Of a stretch of DNA of 64,000 nt, positions 1-64,000 are shown in pieces. The position numbers were made by a program, and so were the translations under genes. This DNA comes from Tetramitus jugosus. Its lineage: Eukaryota; Protista; Heterolobosea. The first letter of the stretch is position 1; every line of letters begins with the position of its first letter. The notes under the pieces are model-generated. The model did no database searches. It was not told the DNA's origin and worked only from the letters and a program-made list of their open reading frames with translations. Location of the stretch: positions 372,001-436,000 of the forward strand of contig OW569369.1 in the NCBI GenBank assembly GCA_937625935.1, given 5' to 3'.

Positions 1-28
1 TCAATGGTAGCTTTATTTGTAGCGGGGC

Positions 29-1000
29 TTATCTCAGTGTCATGGCGTGCCAATCTAGCACATCCATGACATACTCAACTTGGTCATCCACAATAAATAC
101 AATCAACAAATTGTTGATCTCTCGTAGATCTTTACTGTTCATTGTCATCAAACGCTTGTTGTGCACGTTCTGCACAGTCACCATCCATCTCTCCTCATCT
201 CCTTCTTGTTGTTTGTAAATCTTGTGGATCATTCCAATCCTATGTCACCAATTGAGGTAGGTCAACATTGATACAATCACACAAAATGCAGAGGAATACA
301 TACGATCGGTCCTTGAACCTGACAAAACTGTTCTGAAAGGTTCTTTGCCTGACATGAGCTCTGGACTCTACCAATCTTCCATCAATTCTAGCGTACTTGA
401 ACACTGTTTGACTGAAATCCCTAGTTGATGACGACTTTTGTTTGTCTTGACCGTAAATAAAGACAGACCGGTCATCATTAGATGTAGTGGGCAATCACCA
501 TCTTTTTGCTCTTTCATCACAAGTGTTAGTCAGGACAACTGAACAAGCACACAGCAAGTCATTCACATACCTTCATTCGTTGTAGTACTTTTCTTGTCGT
601 ATCATCCTTCACTTCACTCATTCGACGGTCCGAGAACTGATAGAGCGGTATCGCTTCTGACAATCCCTTCTCAACACGATAGGTGCCATGTATCCCACTG
701 AGAACAATCTTGTTAAAACTCTCAAACGGAAAGGCACTATAGCAGATCAACGGTCCATGTCTCTTGTAACACCAGCCATAATGAATGAGCAAATGAATGT
801 TGTAGGTGGCCCGATCATACCCATAGAGAGTTTGGAATCCTTTGACATAGTCGAACAATTTTGCTTTCCATCCCAGTTGTGTTGATCAACAGAGGAGTCA
901 CCATCGACTCTAATTCTTTTCCAACATCTCTGATGTTCTTCTCTTTCCATTTGTCTCCAATTCTTCTTATTGCTTTGTTGTTGTTGACGGGAAGTTCGTA
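29..1000 (-). mobile_element. Decayed CACTA/EnSpm (CMC superfamily) transposase, C-terminal part, frameshifted
   Basis: ORF 559-858 reads FQTLYGYDRATYNIHLLIHYGWCYKRHGPLICYSAFPFESFN, matching the EnSpm motif LYG..TYNxHxLxH...GPLxxxSAFPFExxN. Downstream ORF 240-494 (FKYARIDGRLVESRAHVRQRTFQNSFVRF) resembles the usual EnSpm C-terminal block. Broken by stops and frameshifts; boundaries approximate. Confidence 0.75.
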
Positions 1001-1137
1001 TGTTTTGGATTTTTGTATCCCTTTGCGGAGTAATTTCTGTACTTGGTTGACTGGCGCCACCTGTCGGAAATTTTTGTTTCGACTGGCAAACAAAAACAAC
1101 AACTACGGTATACAATGTCAAGCTCTACTGCCTCGCA

Positions 1138-1578
1138 ATGAAAACAATGATTTTAATTGCTGGTCCGGCCCTGGGTTTAGATCCTCTGGGAGTTAGCTAT
1201 GCCTTGCCCAGTGCTGCCAAGAAATTGGAACGAACAAACTTGAAGCGAGAGGATGTCAAAAAGATTGTTTCTCTCGCAACGCTTCATTGTACCTTCTTCA
1301 AGGAGAAGAAGAGGAAGGAAGATGTATTGAAAAAGCAAGCAATCTATAATGGAAGGGATGATACTCTGTTGAAGATTGCCATGAGTGCTCAGGCTGCTCT
1401 GAAAAGTCGCAAGAAGTTCTCCGAATATGTGTCTGTTGCATTGAGAGCATTGCATGCCGATAGAATCGACGGTAGCAACAAGAGACTGAGAGAACCTACG
1501 GTACCAGAAGATACTGAACAAGATAACGGTTGTAGTACAACCAAGAGAGCAAGAACTAGCTCTTACATTGAAGAATAA
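1138..1578 (+). pseudogene. Orphan 146-aa ORF, probably the 3' fragment of an accessory gene
   Basis: Protein-like K/R-rich composition, stop followed by AATAAA-like sequence, no recognisable domain; lies in the decayed left-edge region. Confidence 0.3.
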
Positions 1579-1823
1579 ACATCCAATCATTTGAAACAAA
1601 ATGAGAGCTGCTTCTTTTTGTTGGTTGAGGAGCTTCCAACACCAAACAACGTCACTTGCTCAGGTAGAGCAAGCCATGGAGCTCGAACCCAGAGCACCCT
1701 CCTGCTGTGCAATGAACCGTACTCTCACTCTGACAACTGGCGCAACCAAAGACCCAAAAGAACGCTACCTGACACGCCGAGGGGCAAGGCGGCGCTTTAT
1801 TTTTTTACCCGGGGAACCCCAAT

Positions 1824-2948
1824 TCAACCTTCCATCAGAAGTTCGAGGAGGTTGACATAAGACATGTCCTTTCGAGCTCCCATCAAGAACGATAAAGATG
1901 TGGTTGTGTTCTTGTAATCCACATGATAACGCTCTCTTAGAGTGGCAATAGATCCCGAAAGCGTGGAGTACACGTTTCCAATGAATGACTTTGCCAACAC
2001 TCCTGTTGCCATCTCTAATGCAACTTGGAGATTTTCATCTTTCATGAGTTCCGTGCCTGTCACCATGGAGTATTCTTTCAGAATATCCTTGGCATTTATC
2101 CAACGGTTTCGACGCATGATGTCAGCCGGTAATTTCGAATTCGATAGGATAATAACATTCGAAACATTCCACTGTTTTCCTATTTTCACCAACTTTGATT
2201 CCATCTCAGCCATCGTATAGTAACAATCCTTTCTTTTGTTGTTCGCACAATAATTACCAAAGTCACCCAAACGAACATGGACGACCATCGATTGACTCAG
2301 ATCGATATTTCCATGAGCAAAGGCGCTACTCACTAATTCATAAACTTGCTGCGAGAAATCAAAAACTGATGAACTCCCCAAATAAAGGACATCATCAACA
2401 AGTATAACATCTTCATTGTCATTCTTGTTTACGCACTCTCTGAGCAAACGTTCCTGTTGTTTTCTGCTCATTCCTCTCACCCCAGTGCAAGTCTTTATTT
2501 TTCCATAGCTCCACACAGGATGAGACTCTGTCGCAATCTCGTATGGCACATCCTCATTGACTCGATACAATTGTCGGAAATTGACCATTGATTTGCAACG
2601 AACATTTTGACGTAATCGGTTTGAGAAGACCCATCCCTTCTGAAACGATCGTGTCCTCGTGTGATCATTGTGGACACATGGATGAATGAGCAAAGTTCTG
2701 TTCACCAACTTGGAGATATGGCCACCATTGCTGAGAGCCATAATGTAATTGTTGAGACCTCCATTGCCTTTCACTGCCACGTACTTTTTGGACATTCGTG
2801 GAGTTGCTTGTTGTGACGTTCTTTGTTGTGCAGAAGAAAGAGTGGTAAAGTCAAAGAATAGTCTTCGACTGTCTAATAGGAAGCCACATAGGCATAGCAC
2901 AATTATAATAGAGATGAAATACGTTTTGGTGCGAAGGGTTCGAGCCAT
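1824..2948 (-). CDS. O-fucosyltransferase family (POFUT-like GT-B) type II membrane protein
   Basis: N-terminal TM (YFISIIIVLCLCGFLL), GGLNN...LVNRTLL motif, VHVRLGDF, FIGNVYSTLS; ATG chosen at 2948 (MARTLRT). Confidence 0.8.
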   Translation of the reverse strand: MARTLRTKTYFISIIIVLCLCGFLLDSRRLFFDFTTLSSAQQRTSQQATPRMSKKYVAVKGNGGLNNYIMALSNGGHISKLVNRTLLIHPCVHNDHTRTRSFQKGWVFSNRLRQNVRCKSMVNFRQLYRVNEDVPYEIATESHPVWSYGKIKTCTGVRGMSRKQQERLLRECVNKNDNEDVILVDDVLYLGSSSVFDFSQQVYELVSSAFAHGNIDLSQSMVVHVRLGDFGNYCANNKRKDCYYTMAEMESKLVKIGKQWNVSNVIILSNSKLPADIMRRNRWINAKDILKEYSMVTGTELMKDENLQVALEMATGVLAKSFIGNVYSTLSGSIATLRERYHVDYKNTTTSLSFLMGARKDMSYVNLLELLMEG

Positions 2949-3171
2949 TGATGAAATTTGTTCCTCCTCTTTGCACTGGCTGCTGCTGTGCAATTGACGA
3001 GACAGGTCGTTTTGGAAGCAAGGAGGTTCATCAATGGCCAAAACAAGGGTGGGATTACAACGAATTTTAGGGTCAAAGATCGCCGAACCTTCGAACAAAA
3101 CGGCGAAAGGAACCTCCGATGAAACATTCGCCCACAACAACAACGGATTTTAATGAGTAATCCCCTTTTCT

Positions 3172-5175
3172 TTACAAATGATGATGATGGTGGTGGTGGC
3201 CTCGGGATTGAAGAGATGAACTTTCACCTTGCTTTTCCTCTTGCTTCTCAGCATCTGGATCAGGTGATTTGAGTGTTTTGGTGCTCTGCTTGTCCCACAG
3301 TATCTTGTACTCGCCATTCTGTTCCAACAATTGCTCATGTGTGCCACGTTCAGCAATCACACCATCCTTCAGTACGATGATTTCATCCGAGTCAATAATG
3401 GTACTCAATCTATGAGCGAGAACGATTGTTGTTGTCTTGCCTTTGAAAACCTCACTCAGTTTGTCTTGAATTTGCTTTTCTGTTGTGCTGTCCAGTGCAC
3501 TTGTTGCTTCATCGAACACTACAATCTGGGGATTCTTCAGTACGGCTCTGGCAATGGCCACTCTTTGTTTCTCTCCACCGGACAATCGAGTGCCTCTCTC
3601 GCCAACGACAGTGTCCCATCCCTTTTCAAAACTCTCGATTTTTGGAAGGATAGCCGCAATTTCGGCTGCCTGAACAACCTTCATGTCATTTGCTGTGAAA
3701 TCACCATATTGAATGTTGTATCTAATGGTGTCATTAAACAGAACAGTGTCCTGTGGTACAATACCAATGCACTGTCTAATCGATTGTTGGGTCACCTGTG
3801 ATATGTCCTGACCGTCGACAAGGATTCTACCCTCTGTTGGGTCGTAGAAACGAAATAGGAGCTTATTAATGGTCGTCTTGCCTCCACCCGAAGTACCGAC
3901 AATGGCTAATTGCTTTCCCGGTTTGATCGTGAAGGAAACTCCCTTCAGGACTTCATTTTCGCTTTCGGAACTGTATTTGAAACGGACATTTTCGAATACG
4001 ACTTCACCACCCTGAGGAACAAAATCCTCAGCACCTGGCACATCTCTCACATCAGGCTTCTCCTTGAACAAATCAAACATATTCTCCATATCGACCAATG
4101 ATTGCTTAATCATACGATAACTTGTTCCTAAAAAGTTCAATGGGGAATACAATTGCAAAATAAAGGTGTTGATCATGACAAAGTCACCCACTGTCATTTT
4201 GCCCTTGGATACCTGAGATGCACATAATAGCATGACAGCTAGCTGACCAATGCAAATAATTGCGCTCTGACCTACGTTGAGCAAAGCCAAACTCGATGTT
4301 GATTTTTGCGCTTGTATCGTGAATAGATCCAACGCATGTCTGTACCGGTCGGCCTCATGCCTCTCAGCACCAAAGTACTTTACAGTCTCATAGTTCAACA
4401 AACTGTCAACTGCCTTGTCGTTCGCGTCATTTTCATACTTGTTCATATCTCTTCTGTATTTTGTTCTCCATTCTGTGACGACGATTGTAAATACGATATA
4501 TAGCACAACACAAACAAATGTGATGACAGAGATCCAAGCGAGATAACGAACAACCAATATGCCGCACACCATGACAACTTCAAACAAGATGGGTATAATG
4601 TTGAACACGAGGAACACGATCACAAACTGAATGCCCTTTGTTCCACGATCAATTCCTCGCAGCACACCACCCGTCTTACGATTCAAATGAAACGAAATGC
4701 TCAAACTGTGCAAATGAGTAAACAGTTCAATGGAAACTTCTCTCAGAGCAATGTTTTGCACCTTGACAAACACCACATCTCTCATGTTTGTCAAAAATTG
4801 AACGGACAATGAACCGAAACCATACAGCATAATGGCCAACAATGGAAAACTAATTTTCTCCAATTCGTCATCCTTGGTCATCTGATCAATGGCATACTTG
4901 TATGCAAAAGGTGTGGCCACATTGACCAACTTGCTAAAAATGAGACAAAGAGCTGCAACAATCACTCGAATCCTCAGATCCCAATTGTTCTTTGGCCACA
5001 AGTATGGAATCACTGTTTTAGTGAGTTGATAATGATGTTTCACTCTCATCCAAGCATAGTGAAAGCCTCCTTGGTGATCTGATCCCATTTCGACATCATT
5101 GTCTTCATCTTCATCGTTGAGTGGACGCCACGATCGGGGCAAACATGTTCTCAATGCATATCTCAGCCTATTCAT
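3172..5175 (-). CDS. ABCB half-transporter, ATM1/HMT1 (ABCB6/7) family
   Basis: YLWPK, FHLNRKTG, DSLLNYETVKYF, LNFLGTSYR, Walker A GTSGGGKT, LSGGEKQR, DEATSALD; C-terminal His7. Confidence 0.93.
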   Translation of the reverse strand: MNRLRYALRTCLPRSWRPLNDEDEDNDVEMGSDHQGGFHYAWMRVKHHYQLTKTVIPYLWPKNNWDLRIRVIVAALCLIFSKLVNVATPFAYKYAIDQMTKDDELEKISFPLLAIMLYGFGSLSVQFLTNMRDVVFVKVQNIALREVSIELFTHLHSLSISFHLNRKTGGVLRGIDRGTKGIQFVIVFLVFNIIPILFEVVMVCGILVVRYLAWISVITFVCVVLYIVFTIVVTEWRTKYRRDMNKYENDANDKAVDSLLNYETVKYFGAERHEADRYRHALDLFTIQAQKSTSSLALLNVGQSAIICIGQLAVMLLCASQVSKGKMTVGDFVMINTFILQLYSPLNFLGTSYRMIKQSLVDMENMFDLFKEKPDVRDVPGAEDFVPQGGEVVFENVRFKYSSESENEVLKGVSFTIKPGKQLAIVGTSGGGKTTINKLLFRFYDPTEGRILVDGQDISQVTQQSIRQCIGIVPQDTVLFNDTIRYNIQYGDFTANDMKVVQAAEIAAILPKIESFEKGWDTVVGERGTRLSGGEKQRVAIARAVLKNPQIVVFDEATSALDSTTEKQIQDKLSEVFKGKTTTIVLAHRLSTIIDSDEIIVLKDGVIAERGTHEQLLEQNGEYKILWDKQSTKTLKSPDPDAEKQEEKQGESSSLQSRGHHHHHHHL

Positions 5176-6122
5176 TCTTGGTTGATGATCTTTCAGTTCA
5201 ATAAATAAAGTGAATGTTTGATCAGTTTTTTCAGGGCACAAGTTTGAATTTTATTGGAAAATGAATGGCTCAACCATGGGAATGTGCGGAGCGCACAAAC
5301 TCTTCAAGGGTCGAACTTAGGTCAGAAATCAGCACAAGAGACTTGCTTTAATGACATTCAGTTGACAAGAGCAGCAATACAGTAGTATGTGAAGCTTCAC
5401 ATATGAAAATTCGCTCATTTCTCTTTCCGATCATATTTGGGAATAGTGAGGAAGAAAAGAAAAACCGAACAGAGTGTATAATTTTAGACTTATCGGGGAA
5501 TAACGCGTTAACCGGCCTCCCTTTTTCACTTTGCCCAAAAAAATTCTGAGTTCTTATTCGCTGAGTGTTTTGCATTTTTTTTCTACTGCACCTCGTTTCT
5601 TCTGTTGGTGTGCATAACCGCCAATCAGATTGCCTTTGGGACAAGAACCACTCTTCACCATCACAACAACAACAACAACAAAAACAAAATCACCTGCATT
5701 TGCACCGAACACCATCCACCAACAAGACACAAAAAAAAACATTGGGCATTTTACCTTCCAAAATTCCCTTCCCCCAACACACAAAAAATACCTCCCTTCT
5801 CTCTCTCATCTCATCTCGTCTCACCACCATTACTCAACTCTCACACTGTAAACAAACATTACAACAACAACAGAGAACTCTGATTATTTTGATCGTTTGA
5901 TTGCAATACCTTTCCCCTGTACTATTACTCTCAACAAAAAAAAAGTGTAACATTATCTCATCCCACATAGAGCAATCATCAATACCATCGAATCATCATC
6001 ATCAATATTCAGACGCACGCACACACACAAATAAGCAACATCTGATCACTAAAGACCAAATTGCAAACCCACATCCATACAACACCATCACATTATCCAA
6101 CCGAGAGAGAGCGAAAAAAAAA

Positions 6123-8975
6123 ATGTTATCTACCATTGACGGATCACAACAACAGCAACAGCAACAAACATCTGCATCGTCGTCGTCGTCGTCGTCTTTG
6201 ACGTCATCAGAAAAAATATCACAACAACAGCAACAACACCCTGTATCACCATCATCACAAAAACAACAGTCAACAACATCAGTACCACAACCATTGACTG
6301 TTGTTCCTCATCAGCATCACCATTACAACAATAACAAGGATCACACATCTGTTGATGCACAACCATCACCCACTGTAACAACAATTGATGCATCTGCGAA
6401 TTTGACCAGTTTGATCTCAACGACGACAACTACGAGTACATCTGCCACTACTATGATTACCAGTAGTAGTAGTAGCAGTAGCAGCAGTAGTAGTGGTGGC
6501 AATAGCAGAGCCAATAACACGAGTAGTGGAGCTTCACAACAACAACAAAAGAATAAGAGCTCCAATGTATCATTACAACAGAGTGTGGTGGAAAAGTCTC
6601 ACCATGCTCAAAACCCACAACAGCAACATCACCACCACCATCATCATCACCATGCTCATCAACAACCACATTCCCATCATCATCACTCTCATCAGACAAC
6701 ATCCAATGCACCTGTTTCTCAAAATAGTAATAACAATAACAATAATAATAATAATAACAATAATGAGAATCAACGGTGTTGTGTCGTCTGTAATCGCAAC
6801 AGTCCAAAATCCATTTTTTCCTGTCGTTATAAGGTTCACGAAAAAAACATTGCTGCACTCAAATTGTTCTTCAAGACAGAGTTGGATTACGGTGAGTTGT
6901 GCGATCGGTGTTATCGACTCTGGTACAAGCACAAGAAGGCCACTCAGACCAACACTACCCAACCATCATCCACCAGAGGTGGAGGATCCAGAAGCAACGC
7001 AAAGAGAGCCAACAGCAGCAATAATAGTTCGGCGGCATTGGCAAACAAGAAGAAAAAAACAACACTGGCAGAAAGCACCTCTGCTGCAGCAGTTGTCAAC
7101 AAGAACAAATCCACGAATCCCACCACCAGTAACAATAGTAGTAGTAGCGCAAGAGTCGGTAAAAAGGTCAAGATCTCGACGATTACTGGCAATGTGCACA
7201 ACACTAGTTCATCTTCACATCCATCCACCGGTGGCAGTGCAAACAAGAAATTGACTGGTGTGTCTCGGCGGCGTCCCAAATCATCACTGCAAGCAGAGGA
7301 CGAGGAGGGAAGTGAAGACGTCGATCAAGAGGACCAAGAAATGGAACGGAATGTCCACCACCGTAAGAACAACACTTCAACGAGTGATACGGACGAGAGT
7401 GAAGAAGAAGATGGCAACAGCAACAACATGATTGTTGACGATGACGATGAGAATGCTGCCGGAAATGATGAGGACGATGAAGACGACTATGACGATGATG
7501 ATGATGATGAGGAGGAGGAAGACTACGAAGATGATGGCGATATCCAAGCTCATCATTCGTTCCGTCATGCCACTCGTGCTGGTCATTACCCCGTAGTAGA
7601 TTCGAATCCGCACAATTGGAATGCGCGCCCAAATCTGAATCGTCGGTTTGTTACGACCAAGCATTTTTACCACCACCCGACGCATTTTTTCCGAGACCTT
7701 CAACCAAATCCAGCACCTTCTCTCGGAAAAACCTCCGCATCAATGAATCAGCCGCCATCAACCTCCTCCCCACGAGCTCACAGCCAATATCAACAACAAC
7801 AACAACAACAACATAAGCTTGACTCCTCATCCTCCACACTAACAACAACAACAACAACAACATCAACTCAACAACCATTGACCTCCTCTGACGAAGAAAA
7901 GCAATTTTATCACATGACATTTACACAGGGGCCATCATCAATGAATCGTCGATTGAGACACCAGCAATTCTATCAACACTTTTACCACCATCTCGCTCAA
8001 TCCACCCAAAACAACACTCCTGTTAGTACTAACAATAATCATAATAATAGTAATAATAACAGTGCTGATGATGAACAACAAAAAGAAAATCAATTGAATG
8101 AAAATGAAAACATTGTGATTCAAGTCATTCAAAAAATGACTCACGTTCCAAGAAAGAGTCGCCGAAAAGCACATCCATTGCGCAGTCCTGCAAAGTCTGA
8201 TGCTCTCTACGAGAGTCTCAATGACGATTTTCATCACTTGTTATTTTTGACGTGTTCACAGAAATCATCATTGTCTCAGCATCATCAGCATCATCATCAT
8301 CCATCTGCTGTGAAACGGAAGAGAGAAACCTGTGAGAATGATGACAGTGCTGTTGATACTGTTGATACTGTTGATAGTGGTAGTCCAGTACAAAAGGATA
8401 ACGAATCTGAGGAGAAGACACCGTTTGACGAACTGTATTCATTCTGTTTTGCGAAATCTTCTACGGCATCGGATTTGGGTAAACACAACGATCGAAGCAG
8501 CAACAACAAAAGTGAGAAGAATGATAAGAAGCAGAGTGAATCACTGGTGCAAACTGTTGTTGATACACATGTTGATGCATCTTCACCACAGGCATCCAAT
8601 GAAGAGGAACAACAACAAGCTGCTGCCCAAGAGAATATCGAACAAAAACGATCAGAGAGTCCGACACACGTTACAAAAGCTGAAGAAGCAACAATAACGA
8701 GTACCGTTGATGATGCAGGTGTTGTGGATAAGGTAACAGATGCGACAACACGTGTTCAAGCAGAAGATCATTTGTCTGCTGGAGTCGTTCCTCCACCCGC
8801 ACCTGCTCGCGCATCGGAAGATGACACGGCATCAACGGCACAGCCTCAGCAACAACAACAGGTACAAGAACCACAGAAGAAGCGAAGGAAACTGCCTCGA
8901 GTGGAGATGGATCCATCTGCTGAGGATGATGTCACCTCACCGCTGGGTGCAGCCCCGCCAACAACTTCTCAATAG
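6123..8975 (+). CDS. Large low-complexity protein with a single C2C2 zinc finger (CxxC-X36-CxxC), probable transcription regulator
   Basis: Long ORF; CVVC (6780) ... LCDRCYRLWYKHK (6900); polyQ/S/N/H/T/D tracts; NLS-like KKRRK. ATG at 6123 follows an A-rich leader. Confidence 0.7.
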   Translation: MLSTIDGSQQQQQQQTSASSSSSSSLTSSEKISQQQQQHPVSPSSQKQQSTTSVPQPLTVVPHQHHHYNNNKDHTSVDAQPSPTVTTIDASANLTSLISTTTTTSTSATTMITSSSSSSSSSSSGGNSRANNTSSGASQQQQKNKSSNVSLQQSVVEKSHHAQNPQQQHHHHHHHHHAHQQPHSHHHHSHQTTSNAPVSQNSNNNNNNNNNNNNENQRCCVVCNRNSPKSIFSCRYKVHEKNIAALKLFFKTELDYGELCDRCYRLWYKHKKATQTNTTQPSSTRGGGSRSNAKRANSSNNSSAALANKKKKTTLAESTSAAAVVNKNKSTNPTTSNNSSSSARVGKKVKISTITGNVHNTSSSSHPSTGGSANKKLTGVSRRRPKSSLQAEDEEGSEDVDQEDQEMERNVHHRKNNTSTSDTDESEEEDGNSNNMIVDDDDENAAGNDEDDEDDYDDDDDDEEEEDYEDDGDIQAHHSFRHATRAGHYPVVDSNPHNWNARPNLNRRFVTTKHFYHHPTHFFRDLQPNPAPSLGKTSASMNQPPSTSSPRAHSQYQQQQQQQHKLDSSSSTLTTTTTTTSTQQPLTSSDEEKQFYHMTFTQGPSSMNRRLRHQQFYQHFYHHLAQSTQNNTPVSTNNNHNNSNNNSADDEQQKENQLNENENIVIQVIQKMTHVPRKSRRKAHPLRSPAKSDALYESLNDDFHHLLFLTCSQKSSLSQHHQHHHHPSAVKRKRETCENDDSAVDTVDTVDSGSPVQKDNESEEKTPFDELYSFCFAKSSTASDLGKHNDRSSNNKSEKNDKKQSESLVQTVVDTHVDASSPQASNEEEQQQAAAQENIEQKRSESPTHVTKAEEATITSTVDDAGVVDKVTDATTRVQAEDHLSAGVVPPPAPARASEDDTASTAQPQQQQQVQEPQKKRRKLPRVEMDPSAEDDVTSPLGAAPPTTSQ

Positions 8976-9006
8976 AAGACCCTAGTAAATTTTTTGCATT
9001 TTTAGT

Positions 9007-12000
9007 TTACTGACCATTGTTCGATGCATTGATAATGTTCTTGGCCAAACCTTTAGGCATTGACGAGATGGCAAGCTTGGTAAACTCAGACTTTAGTTCC
9101 TTGGTTTGCTTGACGGCCATCTTTGTGAAATGACCAATCCAGTTCGAACTTTCCTTTGTTCGCGGGTCTTCCTTGCCGAACAGTGCCATCAGAATGTTGT
9201 AAGACTTCTTCTCGCAGTCCAGGGCCTCTCTAAACTTGTTCATAATGTTGTAACTAACAGCTAGTGCATGATACGATGCAGCAGTCTGGAAGTGCTCACC
9301 AATAGTTGCCTCATTGATACGCAGAGCTTCCTTCAAGTGTTGCACCGATGTTTGCACATCACCCAACTCCTGATACATCATGGCTAAATTCGTGATCAGA
9401 GAAGCATAGTCTGGATGATCGAAACCACAAACAATTTCGAAAATGTACTTTGCTCTCAGGAAGTGTTTCAATGCCAGAGTTTTCTGTCCAATAAAGTGAC
9501 ACAGCATGCCCAATAATTGATGGTGCTGGCATGCCATTGCGTTATCGACACCCATTACTCTCTTGCCAATAATTAAAGCCTTGTATTGATGCAAGAGACT
9601 CTGTGGCAGATCAGAGGCATGATATAGGATCGTACCCAAGAAACTAAAGCATAGTGAGACTTGTGCGTTCATTGGTCCCTTGACTTGTTGGAACAGAACA
9701 GTGGCCAGCGAGAAGAACTCGAAGGCTCTTTCTAGATTGCCCAGTGCCAATTGTTGTTGGCCCACTTCCAAATGACCGTATGCATTGATGCTCCTTGGTG
9801 CACTGTGCTTCACTACAGGAATGAGGTCCAAAATGTCATCCTGGTCAAATGGAGATGATTGATTCCAAGTGTAGTCTCTACAGGTGACTACAAGACCAAC
9901 TTTGAGTGCAAAGTTTCTCAATGTAGATAGCTTTGGCAATTCGGACAAGTTTGCCTCCTCCAACTTGTATCTGTACTTTCTCTCAACGAGATGCTTGAGT
10001 TGCACTCGGAGACCAGCTGGAGTGATTTGTGGTCCTCCCTTTGATCCCAACTTGTAAACTACCTTTTGACTTGGAGACTTCTTCTTTTTCTTCTTTGGAT
10101 TGACAGCAAAGTCGCAACCGAGGAGGCAATTGAGGAACAACTCAATATTCTTTGCCATCTTGTCCTCGCTAGTGGATCGAAGAAGGGCAGCAAATTCATG
10201 CTTGGCTGCTCTACACAACATTTCTTGCTCGCACAGCATTCTCAAATGTGGAAGCTTTAGTTCTGATGCTCTGGCGGCGATGTGTCCCAGGTAACGCATG
10301 TTGATACCCTTGTCGTGCATCACTTCAGTCAATGTTCGTCCATCGATCAAATTTGAAATATCTAATGACGCTACATCGTTGATAAATGCCTCAATGACAA
10401 TATCTTTCAAGTAGTTGGAGATTTCAGTAACATTCTTGATGTCTTCTTGATTTTCTTCCTCTGTGCCAGCCAGGGTATGCGTTGTGAACACATCTGGATT
10501 AAACTGAATTGGATCCATCTTGACAGATTCTGGATCAATTTCTTCGTTACTTTCAGCTGCCTTCTCCCTAATAGCTTCTGACAGCTTGTATCGTGTAAAG
10601 AATTTGAGAACTTCTGGTCGCAGGATGGCCGTAGGAACATCCTTGAAATTGGCATCTCTCGGTGTGGTTCTCACGAGATCGAGCACATAGAATCGACCAT
10701 CAGAGCCTGCGATACCCTTGCAGTCAGATGGACCACACAATGTATGGACAGTGTCTTCCTTGTCATGAATAGCATGCTGTTTCATTTGAAGCTTCTCAGC
10801 TGCCTCTCTCATCAAAGAAAAGTACTTTTCATCAGCATTGATAAATGTCTCTCCGTCGTCGAGTGATCCATACACATGGCTCGATCCCTGCTCGCCATAC
10901 AAAATACCAGGAATAATGCTCTGTGCAAGCACTCTGTGACCCTTGTAGTCAATGATTGCAGTTGCCAATGTGTGAACACCATGAATATCAGCCTCATTGA
11001 ATGCAATGACTCCCTTTAGGTCATTGTTGGCATTTGCATGTGCATATTCGTCCAGATAGGTTGTAAACTTTGATCCATCATAATTATCCACTGCAAAACT
11101 GAAGAAGATATTGTTCTGAATATAGACGTATGATGATTTTGGATCCATGGGGTTAATTGGTAGTACAGATTTGTCCACGACAGCCTTTGCACCAGAAGTG
11201 GCAGCGTCAACAAAGTCGCTGTGCACCTTGAAAAGTGTTCTATCTCTGACGACTCTTTCAGTCATGGTACCACATGGCATTTCCTTGCAGCTCTGATACT
11301 CTTCATTCCACTCCCGTACATGATTTCTAGGATCGTTACCCAGAATGGAATAGAGTGATTCTTCGGATCTCACACGATCATACGTGTGCTTCTTTGGGAA
11401 GTCGAACCAACGAGGTGCTGGGAATGGCATTGGAGTCACTTCGAACGGATGCCTGTTCATTCTAATGCTCATTAGTCTTGGGAATTCCTTCTTGAACATT
11501 GGACTCAACTCCCACAGCAGACCCAACAACGTGTGACTCTTTTGTGGCTTGTTCACTGGATTAGGTGAAAAGTTTGTTCCTTGTGAGGCATTGAGATAGA
11601 ATCCATCACATGTTGCAGTAACATGGAACGTTTGTTCCTCCAATGTTTGCACTTCCAAGTAAAACAGGTCTCCTCTCATCTTTCTATTACCAGTAGGTGG
11701 ATTGAACGCAGAAAAGATGATACTGTTGACACACTTTGGTAATTCAGCATTCGTCAGTGACGTTAAATATTGCATATTCTTGAAAACGAAACGATTCGGA
11801 ACAAATAAGTTGCGAGAATCATAATCAATCGGTATGTTCGTTTGATGATTGATTGCAGATTGCAAAACTTCATCATCTTGCGACAATGGTTGTTCCTGTT
11901 CGTGTTCGTGTTGCTGCTCCTGCGTTTTCAGTTGTTGTGACTCTTCCGTCTTTTTTGCATTCTTCTTGTTCTTTTTCGATGATTGATCATGGCCACCAGT

Positions 12001-13005
12001 GTGCGTCGTACTCGATGATGTGGATGAGCTCATTGTCGAATGCTGATGCGACTGTGCACTACTACTACTACTATTCGTGTTACTACTATCCACACTATTC
12101 ATCATCATCATCATTGGTTTGTTCACTGGAATCAAATCCAAATCACAATTCAACGCATGAGCCAATTCATTATACGATTCTAGTTCGACGACATTGGACA
12201 GCGATGGATAAGAGTATTGATAGTTTTTAGCGGGTTGAGCAATCATGGCACCAGCAATGTACATGGTATCCAGTGGAGCACCCAACAAGTCTCTCAATCG
12301 ATAAACATGCATTCTCGCTTCCTTTTCATCATACAAGGCTTTTTGTACACACAAAAATTGTGTCAGTCAACTTTCACTACTTGCACATTGAAACATCACA
12401 CATATCATCACACATTGAAAAATAGAATAGATCACAGTTGAACACAGAAGACATACATGGAACCATCTTGATGGCAGCATCAGGCTGTACTTCATCATAA
12501 CTCTCAATATCAGTAAAGTCCTCCAACACTCGATCACCAATCTTCAATTGATAATTGGTAATGTAACATGTTTCAATGCACTCTGCCAAAACTTGTTTAA
12601 TTTCAATCGTAGTGTCCGATCTTGAAATCTGATGATTGTCACAACCAATGATCAAGAAAAAAAAAACGTGTTTCAATTATTTGGGTGAGTGTGAGAATGA
12701 TTTGACAAATGATGGCAAGAAACATGAACAATACAACATACTTGGACACGCAATTTTGCACCTGTTGGTGTCTGAATCAAAATGACAAAAATTTCATGAG
12801 GTTCCATCAAATCATCCTCCTCCTCATTCATATCGATATCGGCATCACCCATCGCATAATGTTGTTCATTATCACCGTCCATTGGATGATTATGATGATT
12901 TAGCATTTCATGTTCATGATGTTGTTGTTGTTGTTGATTTTCATGTGGTTGTGATTGTGATTGTGATTGTGGTTGTTGTGGTTGTTTCTTTGGTGCTTTG
13001 GTCAT
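9007..13005 (-). CDS. CLU1: Clustered mitochondria protein (CLU1/CLUH); 3 exons 13005-12742, 12628-12457, 12338-9007
   Basis: FNPP...RGDLFYLEVQTLE, REWNEEYQ, DYKGHRVLAQSIIPGIL, GSDGRFYVLDL, GINMRYLG, C-terminal TPRs. GTATGT...AG introns join in frame to give MVPSLYDEKEARMHVYRLRDLL. Confidence 0.93.
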
Positions 13006-13516
13006 GATGTGGAGAAAGAGATGAGAGAAAATAAGGTGTAAAATAAGGTGTGAATAAAAAGGTGTTTTGTTTTTTGATTGTGTGAAACGATTGAAGCGCT
13101 GTGCAAAGCTCGTGTTGTTTGTTATTCCGGTGAGGGATAAAATTCCGGTAATTTAGCCTCAAATCGCAGGTTCATGAGGAAAGGAAATGGCTTGATCAAA
13201 ATCGTGTTTCCTGATTGCTGAACTTGCTCTTCGACTGCGAGCAGGAACCCCTCATCTCGTGAAATTCAAGCGGATCATTCCTCCACTTGTGCTCCTCTTA
13301 CCTCGGCCGTCATGCTGACACACCAGAAAAATGAGCGCCAGACAAATTGACCTCCGGAAATGCAAAATTAGACTGTTCAAACAACAAGAACAAAAAGAAA
13401 GAGCAAGAGCTTGTTTCACCCTCTTATTATTATTCTTTATAGAGCGGTGGAGATTGATCAAAAAACAATCATTCAAAAACACTGAATTTACACACCAAAC
13501 TAACTCACTCACACAA

Positions 13517-14957
13517 ATGACCATATCACCATCTCTTCCCTCATCCTTCAACGCATCATTGGACAGTGGTACTGGTGCAGTTACTTCGCAATTCGTCGAT
13601 CCATCCAAAGTCATTCTCCACACTGAACCTTCGTGCACGGTTCAACATTGGCAACTGAGAGATTTGGTTCAATGTTGTCAAGATGATCCAACGAAACTGT
13701 ACTATGTCAATCATAGATCAGTGTATCGGTATGATACCATCACTAGAAAGGTATGGACTTATTCGCAGCTGAATTCATCATGTGTTGGTGGTTGTGTTTT
13801 GTGCATGTTTATGTGTTAAGTGTGGAAATATGTTCGCTTAACTTGATTTTTTCTAATAATGTTTGTTTGTGTGTGTGTACAAATGGTAATTGTTTTACAC
13901 GTAAACATAGTCCACTTTGGTTCAATCTGTTGATTTTACTCCTGTTTCCATGAGTGTCAATAATGGTTATTTGGTGACTGGTGGACACGAAGCTCAACTC
14001 TCTGTAAAATCATTGAGTGACAATGAAGTCATTCGAACGTATTATCATGTCGGTGGCACGATCAACAATGGGTGTCACATATCGTCTCACCTATGGACAG
14101 ATAGTCCACTCAACAATCATCGAACACCTCGACTCTTTGTGTCAAACAATGACAACACTGTAAAGGTTTATAAACTGCCATCGTTGGCACTGGTTCAGTC
14201 GTTTGAGATGGGAGTAGCATGTAATTTTACGTCGACAACAAGAGATGGGAAACTTATGGCTTCGGTCAGCGATCAAAACGATCTGTTTTTGTATGATATA
14301 TCGTCATTGAATGGCTCAACAACATTGAGCGAACAAGGAACAACAACTACGACAACGACAGGAGGAAGTTTGAATACCAATAATAATAATAATTGTCGAT
14401 TGATTGCCAAGATGCAAGAGTACACAGATGGAGGATTCAGTTGCACATTTGATCCAACAGGCACTAAATTAGCGGCTGCCAGTCAAGATGGAACAGTTGT
14501 GGTTTGGGACTTGAGAAACACGAGACAATGCCTGAGGAAATTCGAAGGAAAGCAAAAGGAGCAGCGAGGTGCATGTCGGAATGTAAAGTTCTCTCCAGTT
14601 GGTTGCATCGATTTGTTGATATTTAGCGAGCATGAGTCCTATGTGCACATTGTAGATATGAGGACGTTTGAACATCAGATTTTATCTGTGTCTGACAATA
14701 TACCGAGTGAGATACGATCCAACAGAGGCACCAATACCTCGAGTAATACTTTTGGAGTGATTGGTGGTGGCATAGGAGGCGAAACCGAGACGAGGAGGCG
14801 TACGTTCCTGGTGGGTCGAAGTTCAATCAATGACATTTGTGGTATCGATTTCAATTGTGATAGTAGTAGCATCTTTGTGGGACTGACGGATCTCATTCAA
14901 GAATATCCTGTCGACTTACTCAAGAGAAGATCGTTTGCCAAGGGAAGCATGTGTTAA
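13517..14957 (+). CDS. WD40 protein, DUF2415/Gid11-like; 2 exons 13517-13750, 13911-14957
   Basis: VQHWQLRDLV motif, SNNDNTVK, AAASQDG..VWDLR, RNVKFSP..DLLIFSEH; phase-0 GT-AG intron joins both ORFs. Confidence 0.85.
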
Positions 14958-15329
14958 TTGTCATTCAAAAGAAGAATCCATCATGCATGCAAACTCACAA
15001 TACATCACCATAATCAGTTTGTAGAATGGGGAACTATTGAAAACGCTCCGCGGAGGGTCGTGACTTTTTGTTTGACAAATTTCGCGGCTACACGTGGCCA
15101 AATAAGGTCCCCTCATTGCCTCAATGAGGAAGACGCAATGTGCCGTTTTTTGTGCACAAACATGGAAAGTGAAACAAAGCACATCTTCCATCATTCTTGT
15201 TGTTCCTCTCACCTCACTGAACCAAGTTTGGCTCATGTGCACAATAACACGCAATTCAAACCAACATCGATAAAACCACTATCAGCCACACCACACCACC
15301 AGCGTTCCAATCACAACACAAAAAACTAA

Positions 15330-15737
15330 ATGAAAACTCCATCACAAAAAGCCGCCAAAGTCGCTCAGATCGCCATCGAAGAGCTTCGACATCTCATTGA
15401 TGGACATGGTGAAAGTCATACGTTGATCGACGTGCGGACCACAGATGAAGTCTCTGCTGGACAACCTTTTGCGTTACTGCCCACTGCACACAGCATTCCC
15501 TTTTCAGAGTTTTCCGTGGCATTCAACTTACCAGACAAGGAGTTTGAACAAAAGTATCACTTTGAGAAACCGAAGAAGCAATCTTTGGTGATTGTGTATT
15601 GTCAGCATGGTGCCCGGTCAAGTATATCAGCATCTCATCTCGTCACTGATTGTCAATATACTCGCGTATTTCACTTTAGAGGCGGAGCGGCGCAATGGTA
15701 CTCTTCCCCTGATTATTTTTATCGGATGATCCTTTGA
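15330..15737 (+). CDS. Single-domain rhodanese/thiosulfate sulfurtransferase
   Basis: LIDVR, LPTAHSIP, F..KY.FEKP, IVYCQHGARS active-site loop, GG...W. Confidence 0.9.
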   Translation: MKTPSQKAAKVAQIAIEELRHLIDGHGESHTLIDVRTTDEVSAGQPFALLPTAHSIPFSEFSVAFNLPDKEFEQKYHFEKPKKQSLVIVYCQHGARSSISASHLVTDCQYTRVFHFRGGAAQWYSSPDYFYRMIL

Positions 15738-16011
15738 TCGTCACATGGTTGTCGTTGAACATTGACTACAGTACACATGTTCCCTTTGAATGAACCACAC
15801 ATCTGGACCCACACCCGCAAAAGCTTTCATGGAATGCCAATCTAATTCTCATTTTGAGAGGAGAGCTTCTTGATTAATGAAGATCACCCTTTTGTTGAAG
15901 AATAAAAGCTAACTGACAGAGAAACAACAAAAAGAATTCAAAACAACAATAGATAAAGCATCAGTAATGCATCAATACAGCTAGAATCTGTTCTACCACC
16001 AACAACAACAA

Positions 16012-16771
16012 CAACTGAAAATGATTACACACCTACATCACACGTATCATCGTCTTTCAAGGACCACTGTTGTTTTGCTCCTGGTGTTCCTATTGACATC
16101 ATTTTCTTCGTTCAAGCAAACATCATCCTTGTTGCTTCCACGAATTGACAAGTGTCCAATTCAACATGAACAATCTTTCCAACAACAACAACAACAACAA
16201 CATCAATATCGCTCTCAACCACCATTCAAATCAAAATTTAATGTCAACCACAGTTTTAATGATCATTCTGTTGTTGTTGTTGAAACAACAAAATTTGATC
16301 AATTCAAACAACAACAGCAACTAAAGCAACAACGACATGAAGACGATCATCATCACCATCCAACGAGGAGATTCTCCTTTCCCATTTTTCATCATCAACG
16401 ATCTCATTATTATCATAACCAGTGTCCCTATATTGTCAATCGTCAGAGTCATCATTATCACCATATCACGAATACGAATGATAATAATAGCAAGAGGATG
16501 GATCGAAAAACCAAGACATTGGATTCATGGAATCAATCATCTAAGGCGCGTATCAATCATCATGATGTAGCAACGCCATCACCATTGTCATCACCGTCAC
16601 CGTCATCCTTGTTAGTTTTGGATGATTTGATGAATGATCATGTCATGTCTTCTGGGGACAATATAACGAACGACGACAAGAAGAAGAAGAGGATGATTAA
16701 GAATGATGCGACGACTACTGCCGAGGAATCGAACACGAGCCGTGTTGTTGATCAAGAGAATGACACTACTT
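16012..16771 (+). repeat. Direct repeat copy 1: duplicated 5' end of the SUN-domain gene
   Basis: Near-identical to 26637-27413 from ggaccactgttgttttgctcc to gttgttgatcaagaga..actactt; differs by a few substitutions and in-frame microsatellite indels. Confidence 0.95.
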
Positions 16772-16788
16772 TGTCTTTGGTGTCTTAG
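16021..16788 (+). pseudogene. Truncated paralogue of the SUN gene (signal peptide + low-complexity N-terminus only, 255 aa)
   Basis: ORF matches the first ~255 aa of 26645-29245, then stops just past the island junction; no SUN domain. Confidence 0.75.
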
Positions 16789-17619
16789 GCTCAGCTTCTG
16801 CGTCAACATCAGGCACCCGTGTTGACGACTTTTTGGTAGGAACCTTCTTCGGTGCAGATTGAACCGGTTTGGAGGGTGGAGTGGATTGTTCTAGATTCCC
16901 AATCCATGTCTTCGGCTAGCTTAATAATGGTCTCTACTGTACTGTTGGATGGCATGTTATGATCAAGAGGTTGTATGATAGGCTCAGTAACTGCAATGAT
17001 ATGAGTTGTGCTTTGGTTTGTGGGTACTGTTTGTGATTGAGAATTGGCTTCGACTGGATCTTTGTCGTCGCTTTTAAACCTTTCGGTTGACACCATTTCA
17101 GGGTTGGATTTGGATGTGCAAACCTGGTGGCACGGAATTTGTCTTCGAGCAGCAATTCGACTCGAATTTGATTCAATATTTCGTTGTGTCATTTTCACAG
17201 GCGGTGAATACAACGTCAAGAACATTGTCCATCGATGAAGTCGGAGCAAACAATAGACCTACCATGAGACTTTTGAATTAAATCCTTTCTGAGGGATACG
17301 AGCGTCTGATTGCATCAACAATACCATGTTCAGAGTCGGTACCAACAACTTTGATCGTACAACCTGGCTCCCATGTACTTACCTGATTGAATCATTTGAT
17401 TCACCACTGTTTGGTCTCCTGATTAATTCTCACAGGAGGTGCTGATTTGTTCTTTGAATTCCCATGTGGAGAGGACGTGAAACTCTATTGTATAATTCTT
17501 GCGTGCTCCCACCAATTATCTAATGCTCTATCATATCTACAACATAACTTTTGATGGTCCTAAAAGCAGACAGAAATTTGACCTCGAATGGAATGAAACT
17601 CGGCATTGTCGGACACTAT

Positions 17620-18170
17620 TACAGTGAAGATTTTAACATGCCGAATTTGAAGGGTTTTGTATCAGATAGAGATTTAGTGTTGACAGCCGTTACTAACAAT
17701 GGTCTGGCTCTTCAATTTGCCACTGGAGATGTGAAGGACCGTGAAGTCGTACTGACTGCTGTTAAACAGAATAGATTGGCTTGGCGTTTCGCATCCATCG
17801 ACTATACACAAGATATAGAAGTGGTTAAAGAGACAGTCCAGAACAAGGGAGAGAAATCAAAGATTTTATGAAGGAGATTGTGGGCATTAATGATCGATTC
17901 TTGGACTGGGCTTCTGATAAATAGAAGAAAGATGGAGGAAAACGATAAGGGTATCGTCAAAATGGCAGTCGCAAGCAATAGAAGCGCCTTGCAATATGCT
18001 TCCGATCAACTTCGGAACAATCAAGAGATCGTTCTCGTAGCTGTGAAGAAACAATCGAGCTCGATTCATCCCGCAACAAAAAAGATTTTGTCATAATATT
18101 AGTCACCAAAGAAAGGATTCCCTCTGCTCTTTCTCATGCATCCTCGCAACTTAGACGTGTCTCTCAGTGA
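17620..18170 (+). pseudogene. DUF4116 repeat protein remnant
   Basis: Repeated DRDLVLTAVTNNGLALQFA / DREVVLTAVKQNRLAWRFAS / DKGIVKMAVASNRSALQYASDQLRNNQEIVLVAVK units, interrupted by a stop and frameshifts. Confidence 0.8.
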
Positions 18171-19619
18171 GATCATTAATGGGTAATACGACGTTCCTTG
18201 AACATAAAACTTTTGCGCAGTCAACCATCTTGTCAGTCAACCAAAATAAACACCAAACTCAAAAAACAAAACAATCGACATGAGGCGTTCTACAAGAGGG
18301 AGGTGTAACAATGTTAGACCGCTTCTGGACAACACCACCAGCCACATCGTTGTAGAGGGCATGCACAATACCTCGCCTGTCAGGTCTATAAGAGAGTCAG
18401 AACGTCAGGAAGTTAAACTACAATCACGTCCACTGTTCAATGCTATTCATAGTTTAGGAAAGCATTCAGATTCTACCTTCAAGTGGTCAGGAGTATTGTG
18501 GACGAAATGCAAGCAAGATGTCTCGGTACAAAGGAATGTACAGCAACGGATCGTAATTTTTGTTTGTTCTTATCAAGAGGATTACTTATTATAAAAACCG
18601 AAAAAAAGTGTTTCCACACGGGAAACACTCGCTGGGCCATAAAAACGACATTTTTTGGCAAGACCTTGTACACGGCAGTTAGATACTCTTCCATCACAAA
18701 TCGGAACCGGATGCTGCTGGAGACTCCGCACATCTCGTTTTTAATACAACAAATTCATTCTCTTCTTGGAATATTGTTTTGATCCCTTCTTCAGGGATTC
18801 GTTGCGAGGGCCTCCACTACCGTCTGGCCTCACCTAGAATGCACTTACTACTGTCCTCTCCCTTCACAACATAACCTCCATAGCGACATGTTTTAAAATT
18901 GTTCAGAACTGAGTCCGGGTTTCTATTCTGCTCATCAAAAAGTGCAATACCATGACCTTCTAATTTGTCTTTTACACTCTTCTTCGCCTTCTTCTGCACA
19001 TTTCCCTAAATACACATCGCCTGTTCTTCACCACTCATTTGACAAAATCCGGAGATTGCTTCTAGGTGCAGCACGAGATATATACCTATTAATATATGCA
19101 CTCAAGCTTGACTGATGAATATTCATATTTTTGCAACGAACTTGTGTTTGTGTTTTATAGTAGTCAATCCAGTCCAACTCCTCTTTAGAAAGACAGCTCT
19201 TCCTAATTTCTAGATTTTGTCTCCACTATTTGTATCCAACTGTGCTACTTTTTTGTGGTAAATTTTTGTTGGTTAGAGTTGCAAATTGGTGTGCACGTGT
19301 TCTCGCCCAAAGATATTCAATCAAAAAAAGGAGAATACTGTATTCATTGCATAATTGGAAAGAAATTGAAAAAAATGGTAGTACACTAACTAAAGTATTA
19401 AATACTCACAATTTTCCTTCTTTTGTAATGACAAAGAAGGATTATTCTGAAACAAGTAACCCAAAATAGCGAATGGAGATCACCATTTCCTACAGAATTT
19501 TGTAACAATCATCATAAATTTCCCAAAATTTTTTTAAGCAGTAATTCTATTAAAGAGCAGAATAATAGAAGGTATGAAATTATTGACTCAAAATTTCGCC
19601 AATTCAAGCTGAGTACAAA

Positions 19620-20050
19620 TGACTCCCTTCCAATCATTCAAAATCAATCTGAGAAGGAAAAAGAGAGAGAAACTTTTATCGAACTCGAAGATGATGCCAT
19701 ATGTAAGATACAGAGACAATCTTCGAAAGAGAATTATTCTCCGATGTTGTTATGGGACAATCTGGAGGAATGTCTTATCCATCAAGTCAATCGTTTGTCA
19801 TTGAAAGTACCTCCGAAAAAGTTAAGAAGAAACCTGGTCGCCCAAAGAGGACTTCGGATGAATTCAAAGACCAAATGGACGGTCAAAGAGAACTCATTGT
19901 TTCGCAGGACAGTTCGCAAGGGATTTCTTTAGAGCAATCTCCTCTAAAACGACCAAGAGAAGACAAATTATCATCCAACAACAAGAAAAGATAGGGGAGC
20001 GATTCCGTAGATGAAGGCACAGGAATTTCAAGAACAACATCAAGTTTTGT
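19620..20050 (+). pseudogene. Fragmented AT-hook-containing ORF
   Basis: KKKPGRPKR AT-hook and PLKRPR in ORF 19752-19994; protein-like text continues across frameshifts and a stop. Confidence 0.4.
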
Positions 20051-20308
20051 GGAAATGATGCTACAGTGGCTGGTAGACCCAGACATACAATGACAGTGAC
20101 AGAGAAGAGTTTCCAGGAAATTTTTCAAAAGAATTCCGAAGTTATGTGTTTGACGAATGTCATTTCCCACCCAGAAAAAACAATACACAATAGGAGGTCC
20201 ACGGGTAGTTAAGAAAGATGAGTTTGATGAGAAATTTCACTCATTTCACGATCAAAAACCTTCGACAATCATCTCATTTGATTCATAGAGAGTTCAACCA
20301 TCGGCTGA

Positions 20309-20806
20309 TTGGGGTATTCGAAGGAAAGGATAAGCTTCTTGGGCTCTTACACCTCTTATGGCCAAGCACGAGAGGACGAAAGAAATTTAAATACTGAATT
20401 GGTATCTCTTAGAAGAGGAAAAGAGTTAAAAGGACGATGCTCGTTTCCAGTTTTCGATTCTTGGCTGAGTCGATATCACTTCTGCTCATTACACGCTGTC
20501 TTAGCAATTGGCAGGGGAATTATAAAATAATTAACATACAAGTGTATCAGAAGACAATTTCAAGAATCGACATCTGAACTTGAATGTATTGAAAAACTTA
20601 AGGACGTGGAACTTTTGTTTCTCAACTATGGAATGGATCTGGAGGAGTTGGAGTGTGTTGCCAAATCTGATGACGCAATGAGAGATCTGGCGAATTTCTG
20701 TCAAAAGTACAGTATTTCTGTCCACAAGGAGCTTATGGGGACTGTTGCTGAAATTCAAAAGTGGTATGGTAATTTGAAGAATCATTTGATGAGGAATGGA
20801 CTTTGA
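20309..20806 (+). mobile_element. Possible second Transib/RAG1-like transposase fragment
   Basis: PVF....YHFCSLHAVLAIGRGIIK resembles the PLF...xxLHxxLRI block of RAG1/Transib-like transposases; the frame continues after one stop. Confidence 0.35.
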
Positions 20807-21024
20807 ATCAGATAGAACCAGTCATCTATCACTTTTTCAATCTCAGTTCATGGTATCTCTGTCTGATCAGGGATTCTTTTCGAGGAGTTAGAATTCATTT
20901 CAAATTGACATTCTTGGTGTTTTTTGTTTTGCCTTTGAGACTAATTTCTTCTATCACTGATCCGTCATGTGATCTTGTTTCATATTTCATGGCTATATCA
21001 AGTTGTTTTTTGCGATGGATATGT

Positions 21025-21496
21025 GAAACGCAATACCACAAGTTGACTTTGGATGGAGTACAGAGAGGTTTTGGTGTCACTAGTACAGCCCGTAGCAATT
21101 GTACCACAAACCTGTTCAAGGAAGTGGCAATGAAAAATTTGAAAGAGTGTGATGGTTTGAAACTATTCAGCTGCTTTTTACGACCCCTTTTCTGTGCGCG
21201 TCATGGAAGGATAAAGGATCGAAGCCAACAAATTTCTATTCGAATCTCCATGCCAATGATGTGGTTCATACATACAGATTTATTTTGGAAAACAGCGATT
21301 AGCTAATGTTCCATTAATTGCAGATGATTACACAAAGAATGGGATGGGTCATGTTGATGCCTTCAACATGAACATGGTCAATGAAAAGCCCTTACATAGG
21401 AATGCTTCCTGGAGACGTTGTTGCTTCGATGCAATGTTGAAGGTGGTCCTTGTGAATAGTTGGATCTGTAGGGCCAAATCACATGAAACTGGTTGA
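21025..21496 (+). mobile_element. piggyBac transposase remnant (C-terminal DDD region)
   Basis: Collinear motifs across frameshifts: HKLTLD, RGFGVTSTARSN, CASWKDKGSKPTNFYSNLH (~21204), PLIADDYTKNGMGHVD (21323), WRRCCFDAMLKVVLVNSWI. Confidence 0.8.
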
Positions 21497-21511
21497 AACT
21501 ATTGAAACTAG

Positions 21512-22377
21512 GATGACTCGATAGGCCATGATGTGGACATTGTAGTTGGCGTATTCATTTTGCTTGAAACATTGTATCCATCGAGATATAGCGTTTCTGA
21601 GTGTTTGCCTGTGATGCCGTTTGTGAAAAAAGAGCATGACTCGAAGCAAAAGAACAGTGCCAAGATTCAAGGAAGAAGAAGGAGAAGGAGTGATTTTACC
21701 AACAGAATCAGAATTTGATCCAGTCTCTAAAAGACTCTATCAAGCTGTTCAAAGTATGTTGTCCACAATTTTGAAACAACGTGGAGCATAGAAATGATAT
21801 ACACAAACGTACTGGCAGTGAACGTTTAAATGATATATATTTGTAATTCCAGATGATGATCACTTTGTATTCTTCACTGCAAGCAGAGTATCTCTTGAAA
21901 ATGATGGTACATGGGGAAAAGGCAAAAGCAGATGCAATGGAGAAGTTCTTATCCAACACTAAGGGATTGACAAACTTCAAAATCATTGAGAAAGTATCCA
22001 AAGTAGATCAAACTGTTCTGGGTTATGACATCAAAATGCTGAAGGGTGGTCAGTGCGATCTAGTCATTAAAAATTACAAAGAACTGATTGATGCTCTCCC
22101 AGGATTAGATAGAAATCAGAGTGCAATTCAGAGAAACATTTGGAAACTTTGGGAAAATATCGTCAAAAAGTATTTGGAAGTGAACTTCGGTAAGCCTCAA
22201 GTTACAGCAGACGTGGATACGTTTGCTAAATTGGTTAGACCTGCAAACTCCACTACTGGTAGTTTTCCATATTATATGCATATCATATGGGCACACCTTC
22301 CAGATGACTTTTTTTTCAGATTATTCCGTGGCCACATGACCAAATTCGTGTGTATTGTGAAAAGGAGTCTACCTTAG
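21512..22377 (+). mobile_element. Transib/RAG1-like transposase remnant
   Basis: Collinear blocks across frameshifts: SVSECLPVMPFVKKE, CCPQ (21757), LCILHCKQ (21863), MLKGGQC (22039), IWKLW, PYYMHIIWAHLP (22267). Compare RAG1 NSELCCKPL..DE, CTLC, ALH, MNGN and NYFHKTLAHVP. Confidence 0.6.
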
Positions 22378-23059
22378 ATGAGGCTTATGTAGTGCTCTTT
22401 GAAAATGAAAATTGTTTGTCGTATAGCACTACGTCCATGCCAAATGATGTCTCAGTTAGCTGAAAATGTTTGTGACTCAAGCAATGTGTTACAAAGAAAC
22501 AAAAGATATGAGGAGTCTGTTGTGAAAAACAATTACATAACTGCCGAGCAAGCTAAATCATATATTAATTATGCAGTAGTCAAAAAGAAATGACGAATGT
22601 AATGCGGGAATATGCTTCACTGATTCAACTTTGTAGTAAGTTGATTAAGAAGGATTCGGATGTTACAGCTAATGAACAGGAAGGAAAATACTTATTTTTA
22701 CAATATCACGGGAAAAATGGAAGGTATCTTGCAGAAGTTATCAGGAGTTGGTGATTGAAGTTAAAGATATTGTTGGCAATGATGTTATTCTTTCTTATAT
22801 GGAATCGGATCATGAAATAGCTCTGGAGAGACAAAAGGACTTCGAAGTTATTGGCGAGTTTACTGTGGTCGATTGTGAGGAACTCGGTGATGTTGAAAAT
22901 ACAATGTAAAATAAATTAGTGTTGGAGTTGTGGAAAATGAAACAGATTTTGTGATTTATTTTTTCTTTGTGAGTGGGTTGGTTTGTGTTTTTGCACTCTC
23001 CTCCAAATTTTTGTTTTTGGCTTACCCAAAAATCAAACAACCTCATTGTGGGTCAAATT

Positions 23060-23533
23060 GATTGTGATATATCGGGAACATATTCCTGATCATGAGAGGG
23101 AAATGTCTTCAATGGACAACGTAATAGGGTAATTATTCCAATATCATCTGGATACAATTCACCCTTTGGAATATCTATACGGCAATACAACTTTCTTCCA
23201 GTAATGCTGATAGCCTTTGAATCCTTTATCTAGGGCAATATACTCATCAGAATCAAGACTCTCCCAAACGGAATTCTCTGGAAGTGCAATCAATTGAGAG
23301 TATGTCTTACTTCCAATATACGTATCTGACAAACAATCATTAGCACTACAGAACACAAGTTTTGTAAATTTATGGCCATACTTCTTTCCAGAATACAAAA
23401 TCTTCACAATGCTCTTACTAACAGATTGCTCAACTCCATCCCCTACTAAATTTATCTGAACTCCTCTCCAACTAACTCCCAGACTATCTCTAATACTCCG
23501 GGGATGTAAACAGATGAAACTTACCCATACCAT
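23060..23533 (-). mobile_element. PIF/Harbinger (IS5-like, DDE_Tnp_4) transposase remnant
   Basis: VGDG...YSGKKYGHKFTK...YIGS...SLDSDEYIALDKGFKG...VLPYR, then a frameshifted IED block; typical of DDE_Tnp_4. Confidence 0.75.
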
Positions 23534-23710
23534 GAGAGAAACAAATGTAGCGTAATTGTATCTGTAGATTTGAGATGTGTCGCAATCTGCAATCCAAGCT
23601 AAAAGTCATCAACCACATTTTGTCTGATCCATATACTCCTACGGAATTTTGTTTTGCTTCACTTTACAAAAAAAGTTTTCCGTCGACAAAAATTGTGGCC
23701 ACACAAAAAT

Positions 23711-25249
23711 ATGGCATCAACAGCAACACCACTTTTAGATGTTCTTTTCAAGGAGGGACTGTTCCATCCTGATCTCCCACCATGCTTTGTAAATCACTTT
23801 AATAGATCAACGATGCCAAACGAAGCACCGGTTGAGCCAGTTTCTATCTCTACGATGACAAGGGGTGTTCCCCATTCATTGACTATTGTCCATCCCAAGC
23901 TTCATGGTAACCTGTGTGAAGTGCTTGTGCGACACAAAACTGAAATTGTTCAGCATTTGAAAGATGCATACCCAAAAAAGGAGTTTGTCTCACTTGCTGC
24001 GATCAGTATAATCAATGCATTTGAAAACAATGTTGTTGATCAAAGTTCGCGTAGAGTTTTCATTGAAAGCAATCTAATGGAATATCGAAAATTGCATGGT
24101 TTGTATGGAAAAATACTTCTAAAGGGCACAATCTCAGATCTATATGGATCCATATACACTCATACGATTGCCTGGGCAGCTCATACAAAACCTGTAGCAA
24201 AAAAAGATCAGTCTGATGCGCTTTGGGGTAATGTGATTGACAAGGCAGTAAATTCCACATGTTACAGAGAAACCCATTCAATACCGTTTGGAACCCCAAC
24301 ATCCATTGTTATCTCAGAAATCATTCTCTCTGCTGTCGATAAACAACTACAGGAAGACCTGAAAGGCAACATTCACGGATTTAGAAATGGCGATTTCTAT
24401 GAAATTGTTGTTAGGTCTCGTGAGGAAGCATATATGATTGAAGGAAGGCTCCGTAGTGTATTGAATCTCTATAAGCTCAGAATGAATGTAGATATTCTTG
24501 AGCTTCCTCGTCCTGTTAGACCTCTGTCTCATCAAAAATATGTGGAGATTATCTCGCCTCTCGCTCAGAAAGCATTTGGAGATGATAATGAGGAGTACAT
24601 GGTCGACTTGTTTGACTCTATTCTCTCTGTGTCACAAATGTTTCCTAGAGAACATATAGTGTCATATGTTCTACGCAAATGGGAGAACCATATACCAGAC
24701 TGGATTGACACTTCATTTGAACTTCTCCTTCAGCTTCTAATCCAAGAGCCACCATCAATCAGAATTCTTTCAAAATACTTGCTACCTACCTTGATTCCTC
24801 CAAAGCAGAAGTTGTTACAAGAAGCGCTGGAAACGTTTATCATAAACGCCCTCAATGAGCTTTCACTCAATAATATTGCCTGGGCGTTATACGTTCATCT
24901 GATGGCAAAGGTATCAATTAATATGAAGCTCAAGCAATTGGACGGCTTGGACAATTCGATAATTAGCATTCTTCTGATAGAGTTGATTAATGAGAACCTA
25001 GTAACATCGGATGACAAACAAGAAATTGAGACGAAGGCAAGTGATGATTGGTTATTGTGTTACTTCAAGGGCAACAAAACAAGAGCCAAAGTATTCCGTA
25101 AGCCACAAAAGTCACAAGCAGCTATACCTGTTCGAACATCAGATCCATCAAATATACCCACACTAGATGAAAGGGTCGACAATGTGGAGAACAGGTTAAA
25201 GCAGCTAGAGAAGAAATCATCAAAATCATCGTCTGTTGATGATGTTTAA
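23711..25249 (+). CDS. Prokaryotic UG/Abi-type (AbiK/DRT4-like) reverse transcriptase homologue with substituted catalytic residues, 512 aa
   Basis: GLFHPDLPPCF, VPHSLTIVHP, ISDLYGSIYTHTIAWAAH, GNVIDK, ETHSIPFGTPTSIVISEIILSAVD, FRNGDFY (in place of RYxDDY), helical C-terminus with IAWAL and WLLCY. Intact and intronless. Confidence 0.85.
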   Translation: MASTATPLLDVLFKEGLFHPDLPPCFVNHFNRSTMPNEAPVEPVSISTMTRGVPHSLTIVHPKLHGNLCEVLVRHKTEIVQHLKDAYPKKEFVSLAAISIINAFENNVVDQSSRRVFIESNLMEYRKLHGLYGKILLKGTISDLYGSIYTHTIAWAAHTKPVAKKDQSDALWGNVIDKAVNSTCYRETHSIPFGTPTSIVISEIILSAVDKQLQEDLKGNIHGFRNGDFYEIVVRSREEAYMIEGRLRSVLNLYKLRMNVDILELPRPVRPLSHQKYVEIISPLAQKAFGDDNEEYMVDLFDSILSVSQMFPREHIVSYVLRKWENHIPDWIDTSFELLLQLLIQEPPSIRILSKYLLPTLIPPKQKLLQEALETFIINALNELSLNNIAWALYVHLMAKVSINMKLKQLDGLDNSIISILLIELINENLVTSDDKQEIETKASDDWLLCYFKGNKTRAKVFRKPQKSQAAIPVRTSDPSNIPTLDERVDNVENRLKQLEKKSSKSSSVDDV

Positions 25250-26584
25250 TTAATCATTCTCATCAGACATGTTATTCTTGATTGCAGGATCTTTCAGATT
25301 TTGAGCATCTTCCATATTCAAATGGAGATTATTGTCAATCAAATCAATAAAGTTTAGAACGACCCTACAAGATTGCGGCCTGTTTTCTTCCTTGAGCTCC
25401 GTACACCAATTGTATAGTACTTGGAACACTGGTGGTATGTTGCTACAATCGTGAGACTTATGTTTTCCACTTTTGATTCTGCATCTGATCTTGCTTTGAG
25501 AAGAAGTCGAAAAGTTCGAGTATGGATCCTCTCCGGTTATCAGCCAAGCAACCATGACTCCTAAAGAATAAATATCCGATCTTTTCGAGTAGAGTGGCTC
25601 CTCACCATCCTCCCAAGCCTCGGCGATCTCAGGGGCTAAATATCTGACAGTTCCACAGGCCCGAGATTGAACATAAGCAGTAGATTTATGTGTGGCGTGG
25701 TATTGAGTACTGGCTTCCCTAAGTGTTGTCAATCCAAAGTCAGCAAGATAGACTTGCTCAATACCAGATTCAAGTCCTATAAGAAAGTTGTCTGGTTTAA
25801 TATCTCGATGAAGCAATCCTTTGGGAAAATCTAAAGTACGAAGTTCATGAATGTAGTCTACACACTCAAAACATCTCTTTATGATTGCTAGTGGATTCGT
25901 GACCTGTTTCACCTTATAATTTACGTACTCACATAAATCACCCTTCTCATAATACCTCATTACGATATCAAAGAATGTCTTATCTTCTGTTACATATGAT
26001 GCTAAATAACGGGTACAATAGTGTGCATCTAGGTTCTTTGTTATACCTATCTCTTGAAGAATAGCAGCAAGACTGCCGGAAACAATATTGTGACGGAATC
26101 TTTTCACAGCTACAGTTTGACCATTCACCTTTGCTTTGTAAACAGCAACACCAGCGCTTTCAGTAGAAAGCGTTCGCGAAATTTTCACATCTTTTTCAGA
26201 TATCTCGCCCGATGGCTCAAGCTGCCCATCGTTCAATAGAAGGTGTTGCTTGAGAATCAATTGACATTGATGGCTAAACTTATTCATTGGCCACTCTAGA
26301 AGGCGCATCTGTGGCTTCACATAATCATGTCTTTCCAATATCTTCAATAGAATGGATGTTGACAGGCTGACCTGTGAAGCATAATTACAGAGAAAAAACG
26401 GAGTGAAACCCACACGCCCAAAAGCACCAAAGTATTCACCATTATTAACCAGAGCATCCATAATCCGGGCCACTTGATCGTTGTTGAGAACTGGACGTAT
26501 CTGGCTCAAATTCGCCATTGCTGTGTTGGCCTCCTCGTAACACGACGCATTACACAACGCCAAAACAAGTGTTTCATCAGCCAT
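25250..26584 (-). CDS. Protein kinase (ePK fold) with ~130-aa N-terminal helical domain, 444 aa
   Basis: VAVK, QEI, HRDIKPDN, DFG, GTVRYLAPE and SDIYSLG all intact; Gly-rich loop degenerate. ATG at 26584 is preceded by the host-type leader aaaaaaacaaaaacaacactc. Confidence 0.92.
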   Translation of the reverse strand: MADETLVLALCNASCYEEANTAMANLSQIRPVLNNDQVARIMDALVNNGEYFGAFGRVGFTPFFLCNYASQVSLSTSILLKILERHDYVKPQMRLLEWPMNKFSHQCQLILKQHLLLNDGQLEPSGEISEKDVKISRTLSTESAGVAVYKAKVNGQTVAVKRFRHNIVSGSLAAILQEIGITKNLDAHYCTRYLASYVTEDKTFFDIVMRYYEKGDLCEYVNYKVKQVTNPLAIIKRCFECVDYIHELRTLDFPKGLLHRDIKPDNFLIGLESGIEQVYLADFGLTTLREASTQYHATHKSTAYVQSRACGTVRYLAPEIAEAWEDGEEPLYSKRSDIYSLGVMVAWLITGEDPYSNFSTSSQSKIRCRIKSGKHKSHDCSNIPPVFQVLYNWCTELKEENRPQSCRVVLNFIDLIDNNLHLNMEDAQNLKDPAIKNNMSDEND

Positions 26585-26636
26585 GAGTGTTGTTTTTGTT
26601 TTTTTTGAAGAACCTGCAACGGATTTTTTGGAACAC

Positions 26637-27413
26637 CAACCGAAATGATTGCACTTCCACATCTCACCCATCGTCCTCAGCAACGTCTACTACGGATCAC
26701 TGTTGTTTTGCTCCTGGTGTTCCTATTGACATCATTTTCTTCATTCAAGCAAACATCATCATTGTTGCTTCCACGAATTGACAAGTGTCCAATTCAACAT
26801 GAACAATCTTTCCAACAACAACAACAACAACATCAATATTGCTCTCAATCACCATTCAAATCAAAATTTAATGTCAACCACAGTTTTAATGATCATTCTG
26901 TTGTTGTTGTTGAAACAACAAAATTTGATCAATTCAAACAACAACAGCAACTAAAGCAACAACGACATGAAGACGATCATCATCATCATCCAACGAGGAG
27001 ATTCTCCTTTCCCATTTTTCATCATCAACGATATCATTATTATCATAACCAGTGTCCCTATATTGTCAATCGTCAGAGTCATCATTATCACCATATCACG
27101 AATACGAATGATAATAATAGCAAGAGGATGGATCGAAAAACCAAGACATTGGACTCATGGAATCAATCATCTAAGGCGCGTATCAATCATCATGATGTAG
27201 CATCGCCATCACTATTGTCATCACCGTCACCGTCATCCTTGTTAGTGTTGGATGATTTGATGAATGATCATGTCATGTCTTCTGGGGACAATATAACGAA
27301 CGACAACAACAAGAAGAAGAAGCAGAAGAAGAAGACGATTAAGAATGATGCGACGACTACTGCCGAGGAAGCGAACATGAGCCGTGTTGTTGATCAAGAG
27401 AGTGGAACTACTT
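26637..27413 (+). repeat. Direct repeat copy 2 (5' end of the full-length SUN gene)
   Basis: Matches 16012-16771. Confidence 0.95.
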
Positions 27414-29245
27414 GTGCGACAACATTGATTCATGATGAACAACAGGGTCGTCAGAATGATGGTGATGGTCTGAATGACATTTTGTCATCATCAACAACAA
27501 AGACAACAACGAAACAACAGAGACAAGTACCACTGCCACTCTTTAGAGAAAAGCAACCATTGTCGTCTCCGTCTACACCGGAAAAATCAGCGACTGCACC
27601 TGCAACAGCAACGACAACTGCTTCTTACGACGCTGAAAAGAAAAAGTTTAATTTTGCAGCGTACGATGTGGGAGCAAAGGTGTTGAGTACGAATCCTGAA
27701 GCCAAGAAGGCATCTCGCATCCTGAACGAAGACAAGGACAATTATATGCTCATACCGCGACACGTGGACAAAAAGTATATTACGATTGAGTTGTCCGAGG
27801 AGATTTTGATGAATAGTTTTGCGTTGGCAAATTTTGAGTACTATAGTAGCTCTCCTCACTTGTTTCAAGTGTTGGGATCGAGAGAGTATCCGTGCAGAGC
27901 GCCCAAGTGTTACTGGGAGGTGTTGGGCACATTTGAAGCACAGAATACGAGATCTGTTCAAAAGTTTATGCTTCAGAAGCCGTTTGTGGCACGCTATGTG
28001 AAATTTCTGTTTTTGACACAGTATGGAGAGACAGAGTACTTTTGGACGCTGACTCTCATACGGGTTCATGGATCCACACTGTTGGAAGATTTGAGAGATG
28101 CTTTGTATGCGTCAGAGAATTCTGCGGCCAGTGTTGGTGAATCTACTGCTGGTGCGAGTACTACTGTTGCTTCGTTGTCTGATCCCTCGAATCATAGTGC
28201 CACCTCTAGAGTCGGCAGTACACCATTCAGTAGCAACCAGCAAAGCGGATTGAGTAGTATTTCTGGTCAGTTGGATGCAATGATATTGGATATTGAAGCC
28301 AGTTCTGTTCCAATTGATGCACGAATGAATAGTGCAAGTGGTCGTAATACCATTGTCAACTCAGATGTTGCTACTGAAGATGATGATATGACTGTTTCTC
28401 GAGTTGATGGCGAGTCGGATGATGAGGGAGCTGCACCTAGTGTTCACAAGGAGCGCAGTGACAGTCCAGAGTCCAGTGACAACATCTTAAAGTCCCTGTT
28501 AATCAAGATTCAGAGGCAGGAAGAGTCACACAAAACACTTGCTGCTGATATTCAAAAGATTCACAGCAAGTACATTCGTACGTTTCGAGATATTCAAAGA
28601 ATATTGAACAATACGTCCTACGAGCACAATATGCTAGCATCAGCAGTCTATTCGATGGCAAATGAGTTGAAGAATGAGATTATTATTGAGGTGCGCAAAG
28701 GTTACATGAAGGAGATTCACAACCTTCGTGTAATGAATGAGCACAGAATGCAACTTATGCTGCACAACCTGACGGAAGCTATTCATGGTCTTCGAACAGA
28801 CACATCTCAATCAGTGAACAGTTACAAGAAGTTTATGATTATTTGCATGAGTGTACCATTAATTCTCATGGTGTTTGTCCTCTTGCTATGTATCCCATCA
28901 TCGCAGGTTGCAATCATCAAGCAGCCAGATGTCATTAGAAAATTATCGTCGTCGAACAATAGTAGTACTGAAATTGCAAAGAGCACTCCTTCGAAGAAGA
29001 GCTCTAGAACGCGAACAATAGAAGAGCTAGAGAATGATTCCGATATAGAGAGTGATACAATCAACAAACCTGTTTTTATCAATTCAATCCAACAAGAAGA
29101 TAAGCGAGAGAGGTCATCGAGTTTTGCGGCAGAGAGCGCAGCAAAGACAAACAACCCGGTTTCACTTCTTAAGCACATGTACAAGTATTTTACGGAGCCT
29201 CAATCAGAGTCCAGCGTGACAAGGTCACCTTCTAGAGTGCGATAG
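26645..29245 (+). CDS. SLP1: Mid-SUN domain ER membrane protein (SLP1/SUCO family)
   Basis: Signal peptide; FNFAAYDVGAKVLSTNPEAKKASRILNEDKDNYML, IELSEEI, ANFEYYSS, RYVKF, LIRVHG; coiled coil; C-terminal TM. Confidence 0.9.
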   Translation: MIALPHLTHRPQQRLLRITVVLLLVFLLTSFSSFKQTSSLLLPRIDKCPIQHEQSFQQQQQQHQYCSQSPFKSKFNVNHSFNDHSVVVVETTKFDQFKQQQQLKQQRHEDDHHHHPTRRFSFPIFHHQRYHYYHNQCPYIVNRQSHHYHHITNTNDNNSKRMDRKTKTLDSWNQSSKARINHHDVASPSLLSSPSPSSLLVLDDLMNDHVMSSGDNITNDNNKKKKQKKKTIKNDATTTAEEANMSRVVDQESGTTCATTLIHDEQQGRQNDGDGLNDILSSSTTKTTTKQQRQVPLPLFREKQPLSSPSTPEKSATAPATATTTASYDAEKKKFNFAAYDVGAKVLSTNPEAKKASRILNEDKDNYMLIPRHVDKKYITIELSEEILMNSFALANFEYYSSSPHLFQVLGSREYPCRAPKCYWEVLGTFEAQNTRSVQKFMLQKPFVARYVKFLFLTQYGETEYFWTLTLIRVHGSTLLEDLRDALYASENSAASVGESTAGASTTVASLSDPSNHSATSRVGSTPFSSNQQSGLSSISGQLDAMILDIEASSVPIDARMNSASGRNTIVNSDVATEDDDMTVSRVDGESDDEGAAPSVHKERSDSPESSDNILKSLLIKIQRQEESHKTLAADIQKIHSKYIRTFRDIQRILNNTSYEHNMLASAVYSMANELKNEIIIEVRKGYMKEIHNLRVMNEHRMQLMLHNLTEAIHGLRTDTSQSVNSYKKFMIICMSVPLILMVFVLLLCIPSSQVAIIKQPDVIRKLSSSNNSSTEIAKSTPSKKSSRTRTIEELENDSDIESDTINKPVFINSIQQEDKRERSSSFAAESAAKTNNPVSLLKHMYKYFTEPQSESSVTRSPSRVR

Positions 29246-29453
29246 TGTTGTTCAATATTCTCTCGAGTTCATTCTCTAATATTTGATTCTGCTCTCTCAA
29301 GGCCAAATTTCGATCTTCGAGAGCGTTCAGTCGCTGCTCTACGTTTCCCAAACTGTTTTTCACTTGCATCAAGCTCTTCAAGAGCTGTTCGTGTTCCTTG
29401 CCCTGTTCGGCCGAGACTGGCTTTTCTGGTGTTGGTTGTTTGGTTCTTTTCAT
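29232..29453 (-). CDS. Short coiled-coil protein (SCOC/Slo1-like)
   Basis: 73 aa; LLKSLMQVKNSLGNVEQRLNALEDRNLALREQNQIL resembles the SCOC coiled coil. Confidence 0.6.
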   Translation of the reverse strand: MKRTKQPTPEKPVSAEQGKEHEQLLKSLMQVKNSLGNVEQRLNALEDRNLALREQNQILENELERILNNTIAL

Positions 29454-29502
29454 TTGTTTGCTCGGTTCATCAACACAGTAAAAACGGAATATTTTTATTG
29501 AC

Positions 29503-31437
29503 TTACATGCTCCATTCATCTTCGTTGTCTTCCGAGGACGAGTCAGAATCCGAGTCGTCTCCAATGTTTGCAAACTTCTTTTCGAGTCCTGCTTGCAATA
29601 TGCTGGCGACATCCATTGGTCCTACAGATTGTTTCGGAGGATTTGGTTTATCAGCTAGTTTTCGATCAGAAGCTCTTTTGAGCGTTATCCCTTTCTTGAT
29701 ACTGTCGAACAAGACACTTCTGGAGTCGCTTGGTGCTGAGACCTTTTGTTTCTTCACTTCGTCCAAGTCCACTTTCTTCAGCATGGCACCTGACCGGATT
29801 TGAGAAAGTAGATCACCAATGTTAGAACTTGTTGAAATAGGGCTCTGTTGTGCACTTGTAGAGTTGTTACTTCTCATAGTTTGAGGAAGAGAGCAAGGGG
29901 GAGGTGGTAGAGGTGGCCCACTCATCATAGGAGGAGGTGGAGGAGGTCCACTACTCATCATTGGAGGTGGCAGAGAAGAATTGACCAACCCAAGGAGTGG
30001 TGGTGGCGGAGGTGGGGATGTCACAGTAGATTGTTGGGTTGTTAGTACAGGGAGATAAGGTGCAACTGAGATGCCTAATTCAGGTAAAGGAGGTGGTGGG
30101 GGAATTGTACTAACAGAAACTGGTGGAGAATGTGTCGCAGAATTGAAAGTGTTGTCCATTTCATCGCAATTGTCTTTCTTTGCCCTTTGAGGAATTGCCG
30201 GAAGAGCTTTAGGTTCGTGGAACTTGGGATACGATGCCTTCTCTTCTGTAAATGGTGGGTATGTTTCTTCCTCTTCCAAATTCAAGGGTTGTTCTACCGA
30301 GGAAATTGGTTCTTGAACGACACTCGATTTCGCATACAAATCGAAATCTTCTGGCTTTTCCCAAACACTTTCTCCTGTTAGATTGTTCCAATAGTAATAA
30401 AGTCCAGTATTATCGTCAAATACTTCTTCCCATTCATAAATTTGATAATGGTGTTCTTGCTCAATCTCTTGCTCTATCATAGCTATTGGTTCATCTTCGA
30501 ATTGATCAACAACTGCTTCAGGTATGAGGATTTCTTCAACATTTGGGTTCATTAAAGTGTTGTTGACGATAGTATTAGGTGATACTGTATCATGCTTCTC
30601 TTCTTCAACTGTTGAAAGAGGAGCATCTGAGGATAATGTCAATAGCCCTGTTGCCAATTGCAGATCAATGCTCATTCCAGTTGTCATGGAGTTTCTATTG
30701 CATTGAACTTGGCTCACCTGTCGGGTTTTCTTGCCTTCCTCTACTTTTAAAGCAAGTCTAGCAGCTCTTCTCATTGCCCTCTTTCTCTTCTCTCCCTTCG
30801 CCTTCTCTCGTGCTTCCTTCTTTGTAGTTTCAAGCCAGAGAGTGTAAATATGATAGGGATTGGAGCGAAGGAGAGAGTATGACGATAATTGTTCGTTCAG
30901 CTCTTCTACCATGAATTCAGAATACTCATCTAGGGAACTTAAGTTGCTATCATCACACCGATCGTACATTTCTCTCATACTTTGAGGAATGCTATTCTTG
31001 TTGAAAAGAAAACTTGATGATGGAAAGATAACTCTCTTGCAAGATACGCTTTGTTCAACTATTACAAAACACACCGAACTTGAGCAAAAAGGTTTTCAAA
31101 CATCATGAATTTCAATAACCTCCTTACCTCCTGAGAGCAAAACATCTTGTTGCTTTCGTTGCATGTCCAACAACATGGGTTTAGCACGGTTCATTCTTTG
31201 TCGAACAGAATTGATCCTATCCGAGATACTATCAGTTTCCTCCAAAATAGAGGAGAATAAATCTTGAGATGCCTTCGAGAGCACTTTCAATGATTGCCAG
31301 ATTCCGGCATAAGTTGTGAGCATGGAGGTCATCATAATCGTGTCCGAGTCTACATTCTGATCTAATTTAGTGAAGAATTGAGCTTTGGTTTGACCCGAAC
31401 TGTAATAGTTGGTGATTGTGTGTTGGCTAATTGTCAT
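29503..31437 (-). CDS. SCAR/WAVE-family Arp2/3 activator with internal WW domain; 2 exons 31437-31128, 31058-29503
   Basis: WHD (GIWQSLKVLSKASQDLF, IPQSMREMYDRC, SNP...LW), basic region, WW (WEEVFDDNTGLYYYWNNLTGESVWEKP), polyPro, two WH2 motifs (LLSQIRSGAMLKKV; LFDSIKKGITLKR), DVASIL central region, acidic DEW end. Confidence 0.88.
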
Positions 31438-31581
31438 TTGTTGGAGTGCGTAGATTCTACAGATGAGCTCGCACTTTGGCGCCAAAAAGAAGCTTACGAT
31501 TCTTCGGGTTACTCCTTTTTGCTGATCAAACACGAGAATCATTTCATTTTCTTCTCTCAGAAATCAACAGTTTGGAAAAGA

Positions 31582-34500
31582 ATGGAGGAGATTGGTGACT
31601 CTTCTGGGGATTCTAGACTAGATTGGATTGCAATCAAAGTCAATAGTTGCCTAAAAATATCAAAGCCAAAATGGAAAGAGTTCTTCTCATTGGAAGAGAA
31701 CAAGTATGTGAAACAAAACCAATTATCCTCGTACTTCACTTTATCTCACACTATTATCAAGAAAATCAATCCAAAAATTCTTCGCGAGTGACAATGAAAT
31801 GCACTTGTTCGTTGCAAAGTCCTTACTTAAGGATGAACTAACGGCCACGCTGCAACCCATACCCACTAACAAAAAGGTTGTTGTGATCATGAAGAGTCAA
31901 CCAGTAAAGATTGCAGTTGACAACTATGAAGACTATTTGTATTACGAGGAAATGAGTCACAATTCACTGAGACAAACAGTGTTACTATTGGAGGAATTGT
32001 ATCTCCCAATGATTCAAAACTCAAAGAATCAAAAGCATTGGCCAAAGGTTGTTGGACAAGATATCGTGAGACAGTTTCATCGATTTGTTGGTATCCTTGA
32101 TATGTTCATGGGTCAAACAGCAGGAAACACTATTCTGCCGATTCCTCTAGTCGAAGAGTTGACAAATGACAGAAACGAAGAAGACAGAGGATTGGTTCAT
32201 TCATTGGAATCATCCATCATTGACTGGACAAGAGAAATTAAGGTTAGTCTTCTAATTTGACAAAGGTCGATTATTTTTCTGAATCTAACACAAATTTCAC
32301 ACAAAAAACCAATCACACAGAAAGTCATTGAAAAAGACAGTGAAAAAGCGTTGGTGGAGGCAGAAGAACAAGGCGAGTATCTAGGACCACTCGATGAGAT
32401 TCATTTTTGGAAGTCAAAGTCAGCAAATCTCGCCAACTTGAATGATCAATTACGTGACGACAAGGTCACACAGATCATGTCTATTTTAGAGAAGAGTTCC
32501 AGTACATATGTTGTCGGTTTTAAGAAAACATTGAGTGAGCTAGGAGAAGGTAAGATCCACTTTCGAACTGTTTATTGTCTTTTTTGTTGGCGATCTGACA
32601 CTCCTTTTTTGTTCCATACCAATTAGCTTTGAAACAAGCAACGGAAATTTACGTGTACTTATTGCCGCTGAAGAACCATTTGACAGAGATAACAGATGGA
32701 TCAACCGAGATCAAGAATTTGCCAAAGCTTTTCAGACCAATTGTCCATATTATATATCTAGCATGGCAAGAGTGTCCTCAATATAATTCGAATAATGTAG
32801 GAATTTTAATCAGACAGATATGCAATGATTTAATTTCTCAAATATACAATCATATTGAGCCGGCACAACTGTGGGAGAACGACCTAAGTTTAACTTCAAC
32901 AAAGTTGCGTGAATCAATAGTTACCGCGAATTCCTTCAAGAGTGTTGTTGCTGAGTATCGCGATCTAACATCTAACGATAACCCCCAGCGAGTGTGGAGA
33001 CTAGAACGGAATAGAGTTTTCACACGATTTGATTTATTTATTGAGCGATTACAGGATCTATTAGACATAGTCGTACATATAGAGGAGTTTTCTCAATTAG
33101 AAAAAATTGATATCGGAGGACTCAAGGGAGGTCCGCTCAGTTTGATCGTTACCCAAATTTATAGAGAGTTTCAAAAATTACAAACAAAGATTCAGACGGC
33201 CAAGTACGATGTTTTAGATGTGAAGCAAACGCAATTCGAGAAGGACTTCTTGTATTTCTGTACTTGTATTCAGGATTATGATAAGAGATTAGGATACGTA
33301 ATTTCCAAAGGGTATGAAGCATGTCCGACCATTTCTGCCCAATTCAAATTATTAGAATCATTTGAAACGCATATGAGAAGAGATATTATAAAAACAGAGG
33401 TTGAAGACAAGTATATGAAGTTGTTGAATGCATTTAATAACGATTTGACGACCGTGTACCATATTTTTAATACGCAAAAGGATGATCCTCCTTTACTGAA
33501 CAATTTACCTCGAGTTTCAGGGTCGCTAGCATGGTGCCATGCATTGATCCAACGTATCGCGTGGCCTATGCAAAAGATTGTTCGGCTAAACGACTCTCTA
33601 ACTCAAACAGAGGTAATGAGTACGATAAAGACAAAATACGTTGCCCTCATTGACAAGATTAAAAATTATCAAGTGTTGCTATATGCGCAATGGAGCGATG
33701 GTATCGAGGAGCGAGCCCTTGAAAAGATGAACAATAAGCTGCTTCTAAGACTTCCTGACAGTAGAATATTTGTTAATTTTGACAAAACGTTAACAGCGTG
33801 CATCCAAGAAGTCAAGTATTTAACACACTTCAACATGGAGGTTCCAACTTCAGCTGCAAAAATCTTCGAAAACCGAGACGAATATCGGAGTTACACGAGC
33901 TCCTTGAATCATATTACTAGGCAATATAATACAGTGATGCAAACACTGTTAGATGTTGAACGACCACTTGTGCAAGATCAATTAAAATCAATTGATTTAA
34001 AACTTTCACGGGGAATAGAAGTGATGGATTGGAACAACAACGATATTCAAGCCTTTATCGATGATTCGAAAGATGGAGTTAAGGATCTGTACAATCGATT
34101 GAATGTGTTGAAAGGTAATGTTAAAACGATTGAAAAAATGGTGAATAGTTGGAAGGAACTGTACACTGTTATGACAAACGAAGAGGAGGAATTAGAGGAA
34201 ATTGAGTACAAACCCTCTCGTTTCGTTCAAATGATGACCTTTTGGAGAAATAGAAATGGAGCTCGACCATCAGACAACGAGGAATGTGTATCTGTGACTA
34301 ACGCCATGTTCATGAAATGGAAATCTAAAACGAACGCATCTGTGAAACAGTTGAGCGATGTTGTTAAACATGGACAAAAAATTCACCTCATTGTGTCAAG
34401 TAGCAATGAAAAAGTTGGTGTGGCCGCTAATTCGCCTGAATGGCGGGGGTATATCATATACTTGAACAATTTAGTTTCGACTGGTCTCTATCAAGCAATT

Positions 34501-37500
34501 CAAACGAGTTTAGAATACCTTATCAACTCTTTTATAGCTGTCCAAAATGCAAACGATAATGGTGTACCAATAACAGATGATCTCAATATTCTACTCCAAG
34601 TTAGACTAGAGTTGCAAGGAAATCAAGCATCCTTCAAACCCGATGTGAGCAATGATACTCAAAGCATACAACACAAGGTTAATTATTGGCTCGAAAAAGT
34701 GTTTGATCTGTCAATGCAAATTCGGCGTTTGGACGACCCCTCTCAGAATTTTTATCCACTCATCAAGGAGAGCGCAGAATTGGATGAACTAAAAAGACGA
34801 GTAAAGGATTTGCTCGACCTAACTGTTCAACGAATGATCGAACTCAAGAGCTCATTCGTTCGATATGCATATCTTTGGGAGGAGAATCCAAAAGAGTTTC
34901 TGCACAAGTTTGTGCATGGGAAGAGTGAACTTGATAAAATGTATGGAGATCTTGATGATGATGACGATGATGACGATGAAAAGCATGATCAACCTCCGAG
35001 GCGAACTTTAGAAGAGTTCGAGTATCAAATAGTACGATATGAAAAACTTTTGCAAGAAATACAGGAATTACCCGAGACAGTGTGTTTTGGTTGGCTAACA
35101 GTGGATTGTCAACCAATACGTGATGCTATTATAATATCTGCTGGCAAATGGCGTCTAACATTCCTTGAGTACCTTCTTAAACAAGTACAAGATAATCTGC
35201 TGGAATTCGATAAATTTGTTGAACATTCCAAAGAAGGACTCGTACAGGAAGTAGGCAAAAACGATTACGAAAAGCTGAAAGAGGTAATGGGTTACTTGCT
35301 GCACATCAAAGAACGGCCTGAAAGTAAAAATGGTGAGAACCACTTTGAGCCGCTCAAGCAGACAGTTCAATTGCTCAAGAAGTATGAAATCAAGGTTCCG
35401 CAGGAAATTGTGACTCAACTTGATGATGCTAAGAACAAATGGAAAGATCTACAAAAATTGTATTTTGAAGTGAAAGATAATTTAGCTGGTCTTCAGAATG
35501 AGGAGATTAAGAAGATTAGTGCGGCAGAAGCCAATTTCATGCATGAGTGCGCAAACTATCGTGAATACTTTCTTAAAGCGGCACCGTTTAATTATGACAT
35601 CAGTATAATACAAGCATATCGGAAACTGGATGATGTTCATTCTGAATTGTCAAAATATGAAGATGAATTGAAAAATATGAGAGAGAAACAAAAATTATTC
35701 ACTCTCATACCGAATAACGGAAAGCCTGTCAAGGATTGTCGCATTGATCTTAGGTTACTCAAGAAGATTTGGGATCTGGCAAGCTTAGTAGATAGTCAGT
35801 TCGCAGAATGGAGAAATATTTCATTCTTGCAAATTGACTGTGAAGATATTCAAAACGAAACAAAGATATTGCGCAAGGAATTGCGCGACTTTGACAAAAA
35901 AGTTAAAAGATGGAATGTATTTCTCACTTTGCAGCAATCTGTGCAGAATTTTATGGACACACTGCCGCTGGTCCAACAATTGAGAAACAACGGTATGAGA
36001 GATCGGCATTGGAAGGAACTCATGGATAGAACGGGAGTTAAGTTTGAATTATCAAACAATTTTAAACTTGATAACTTGTTAGCACTGAATTTGCATCAGT
36101 TTGCGGACGAAGTCACCGAGATTGTAGACAAGGCTACAAAAGAAATCAAAATGGAAAAATACTTGAGCGACTTAAAGAAGCTCTGGGGAGATTTACGCTT
36201 TGAATTTAAGGATCACCCCGAAAATCCGATGAAAATAGTTCGTATCCCAGAAGAAGTTGTTGAAAATTTAGAAGACCATCAGGTTCAACTTCAAAATAGT
36301 CGTTCTAATCGCTCTGTAGACCACTTCATGGCAGATATTGATGAGTGGCTAAAAACTCTGGGAGATGTTGACACAATAATTGCACTGTTGACCGAAGTCC
36401 AGAGAAAGTGGTTGTACCTCGAAAATATTTTCATTGGCTCCGAGGACATTCGTGAGCAGCTCCCTGATGACACAAAGAGATTCGAGGGTGTAGATCGCGA
36501 GTTAAAGAAGATCTTGAAACAAGCTGAAAGCCTTCCACAAATCACGCAATTTTGTTCTCAACTGGAACTCGAAGCAACGCTAAATCTGCTACAAGAACAA
36601 CTAGATGTATGTGAGAATAAGTTGTCCGCGTATTTGGAAGAAAAGAAAAAAGCATTCCCTCGATTTTATTTTGTGTCCATTCCAGATTTGTTGGATATTC
36701 TCAGCAAAGGAGGTCAATCACCACATTTAGTAATGAAACATATGCCAAAGCTCTTTCAAGCAGTTCAAACATTAAAGTTCCGAGAAGATGAGAACGGACA
36801 TAAGACAAACGAAGCAGTAGGTGTGTATTCAAGAGAAGGAGAGTATGTTGAATTCATAGAACCTATTCTTCTTTCGGGAAAGGTGGAAATTTGGCTCCAA
36901 AAAGTTTTGACCACAATTGAAAAATCTCTCCGGTCAATCCTTAGTGAAGGTATACAAACCTATGAGGAGAAACCGAGAGAAGAGTGGCTACTGCACTTCC
37001 CATCGCAAATTGTGCTCGTTGCATGCCAGATATACTGGACCCAGGATGTTAATGTTGCGTTCGAAGCGTTAGAAGAAAACAACGAAGGAGCCATGAGGAA
37101 TTATTATAACAAACAGATTGATCAACTCAATAAGTTGATCAAGATGGTTCAAGGTGAATTAACAGCCGATGTTCGCCAAAAAATTATGAATTTGGTCACA
37201 ATTGACGTGCATGCAAGAGATGTAGTAGAGAAACTAATCTTGAGTAGTGTCGTTTCATCTCAAGCATTTGAGTGGCAATGTCAATTGAGACAACGCTGGG
37301 ATGACGCGAATCAAGACTGTATAATTGAAATATGTGATGCTACGTTCAAGTATGGCTATGAATATCTCGGAAATGGTCCGAGATTAGTGATTACCCCACT
37401 GACAGATAGAATTTATATCACATTAACTCAGAGTTTACACTTGATTATGGGTGGAGCGCCAGCTGGTCCGGCAGGAACAGGCAAAACGGAAACAACAAAA

Positions 37501-40500
37501 GACCTGGGCAGTCAGCTCGGTAAAGCAGTGTATGTTTTTAATTGCTCTGATCAAATGGACAACACAACTCTTGGTGATATTTTTAAGGGACTCGCATCGA
37601 GTGGTTCCTGGGGATGTTTTGATGAGTTTAATCGTATCTCGGCTGAAGTTTTGTCTGTTGTGTCTACCCAGTTCAAGAGTATCCTTGACGCCATCAAAGC
37701 GAAGAAAACGCGATTTATATTTGAAACTGACGAAATATCATTAGATCCGACGATTGGAGCATTTATTACAATGAATCCAGGTTATCTAGGAAGAACTGAG
37801 CTCCCTGAATCACTCAAAGCACTGTTTAGACCCGTAACTGTCGTTGTACCCGATCTAGAGCTCATTTGCGAGAACATGTTGATGGCGGAAGGATTTATTA
37901 ATGCGAAGCGGTTGGCCAAGAAATTTATTACTCTGTATAGTTTGAATCGTGACTTGTTATCAAAACAGGGACATTATGATTGGGGCCTGAGAGCTATTAA
38001 GTCTGTACTCGTTGTGGCTGGTGCGTTGAAACGAGCGGATCCAGACTTCTCAGAAGACCATATTCTAATGAGAGCGCTCCGTGATTTTAACCTCCCTAAA
38101 ATTGTGGTCGATGACCTACCAGTCTTCATGGGACTGATTGAAGATTTATTCCCTGGGGTGGAAATGGAGAGAAAGGTTGATGAACAGTTCGAAAAAACTG
38201 TTGCAAAGGTAATTACTCAATCTGGACTTCAAGCTGAGGACAATTTGGTTCTCAAAGTTGTTCAGCTGGAAGAATTGTTGTTTGTCAGACATTGTGTTTT
38301 CATTATCGGTCCAGCAGGGGCCGGCAAAACGGTGAGTTGGAAAGCACTAGCGAAAGCCATTACGACAAGAGGCGACAAAGTCACTGTCAAAGATCTGAAT
38401 CCCAAAGCGATTACCAGCAATGATTTGTATGGATACTTTAATGAGGCTACTGGAGAATGGAAAAATGGCTTGTTGAGTAGCATGATGAAAAGTTTGGGTG
38501 AGATCGAAGACACCAAACCTAAATGGATCATTTTGGATGGTGACTTGGATACAGAGTGGATTGAATCTATGAACTCTGTCATGGATGACAATCGTCTTTT
38601 AACACTGGCGAACAATGATCGAATTCCTCTGCTCAAGCATATGAGATTAATTTTTGAGATATCTCATCTCCATTACGCTACTCCTGCTACAGTATCGAGA
38701 GCAGGTATCCTCTTCATTAGTGAGAAAGATATTGGATGGCAGCCGTATGTTGCCAGTTGGATTGATAAACGACCAAGCACAGAAAGAACACATATGACTA
38801 TTTTGTTTGATCGATATGTGACAGAATGTTTGAACTATGTCAGAACAGAGTTCAAACACATCACTCCACTCTCTGATTTTTCAATGGTGTGCAATCTATG
38901 TCACATGCTTGAAGGTTTGATCACAGCCACAACTGTGCCAAATGCTGAAAAAGAATTGCTGGAACAGTACTTTGTATTCGCTGCTATTTGGTCATTTGGT
39001 GGTGCAATACTTCAAACTGACAAGACCACACTGTCGAGATTTGACAAGTGGTGGAGATCAACTTGGAAGAATCAAGTAAAATTCCCTGAGGCCGGCACTG
39101 TGTTTGACTACTTTTTCAGTTCAGTGACCAACAAGTTTGAATCCTGGGAAGCAAGAAAACCCAAATTTATCTATAACCCTGAAATTCCCTTGTCGAATGT
39201 GATAGTACCGACTGACGAGACAATTTGTATTCGATACTTCCTTGATCTCATCACTGATATCGGCAAACCCTTTATGCTAGTAGGAAATGCCGGAACAGGC
39301 AAGACCAAGCAGGTACAAGAGAAACTGTTGAATCTTGATAGTGCCAGAGCTACATCCTGCACCATCAATTTCAATTACTATACAGACTCTGCATCTCTTC
39401 AACGCGTGATGGAACAACCATTGGACAAGAAGGGAGGAACTAGATATGGTCCCCCTGGAAGTGCTTCACTCATCTATTTTATTGATGATCTCAATATGCC
39501 CGCAGTAGATAATTACGGGACACAAACACCAATTGCTCTTCTAAGACAACACATGGACTACAATCACTGGTATTGGTACGACAAAGGCAAATGGGCAATT
39601 AAGGACATCTTGCAAGTTCAATATGTCGTCTGTATGAATCCTACTGCCGGTAGCTTTGTGATTGATCCTCGACTGCAGCGTCATTTCGTAACCTTGGCTG
39701 TTAATATGCCCTCTCTGGCCAACCTCAAAACAATCTACCTTGCACTAATCGAAGGACATCTGCGAACCTTCTCAAAGGATCTGACTGAGTTTGCTCCCTC
39801 ACTTGTAGCAACATCCCTCATGCTACATGAAAAGATTGCCTCATCCTTCCAGAAGAATGCTGTTAACTTCTATTATGAATTCAATCTGCGTCACTTGACC
39901 AATATTTTCGAAGGAATGTTGAGAAGTAATCCTCAATTCTTAAGGACAGTACCAGAAATGTTACGTTTATGGCGTCACGAGTGCAACAGAGTGTATTGTG
40001 ATCGCTTATCATCCGCAAAAGACGTAACTGACTATCAAACATTGATGAAGCAGATATTGAAACAAAATCATACTGACTTAGCGGATGATTGCCTACAAGA
40101 ACCTCTTTTGTATTCTCATTTCACCCATGGCGTTCACTCGGGAGAAAATTTCTATGACGAATTTAAGGACATAACACACGTGAAAAATTTGCTTGAACAT
40201 GCCTTGAAGGAGTACAATGAGACATATGCTGCCATGAATCTTGTGCTGTTCGAAGATGCTATCTCACATGTGTGTCGTATTAGCAGAATCATTGAAGGAC
40301 CAAATGGCAATGCTCTATTGATTGGTGTTGGAGGTAGTGGAAAACAAAGTTTGTCACGACTGGCTGCCTATATCAGTGACTTTGAAATAGCACAAATTGT
40401 TATTACCCGAGGTTATGGCGTCGAAAACTTGAAAGAAGATTTGAGAACAATGTATAGGAAGGCGGGACTGAAAAACCAAGGAACTGTTTTCCTTTTCACG

Positions 40501-43500
40501 GATAGTCAGATCATTGACGAAAAATTCCTGGTATACATCAACGACCTACTCATGTCTGGTAATATTCCTGATTTATTCCCGAACGATGAAAAGGAAGAAA
40601 TTGCGAATGCTGTTCGTACAGAAGCCAAATCGAATGGAATTATGGATCTATCAATCGAAAATTGTTGGAGATTTTTCATTAGCAAGGTGAAACGAAATCT
40701 CCATGTAATTCTTTGTTTCTCCCCCGTGAACGACAACTTCCGTATCAGAAGCCGAAAATTCCCTGCTCTAGTTAATTGCACTGTGATCGACAGATTCTTT
40801 GCATGGCCAAAAGATGCTCTCCTCAGTGTTGCCAATAGGTTCTTGTCATCAGAGGAATTGAATGGATTCCATGAACCAATAGTCTCATTCATGTCCTTTG
40901 CCCATGAAATTGTGAATGATTACAGCATCAAGTTTAAAGAGGCATGCAAACGACACACTTACACAACTCCAAAAAGTTTCCTCGAGTTGATTAATCTCTA
41001 CAAAATTATGCTTCAGAAGAAACGCAAGGAAACAAATGATAAGATTGTTAGATTACAGAAAGGTATTGAAAAACTGAAAGAAACAACCAAAAACGTTGCC
41101 GAGTTCGAAAAAATTCTTCAAGTCCAAAAGGTGGAAGTTGAAGAGAGTAAGGCAATAGCAGATGGTATTCTGGACAAAGTGAGTAAAGAAAGGAAAATCA
41201 TTGAAGGAGAAGCTGCCAAAGCTACAGAAGAAGAAGGCAAAGCTGCAAAGATTAATGAAATGGTTCAAGAACGAAAGTTATCTTGTGAAGAAGAATACAA
41301 GAAGGCCTTACCTATGCTGATTGCTGCCGAAGAGGCTCTTGATACCCTAAAAGTCAAAGAATTAACTGAATTGAGATCATTCAAACAGCCGAGTTCGGAT
41401 ATTGTCAATGTTTTCTCTGCTGTACTTATCCTACTCAGTCCTAAAACGTTCGTCACGAAGGATCGATCGTGGTCAGCCGCTCAAAAACTTATGTCCCGAG
41501 GTGCCGAAGCATTTTTGAAACAATTGAAGGCGTACAACAAGGATGATATTTTCCCTCACGTCCTGAAAGCAATTCAACCCTACATGGATGATCCAAACTT
41601 CAATGGTAAAAATATCGCAAAGATTTCGCAGGCCGCAGGTGGTCTTTGTGAATGGGTAAAGAACGTGGTCAATTACTACTATGCATTTTGTAAAGTTCAA
41701 CCATTAAAGGAATCACTTGCCGAAGCCGAGGCTCAGCAAGCAGAAGCAGAAGAAAAGTTAGCCAAGGTTAGGGCGCGCGTTGAAAGATTGATGAAGAAAC
41801 TTCGAAAATTGGAAGCAGAGTTTGAAGAAGCCAATCAAAAGAAGCTTGCAGTGATGCAGCAAGCGGAAAACACTCAACACAGACTCGATCTTGCTCAAAG
41901 ATTTGTTCGTGCCCTTGCCTCTGAAAATGTCAGATGGATTCAAAATATAGGAGAACTAAAGCAACAGGAATCATTCCTAATTGGGGATGTTCTGTTGGCT
42001 TCTGCGTTTGTTTCCTACATTGGAAGTTTTGACATTAACTTTAGAGCTCAATTAGTAACTGAATGGGTCAATATGATTAGACAACTTTCAATTCCAGTGT
42101 CAGATAACATCACACCTGTGAAAGTATTAACAAACGACGCAGAGATTGCCAAATGGAACAATCAGAAACTCCCTACTGATATCACAAGTACTGAGAATGG
42201 TTGTATTCTTACCAGTTGCGAACGTTGGCCACTAATTATCGATCCTCAACTGCAAGGAATTACATGGCTCAAGAACATGTATGGCGATAAATTAAACATC
42301 GTGAGACTAGGTCGCAAGGGTTTACTAGAAACGATGGAACGTGCAATCACAAACGGAGAAACCGTTCTCGTTGAAAACATACACGAAAGCATTGACGCTG
42401 TTCTTGCGCCCATCTTAGGTAGAAACATCATTGTGAGGCATGGTAAACAATATATCAAGCTGGAGAACGAAGTGGAATATGACCCTAACTTCAAACTCAT
42501 CTTTCATACGAAATTGAGTAATCCTCACTATAACCCCGAAACCCAAGCAGAAACTACTTTGATCAATTTTACCGTCACCGAAAGAGGTCTGGAAGATCAG
42601 CTATTAGCTGTTGTTGTTGGTAAGGAGCGACAAGATCTCGAACAAAAGAGAGCTGAATTGACTCTGCAACAAAATAGATTTAAGATCACCCTTAAGGAGC
42701 TTGAGGACAGTTTGCTGGAAAATTTAAATAATTCTGGTGACGACATTCTGGGAAATGTTGAACTGATTGAAAACCTTGAAAAGACAAAGGAAACATCCGA
42801 CACTATTAAGATTCAAGTTGAGCAAGCCCTAGAAACTGAAAAGGAAATTAACGCAGCGAGAGAAGATTATAGAAAAGTTGCGAAGAGAGGCTCGCTGCTC
42901 TACTTTATCCTAGACCAGCTCAAGCTCATTCAAAATATGTACCAGTACTCTCTTGATGCTTTCGTTGTTGTATTCAATCGGGCTATCTATACTGCGAAGC
43001 GAAGTGACGATCTCTTTGAGCGTATTGAGAATTTGATAGACTCGATTACACATTCAGTCTTTGTATATACCAATCGGGGATTGTTTGAACGCCACAAGTT
43101 AATCTTTTTGACAAATCTGACGTTAAAGATTCTCGAGGATCAGTTGGATGTGGAACAAGTCGACTTTCTGATACGAGGTCCGAAGAGTGTCAACGGAGGC
43201 GAAAATCCATTCGTGGATTGGATGTCGGAAGACACTTGGGCAAGCTTGCATGCATTAACAAATCTCAAGGACTTTGAAAAACTGTACGATGACATCAACA
43301 ATAGTTCAAAGAGATGGAAAGCATGGAGTTTGACAGAAGCACCTGAGAAAGAACCTCTCCCTCAAGACTGGAAGAACAAATCTGATTTCCAGAGACTGCT
43401 AGTGATCCGAGCTCTGAGGCCTGATCGTATTACATCGGCAATGAGAGCCTTTGTTAGAACTGCGCTTGGAAAACGATATACAAATCCTGAACCATTCAAT

Positions 43501-45285
43501 CTCGATGCAGTGTTTGCCGAAAGTCGCCCTAGCACTCCTCTCTTCTTTATTCTCTTCCCTGGTGCCGATCCGGTGAAAGATATCGAAGAGTTGGGCAAGA
43601 AGTTAGGTTTCTCAGAAGAAAACGAAAAGTTCCATAATATCTCATTAGGTAAGGGACAGGAGATAATTGCTCAGGAAGCATTAACAAAAGCTTACAGTAA
43701 TGGCGGTTGGGTTGTGCTTCAAAATATTCATTTGATGAGAAAATGGTTGCCAGTTCTCGAGAGAAAGCTTGAGGAGTTAAGTGAGGGATCTCACAAAGAT
43801 TTTAGAGTATTTCTATCTGCTGAACCGTCAAGTGATCCTATTCCCCAGAGTATTCTCCAAAGCTCGATAAAAATTACCAACGAGCCACCAGAGAACTTAC
43901 AGGCAAATCTTGAAAGAGCATTTGACAATTTCAGCGTGGAATTCCTTGAATCCTCCATTAAGCAAACCGAGTTTAAAACTATTCTATTTACCCTCTGCTT
44001 CTTCCATGCTTTAGTTCTTGGTCGAAGAAAATTTGGTTTCCAGGGATGGAGTAGGCCATATAGTTTTAATACTGGTGACCTGACCATCAGTGCTGATGTT
44101 CTATTCAATTACTTGGAGGCGAATGATAATATTCCTTGGGAAGATATTCGCTATATTTTTGGAGAAATTATGTATGGAGGACACATTACTGACAAATGGG
44201 ACAGAAGAACATGTACAACGTATCTGGAGACACTGCTGAAAGACGACCTTTTGGAAGGCGTGGAGTTGGCCCCCGATTTTACTTGCCCTCCTCCAAGCAC
44301 CTATGCAGAATACGAACAATATATCAAAGAACAACTACCAAGTGAATCCCCTGTTATGTTTGGTCTTCATCCGAATGCTGAGATTGAATATCTGTCGACC
44401 GAGGCTGAGGCATTGTTTACAACAATCCGAACTCTGAGAGGTGGCATAACGGGAGCAGCAAGCACAACAAGGGAAGAGAAGGTAGCCCTTCGCATTGATG
44501 AATTGTTGACCACCCTTCCAGAAAATTTCAACATGACCGAGTTGAATAACGACGCTGACAAAAAGAATCCATTCGTCAGCGTGGTGCTCCAAGAATGCGA
44601 AAGAATGAACATTCTCCTCTCAGAACTTCGAAGGTCACTTCGTGAACTTCAACAAGGTATCAATGGAGAGCTAACCATCTCTGAACAAATGGATAAGGTA
44701 TTCAATGCGATTGACCTTGATCAAGTTCCTGATACATGGACTAAACTTGCCTATCCTTCACTCAAAAACCTTACCTTCTGGTATGAAGATCTACTAAAGA
44801 GATATGTTCAGCTGGAGGAATGGAGCAGCGAGATGACACTGCCAAAAGTTGTATGGGTGGCAGGTCTCTTTAATCCAATGTCTTTCCTGACTGCCGTTAT
44901 GCAAGCTACTGCCAGAAAAACACAAATCCCATTGGACAAGATGTGCCTCCAAACCGAAGTGCTGAAGAAGTACAAGAAGGATGTCACAACCGCACCTAAC
45001 ACTGGTTGCTACGTGAGTGGCTTCTTCCTCGAAGGAGCTGGATGGGATATTAAGAGTGGAGTACTACGGGAGAGCAATCTGAAGGAGATGAGTGTAGAAA
45101 TGCCCGTCATTCATGTCAAGGCAGTCCCAATCGATAAGCGCGATAACAAATCGATTTATGAATGTCCGGTGTACATAACTTCACAACGAGGCCCCACCTA
45201 TGTTTTCACAGCTCAACTCAAAACCAAACACGACGCATCAAAATGGGTATTAGCGGGAGTTGCTCTGAAACTTTCCACTCAGTGA
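31582..45285 (+). CDS. Axonemal outer-arm dynein heavy chain (beta-type, DNAH9/11/17-like); exons 31582-31703, 31762-32242, 32321-32549, 32627-45285
   Basis: P-loops GPAGTGKT, GPAGAGKT, GNAGTGKT, GVGGSGKQ; FPRFYFVS; CFDEFNRI; C-terminal RGPTYVFTAQLKT. Three GT-AG introns join in frame. Confidence 0.96.
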
Positions 45286-45509
45286 GTTCCCTTTTGTAAA
45301 GTACTTAACATAAAAATTTCTGCGCTAAACAATCACGCGCGCCTCATTTTTGGGCTCCTCAACCCCCCTTAGGTGAATAAGCAACAACGACGCATCTGTC
45401 AAAAAACGACAACAACTACCTTTGGCGAACCAAACAACTCCTCACCAACAACAACAACACAGCAAAAAACAACCAAAATCAACAAAACAAAATCAAAATC
45501 ATTTTTCCA

Positions 45510-46869
45510 ATGGGACAAATACTAGATAAGCCAGTGCTCGACAAGAGTACTCACAGAGGCGAAAACGCCTATCTCAAATATGGCTGCAGCAGCATGCAAG
45601 GATATAGAGTGAGCATGGAAGATAGACACAACTATGAAACAAAATTGTCGAACAATGCCAACGCAGAAGTATCATTCTTTGCAGTGTACGACGGTCACTC
45701 AGGTACTATTTCAACTTTACTTTTTTTTTGTTATCATTTGTGTGTTTGATGGTGGTGGTGATGATGATGATTGGTGATGAATGGATGGGGGAAGTGATTT
45801 GACCTTGCGCGACCAGCTGTACATTTTTTTTTTGTTTATTCTCATTTTTTCATCGGATCATCATCATCGTCATCTACTCTGCTGCTGCTGCTTTGCTTGT
45901 TGAATCACACACATTTTATTCTGACACACCACCAACTTGTCCTTTATCATTATTAATATTATGATTATGATTATGATGATTATGATGAACCTCCAATCAA
46001 TAAAAATAAATCATGCAACACGACGATACATACGCACACATATCATAGGTGATTCATGTGCTGACTTTTTGTCCAAGAACCTGTTCAAGACTGTTGTGGA
46101 AGAAGAGCACAAACTGAGCAATCTCACCGCATCGTCCTTCCTGTCCAACGATGACAGAATCAAGAGTGCGTTCATGAAGACTGATGCACTGTTCGAAGAG
46201 TATGGACACGGTGTGGACGACTCTGGCAGCACTGCCATCACATGCTTTATCAAACGAACAGACAACAATAGCAGCACTCATAAAATGGAACTCATTTGTG
46301 CCAACACTGGTGACAGTCGTTGTGTGTTGTACGATCAGGGCAAAACGGAGCCAATGTCCTACGATCACAAACCAACCAATCCCATCGAGAGAGACAGAAT
46401 TCACAGAGCGGGCTCATTTGTAGAGTTTTCGCGTGTCAATGGCTCATTGGCCGTCAGCAGAGCATTTGGTGATTTGGGTTACAAAAAGTCAACAAAGGTG
46501 AGACCAGAGGAACAAGCGGTGACTGCCCATCCAGATTTGAAGCGAGTCTCTGTCAGTCTCAGTAGCAAGAAGAAGGACTTTACGTTCTTGATCTTGGCGT
46601 GTGACGGTGTGTGGGACGTTATGACCAATGAAGTGGCCACAAAGTTTGTTCACGAGAGACTAGTCAAGCAGAGAGAAGGCAAATATGTGCCCATGTCTCA
46701 ACAACAGGACTCTGAGTTTGATGACGGATCAAGCACTAACAATCATCAGAAGACGTTGAAGAAGGGCGAGTACGATCTGGGCAGTATTTGTGAAGACATG
46801 TTGGACTCTTGTGTCAAAAAGTTGGAATCCAAGGATAATGTCAGTGTCATCATTGTTCTCTTCCAGTAA
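45510..46869 (+). CDS. Protein phosphatase 2C (PTC2/3-like); exons 45510-45702, 46049-46869
   Basis: MGQILDKP, SMQGYRVSMED, FAVYDGHSG, ANTGDSR, DHKP, LAVSRAFGD, LACDGVWDV, DNVS. Confidence 0.95.
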
Positions 46870-47300
46870 GAGAGAGAGAGGAGCAATGATGCAACGTTTT
46901 TTTTGGCATTTTGCTGACGTCGTCTCTGTGTGGAGGAGGAGAGAGCATGGACGGAGACAGGAAAAACGTGAAAAAGAACTGAGAGAGAAGAGCAGCAGTC
47001 AAGTGTGTGCCAGCTGCTCTCAAAAGAGTAATGTTCGTGTGTTAGTGTGTAAAGAGGAGCTGTTTGGTGTGCGTGTATATATAAAAGAAAACATACATTT
47101 AAAAAATTTTTACACAACGATCAGTAGTTGCCTACCAAAGCCGTTAACATTGGTCGTTGTTATTCATGTCACCTGTCATACTGATTCATGACTCTTTGTG
47201 TGACATTTGTGACGAAACTCTATTCAACCACCATAAAAAAACCAAGCAACAACAAACAACCAAAAACAAAAACAAAAACAAAATCGATATCAACAACAAC

Positions 47301-50300
47301 ATGAGTGATCCAGTTGCTTCCACCATTGTAAAATCTGTTGCTCACATTCAAAAAAAAGAGTATCAACAAGCAGTATCACTCATCAACACACTGGTACCAC
47401 TGTCAGACAAGCCACAGCAGTCACATGCAGGCATCATGAACCAACTTGACTCACTAGTGACTCACGTACTCTGTTCCGATCAATTACCACTCATTGTGCG
47501 TGCGGTCGTAATACTGATGAACGTGTCAAAGGACGAAAAACATGTGCATCGCATTGGACAACTCACCATTCATCACGTTGTTCAACAAGTGATTAAAAAA
47601 CAGGTGGAGCCTCAAACGGTGGAATACTCTGTCATGTTGTTGAGAAATTTGATGAGAAGTGATGAGAATCGACTCTTGTTCGCATCGAATCAACAACTCA
47701 TGATTGACCTGGTGGACTCTCTCGTGCAATACGAATCGAAAAATAAGGCTGCTAAAAATTCGGTCGTCTCACATCGAAACATTACGGTGAATCTGTTGGG
47801 ATGCATCGGTTTGTTGGCATCGAATGAAATGGTGGCCGAACAGATTGTAAAGGTAAATGTGGATACGTTGTTGCCAACGTTGATGAATATTCTGAGGGAT
47901 TATGCATCGAATGCCAATGCTGCTGAAGTGGAAGGTTTGATTGTGTCGACACTGCAGTGCTTGCAATATTTGGCGTATTATTGTGATGAGAATGCAACAA
48001 GGATGCATCGTTTGGGATTGGAGAAGATTCTCGTGGCACATTATGTGACTCGTGGTGGCAATGTAGGTAAAGTGAGCAGTACTTTGAACTTGATTCTGTC
48101 TCAGAATGAAGACAATGTTCAAGATTTGGAGAATGAATCCAGTGGTGATGGTGCTGATGATCATGGTGCTGGCGGTGGAGAGGATTCATTGTCCATTTTG
48201 ATTGAACAGTTGAGAAATGATGAAGACGAAGATGCACAAGTGCGTGCCATTTCCAATCTGTGGTCTCTCGCTGCCAAGCAATCCAATCGTCAAGTGCTCA
48301 GAGATCGATCCGTGGCACAAGAATTGTTGCGCATTCTGCAAACGAGTTCCTTTGTGGAGAATATTCAAGAGGCGGTCGGTTGCCTGGCAACCATGTCTCA
48401 AGACGCCATTACAGCAACATTGGTTGCGAGACAGAATGGTGTGGCCATCATGGCACGTCTCATATCAGTCAAGGACGAATATCAGATTCAACTCTATGCC
48501 ATTTCAATCTTTGGTTTCATGTGTATTCTGACAGATGAGGCATTGGATGATGTGCGTCGTTACAATTTGCTAGAGCGATTGAAGCAGGCAATGAAGTCCT
48601 CGTTGGAGAAGCAAAGAGAGTTGAGTGGTATCGAGCAGAAGAATAAGAAGGTGAAGGAGGATTTGGAGACCATGAACGACATTATTACCTACTTGGTTCG
48701 TATCTTTGCTGCCATGTCGAGAGAGGATGATTTGTGCGAGGAGATGGAAGACTTGGGATTGCTCGATTTGCTGATTGATCTCATTTTGGATCAGCCTGAG
48801 AATGATGCAAGTCAGGAGATGAATGGTGAGGAGTTGGATGCTGAAACTGTGTTGGCCAATGCAAAGAAACAGAGAGAGCATGAAGAGAAGAGAAGCATCA
48901 AGATTGCTGCCTGTACCGCTTTGTGGAACATGGTGAACAATGAAAGAATGAAGATGAAGATTTATGCACGTGAGGGTGCTGTCGACGTCATGACAATGAT
49001 GTTGTCCGAGATTGATCTCGGCAACTCCAATTCGTTGTTAGCCAAGAGGAATGCTGGTTTGTCCGAAGCAGAATTAACAACATTGACAAACAATGCCAAC
49101 AAGAGCTTCGATATTGACATGAGCAATTTGGAAGCTCTGCAGAGAAGACTTGCTGTACAATCTGGTTTGGCCACAATGGCCGACGATGGTGAACTCGAGT
49201 TGGAGGAGTTGGAGCTCGAACCAGAAGAGTTGGAGCTAGAGGAAGCTGAGCTCGAAGCTGAAGAATTAGAGCTCGAACCAGAGGAGTTGGAGCTCGAACC
49301 AGAAGATTTAGAACCAGAGGAGTTGGAACCAGAGGAACTGGAATTGGAGGCAGAAGAGTTGGATCCAGTACTATTGCGTCAACAAAAGATAAGAGAGGAG
49401 GAAGAGAAACGTGAGAGAGAAGAGCGAAACAGAAGAAGAATCTTGCTCGAAAAGAAGAGAGAAGAAAAGGAAAAGAGACGTGAGGAAAGAAGACAGCAGA
49501 AGAGATTGGAGAGAGCCGAGAGAAAGAAGAGAGAGGCCGAGATGGCAGAGAAGGATGGAGAGAACAAGAAGAAGCGTAGTGCAAAGCGTATCATGATTGT
49601 GAAGGAGTTGCAAAAGACCGAAGAGAACTATGTGACTGCATTGGAGAAGATGAAGAAGGAGTTTATGGAGCCATTGCTCACCACAAAGAGAGGCGTTCTT
49701 CCACAGGATAAGATTAAGACAATCTTCTCTGATGTTGGTATCATTCATATGATCAATCGTGACTTCTTGAGAGAGTTGAACCTGTTGTTCGAGGATATGA
49801 GTGATTTGGAGAACAATATGGAGGCAAAGTTGGGCGATTTGTTCTTGAGAAGAGCTGCTACATTCAAGCTCTATTCCAACTATGTGAACAATTATGATTT
49901 GGCTGAAATGACAATGCATGAATGCTTGAGAAAATACAAGCCATTTGCACAGTTTTTGGAAGAAGTTTCTGACAGATTGTTGGAGGAGGGATTGAGACAA
50001 ACAGATTTGGCATCTCACTTGATTCTGCCTATTCAAAGACTTCCAAGATATTCTCTGCTGTTGGCTGATTTGATTAAGCATTCCGATGCTGATCCAAGTA
50101 GCTCTGGTTACGCTTTCATTCAGAATGCTCTGCTGGAAATCAATAGAATTACGAATGTGGTCAATGAGAACAAGCGTATTGAAGAATTCCGTGAGAGAGC
50201 GAATGAGATTGGTAAGCGTCTGGGTCTCAAGAGTTTGGAGAGAAGTAAGTCCTCTACATGGAAGAGAACTGAAGATAAGCTACCATTGTACTCGTATGAG

Positions 50301-50630
50301 AAGTTCAGACCAACTGCCACTCGATCCAAGAAGATGGAATGTACATTGCATTTGTTGAGCGACATACTCATTGTTCATAGGACTGATTCTCTGGTCAAGA
50401 AGATCGTATATGAGATTCCTTTGAGTGATCTCAAGTGTGACAAGAAGGTGGCTGATAAGGACAGAGAAGGTCTTTGTGCAACGATTGAAGATACTAGAGA
50501 GAATGCTACGCTCGAAGAGCCAAAGGTTGTGTTCGAGGTTGTGTTCCCGAACAGAACGCTGCGTGACGACATTGTACAACAAATTAGAAACACTCAGTTG
50601 AACTACAAAGCTGGTATCATCTCTGCTTAA
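47301..50630 (+). CDS. Armadillo-repeat + DH(RhoGEF)-PH protein
   Basis: ARM-like repeats (AISNLWSLA, ACTALWNM); DH motifs ELQKTEENYV, FKLYSNYVNNY, LILPIQRLPRYSLLL; PH-like tail. Confidence 0.88.
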   Translation: MSDPVASTIVKSVAHIQKKEYQQAVSLINTLVPLSDKPQQSHAGIMNQLDSLVTHVLCSDQLPLIVRAVVILMNVSKDEKHVHRIGQLTIHHVVQQVIKKQVEPQTVEYSVMLLRNLMRSDENRLLFASNQQLMIDLVDSLVQYESKNKAAKNSVVSHRNITVNLLGCIGLLASNEMVAEQIVKVNVDTLLPTLMNILRDYASNANAAEVEGLIVSTLQCLQYLAYYCDENATRMHRLGLEKILVAHYVTRGGNVGKVSSTLNLILSQNEDNVQDLENESSGDGADDHGAGGGEDSLSILIEQLRNDEDEDAQVRAISNLWSLAAKQSNRQVLRDRSVAQELLRILQTSSFVENIQEAVGCLATMSQDAITATLVARQNGVAIMARLISVKDEYQIQLYAISIFGFMCILTDEALDDVRRYNLLERLKQAMKSSLEKQRELSGIEQKNKKVKEDLETMNDIITYLVRIFAAMSREDDLCEEMEDLGLLDLLIDLILDQPENDASQEMNGEELDAETVLANAKKQREHEEKRSIKIAACTALWNMVNNERMKMKIYAREGAVDVMTMMLSEIDLGNSNSLLAKRNAGLSEAELTTLTNNANKSFDIDMSNLEALQRRLAVQSGLATMADDGELELEELELEPEELELEEAELEAEELELEPEELELEPEDLEPEELEPEELELEAEELDPVLLRQQKIREEEEKREREERNRRRILLEKKREEKEKRREERRQQKRLERAERKKREAEMAEKDGENKKKRSAKRIMIVKELQKTEENYVTALEKMKKEFMEPLLTTKRGVLPQDKIKTIFSDVGIIHMINRDFLRELNLLFEDMSDLENNMEAKLGDLFLRRAATFKLYSNYVNNYDLAEMTMHECLRKYKPFAQFLEEVSDRLLEEGLRQTDLASHLILPIQRLPRYSLLLADLIKHSDADPSSSGYAFIQNALLEINRITNVVNENKRIEEFRERANEIGKRLGLKSLERSKSSTWKRTEDKLPLYSYEKFRPTATRSKKMECTLHLLSDILIVHRTDSLVKKIVYEIPLSDLKCDKKVADKDREGLCATIEDTRENATLEEPKVVFEVVFPNRTLRDDIVQQIRNTQLNYKAGIISA
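49191..49367 (+). repeat. Coding acidic repeat (ELEPE/ELELE units) within the RhoGEF gene
   Basis: Degenerate gagctcgaaccagaagagttg-type units encoding ELELEPEELELE... Confidence 0.85.
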
Positions 50631-50796
50631 GGTCAAGGATAGTTCAAATAAAATATTTTGCCCCGCCTCTTTGTCCGTTACTAACTTTCCGCTAACTTCA
50701 CTACAGTAACGAGAGTTTGAAAAGTAGGTATATCTAAACCAAAGACAAAAGAAAAACAAACACCTCAAGAATCAAGTAGCTTCCCTCCTCAAAGCC

Positions 50797-52233
50797 ATGG
50801 ATAAATCTGTCAAACCTGGGAATGAAGTTCTAGAAGCCATTATCCAACTAACCAACCTCTTGGAGGAGAAGAAGCTCATCAAAATGAGCCAAACAAACAG
50901 TGGTGCCACTCCCTTTGTCCACTCCTTGAAGAGAAAGTTAAGTGAAAAAGAGCTCCAAAGCTTCCTACTTCACTACAAACCCCTAAACTGTAGCTCCGAC
51001 AAGGAGAGGGTTCAACTTTTCCAAAAGTTTGTCGGAGACATTGAGAGGTCGGAATTGGCTGGAAAAGAATTGATGCTCGACCAAGACAAAACCAAGAAGA
51101 AGAAGAAGAACAAGATGAAAAGCCTTGCACTCCAACCCCCTCTCCCAACGATTGTCGATACTCCAATCGTAACAGAGGCTGAAACTGCTCAGCAAGAAGT
51201 TAAGAGAATCGAGCTGTTAGTAAGCTCTATCCCTTCCAAAGAGGACAAAGAAGATTCTCAGGCTGAACCCTCCTCGGTGATGGACTTCCTTCGTCAATTG
51301 TCGAAGAAGATGCATGACGGCTTTTCTAAGGTAGATGAACGATTTGATAGGTTAGAAGTTAGGATGACTAATATGGAAGAAAAGATGACTAATATAGAGG
51401 AAAGGATGACTAGTATGGAAGAAAAGATGACTAATATAGAGAAAAGGATGACTAATATGGAAGAAAAGATGACGCGTATGGAGGAAAGGATGACAAATAT
51501 GGAGGAAAAGATGACTAACATGGAGGAAAGGATGACTCATGTGGAAGTAAGGCTGACTCGTTCTGAAGAGAGACTCACGGTGTTGGAAGATACAGTGGCA
51601 CAAGGTGTGAAGGATATAAAGAGCATTTTCAGAAGAGAGGATGATTCACCTTGGACAAGTTATCAGAGACAGATATCTTCGATCTATGAATATATGATCC
51701 AAGGTGAACTTTCTTCGGTGTTGAAGAAAACCTACAGTTGGATTGTGAAGGCTGGACTCAAACCTATCACCTTTTTTGCTGACCAGGAAGGTAACTATTA
51801 TGGCTTTGAAAAAGTTAAGCAACTTTTGGATAGCACCGACTATCCTAAAGTTGTCTGCAAATGGAACTTTGAGAACAAGTTGAGTACCAATCCGCCTAGT
51901 ATTCAGTTTAGTTTCTTCGTAACCCACGAGCAGGGTACAGGAATCATTGAAGCAACCCTTTCCGATCTCCTTCAAAATCGAAATGCTCTGGTAGGAAAGC
52001 TTCTACAGCTGGAAAGGCAGGCAGTGTTTGCTTGGGGCTTGACAGGAACAAAACCTCATTTTATCGGATTGGTGTCTCCTTCTTTCTCTGGAAATCCAGT
52101 GTATGACTTGGGTGTAGTCAAGAATGTCATAGAAAAGGAGAAATTGCAAAATGCCATCACTACTGTCTTATCATTTATTGATGACCAGAAATTCCACATA
52201 CTTAAGATCTCCACTCTCCCTGAGATTCTATGA
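50797..52233 (+). CDS. Orphan coiled-coil protein with heptad repeats and possible C-terminal PD-(D/E)XK-like domain
   Basis: Intact intronless 478-aa ORF; (MTNMEEK)n; C-terminal YE...IQFS...IIEAT...KLLQLERQ pattern. Confidence 0.7.
   Translation: MDKSVKPGNEVLEAIIQLTNLLEEKKLIKMSQTNSGATPFVHSLKRKLSEKELQSFLLHYKPLNCSSDKERVQLFQKFVGDIERSELAGKELMLDQDKTKKKKKNKMKSLALQPPLPTIVDTPIVTEAETAQQEVKRIELLVSSIPSKEDKEDSQAEPSSVMDFLRQLSKKMHDGFSKVDERFDRLEVRMTNMEEKMTNIEERMTSMEEKMTNIEKRMTNMEEKMTRMEERMTNMEEKMTNMEERMTHVEVRLTRSEERLTVLEDTVAQGVKDIKSIFRREDDSPWTSYQRQISSIYEYMIQGELSSVLKKTYSWIVKAGLKPITFFADQEGNYYGFEKVKQLLDSTDYPKVVCKWNFENKLSTNPPSIQFSFFVTHEQGTGIIEATLSDLLQNRNALVGKLLQLERQAVFAWGLTGTKPHFIGLVSPSFSGNPVYDLGVVKNVIEKEKLQNAITTVLSFIDDQKFHILKISTLPEIL
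51364..51594 (+). repeat. 21-bp coding minisatellite (~11 units) encoding heptads
   Basis: atgactaatatggaagaaaag / atgactaatatagaggaaagg alternating units, giving a 42-bp higher-order period. Confidence 0.95.
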
Positions 52234-52499
52234 GGAGAGCAACTAAACGCTCTCAATAATTACTGAGTTACCAATGCAGTTTCTTGAATAAAAATGTGAT
52301 CCAAATATCTTCCTGCGGTTTCTCACACTCCGGTGTTGATCAAATCATTGACGAATTTGGAGAGAACAAATCTACCTTCCATATGGAGGAGGACTGAACA
52401 TTGTATTCTTACACATATGATTGCTGTAATTGTTAACACTAGAGTTCATTTGTTTGGATGTGTACAATTTTTGTAATGGGCACCATAAGATTCATGTTC

Positions 52500-54778
52500 T
52501 TAGTCCATCTCAGAGAATGACAATTTCTTCCGTGCTTTGCTTGAGACCGCCAAGTGATGATTCAATGCGAATACTCGTGGTGTTGGTGCTAGTGATTGTT
52601 TTCTCTCACTTTGGAATTGTAGTGGCGATCTCTGAAGGGAAGACCTCTTTCCAACATTTGGTGTTCTCGATCCCTGTAAGTTCACAAAACTTGAACTCAT
52701 TCCGTTGTGGGGACCACCTACTACTTGAGGTGAAGGAGGTAACCTAAAGCTGCGTCTTTTTGTTATCACATCCTCCACAAGTGTTGCATCGGTCGGTATC
52801 GCATACTGATTGTTACTCAAGTAATCGATGCACTTCCTCTTTACTTGATCCATAATTGGTTCATTACCCTTCCGAACTACAATCTGAGATCCTATGTTCT
52901 GCATTTGAATCGTTGTATGAGCATTTTTGATAGCATTGAGCAATTCTTCGCATTGCTTAGCACCTTTGAATAATCGATGACATTGAGAAATTACGGCATC
53001 TTTAAGACGCTTATTAACCAGTTCACTAAGTTCATATTATCGAATTAGCATCACGAACCATACAGCCATTCATAAACAAATGTGAGTACATACTCTTTTA
53101 GAATCAATGACATTGTTTGGATACATCTGATCAATTTGTCCGGGTCTGAAGTAGGCTTCACAATATTGTACATGAGTGTGCAAGTGAGAGCATTGACTTC
53201 ACTTGGTTTCTGGTACGGAGACTTTGAGAAGCTAACAAAAGAGAATATAGAATCGAAGAACAATTCGGCATTATTCAGTGATGATGCGAATTGACGATCC
53301 ATATGTAACTTGGATGAAAGTATAATGTACTCGGGTACATCGACACAAACATTGGCACTGATCTTCAGAATCAACTTTTGCAGCTCAAGAACATGAATCG
53401 GTTCGAAGTAATAATTCATGGTCTGAGGCATCGAGTCAAAAGATCGAGAGAGTGTGGCTGGAAACTGTTCAAGTGTCTCTCTGTAGGAAGAGATTCCAAT
53501 CGAGTTCTTGATATAGAGTTGCAGAGTATTCGATCGACTCAAGTTCCAAAGCGTGTTCAACAAACTGAACATGATATGATAGTGTTGCTTAAAATGTCTA
53601 ATTGATGAATTGTCGCTGAGTTGAGTTGCACAAATCGATGGACTATTATCGTGCTTCGGCATGGACACTGAAAATCGCTCTCTATTGATGGAAGGGGAAG
53701 GAGACTGAAGAGAAGAACACTTGACTATGTTGTCATAGGTTTCAGTCATCGTTTGCAACATTTTGATCAGGACTGACACCGCTCTGCCAGTCTGGAACCA
53801 GCGATGGAAGTATCGTGCCTTTTCCGTATTGAACTTTTGCGAATCATTTTCACATGAAGTTACATCCTGGAACAACTTCATTATCTTGTATACAACTCCC
53901 ATATCGACTTTGTCGCAACTCAAAAGGTTGAGATATGAATCCAATAAGCCATTGTTGATTATGCCTGGCCATACAACCTTGGTATGTGCTGAAGAAGAGA
54001 ATAGTGAAGAAGTAGCGCCAATCAATCGTTTGAGAATGGCAACATCACAATACATGGCCAACATGCTATTGTTAATCAGCTGTGATTCATAGTTGACTCG
54101 ATCAGAAATCAATTGGAGTAGGATCTCACATCTCTCCGCCTTCAACTGAATTGGCTCGGCTCTGGAAACACATTTCTCAACAATCTGAAGGCATCTGATT
54201 AGCTCAATTGAATCAGAACAAGACTTCTCATAAATATTCGAGTTTACCGGTATATGAACTGGTTGGAACTCTACCAATGGAACAAGTGACTCCATCAATC
54301 CTTTCAAGCTAGCAATTCTATTGACCTCCAATCCTCCTGTCCCTCTATCACGTTTGTTGTTCTCAAACAATTGACGTTTCACGCGTTCATAATCATTTTT
54401 CAGTGATCGGTTGAGGTCAGCGAACAATTCCGAAATGAATACAGTAGCGTTTGCCTTGTCAGACCATGTAGCGAGATCTTGTGTCGCCAGCGCCTCAGAA
54501 TCATTACACATTAAGGTAAATTGGTTCATTTTCTGTGATGCACTCAGCTCGAAAGGTATGTTATTAGGCTTCCCCATTACATGACACAAGTGTTGTTTCT
54601 CCTCTAGATAATGATTTAGCTGATCTCTTAGTGCATTCCTCTCTGTCTCCAAGCTATCAATCTCGATTTCTAAGAGGCGCTTCTGCTCCTTCTGTTGATC
54701 ATTAAGATCAATCTTGATTTTCCTCGGGAGTTCTGTACTCTCATTGCTTGGTACTGTTAATTCTAATTCCTCGGTCAT
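52500..54778 (-). CDS. Hypothetical coiled-coil/ARM-like protein; exons 54778-53094, 53025-52500
   Basis: Two long ORFs joined in frame by a GTATGT...TAG intron (ILKDELVNKRLK). Confidence 0.7.
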
Positions 54779-54992
54779 TTGTTACTCTGTTGTTCATTCT
54801 GAAGAGCAGTTACACTCAAAAGAATTTGAGTTCAGAGAGATCTATGTTACCAGTTATAGCAACTCCCTGAACCGGAATATGCGGAGTATTAGATTCTCAG
54901 AACAACCGAGCGCCATACAATCGCAGGTATGAGTATACTTTCCAATAATCCATTTCTATTCACTTCATGCATAATTTTTACATGTTCACTCT

Positions 54993-55871
54993 TTATTGGC
55001 GCGCGCTGAAGTGATGATGTTGAACACTGCGCACAGACCATGAATTCTGAGTTGATTGTTGGTCTTGCTTCAGAGTGATAACAGCCCAGTTTCCTTCCCT
55101 GAGGGAACCAGCGTTGAGTACGGGAATATTTCCCAACATTGAACTGCCCTTACAGTCGTGTGTATGTCCATGAACATTCAATACAACTCTCTCTTGCAAC
55201 TCATCGCTGTCCACGTGACTCTGAATCGTAGAAGAACCAGATTGGATAACAAAATATGGTTTTGAGTCTTCTGCTCTATCATCTTCTTCCCGATAGAGTC
55301 TTCTCACATTGACTGTTCCAGAGGCACTTGGTCCCACATGAGTCATCAATAGAATTTGTTGCTCTTGTTTTAAGAGGGACTCACGGACAAAAGGCCCAAA
55401 CTCACGCGCAAACGCCTCTTCCGTCTCGAATGGATAGCCAGACCAAACTTGCTCATTACCTCTGCTTTCGTCAAAGAATGCAGGTACTGATCCTCCGAAT
55501 CCAGCAAGCACGAGTCCGTGGGTCAATGGTACTACTCTCTTGTGAATATTTGTACCACCAATTCGAATCGAATCCTCACTCTCCACATCAAATGTCGATA
55601 ATGGATCATGATTCCCTGGTATCCAAAACACCTTGTTCGAGATCTTGGTCAACTCCTTCACCATTTCTCCGATTTTTTCCACCGCACATCGAACGGACTC
55701 TGGATCGGTGTACTCTGGGCCCTTCAAATTACACATGTCACCTGCGAGCAAAACAACATCGATGGGATTCGATGATGACTCAATTTCATCACTCACTGTA
55801 CGAATATGATCCACAGCCAAATGAACATCAGAAACCAATAGGATACGCAGCAACAAATCTTGATTCGCCAT
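54993..55871 (-). CDS. Calcineurin-like metallophosphoesterase
   Basis: SDVH, AGD, PGNHD, TH, HGHTH motifs. Confidence 0.9.
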   Translation of the reverse strand: MANQDLLLRILLVSDVHLAVDHIRTVSDEIESSSNPIDVVLLAGDMCNLKGPEYTDPESVRCAVEKIGEMVKELTKISNKVFWIPGNHDPLSTFDVESEDSIRIGGTNIHKRVVPLTHGLVLAGFGGSVPAFFDESRGNEQVWSGYPFETEEAFAREFGPFVRESLLKQEQQILLMTHVGPSASGTVNVRRLYREEDDRAEDSKPYFVIQSGSSTIQSHVDSDELQERVVLNVHGHTHDCKGSSMLGNIPVLNAGSLREGNWAVITLKQDQQSTQNSWSVRSVQHHHFSARQ

Positions 55872-55990
55872 GGTTTGTAAAATGATGTGATTGGTTGTTT
55901 TCACTTTTTTTTGTGTTTGTTTTTTATGTTCGTTGTTTTGAACACGAGTCTGATCCACAGTGGAATCTGAGATGACAATGCTAGTTTTAT

Positions 55991-56851
55991 CTAACACTGT
56001 GGCTGTTGGACGGTGAGTCGTAATGGTTCAACATCTTCTTTGACATCATTATCAACAACAACAACAACAACAATACTCTCTTGTTGCTTGTAGGATAGAT
56101 AAGCGTTCCAACAAAGAGAAATACAATTGGCATAGAGCACGCGATACAGTGGAGGAACAAGGGTAAAGTTAAATATCTGACCGAGAGGCCACACCTTCAA
56201 ACCGTTGACGTAGGTGTCCCAGAAGCTAAAGCGAACTCTATCATAGGATCGTTCGTAGCACTGTTGGCTCAATTGAGCCACGTTTTGAGAAGACCATTGG
56301 AAGTGATTGTCCGTTAGCTTTTCTCTGATCATTGTAGCACTGGTCATTGCAACAAAGAAGAGCAAAATCGTTGCAGGCGAAATGGTTACTTGATCAATCG
56401 CAATACGAATGAGAGCATTGATGGGCATGTGTTGAACGAGCAAGTCAAATGGCCGCCTGCAAGTCACTGAAACTTTCAAAGCCGTGCTGCTCGCATTTGC
56501 TGTAGCGACTTTTCTGTTGAGCGCGAACCGTTGTTGCGCGGATAAAAGGCGCGAAGAAAACAAAAAGATTGGATTTCTGAATTTCCCCTTGAGGATTCTC
56601 TCTGCGACCATGACTCGATCCATGGTGGAATACCAACCGTGCAATATTGGGCCGAGAACCAACAAGCCATACCCTGTCATTTGCACAGTTCTCGATATTT
56701 GAAACGAAGACCAATCTTTTCGTTCTTCGATAAAGTATTGAGAAGCCGTATCACCAATGCCCAACAAAATACCTGCACTAATGGACCTTGTGATGGTAGG
56801 TGCCACCGTGAGTCTTCCAGTATACCAATTGATAAATCGAAGGAATACCAT
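55991..56851 (-). CDS. Mpv17/PMP22 (SYM1-like) membrane protein
   Basis: GD..SQ, HGWY, IDQ, VWP..QIFNFTLVP...RVLYAN..SLCWNAYLS. Confidence 0.9.
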   Translation of the reverse strand: MVFLRFINWYTGRLTVAPTITRSISAGILLGIGDTASQYFIEERKDWSSFQISRTVQMTGYGLLVLGPILHGWYSTMDRVMVAERILKGKFRNPIFLFSSRLLSAQQRFALNRKVATANASSTALKVSVTCRRPFDLLVQHMPINALIRIAIDQVTISPATILLFFVAMTSATMIREKLTDNHFQWSSQNVAQLSQQCYERSYDRVRFSFWDTYVNGLKVWPLGQIFNFTLVPPLYRVLYANCISLCWNAYLSYKQQESIVVVVVVDNDVKEDVEPLRLTVQQPQC

Positions 56852-57979
56852 AAATGGGTTGGTTCTCTCTCTATGTTAACTCGGAGCAAACACTTGGATG
56901 ATTTTTTGTTGTTGCGCAGATTTTTTTCGGGTGGAAAAGAGCGGAGGAACTCGATCGAGATTTTGCTGCGTGTCTTTCCTTCAATCAACGAAATGCTCGG
57001 GTTAGAGTCGCATGATGGTTGAAGACAAGCTTCATGTTGATATCAACCAGCCCTGATAAAGTGCGTACGTGCGTGGAACTCTTCAACAGCAGTTGCGTGA
57101 CATTTCGAGCTGTCGGAGAACAAATTGAAACAATAATTCTCATAAACAGACAACACTGACAGTCAAGGAACATAAATGTTAACTTTGGAGCTGCGCGGAG
57201 GGTACCAAGCACCACTGTAAACACGCTCGCATGGATACCGTCCAACTACGCCCGGCGCAAAGAAGAGGTCAAAGTTTATTGTGCCATTCGAAAAGTAACC
57301 ATCTGTAGCTTGAAGCCGAGGACTGTAGTTTGCCACGGACTGTACGGTAATTTTTTTGCCTTCATTGAGTGAGGTGTGATGTTGTTGACACTTTTGGGAA
57401 TGCCAGATTTATTCGGGGCTCGGAATAAATTCGGAGAAAACAGCGATTTCCTCCATATCGAACGACAAGTGACGTATTCGGGAAAAAAAGAAGCTCGAAA
57501 TCCAAAGACAGTAGTGCAGTATTTGGAGGCGGGTGAATAGCAACGTCAAAAGCGGAATGGGAATTATCTGAGCCGACATTTCGAGAAATTCAAATTTGTC
57601 CTCTCCAAGTCAGGGGTGGTTGCTTGATCCTTTTTAAGGGATAACTTGTCCACAGTACGTCGTTCGATAACTCTGCGCTCGATGCAAAGTTTGTTGCTCC
57701 AACAAGATTGATTGAAATCTGTCTAGCGTTAAACCCCTTCTGGACGACCCGAGAGTCCAAAGATCGTCGTTGGCAAAACACAATAACAAGAGAGTCAACA
57801 ACACATTCCCACCACCCACCACCACTATCCCAACATCAATAACCAAACCAACCCACGACAGAGAGAAGATCCACACTTTCTTCTTTCATTGCCTCCTTTC
57901 TAATTCACTCAGAAACAAAACACAAGTTGTTTGACAAAATTATTCCTTCTCTCAGAGACATAACCACCCCGTATTAATA

Positions 57980-60178
57980 ATGAGTTCCATGACAGAATCA
58001 CCACCACTACCACCTCCTCTAGCACAAAATACTTCCATGAGCGCTAACCAATCAATGCCACCATTGGCACAACAAGAACAAGGAGCAACAACAACAACAA
58101 TAGCACCTCAAGAAGCAACAAAACCAACTGCTGCCATTGTAATCATATCAGAGTCAGATAATGAGAATGAGAATGATGATAGCAGTAGTCACATCAGTAT
58201 GACTCAAACATCAGACTCTTCTCCTTCTTCATCTCCTGCACCACACGACGAGCAAGCTCCTTCACCCTCTTCCTGTACATCTCAATCTCATCATGAACAT
58301 GGTGTGACGATAAGTCGCATAAGCAACCACAAGACTGAGCCTTCAGCGTGCTTTGAGTGCAGAAGAGTTCACAAAAAGTGTGACAAACAGAGACCATGTT
58401 CCCGTTGTATTAAACAGGGCTGTAGCTGTGTTGATATGCCAGTTTCCAAGAGAGGAAGACCAAGGAAAAAGCTTACTTGTATGCCTGGTTTGTCTCTCGA
58501 TGGTGCTTGTCAACTACAACAACAACAAGGAATGCCATTAATGTCCATTGGCAACACACATGAGCAGCAACAACAGCCATTGTTGTACAAGAGCCACACA
58601 ACGAATAGCACCACCAGCAGGAGAAACCAATTCTCGACGACAGCAGCCCATGTCTCCACCTCCACAAGTCATAATAGCTCCTCGACGACGATATCATCGT
58701 CTTCCAATGCAGTTCGCTCAAACAACAACAATAACCATAGCAACTGCTCCCATCACTTTAATAACTACGACAGTCACTCGTGTCAAAGCTCAAGCCAACA
58801 ACATTACCAGCACAATAACAGCACGACTGTGAACCATAGGGCAAACCATCAAGTGAACTACAGTCAAGGTGAGAGCTCTTCTTCCTATGCACCACATGGT
58901 CAACAGTACCAACCAACTGCACACTATGTGAGCCACAACAACTCGGATTATCAAGCACAACCACAACAACAACAAGTGTACAATAACGGCTCTCCATTCA
59001 AGGCAAGTCCAATCAATCAACCCTTTATTGGCAACAACAGCCAATCTTATGTGCCTTCCCCCATGGCAATCCGTAAGAGAAAGATGGAAGGAGAATTCTT
59101 CCATGAACAACATTCTCCTTCCAAGAGAATGAAGGAAGAACACCACGTTAGAACGACGTGGAATCAAGATGCTCATAACAGTTATGGCTCAATGAACAAC
59201 CAACAACCCCCTAGTTATCAACACTATCAACAGCAGCAGAGTCAAACTAACGGTCAAAAACAGAGTGCATCCTTTGCTCATCCTGCCTCCTCCTATTTCA
59301 AGCCAGTTGTCTCTACTGTTTCTGGATATCCACAAGAGCAACAACAGCAACAACTACAATCACAACCACATTCTTCATACAACTATCATCAACAGAGCTA
59401 CCATCATGGCACCCATCGATTAACTCATGATAGTCCAAGTATGGATAGAAAGCAAAGTCCTCACTTCCCACAACATTCAAGTCCAGTTCTCTCTCCATCC
59501 ATGCCTCATAGTTATTCTCATTATCAATCATCCTCTCAAGGCTCAAACTCCAACAGTAACAACAACAGTAACACGAGGGTGAGATACCACAGTCAGAATG
59601 TAGATGGATTCAGAGTGCCCTATGGTTCCTCCAATAACAATACATCAAGTTACTCCAATGGACAATTCCATTCTCAGATTGAGTCTAGTCCAGTCTCTGA
59701 GAGGAGTAGCTCTACGTTCTTTTCAACTGGAGCTCCAGCTTCTCCCTATACTCCACATCCAAATTCGTTGCAGCGTCCTGTTGTTTACGAATACCAGACA
59801 CAACATCAAACAAAGACATCATATCCACAAATCAAGAACGAAGTAGTCAGATATCCGTCATCCAGCAATGGCCCATCGCCGGTGACTCAACCAATGACCA
59901 ATAGCTATCCCCAGCATTATGTACAGGAGACGCCAGTCTCGCAATCGATCAGAGAAACAAACTCCTATGTCCACCCCAGCTCGAGTCAATCTCAATTCAA
60001 GGAGTTTGGATCAAGTCCTAGCACATTCTCTTATCCAATGGCGAGCCCAAAGTTGCACGGCGTCAAACCTGAACCAGTGTGGACGCTCTCTCCTTATCCG
60101 TCAGATAATTGTTTGCCAAAGGTTGAGCAGCAGACCGTTCTCCCACCTGTCAGTACGTTGCTTGCATATCATAAGTAA
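57980..60178 (+). CDS. Zn(II)2Cys6 binuclear-cluster transcription factor with AT-hook
   Basis: ACFECRRVHKKCDKQRPCSRCIKQGCSC followed by KRGRPRK; Q/S/N-rich tail ending LPPVSTLL. Confidence 0.9.
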   Translation: MSSMTESPPLPPPLAQNTSMSANQSMPPLAQQEQGATTTTIAPQEATKPTAAIVIISESDNENENDDSSSHISMTQTSDSSPSSSPAPHDEQAPSPSSCTSQSHHEHGVTISRISNHKTEPSACFECRRVHKKCDKQRPCSRCIKQGCSCVDMPVSKRGRPRKKLTCMPGLSLDGACQLQQQQGMPLMSIGNTHEQQQQPLLYKSHTTNSTTSRRNQFSTTAAHVSTSTSHNSSSTTISSSSNAVRSNNNNNHSNCSHHFNNYDSHSCQSSSQQHYQHNNSTTVNHRANHQVNYSQGESSSSYAPHGQQYQPTAHYVSHNNSDYQAQPQQQQVYNNGSPFKASPINQPFIGNNSQSYVPSPMAIRKRKMEGEFFHEQHSPSKRMKEEHHVRTTWNQDAHNSYGSMNNQQPPSYQHYQQQQSQTNGQKQSASFAHPASSYFKPVVSTVSGYPQEQQQQQLQSQPHSSYNYHQQSYHHGTHRLTHDSPSMDRKQSPHFPQHSSPVLSPSMPHSYSHYQSSSQGSNSNSNNNSNTRVRYHSQNVDGFRVPYGSSNNNTSSYSNGQFHSQIESSPVSERSSSTFFSTGAPASPYTPHPNSLQRPVVYEYQTQHQTKTSYPQIKNEVVRYPSSSNGPSPVTQPMTNSYPQHYVQETPVSQSIRETNSYVHPSSSQSQFKEFGSSPSTFSYPMASPKLHGVKPEPVWTLSPYPSDNCLPKVEQQTVLPPVSTLLAYHK

Positions 60179-60404
60179 AAATATTCGTTTTTACAATTCC
60201 GTCAACGTCTTTTTGTTTTTTGGGATCTCGGATCAACCGCGTTATTTTTTCACACAGACAGCGCGGAGTTTCTTGAACTCACTGATCTATCATATCTATG
60301 TTGGGTTACATCAAATAAGAGGTGGATGGTGCTCTGTTTAGAAACATCTAGATCGATCTCACTGATCCACAAAGTGACACCAAAAAGAAAGAGTAACAGC
60401 TACC

Positions 60405-61814
60405 ATGACGACATCCCATTCCGCTCAATCCCTCCCATCCATTGCGTTTGAACCAGTTATTGCTCAACCAACGTTAATTTCGCATGACGCTCCATTGATG
60501 AAATCCATCTTTGCATTCGATCCAAAAATTGAACGATTCCATAGTTCAACGATTGACTCCACCAGTTATCTCCAAAAGAAGAAGACTTATGATGAATTAA
60601 TCTACCAGGGAGTGTTCATTCAATATGAGCACCGCTATGAACAAAGTGTTCAGTTGCTCACTGAAGCAATTGAACTGATGCCAAACGAGCCTGAAGCATA
60701 CCTCCGAAGAGCTCTCACCTACTACTCGTTGGGCAAGTCTCTCATCCATCGAAGCCTCCTTGATGTACAGAAAGGTCTGTATGTACTCGCGGCTCAAGTA
60801 GTCGACAATCATGACAAATTCTCCAACTTGGAGTGGAAAACTCAACTGTTTACCATGAAAGGTTTGTTGTGTGAACTGCAGCAGGATGTCGACAGTTCAA
60901 AGGAACTCTATCAAGAAGTAGTACGATTAAACCCGAAGCACTACTTTGCTCATTTTTCTCTTGGATTTTCTTCTGACATGGAATCAAACTACAAAGAGGC
61001 TATCGAACATTATAAAACAAGTGTCAATTGTGATCCAAAGTACTCTCCGTGCATCATTTACAACAACATTGGACGATGTTACGAGCTGTTAGTCAAGGAA
61101 AAGAAGGATAAAGAAGATAGTTCCAACACGAGAAGTGATACCGGTGATGGAACGGTCACTTCAGGTGATGCTGACATTGTGTTGGGCGATCCTCCACAAC
61201 CCATTGACAGCGAATCATCGGCAACGCAAGGATCAACAGAAGAAGATATCTCCCTGGAAACAGCTCTCAAGTACTATTCAAAGGCTATTGATTCGTACGG
61301 ATATTGCTTCACTGCCAGACAAAACAGAGCGAAATTGTACATCAATATGAAGAAGTACGAGGAAGCAGAGAAAGACCTTAGATGCATTTTAGATCGATCT
61401 CCTTGGCACTACATTGCAATGACAAGATTGGCAGAGTTGTACTTTTTCAATTTGAACAAACAACCAGAATCAATTGATATGTTTAAACGCATTCAACAGA
61501 TCCACTGCACAAAAAGTTTTGCCTTCCGTATTCATGCATCATACGAACATATCATTCAAAAGAACATTGATGCATCATTCGAGATATTAGACTATGCCAT
61601 TGACCGAATGCTGAGCTCTGATCAAGTTCACTCATTGATGAAAGTGAAGAGTCAGTTGTTGCGGAAAATGGACAAGAGTGAAGAAGCTGAAAGAATCAGT
61701 TTTGAAGCTGCTAACTGGCCAGAGACGAGATATGGATTGAATATGAAGAGGAAAATGTTGAATCAATCTTTCCAAGGTCGATTTGTTGATTTAACTGTTG
61801 TGACAGTCGAATAG
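60405..61814 (+). CDS. TPR-repeat protein
   Basis: AIELMP..PEAYLRRA, YNNIGRCY, ALKYYSKAID, NRAKLY...YEEAEKD. Confidence 0.85.
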   Translation: MTTSHSAQSLPSIAFEPVIAQPTLISHDAPLMKSIFAFDPKIERFHSSTIDSTSYLQKKKTYDELIYQGVFIQYEHRYEQSVQLLTEAIELMPNEPEAYLRRALTYYSLGKSLIHRSLLDVQKGLYVLAAQVVDNHDKFSNLEWKTQLFTMKGLLCELQQDVDSSKELYQEVVRLNPKHYFAHFSLGFSSDMESNYKEAIEHYKTSVNCDPKYSPCIIYNNIGRCYELLVKEKKDKEDSSNTRSDTGDGTVTSGDADIVLGDPPQPIDSESSATQGSTEEDISLETALKYYSKAIDSYGYCFTARQNRAKLYINMKKYEEAEKDLRCILDRSPWHYIAMTRLAELYFFNLNKQPESIDMFKRIQQIHCTKSFAFRIHASYEHIIQKNIDASFEILDYAIDRMLSSDQVHSLMKVKSQLLRKMDKSEEAERISFEAANWPETRYGLNMKRKMLNQSFQGRFVDLTVVTVE

Positions 61815-61906
61815 AGATTTGTGCTGTAAAGGGAGAACAGGAAACGTTCAACTGTCGTACTGAACAAAAACAAAATATTTCTTTGGTAGAAAACAGACTT
61901 TGAATC

Positions 61907-62672
61907 ATGAACACCGATATAGAGATCAGAAAAGCTCTTGACTACCTCGGAAAACACAAGATTAAACAAATTTATAGTAAATTGTTGACGGAAGCAACAT
62001 TGTTCAGACCTAAAGATCCTATTCCCTTCTTCATTGATCGGTTGAAGCACTATGCTCTGATTTCTGATGATTCCTTTGAAGATACCACACATTCCCTGTA
62101 TCAATTTCCCAGAGTGTACGTCATAATATGTCGCGAGTCAAACCTAACGTCCGTGGTGCGAGCCTTCTCCATGAATCACAATTTCGAGCTGTTGGAAGCA
62201 AGCACCGAACAGAACAGAGAAGATCTGGTGGATCAATTTGATCACTACATCAAGAAATGCATGCGAGACACTGTAAATGAAACGTTTTTAGCTCTCAACA
62301 GTCTAAGCAACATGAATGACCTGACGAGATTCGAAAGAACAGTTCACGTATGTAACACACACTGACATTTTATTTTCAAGTTATAGAAAGCTCATTCGCT
62401 CTCTCACCATCAACTTTAATTGAACTGTATGTGTACAACAGGAGATGGTTTCTTGCATTCACATTCAATGTGTGGATAGTGAACACCAAGAACAAAACAA
62501 CAATGAAATTGACTTGCACACAAACAGTGTGTTGACATACTTTGCAGCTCAGAACAAGCTCTGCACCATCAAAGTTCATCTCAACAGTCAAAAAGATGCC
62601 AGCTCTACTCCTAAGAGAGAGAATGATGGAGATGACTTGTATCAAGCTCTACAACAGATCATTTCACAATAA
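61907..62672 (+). CDS. Dpy-30/RIIa dimerisation-domain protein; exons 61907-62347, 62442-62672
   Basis: YLGKHKI..IYSKLL.....RPKDPIPFFIDRL; phase-0 GTATGT...CAG intron. Confidence 0.7.
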
Positions 62673-62775
62673 GCATCACACAGCACAGACAACACAATAC
62701 CATAAGCTTATTCACTCAGCAGTTGTACAAAAAGCTTTCGAACACGAACAATAAAAACACAAAAAATTGATGCAT

Positions 62776-63216
62776 TCATTCGTGGTGTTGGTGTTGGTGT
62801 TGGTGATGAGAACAAGATGGATCATGTCCTTCACCACTATGATCATGATCATGGTGGTGATGACCCTTGCCCTTCTTCCTGTAGTGCTTCTTTTTATCAT
62901 TTTCTCCGTCATCATCGGAATCGGAGTCACTCTCCGAATCCGATTCTCCGAACGCTCGTTTCTTGTGAAAGATGCAGCACTTTTTGGATGTTTTTTGAGT
63001 GGGTCGACTATCTTTCACGTCTTCTGACCATTTCACACGACGATTGGCATCATTTTCTGTCTCTGTGTTGTTTGAAGTGATTGATCTCTCTGATTGGAGA
63101 CGAATGGTGAGAATGGGAGTGTCTGATGATGATGGTGATGTTGTTGTCGTCGTTGTAGTAGTTGTAGTTGTGTTTGCGTTGATGGAGGGTAATGCAGTTG
63201 TTGGTGTCGTTGGCAT
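62776..63216 (-). CDS. YPI1: Protein phosphatase 1 inhibitor-3 (PPP1R11/Ypi1)
   Basis: RVxW motif (RRVKWSEDVKD), SKKCCIFHK, FGESDSESD; His-rich tail. Confidence 0.88.
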   Translation of the reverse strand: MPTTPTTALPSINANTTTTTTTTTTTSPSSSDTPILTIRLQSERSITSNNTETENDANRRVKWSEDVKDSRPTQKTSKKCCIFHKKRAFGESDSESDSDSDDDGENDKKKHYRKKGKGHHHHDHDHSGEGHDPSCSHHQHQHQHHE

Positions 63217-63397
63217 TGTTGTTGTTAGCTTTGCTTGGCTTGGTTTTTTTTGTGTGCGTTGGGTATCTGACGAGTTTTACACGCACGTGGCCTTGTATTC
63301 AGTTGAAGTTGACCGGTTCAATATATTGAGGAGTTATGAGTCTAACTTTGAGTGAATTTTGGTATTTTGGACAAGGATACTGCAAGACTATCTTGGT

Positions 63398-64000
63398 TCA
63401 TAATGTGAGAGTTATTGAATGAGTGTCACAATGTTGGACAACCTTCTCGCGGAAACTATTGTCTCGCTGATTATTGCACCAAGAGAGGCGGCGAAGATTC
63501 TTCATGTACGATAATGCCTTCTCTGTGATTGACTCTTGGTTGCAGCTGTTCATAAATAGTGTGTGTAAATTCGGCAAATGAGCAAAAGCTTCGTCTGTGA
63601 GTTGAGTGCAACTACCAATGTTGAGTGTGTGAACGCTCGTCACATGACGGAGTGCTTCATCTGTAATCTGATTACAACAGGCCATATATAATGTATGAAT
63701 TCCACTCAAATGAACAAATGCATTGTCCGTAATTTGACTGCAATAGGACATATTGAGTGTATGAATTCCACTCAAATGAGAGAATGCATGGTCAGTGATT
63801 TGTTTGCAACCGAGAATAGAGAGCGTTTGAATTCCAGTCAAATGAGGAAACACATTATCTGTGATTTGAGTACAATTCATCATCTCGAGTGTATTAATTC
63901 CTGCCAAATGAGTGAATGCACTGTCAGTGATTTGATCACAATTACTCATACAGAGTGTGTGAATACCAGTCAAATGAGCAAATGCATTGTTTGTAATGGC
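63398..64000 (-). CDS. Cysteine-containing LRR (AMN1/FBXL-type) protein, 5' end outside the window
   Basis: 25-aa tandem units GIHTLxMxxCxQITDxAFxHL (75-bp DNA repeat). Confidence 0.88.
   Translation of the reverse strand, partial: AITNNAFAHLTGIHTLCMSNCDQITDSAFTHLAGINTLEMMNCTQITDNVFPHLTGIQTLSILGCKQITDHAFSHLSGIHTLNMSYCSQITDNAFVHLSGIHTLYMACCNQITDEALRHVTSVHTLNIGSCTQLTDEAFAHLPNLHTLFMNSCNQESITEKALSYMKNLRRLSWCNNQRDNSFREKVVQHCDTHSITLTL

What the first reader, a model, noticed from the sequence alone, without database searches (positions are those of the whole stretch)
23711..25249. Bacterial antiphage-type (UG/Abi, AbiK/DRT4-like) reverse transcriptase in a eukaryote, apparently kept as a pseudo-enzyme
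Seen: an intact, intronless 512-aa ORF with an A-rich host-style leader (acacaaaaatATG, no Shine-Dalgarno), embedded among intron-containing eukaryotic genes. It carries the UG/Abi family signature YxSIYTHxIxWA, the N-terminal G.F..LPP.F, IPxGxxTSxxISEIIL and a helical-repeat C-terminus (IAWAL, WLLCY). These are not features of LINE/LTR, telomerase, group II intron or rvt RTs. Polymerase chemistry looks systematically removed. The motif-A Asp is Thr (KGTISDLY, codon 24128). YxDD is NGDF (24386-24397). The fingers Arg residues are missing (VPHSL), and the LNxxKT turn is shortened (MNVDILELP). Both Asp substitutions need more than one nucleotide change, so a single sequencing error is unlikely, and the frame is uninterrupted while neighbouring TE fragments are shattered. 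Established: UG/Abi RTs are prokaryotic phage-defence proteins, and AbiK/Abi-P2 are oligomeric. Inference: a horizontally acquired defence RT retained as a non-catalytic scaffold or nucleic-acid/nucleotide sensor.
Basis: partly seen in the sequence, partly recalled or inferred. Interest (0 to 1): 0.92.

Follow-up and report, generated by a model that had tools for sequence, protein, structure and literature searches.

The report
Polymerase-dead bacterial defence RT in amoeboflagellate
A single-celled eukaryote (a relative of Naegleria) carries one intact, apparently transcribed copy of a bacterial anti-phage "reverse transcriptase" (DRT6/DRT4 type) that has lost its DNA-polymerase residues but kept the two residues that cut RNA in the bacterial enzyme.

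Summary
Window 23711-25249(+) is an intact 512-codon ORF. It matches the PADLOC Drt6 (UG12) profile end to end (E 1.6e-61) and Drt4 (E 1.6e-50). Its AlphaFold model superposes on the DRT6 hexamer subunit (Z 33.5, 2.7 Å over 437 residues). It lies in a eukaryotic chromosome between host repeats, a kinase and a SUN gene. The host is a heterolobosean. The gene is single-copy and has no orthologue among about 15 billion proteins.

Against 159 prokaryotic relatives:
- The motif-A Asp (157/157) is Thr.
- The second Asp of YxDD is Phe.
- The motif-D Lys (159/159) is deleted.
- The fingers Arg-Arg pair is Pro-His.
- The C-terminal subdomain that senses phage SSB in DRT4 is replaced.

These map to H151/D177, which are invariant in all relatives and kept here. 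All 13 conserved columns around them are also kept, against 24 of 46 elsewhere (p=0.001).

My reading: a horizontally acquired DRT6-like protein, dead as a polymerase, retained and probably acting through its RNase or RNA-binding face. "Pure pseudo-enzyme" is only partly supported. Function and selection remain untested. The scan also noted this stretch from another window.

The parts
23688..23710 (+). Probable 5' untranslated leader of the RT-like gene (A-rich, no upstream ATG)
   Evidence: The RNA-like run X4 gives one contig that starts at 23688. The sequence was read. Contigs cannot fix a true transcript end, so this is an inference.
23711..25249 (+). Intact intronless CDS of 512 codons plus TAA stop: DRT6/DRT4-like class-1 UG/Abi RT homologue
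   Evidence: ORF. PADLOC Drt6 1.6e-61. PDB sequence match to the DRT6 hexamer 9wy8 at 1.1e-20. Structural Z 33.5. Single copy in the genome.
23711..24520 (+). RT-like fingers/palm lobe (residues 1-270)
   Evidence: AF2 model with pLDDT mostly above 90. Aligned colinearly with DRT6 and DRT4. DRT4 domain limits are taken from bioRxiv 10.64898/2026.10.27.754916.
23867..23881 (+). Fingers segment VPHSL: the family's conserved Arg-Arg pair is replaced by Pro54-His55
   Evidence: The two columns are R in 122/142 and 139/142 relatives.
24128..24130 (+). Motif A: Thr140 (ACA) where the catalytic Asp stands
   Evidence: D in 157 of 157 aligned relatives. Codon read.
24143..24241 (+). Best-conserved block (residues 145-177). 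It holds SIYTHTIAWA with His151 (24161-24163) and GNVID with Asp177 (24239-24241), the equivalents of the DRT4 RNase dyad H160/D192.
   Evidence: Residue mapping comes from the HMMER alignment to PDB UG15/DRT4. The role of H160/D192 comes from bioRxiv 10.64898/2026.10.21.760695. H and D are invariant in 159/159 relatives. All 13 conserved columns in this block are kept, against 24/46 elsewhere, Fisher p=0.001.
24386..24397 (+). Motif C: NGDF in place of YxDD. The first Asp (D228) is kept; the second Asp is Phe229 (TTC).
   Evidence: D228 is D in 159/159 relatives. Position 229 is D in 154, E in 3 and N in 2. Codons read.
24485..24493 (+). Motif D: N259-V260-D261. A three-residue deletion removes the invariant Lys of LNxxKT.
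   Evidence: The Lys column is K in 159/159 relatives and a gap in the query.
24521..25081 (+). Alpha-helical repeat lobe (residues 271-457), ending in WLLCY
   Evidence: All-helical in the AF2 model with pLDDT of about 90. Aligned with the helical lobe of DRT6 and DRT4 up to model residue 464.
25082..25246 (+). Lineage-specific tail (residues 458-512): a basic disordered linker, then one charged helix (residues 485-505, 25163-25225). It replaces the conserved C-terminal subdomain of the bacterial proteins.
   Evidence: pLDDT below 50 for residues 459-488, helix at 485-505. Relatives carry GWL..D..F..L....V.FY plus an acidic tail instead. No remnant is found in other frames.
25250..26584 (-). 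Context, not shown to be part of the system: a convergent neighbour encoding an apparently active Ser/Thr kinase with an unassigned 160-residue N-terminal region. Its stop codon abuts the RT stop with no spacer.
   Evidence: Pfam Pkinase 4.8e-33. No close relative anywhere, best 26-35% identity. Nearest paralogue in the genome is 34-40% identical. The N-terminal region has no PADLOC hit. It lies on the same X4 contig as the RT.

Best explanation
The gene is a bacterial class-1 UG/Abi defence 'reverse transcriptase' of the DRT6/DRT4 clade. It was acquired by horizontal transfer into the nuclear genome of a heterolobosean amoeboflagellate and is now a resident, probably transcribed, single-copy host gene.

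It can no longer do two-metal DNA polymerisation. The motif-A Asp, the second YxDD Asp, the motif-D Lys and the fingers Arg pair are all gone. It has also lost the C-terminal subdomain that binds phage SSB in DRT4. It keeps the whole fold and, most tightly of all, the block carrying the His/Asp dyad that forms the RNase site of DRT4.

The most likely working model is therefore an 'effector-only' derivative: an oligomeric RNA-binding or RNA-cleaving protein uncoupled from DNA synthesis. Its control has been rewired, with candidates being the new basic linker plus helical tail or the adjacent kinase.

Shown: homology, fold, chromosomal residence, loss of the polymerase residues, retention of the HD block. 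Inferred: transcription of the RT strand, maintenance by selection, oligomerisation, RNase activity and any immune role.
For: Family and fold:
- PADLOC Drt6 1.6e-61 and Drt4 1.6e-50, full length.
- PDB DRT6 1.1e-20 and DRT4 4e-13 by sequence.
- AF2 model with pLDDT 86. Against DRT6 9wy8: Z 33.5, rmsd 2.7 Å over 437 residues. DRT4 Z 30, Abi-P2 22.9, AbiK 21.8, all other RTs 13.8 or less.

Eukaryotic residence:
- Neighbours are CLU/eIF3, PP2C, a SUN-domain gene, dynein heavy chain and a Zn2Cys6 factor.
- The 7 kb upstream are fragments of repeats dispersed over many contigs of the same genome.
- An independent short-read contig joins host repeat, RT, kinase and the SUN 5' end with no differences.
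- GC and codon use fall inside the host range.
- The host CLU protein is closest to Naegleria and Willaertia, at about 50% identity.

Polymerase loss.

RNase dyad:
- DRT4 H160/D192 come from bioRxiv 10.64898/2026.10.21.760695, which cites Rong et al., Science 2026. dNTP-dependent RNA cleavage by DRT4 is reported independently in bioRxiv 10.64898/2026.10.27.754916.
- They map to H151/D177, which are invariant in 159/159 relatives.
- The block 145-177 keeps 13/13 conserved columns, against 24/46 elsewhere, p=0.001.

Not a drifting relic:
- Terminal branch of 2.29 substitutions per site against a median of 0.54, with the frame still open.
- About 0.0095 neutral substitutions per site would already give a 50% chance of a stop.

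Expression: in run X4 depth is 0 over 22000-22984, and one contig runs from 23688 to 26658 at a depth four times that of the SUN gene.
Against: - RNase activity has been shown for DRT4 only, not for DRT6 or this protein. The HD block may be kept for structural reasons.
- In DRT4 the RNase needs the hexamer, dGTP in the polymerase pocket and the C-terminal subdomain. All of these are altered or untested here, so the site could be permanently off.
- There is no orthologue, so there is no dN/dS. The long branch could have accumulated in an unsampled prokaryotic lineage before a recent transfer.
- X4 is RNA by inference only. A contig cannot tell the strand, so the coverage could be a long kinase 3' UTR running antisense through the RT.
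- The query keeps only 37 of 59 strongly conserved family columns, against a median of 56.
- The block appears at about 0.6 times the depth of the SUN gene in the DNA-like runs. It may be hemizygous, which would fit a dispensable gene.
Confidence: 0.45

Rival explanations
1. One reading: a true pseudo-enzyme. The protein has no catalysis of any kind and is kept as an oligomeric scaffold or as a nucleic-acid or nucleotide sensor.
For: Two of the three catalytic carboxylates, the motif-D Lys and the fingers Arg pair are lost. The fold is fully retained. In DRT4 the RNase is inactive unless DNA synthesis, dGTP and the C-terminal subdomain cooperate, and all of these are lost here. Prp8 is a precedent for an RT fold kept for binding only (PMC3417536).
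Against: The residues most faithfully kept are those of the second active site, H151 and D177, with 13/13 conserved columns around them. The nucleotide-binding elements a 'nucleotide sensor' would need (fingers Arg pair, motif A) are among the parts destroyed.
Confidence: 0.25
2. A non-functional relic: a fairly recent transfer, or a copy already defective in the donor, that has not yet picked up a stop codon. It would be carried in a repeat-rich, possibly hemizygous island.
For: - No orthologue and no paralogue.
- Only 37/59 conserved family columns are kept.
- It is embedded in a patchwork of repeat fragments between two copies of the SUN 5' end that are about 97% identical.
- Depth is about 0.6 times that of the SUN gene in the DNA-like runs.
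- The codon-use test is weak, because bacterial homologues of similar GC score almost as well.
Against: - The open frame of 512 codons has a chance probability of about 9e-16 at this base composition. It would tolerate only about 1% neutral divergence.
- None of 159 prokaryotic relatives lacks the motif-A Asp, so an already dead donor copy is not supported.
- The losses are concentrated in polymerase and sensor elements, while the HD block is untouched.
- The gene is covered end to end by an RNA-like contig whose end lies 23 nt before the ATG.
- The model is confident along the whole fold.
Confidence: 0.2
3. Still an active, unconventional polymerase or nucleotidyl-transferase that uses D228 together with other acidic residues (for example D143 or E231).
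For: D228 is retained. Asp143 lies three residues after the lost motif-A Asp, and E231 follows motif C. Class-1 UG/Abi enzymes already use unusual protein-primed, untemplated chemistry (PMC12783706).
Against: - Mutating the DD pair abolishes DRT6 and DRT4 activity and defence.
- The motif-D Lys and the triphosphate-binding Arg pair are also gone.
- Position 143 is not conserved in the family, and E231 is also present in the active relatives.
- The aligned position of the DRT4 priming Tyr125 is Phe117, although the alignment is weak there.
Confidence: 0.05
4. An artefact: a bacterial contaminant or a chimeric join in the assembly.
For: All detectable homologues are prokaryotic or phage-borne.
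Against: - It lies more than 395 kb into a contig full of eukaryotic genes.
- Host-specific dispersed repeats reach to within about 80 bp of the ATG.
- A short-read contig bridges repeat, RT, kinase and SUN with zero differences and a single depth figure for the whole contig. The stretch is held by runs from three samples.
- Composition is host-like.
Confidence: 0.02

Closest known systems
DRT6 (UG12), for example the Sphingopyxis protein solved as a hexamer (PDB 9wy8)
   Same: Best profile, sequence and structure match: Drt6 1.6e-61, PDB 1.1e-20, Z 33.5 with rmsd 2.7 Å over 437 residues. Same two-lobe architecture (RT fingers/palm plus a helical-repeat lobe, no thumb), the same SIYTH..W and GNxxD signature, and a similar length.
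   Different: DRT6 is a bacterial single-gene abortive-infection system that makes protein-primed untemplated ssDNA and needs its DD pair (PMC12783706). The window protein lacks the motif-A Asp, the second Asp, the motif-D Lys, the fingers Arg pair and the conserved C-terminal subdomain. It is only 20-30% identical to any relative and sits in a eukaryote.
DRT4 (UG15), E. coli
   Same: Second-best match (Drt4 1.6e-50, Z about 30). The RNase dyad H160/D192 described for DRT4 aligns with H151/D177 here.
   Different: In DRT4 the RNase is licensed by the enzyme's own ssDNA product, by dGTP and by phage SSB binding to the C-terminal subdomain. The parts needed for all three are missing or replaced here. 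The NCBIfam Drt4 equivalog score is 128.8 bits, against a cut-off of 450.
AbiK and Abi-P2 (class-1 Abi polymerases)
   Same: Same overall fold (Z 21-23) and the same family signature in the fingers.
   Different: Clearly more distant than DRT6 and DRT4 (E 1e-27 and 8e-21). They are active polymerases with different helical lobes.
rvt genes (UG37), the only UG/Abi-related RTs reported from eukaryotes (PMC9226505)
   Same: Single-copy, non-mobile RT-like genes in eukaryotic chromosomes, with a coiled-coil appendage.
   Different: By the published description (PMC9226505), rvt proteins show protein-primed DNA synthesis in vitro, and their coiled coil is N-terminal; neither feature was tested here. 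No UG37 model is among the 25 families listed for this protein, and the whole length is explained by Drt6/Drt4 profiles.
Prp8 (RT-derived spliceosome core with a disrupted active site)
   Same: An RT fold kept in a eukaryote after loss of the polymerase residues.
   Different: Prp8 is ancient, universal and derived from group II intron RT, and it is part of a large RNP. This gene is a lineage-restricted, defence-type class-1 UG/Abi protein.

Membership tests
UG/Abi class 1, DRT6/DRT4 clade | Full-length match to the family profiles | tested here: met
   PADLOC Drt6 1.6e-61 (residues 9-453 on profile positions 4-447 of 511). Five Drt4 models score between 1.6e-50 and 7.7e-32.
UG/Abi class 1, DRT6/DRT4 clade | Score above the curated equivalog cut-off (NCBIfam Drt4 NF041749) | tested here: not met
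   128.8 bits against a cut-off of 450. It is a divergent relative, not an equivalog.
UG/Abi class 1, DRT6/DRT4 clade | RT fingers/palm fused to an alpha-helical repeat lobe, with no thumb | tested here: met
   AF2 model with pLDDT 86. Z 33.5 to DRT6 and 30 to DRT4 over about 430 residues.
UG/Abi class 1, DRT6/DRT4 clade | Catalytic carboxylates (motif-A Asp and the YxDD pair) plus the motif-D Lys | tested here: not met
   T140, D228 kept, F229, Lys deleted. Relatives have D in 157/157, D in 159/159, D in 154/159 and K in 159/159.
UG/Abi class 1, DRT6/DRT4 clade | Family signature SIYTHxIPWA ... GNxxD, which contains the His/Asp RNase dyad of DRT4 | tested here: met
   H151 and D177 are kept, and 13/13 conserved columns in residues 145-177 are kept.
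UG/Abi class 1, DRT6/DRT4 clade | Protein-priming residue (Tyr125 in DRT4) | tested here: inconclusive
   The aligned residue is Phe117, but this stretch aligns poorly and the priming residue differs among class-1 enzymes.
UG/Abi class 1, DRT6/DRT4 clade | Conserved C-terminal subdomain after WLLxYE (the SSB-sensing CTD in DRT4) | tested here: not met
   It is replaced by a basic linker plus one charged helix. No remnant is found in other frames.
UG/Abi class 1, DRT6/DRT4 clade | Homo-hexamer (dimer of trimers) | tested here: inconclusive
   Only a dimer of residues 1-458 fitted the size limit, and that job gave no verdict. A hexamer model or SEC/cryo-EM is needed.
UG/Abi class 1, DRT6/DRT4 clade | Prokaryotic or phage host and defence-island context | tested here: not met
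   The context is a eukaryotic chromosome. All 80 genome loci and 41 viral loci of relatives are prokaryotic or phage-sized.
Retroelement, telomerase or group II RTs (Pfam RVT_1 type) | Match to RVT_1 and closest fold among these RTs | tested here: not met
   No RVT_1 hit at E up to 1. Group II intron, DGR, retron, R2, LINE-1 and telomerase structures reach Z 13.8 or less, against 33.5 for DRT6.
rvt (UG37) | Best profile match to UG37, an N-terminal coiled coil and intact catalytic motifs | tested here: not met
   No UG37 model is among the 25 PADLOC families listed, the weakest of which has E 0.023. The helix appendage is C-terminal. The catalytic motifs are lost.

The most novel reading that the evidence does not exclude
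A eukaryote has turned a bacterial abortive-infection RT into an 'effector-only' immune RNase. This would be a DRT6-like oligomer whose guanosine-directed RNase site works without any DNA synthesis. It would be switched by a new input, either the appended basic and helical tail or phosphorylation by the abutting orphan kinase. It could serve against the giant viruses that infect amoebae, whose SSB proteins are related to the phage SSBs that trigger DRT4. If so, it would be the first class-1 UG/Abi defence RT working in a eukaryote, and a natural separation-of-function mutant showing that the RNase is the ancestral effector of this clade.
Probability: 0.15. Interest if true: 0.9.

Novelty: new variant of a known kind. 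Interest (0 to 1): 0.72.

Why it matters
Class-1 UG/Abi enzymes (AbiK, DRT4, DRT6) are treated as strictly prokaryotic. The reference census removed eukaryotic sequences on purpose (PMC9226505), and I found no report of a DRT4/DRT6-type gene in a eukaryote in the papers searched. This gene adds one more bacterial immune module to those that crossed into eukaryotes, in a bacterivorous amoeboflagellate lineage. The same genome also holds four intact GmrSD-type ORFs.

More specifically, it is a natural experiment on a mechanism published only in 2026. Nature has removed the polymerase centre and the SSB-sensing subdomain, yet preserved the His/Asp RNase block. If the protein cuts RNA, that would show the RNase can be uncoupled from DNA polymerisation and would give a minimal scaffold for studying it. 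If it does not, the gene is a clean case of an RT fold recycled as a binding module.

Tried and rejected
- **Homodimer prediction.** Residues 1-458, two copies. It gave no answer (score 0.00, controls not run), so it is not evidence either way.
- **Orthologue searches.** These were the word-index search of 5.8 billion proteins, exhaustive HMMER over 1.84 billion representatives, an exact-sequence look-up, a metagenome contig scan with the single protein, and cluster look-ups of the ten best hits. No relative is above about 36% identity, and every top hit is an unnamed metagenome singleton. dN/dS was therefore impossible.
- **Donor search by tree.** The query sits on a very long branch joined to another long branch (P0022, SH-aLRT 83, flagged as possible long-branch attraction). 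Relatives come from at least 17 phyla of Bacteria and Archaea. No donor can be named. The contigs of P0022 and P0011 are short and prokaryote-like.
- **Virus vector.** The 41 IMG/VR loci with relatives are phage- or prophage-sized and no closer than the bacterial ones.
- **Empty-site test in a relative.** A 35-kb contig of an organism with 64% identical CLU keeps the CLU-WD40 pair, but synteny ends there. A second contig shows no synteny.
- **Codon adaptation.** The RT lies in the host range, but bacterial homologues of similar GC score nearly as well, so the test is weak.
- **Host identification.** The ESM Atlas search was uninformative. Rfam and tRNA scans of the window found nothing.
- **Kinase as a defence partner.** PADLOC hits are generic kinase-domain matches and the N-terminal region has none. 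A functional link between RT and kinase remains pure conjecture.
- **Science 2026 paper on the DRT4 RNase.** It is not held in the library. Its claims are taken second-hand from two preprints.
Full report
**What is there.** Window 23711-25249(+) is an uninterrupted ORF of 512 codons. The frame is closed just upstream of 23654, and ATG 23711 is preceded by an A-rich leader. Pfam finds no RVT_1 domain. The defence-system profiles match over nearly the whole length:
- PADLOC Drt6 (UG12): E 1.6e-61, residues 9-453 on profile positions 4-447 of 511.
- Drt4 (UG15): 1.6e-50. UG14: 2.5e-30. AbiP2: 1.2e-27. AbiK: 7.7e-21.
- NCBIfam Drt4: 2.9e-37, which at 128.8 bits is far below the equivalog cut-off of 450.

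Against solved structures, the best sequence match is the hexameric DRT6 (9wy8, 1.1e-20), followed by DRT4/UG15 (about 4e-13), Abi-P2 and AbiK. An AlphaFold2 model built on 127 sequences is confident (pLDDT 86, pTM 0.84) except for residues 459-488. It superposes on DRT6 with Z 33.5 (rmsd 2.7 Å over 437 residues), on DRT4 with Z about 30, on Abi-P2 with 22.9 and on AbiK with 21.8. Group II, DGR, retron, R2, LINE-1 and telomerase RTs reach 13.8 at most. The nearest kin are DRT6 and DRT4 rather than AbiK.

**It is in a eukaryote.** The window codes for the following:
- a CLU/eIF3-p135 protein;
- PP2C;
- a WW/WH2 protein;
- a SUN-domain protein;
- a 4218-residue cytoplasmic dynein heavy chain;
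- a RhoGEF;
- a Zn2Cys6 factor.

The genome is 26.35 Mb in 56 contigs, and the gene lies about 395.7 kb into contig C26 as a single copy. The genome has radial-spoke genes but no light-harvesting, silicon-transporter or class-1 chitin-synthase genes. The CLU domain is closest, among named proteins, to Naegleria gruberi and Willaertia magna (50%), N. lovaniensis and N. fowleri (48-49%), Acrasis kona (44%) and Percolomonas (41%). The host is therefore a heterolobosean amoeboflagellate outside those genera.

The 6.9 kb upstream of the gene are a mosaic of pieces of repeats found on many other contigs of this genome, at 66-99% identity, reaching to within about 80 bp of the ATG. In two DNA-like runs of one sample, a single 3797-nt contig joins host repeat, RT, kinase and the SUN 5' end without one difference. 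Runs from two further samples of the same study also hold the stretch. GC (0.398), GC3 (0.365) and codon adaptation (0.716) lie within the range of 16 host genes in the window. This last test is weak, because bacterial homologues of similar GC score a median of 0.691. Contamination or a chimeric join is thus very unlikely.

**No orthologue, no donor.** An exhaustive HMMER search of 1.84 billion cluster representatives gave 2296 hits, but none above about 36% identity (best E 4.9e-32). The word-index search, the exact look-up and a metagenome scan for close kin found nothing nearer. Eighty loci from species-representative genomes are all bacterial or archaeal, from many phyla, at 24-31% identity. 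Forty-one viral contigs are phage-sized. In a maximum-likelihood tree the query has an end branch of 2.29 substitutions per site, against a median of 0.54. It joins another long branch with weak support and an explicit long-branch warning, so no donor lineage can be named. The ten best hits are unnamed metagenome singletons, and two whose contigs I fetched look prokaryotic.

**The polymerase centre is gone.** In an alignment with 159 relatives:
- The motif-A Asp is D in 157 of 157; the query has Thr140.
- The second Asp of YxDD is D in 154 (E in 3, N in 2); the query has Phe229.
- The first Asp, D228, is kept.
- The Lys of LNxxKT is K in 159 of 159 and falls in a three-residue deletion.
- The fingers Arg-Arg pair is Pro54-His55.
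- GPDTS has become GTPTS.

The codons ACA and TTC each need two changes from GAY, and three independent contig sets agree with the assembly, so sequencing error is excluded. The query is the only sequence of the 160 without the motif-A Asp. Mutating the DD pair kills DRT6 and DRT4 activity and defence (PMC12783706; PMC9226505). I regard canonical polymerisation as lost (about 85%).

Two preprints of October 2026, both citing Rong et al. (Science 2026, not held here), report that DRT4's effector is an intrinsic RNase. Its 'HD' dyad, H160 and D192, lies at the trimer-trimer interface between fingers and helical lobe. [quoted passage not shown]

Counting along the HMMER alignment to the DRT4 chain, H160 is the His of the S-I-Y-T/S-H signature and D192 the Asp of G-N-x-x-D. 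In the window protein these are H151 and D177. Both are invariant in all 159 relatives, DRT6-like ones included, and both are kept.

Of 59 family columns conserved at 85% or more, the query keeps 37 (relatives: median 56). Yet all 13 that fall in residues 145-177 are kept, against 24 of 46 elsewhere (Fisher p=0.001; p=0.009 for the strict 151-177 interval). This interval was chosen after seeing the data, but its limits follow the two published catalytic residues.

In contrast, the conserved C-terminal subdomain (GWL..D..F..L....V.FY plus an acidic tail) is replaced. The replacement is a basic disordered linker and one charged helix (residues 485-505), with no remnant in other frames. So the polymerase and the trigger-sensing parts are lost, while the RNase block is the best-preserved part.

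**Is it alive?**
- At this base composition an open frame of 512 codons has a chance probability of about 9e-16. About 4.8% of point substitutions in this CDS create stops, so roughly 1% neutral divergence already gives even odds of a stop. The branch is very long, yet the frame is open and the model folds confidently throughout.
- Run X4 behaves like RNA. Its longest contig is 9.8 kb. Depth is zero over the repeat DNA at 22000-22984. One contig runs from 23688 (23 nt before the RT ATG) to 26658 (74 nt beyond the kinase ATG), at about four times the depth of the SUN gene.
- Contigs give neither strand nor per-gene level. The RT and kinase stop codons abut (25247-25249 and 25250-25252), so their transcripts must overlap. 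Sense transcription of the RT is probable, not shown.
- Against function: there is no orthologue, so no dN/dS. The long branch could predate a recent transfer. In the DNA-like runs the RT-kinase contig has about 0.6 times the depth of the SUN 3' part, which shows two alleles. The block may therefore be hemizygous.

**Surroundings.**
- A 750-bp copy of the SUN gene's first 250 codons (16021-16772, about 97% identical, starting at the ATG) lies 10.6 kb upstream of the complete SUN gene (26645-). It brackets the repeat patchwork, the RT and the kinase.
- The kinase has the usual catalytic motifs in its translation (HRD, DFG, APE). It has no close relative anywhere (best 26-35%). Its nearest genomic paralogue is 34-40% identical.
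- Its PADLOC matches are generic kinase-domain hits, and its N-terminal 160 residues match nothing. A functional RT-kinase pair is therefore conjecture.
- The genome also holds four intact GmrSD-type ORFs, so this is not its only prokaryote-type defence gene.

My best reading (0.45) is a retained, polymerase-dead DRT6-like protein acting through its conserved RNase or RNA-binding face with rewired control. The rivals are:
- an inert scaffold or sensor (0.25);
- an intact but functionless relic (0.20);
- an unconventional active polymerase (0.05);
- an artefact (0.02).

I found no earlier report of a DRT4/DRT6-type gene in a eukaryote. The UG/Abi census excluded eukaryotic sequences by design, and only rvt (UG37) is known from eukaryotes. 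Searches of the paper library gave nothing closer.

Noticed in passing
window 16021-16772 and 26645-27413: A direct duplication (about 97% identical, starting at the ATG) of the first ~250 codons of the SUN-domain gene. The upstream copy is an intact 255-codon ORF. The two copies bracket about 9.9 kb holding repeat fragments, the RT-like gene and the kinase. Loose ends in runs X3 and X4 show that the upstream copy is present in those runs too.
   Followed up: partly
window 22931-26727 versus 27469-27900: In the DNA-like runs X1 and X2, the RT-kinase contig has word depth 32.2 and 16.6, while the SUN 3' part has 54.7 and 29.2 and shows a second allele (3-nt deletion at 27503; substitutions at 27514, 27571 and 27703). 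The RT-kinase block may be hemizygous, or its other haplotype may be too diverged to lay.
   Followed up: no
window 18753-18827: A 75-nt unit with at least 20 copies at 95-99% identity on many contigs of the genome. It is tRNA-sized, but ARAGORN does not call it a tRNA and Rfam has no match.
   Followed up: partly
window 16789-23700: A patchwork of fragments of dispersed host repeats, with 53 matches on other contigs at 66-99% identity. The only Pfam hit among its ORFs is a DUF4116 fragment (17551-17868). The transposon superfamilies named in earlier notes were not confirmed.
   Followed up: partly
window 25247-25252 and 26585-26644: The RT and kinase stop codons abut with no spacer, so their 3' ends must overlap as transcripts. 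The kinase and SUN start codons are only 60 bp apart and divergent.
   Followed up: no
window 25250-26584 (-): An orphan Ser/Thr kinase whose translation shows the usual catalytic motifs (HRD, DFG, APE), but with no relative above about 35% identity in 5.8 billion proteins. Its 160-residue N-terminal region has no Pfam or PADLOC match.
   Followed up: partly
G000 C9:332708-335772, C38:10022-10858, C30:16957-17793: Four intact ORFs (622-745 aa) with a GmrSD_N/DUF262 domain, two of them in tandem. These are further prokaryote-type defence genes in this eukaryotic genome.
   Followed up: partly
window 22942-22997 and 26593: Polymorphisms between runs. A 54-bp stretch is replaced by ATGCA in X1-X3. 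One base is missing at 26593, in the kinase leader, in X4.
   Followed up: no
L132 (JGI metagenome contig, 35 kb) and P0280 (Logan): Uncultured relatives of the host. One has a CLU protein 84% identical. Another, at 64%, has a contig that keeps the divergent CLU-WD40 gene pair but not the SUN/RT neighbourhood.
   Followed up: partly
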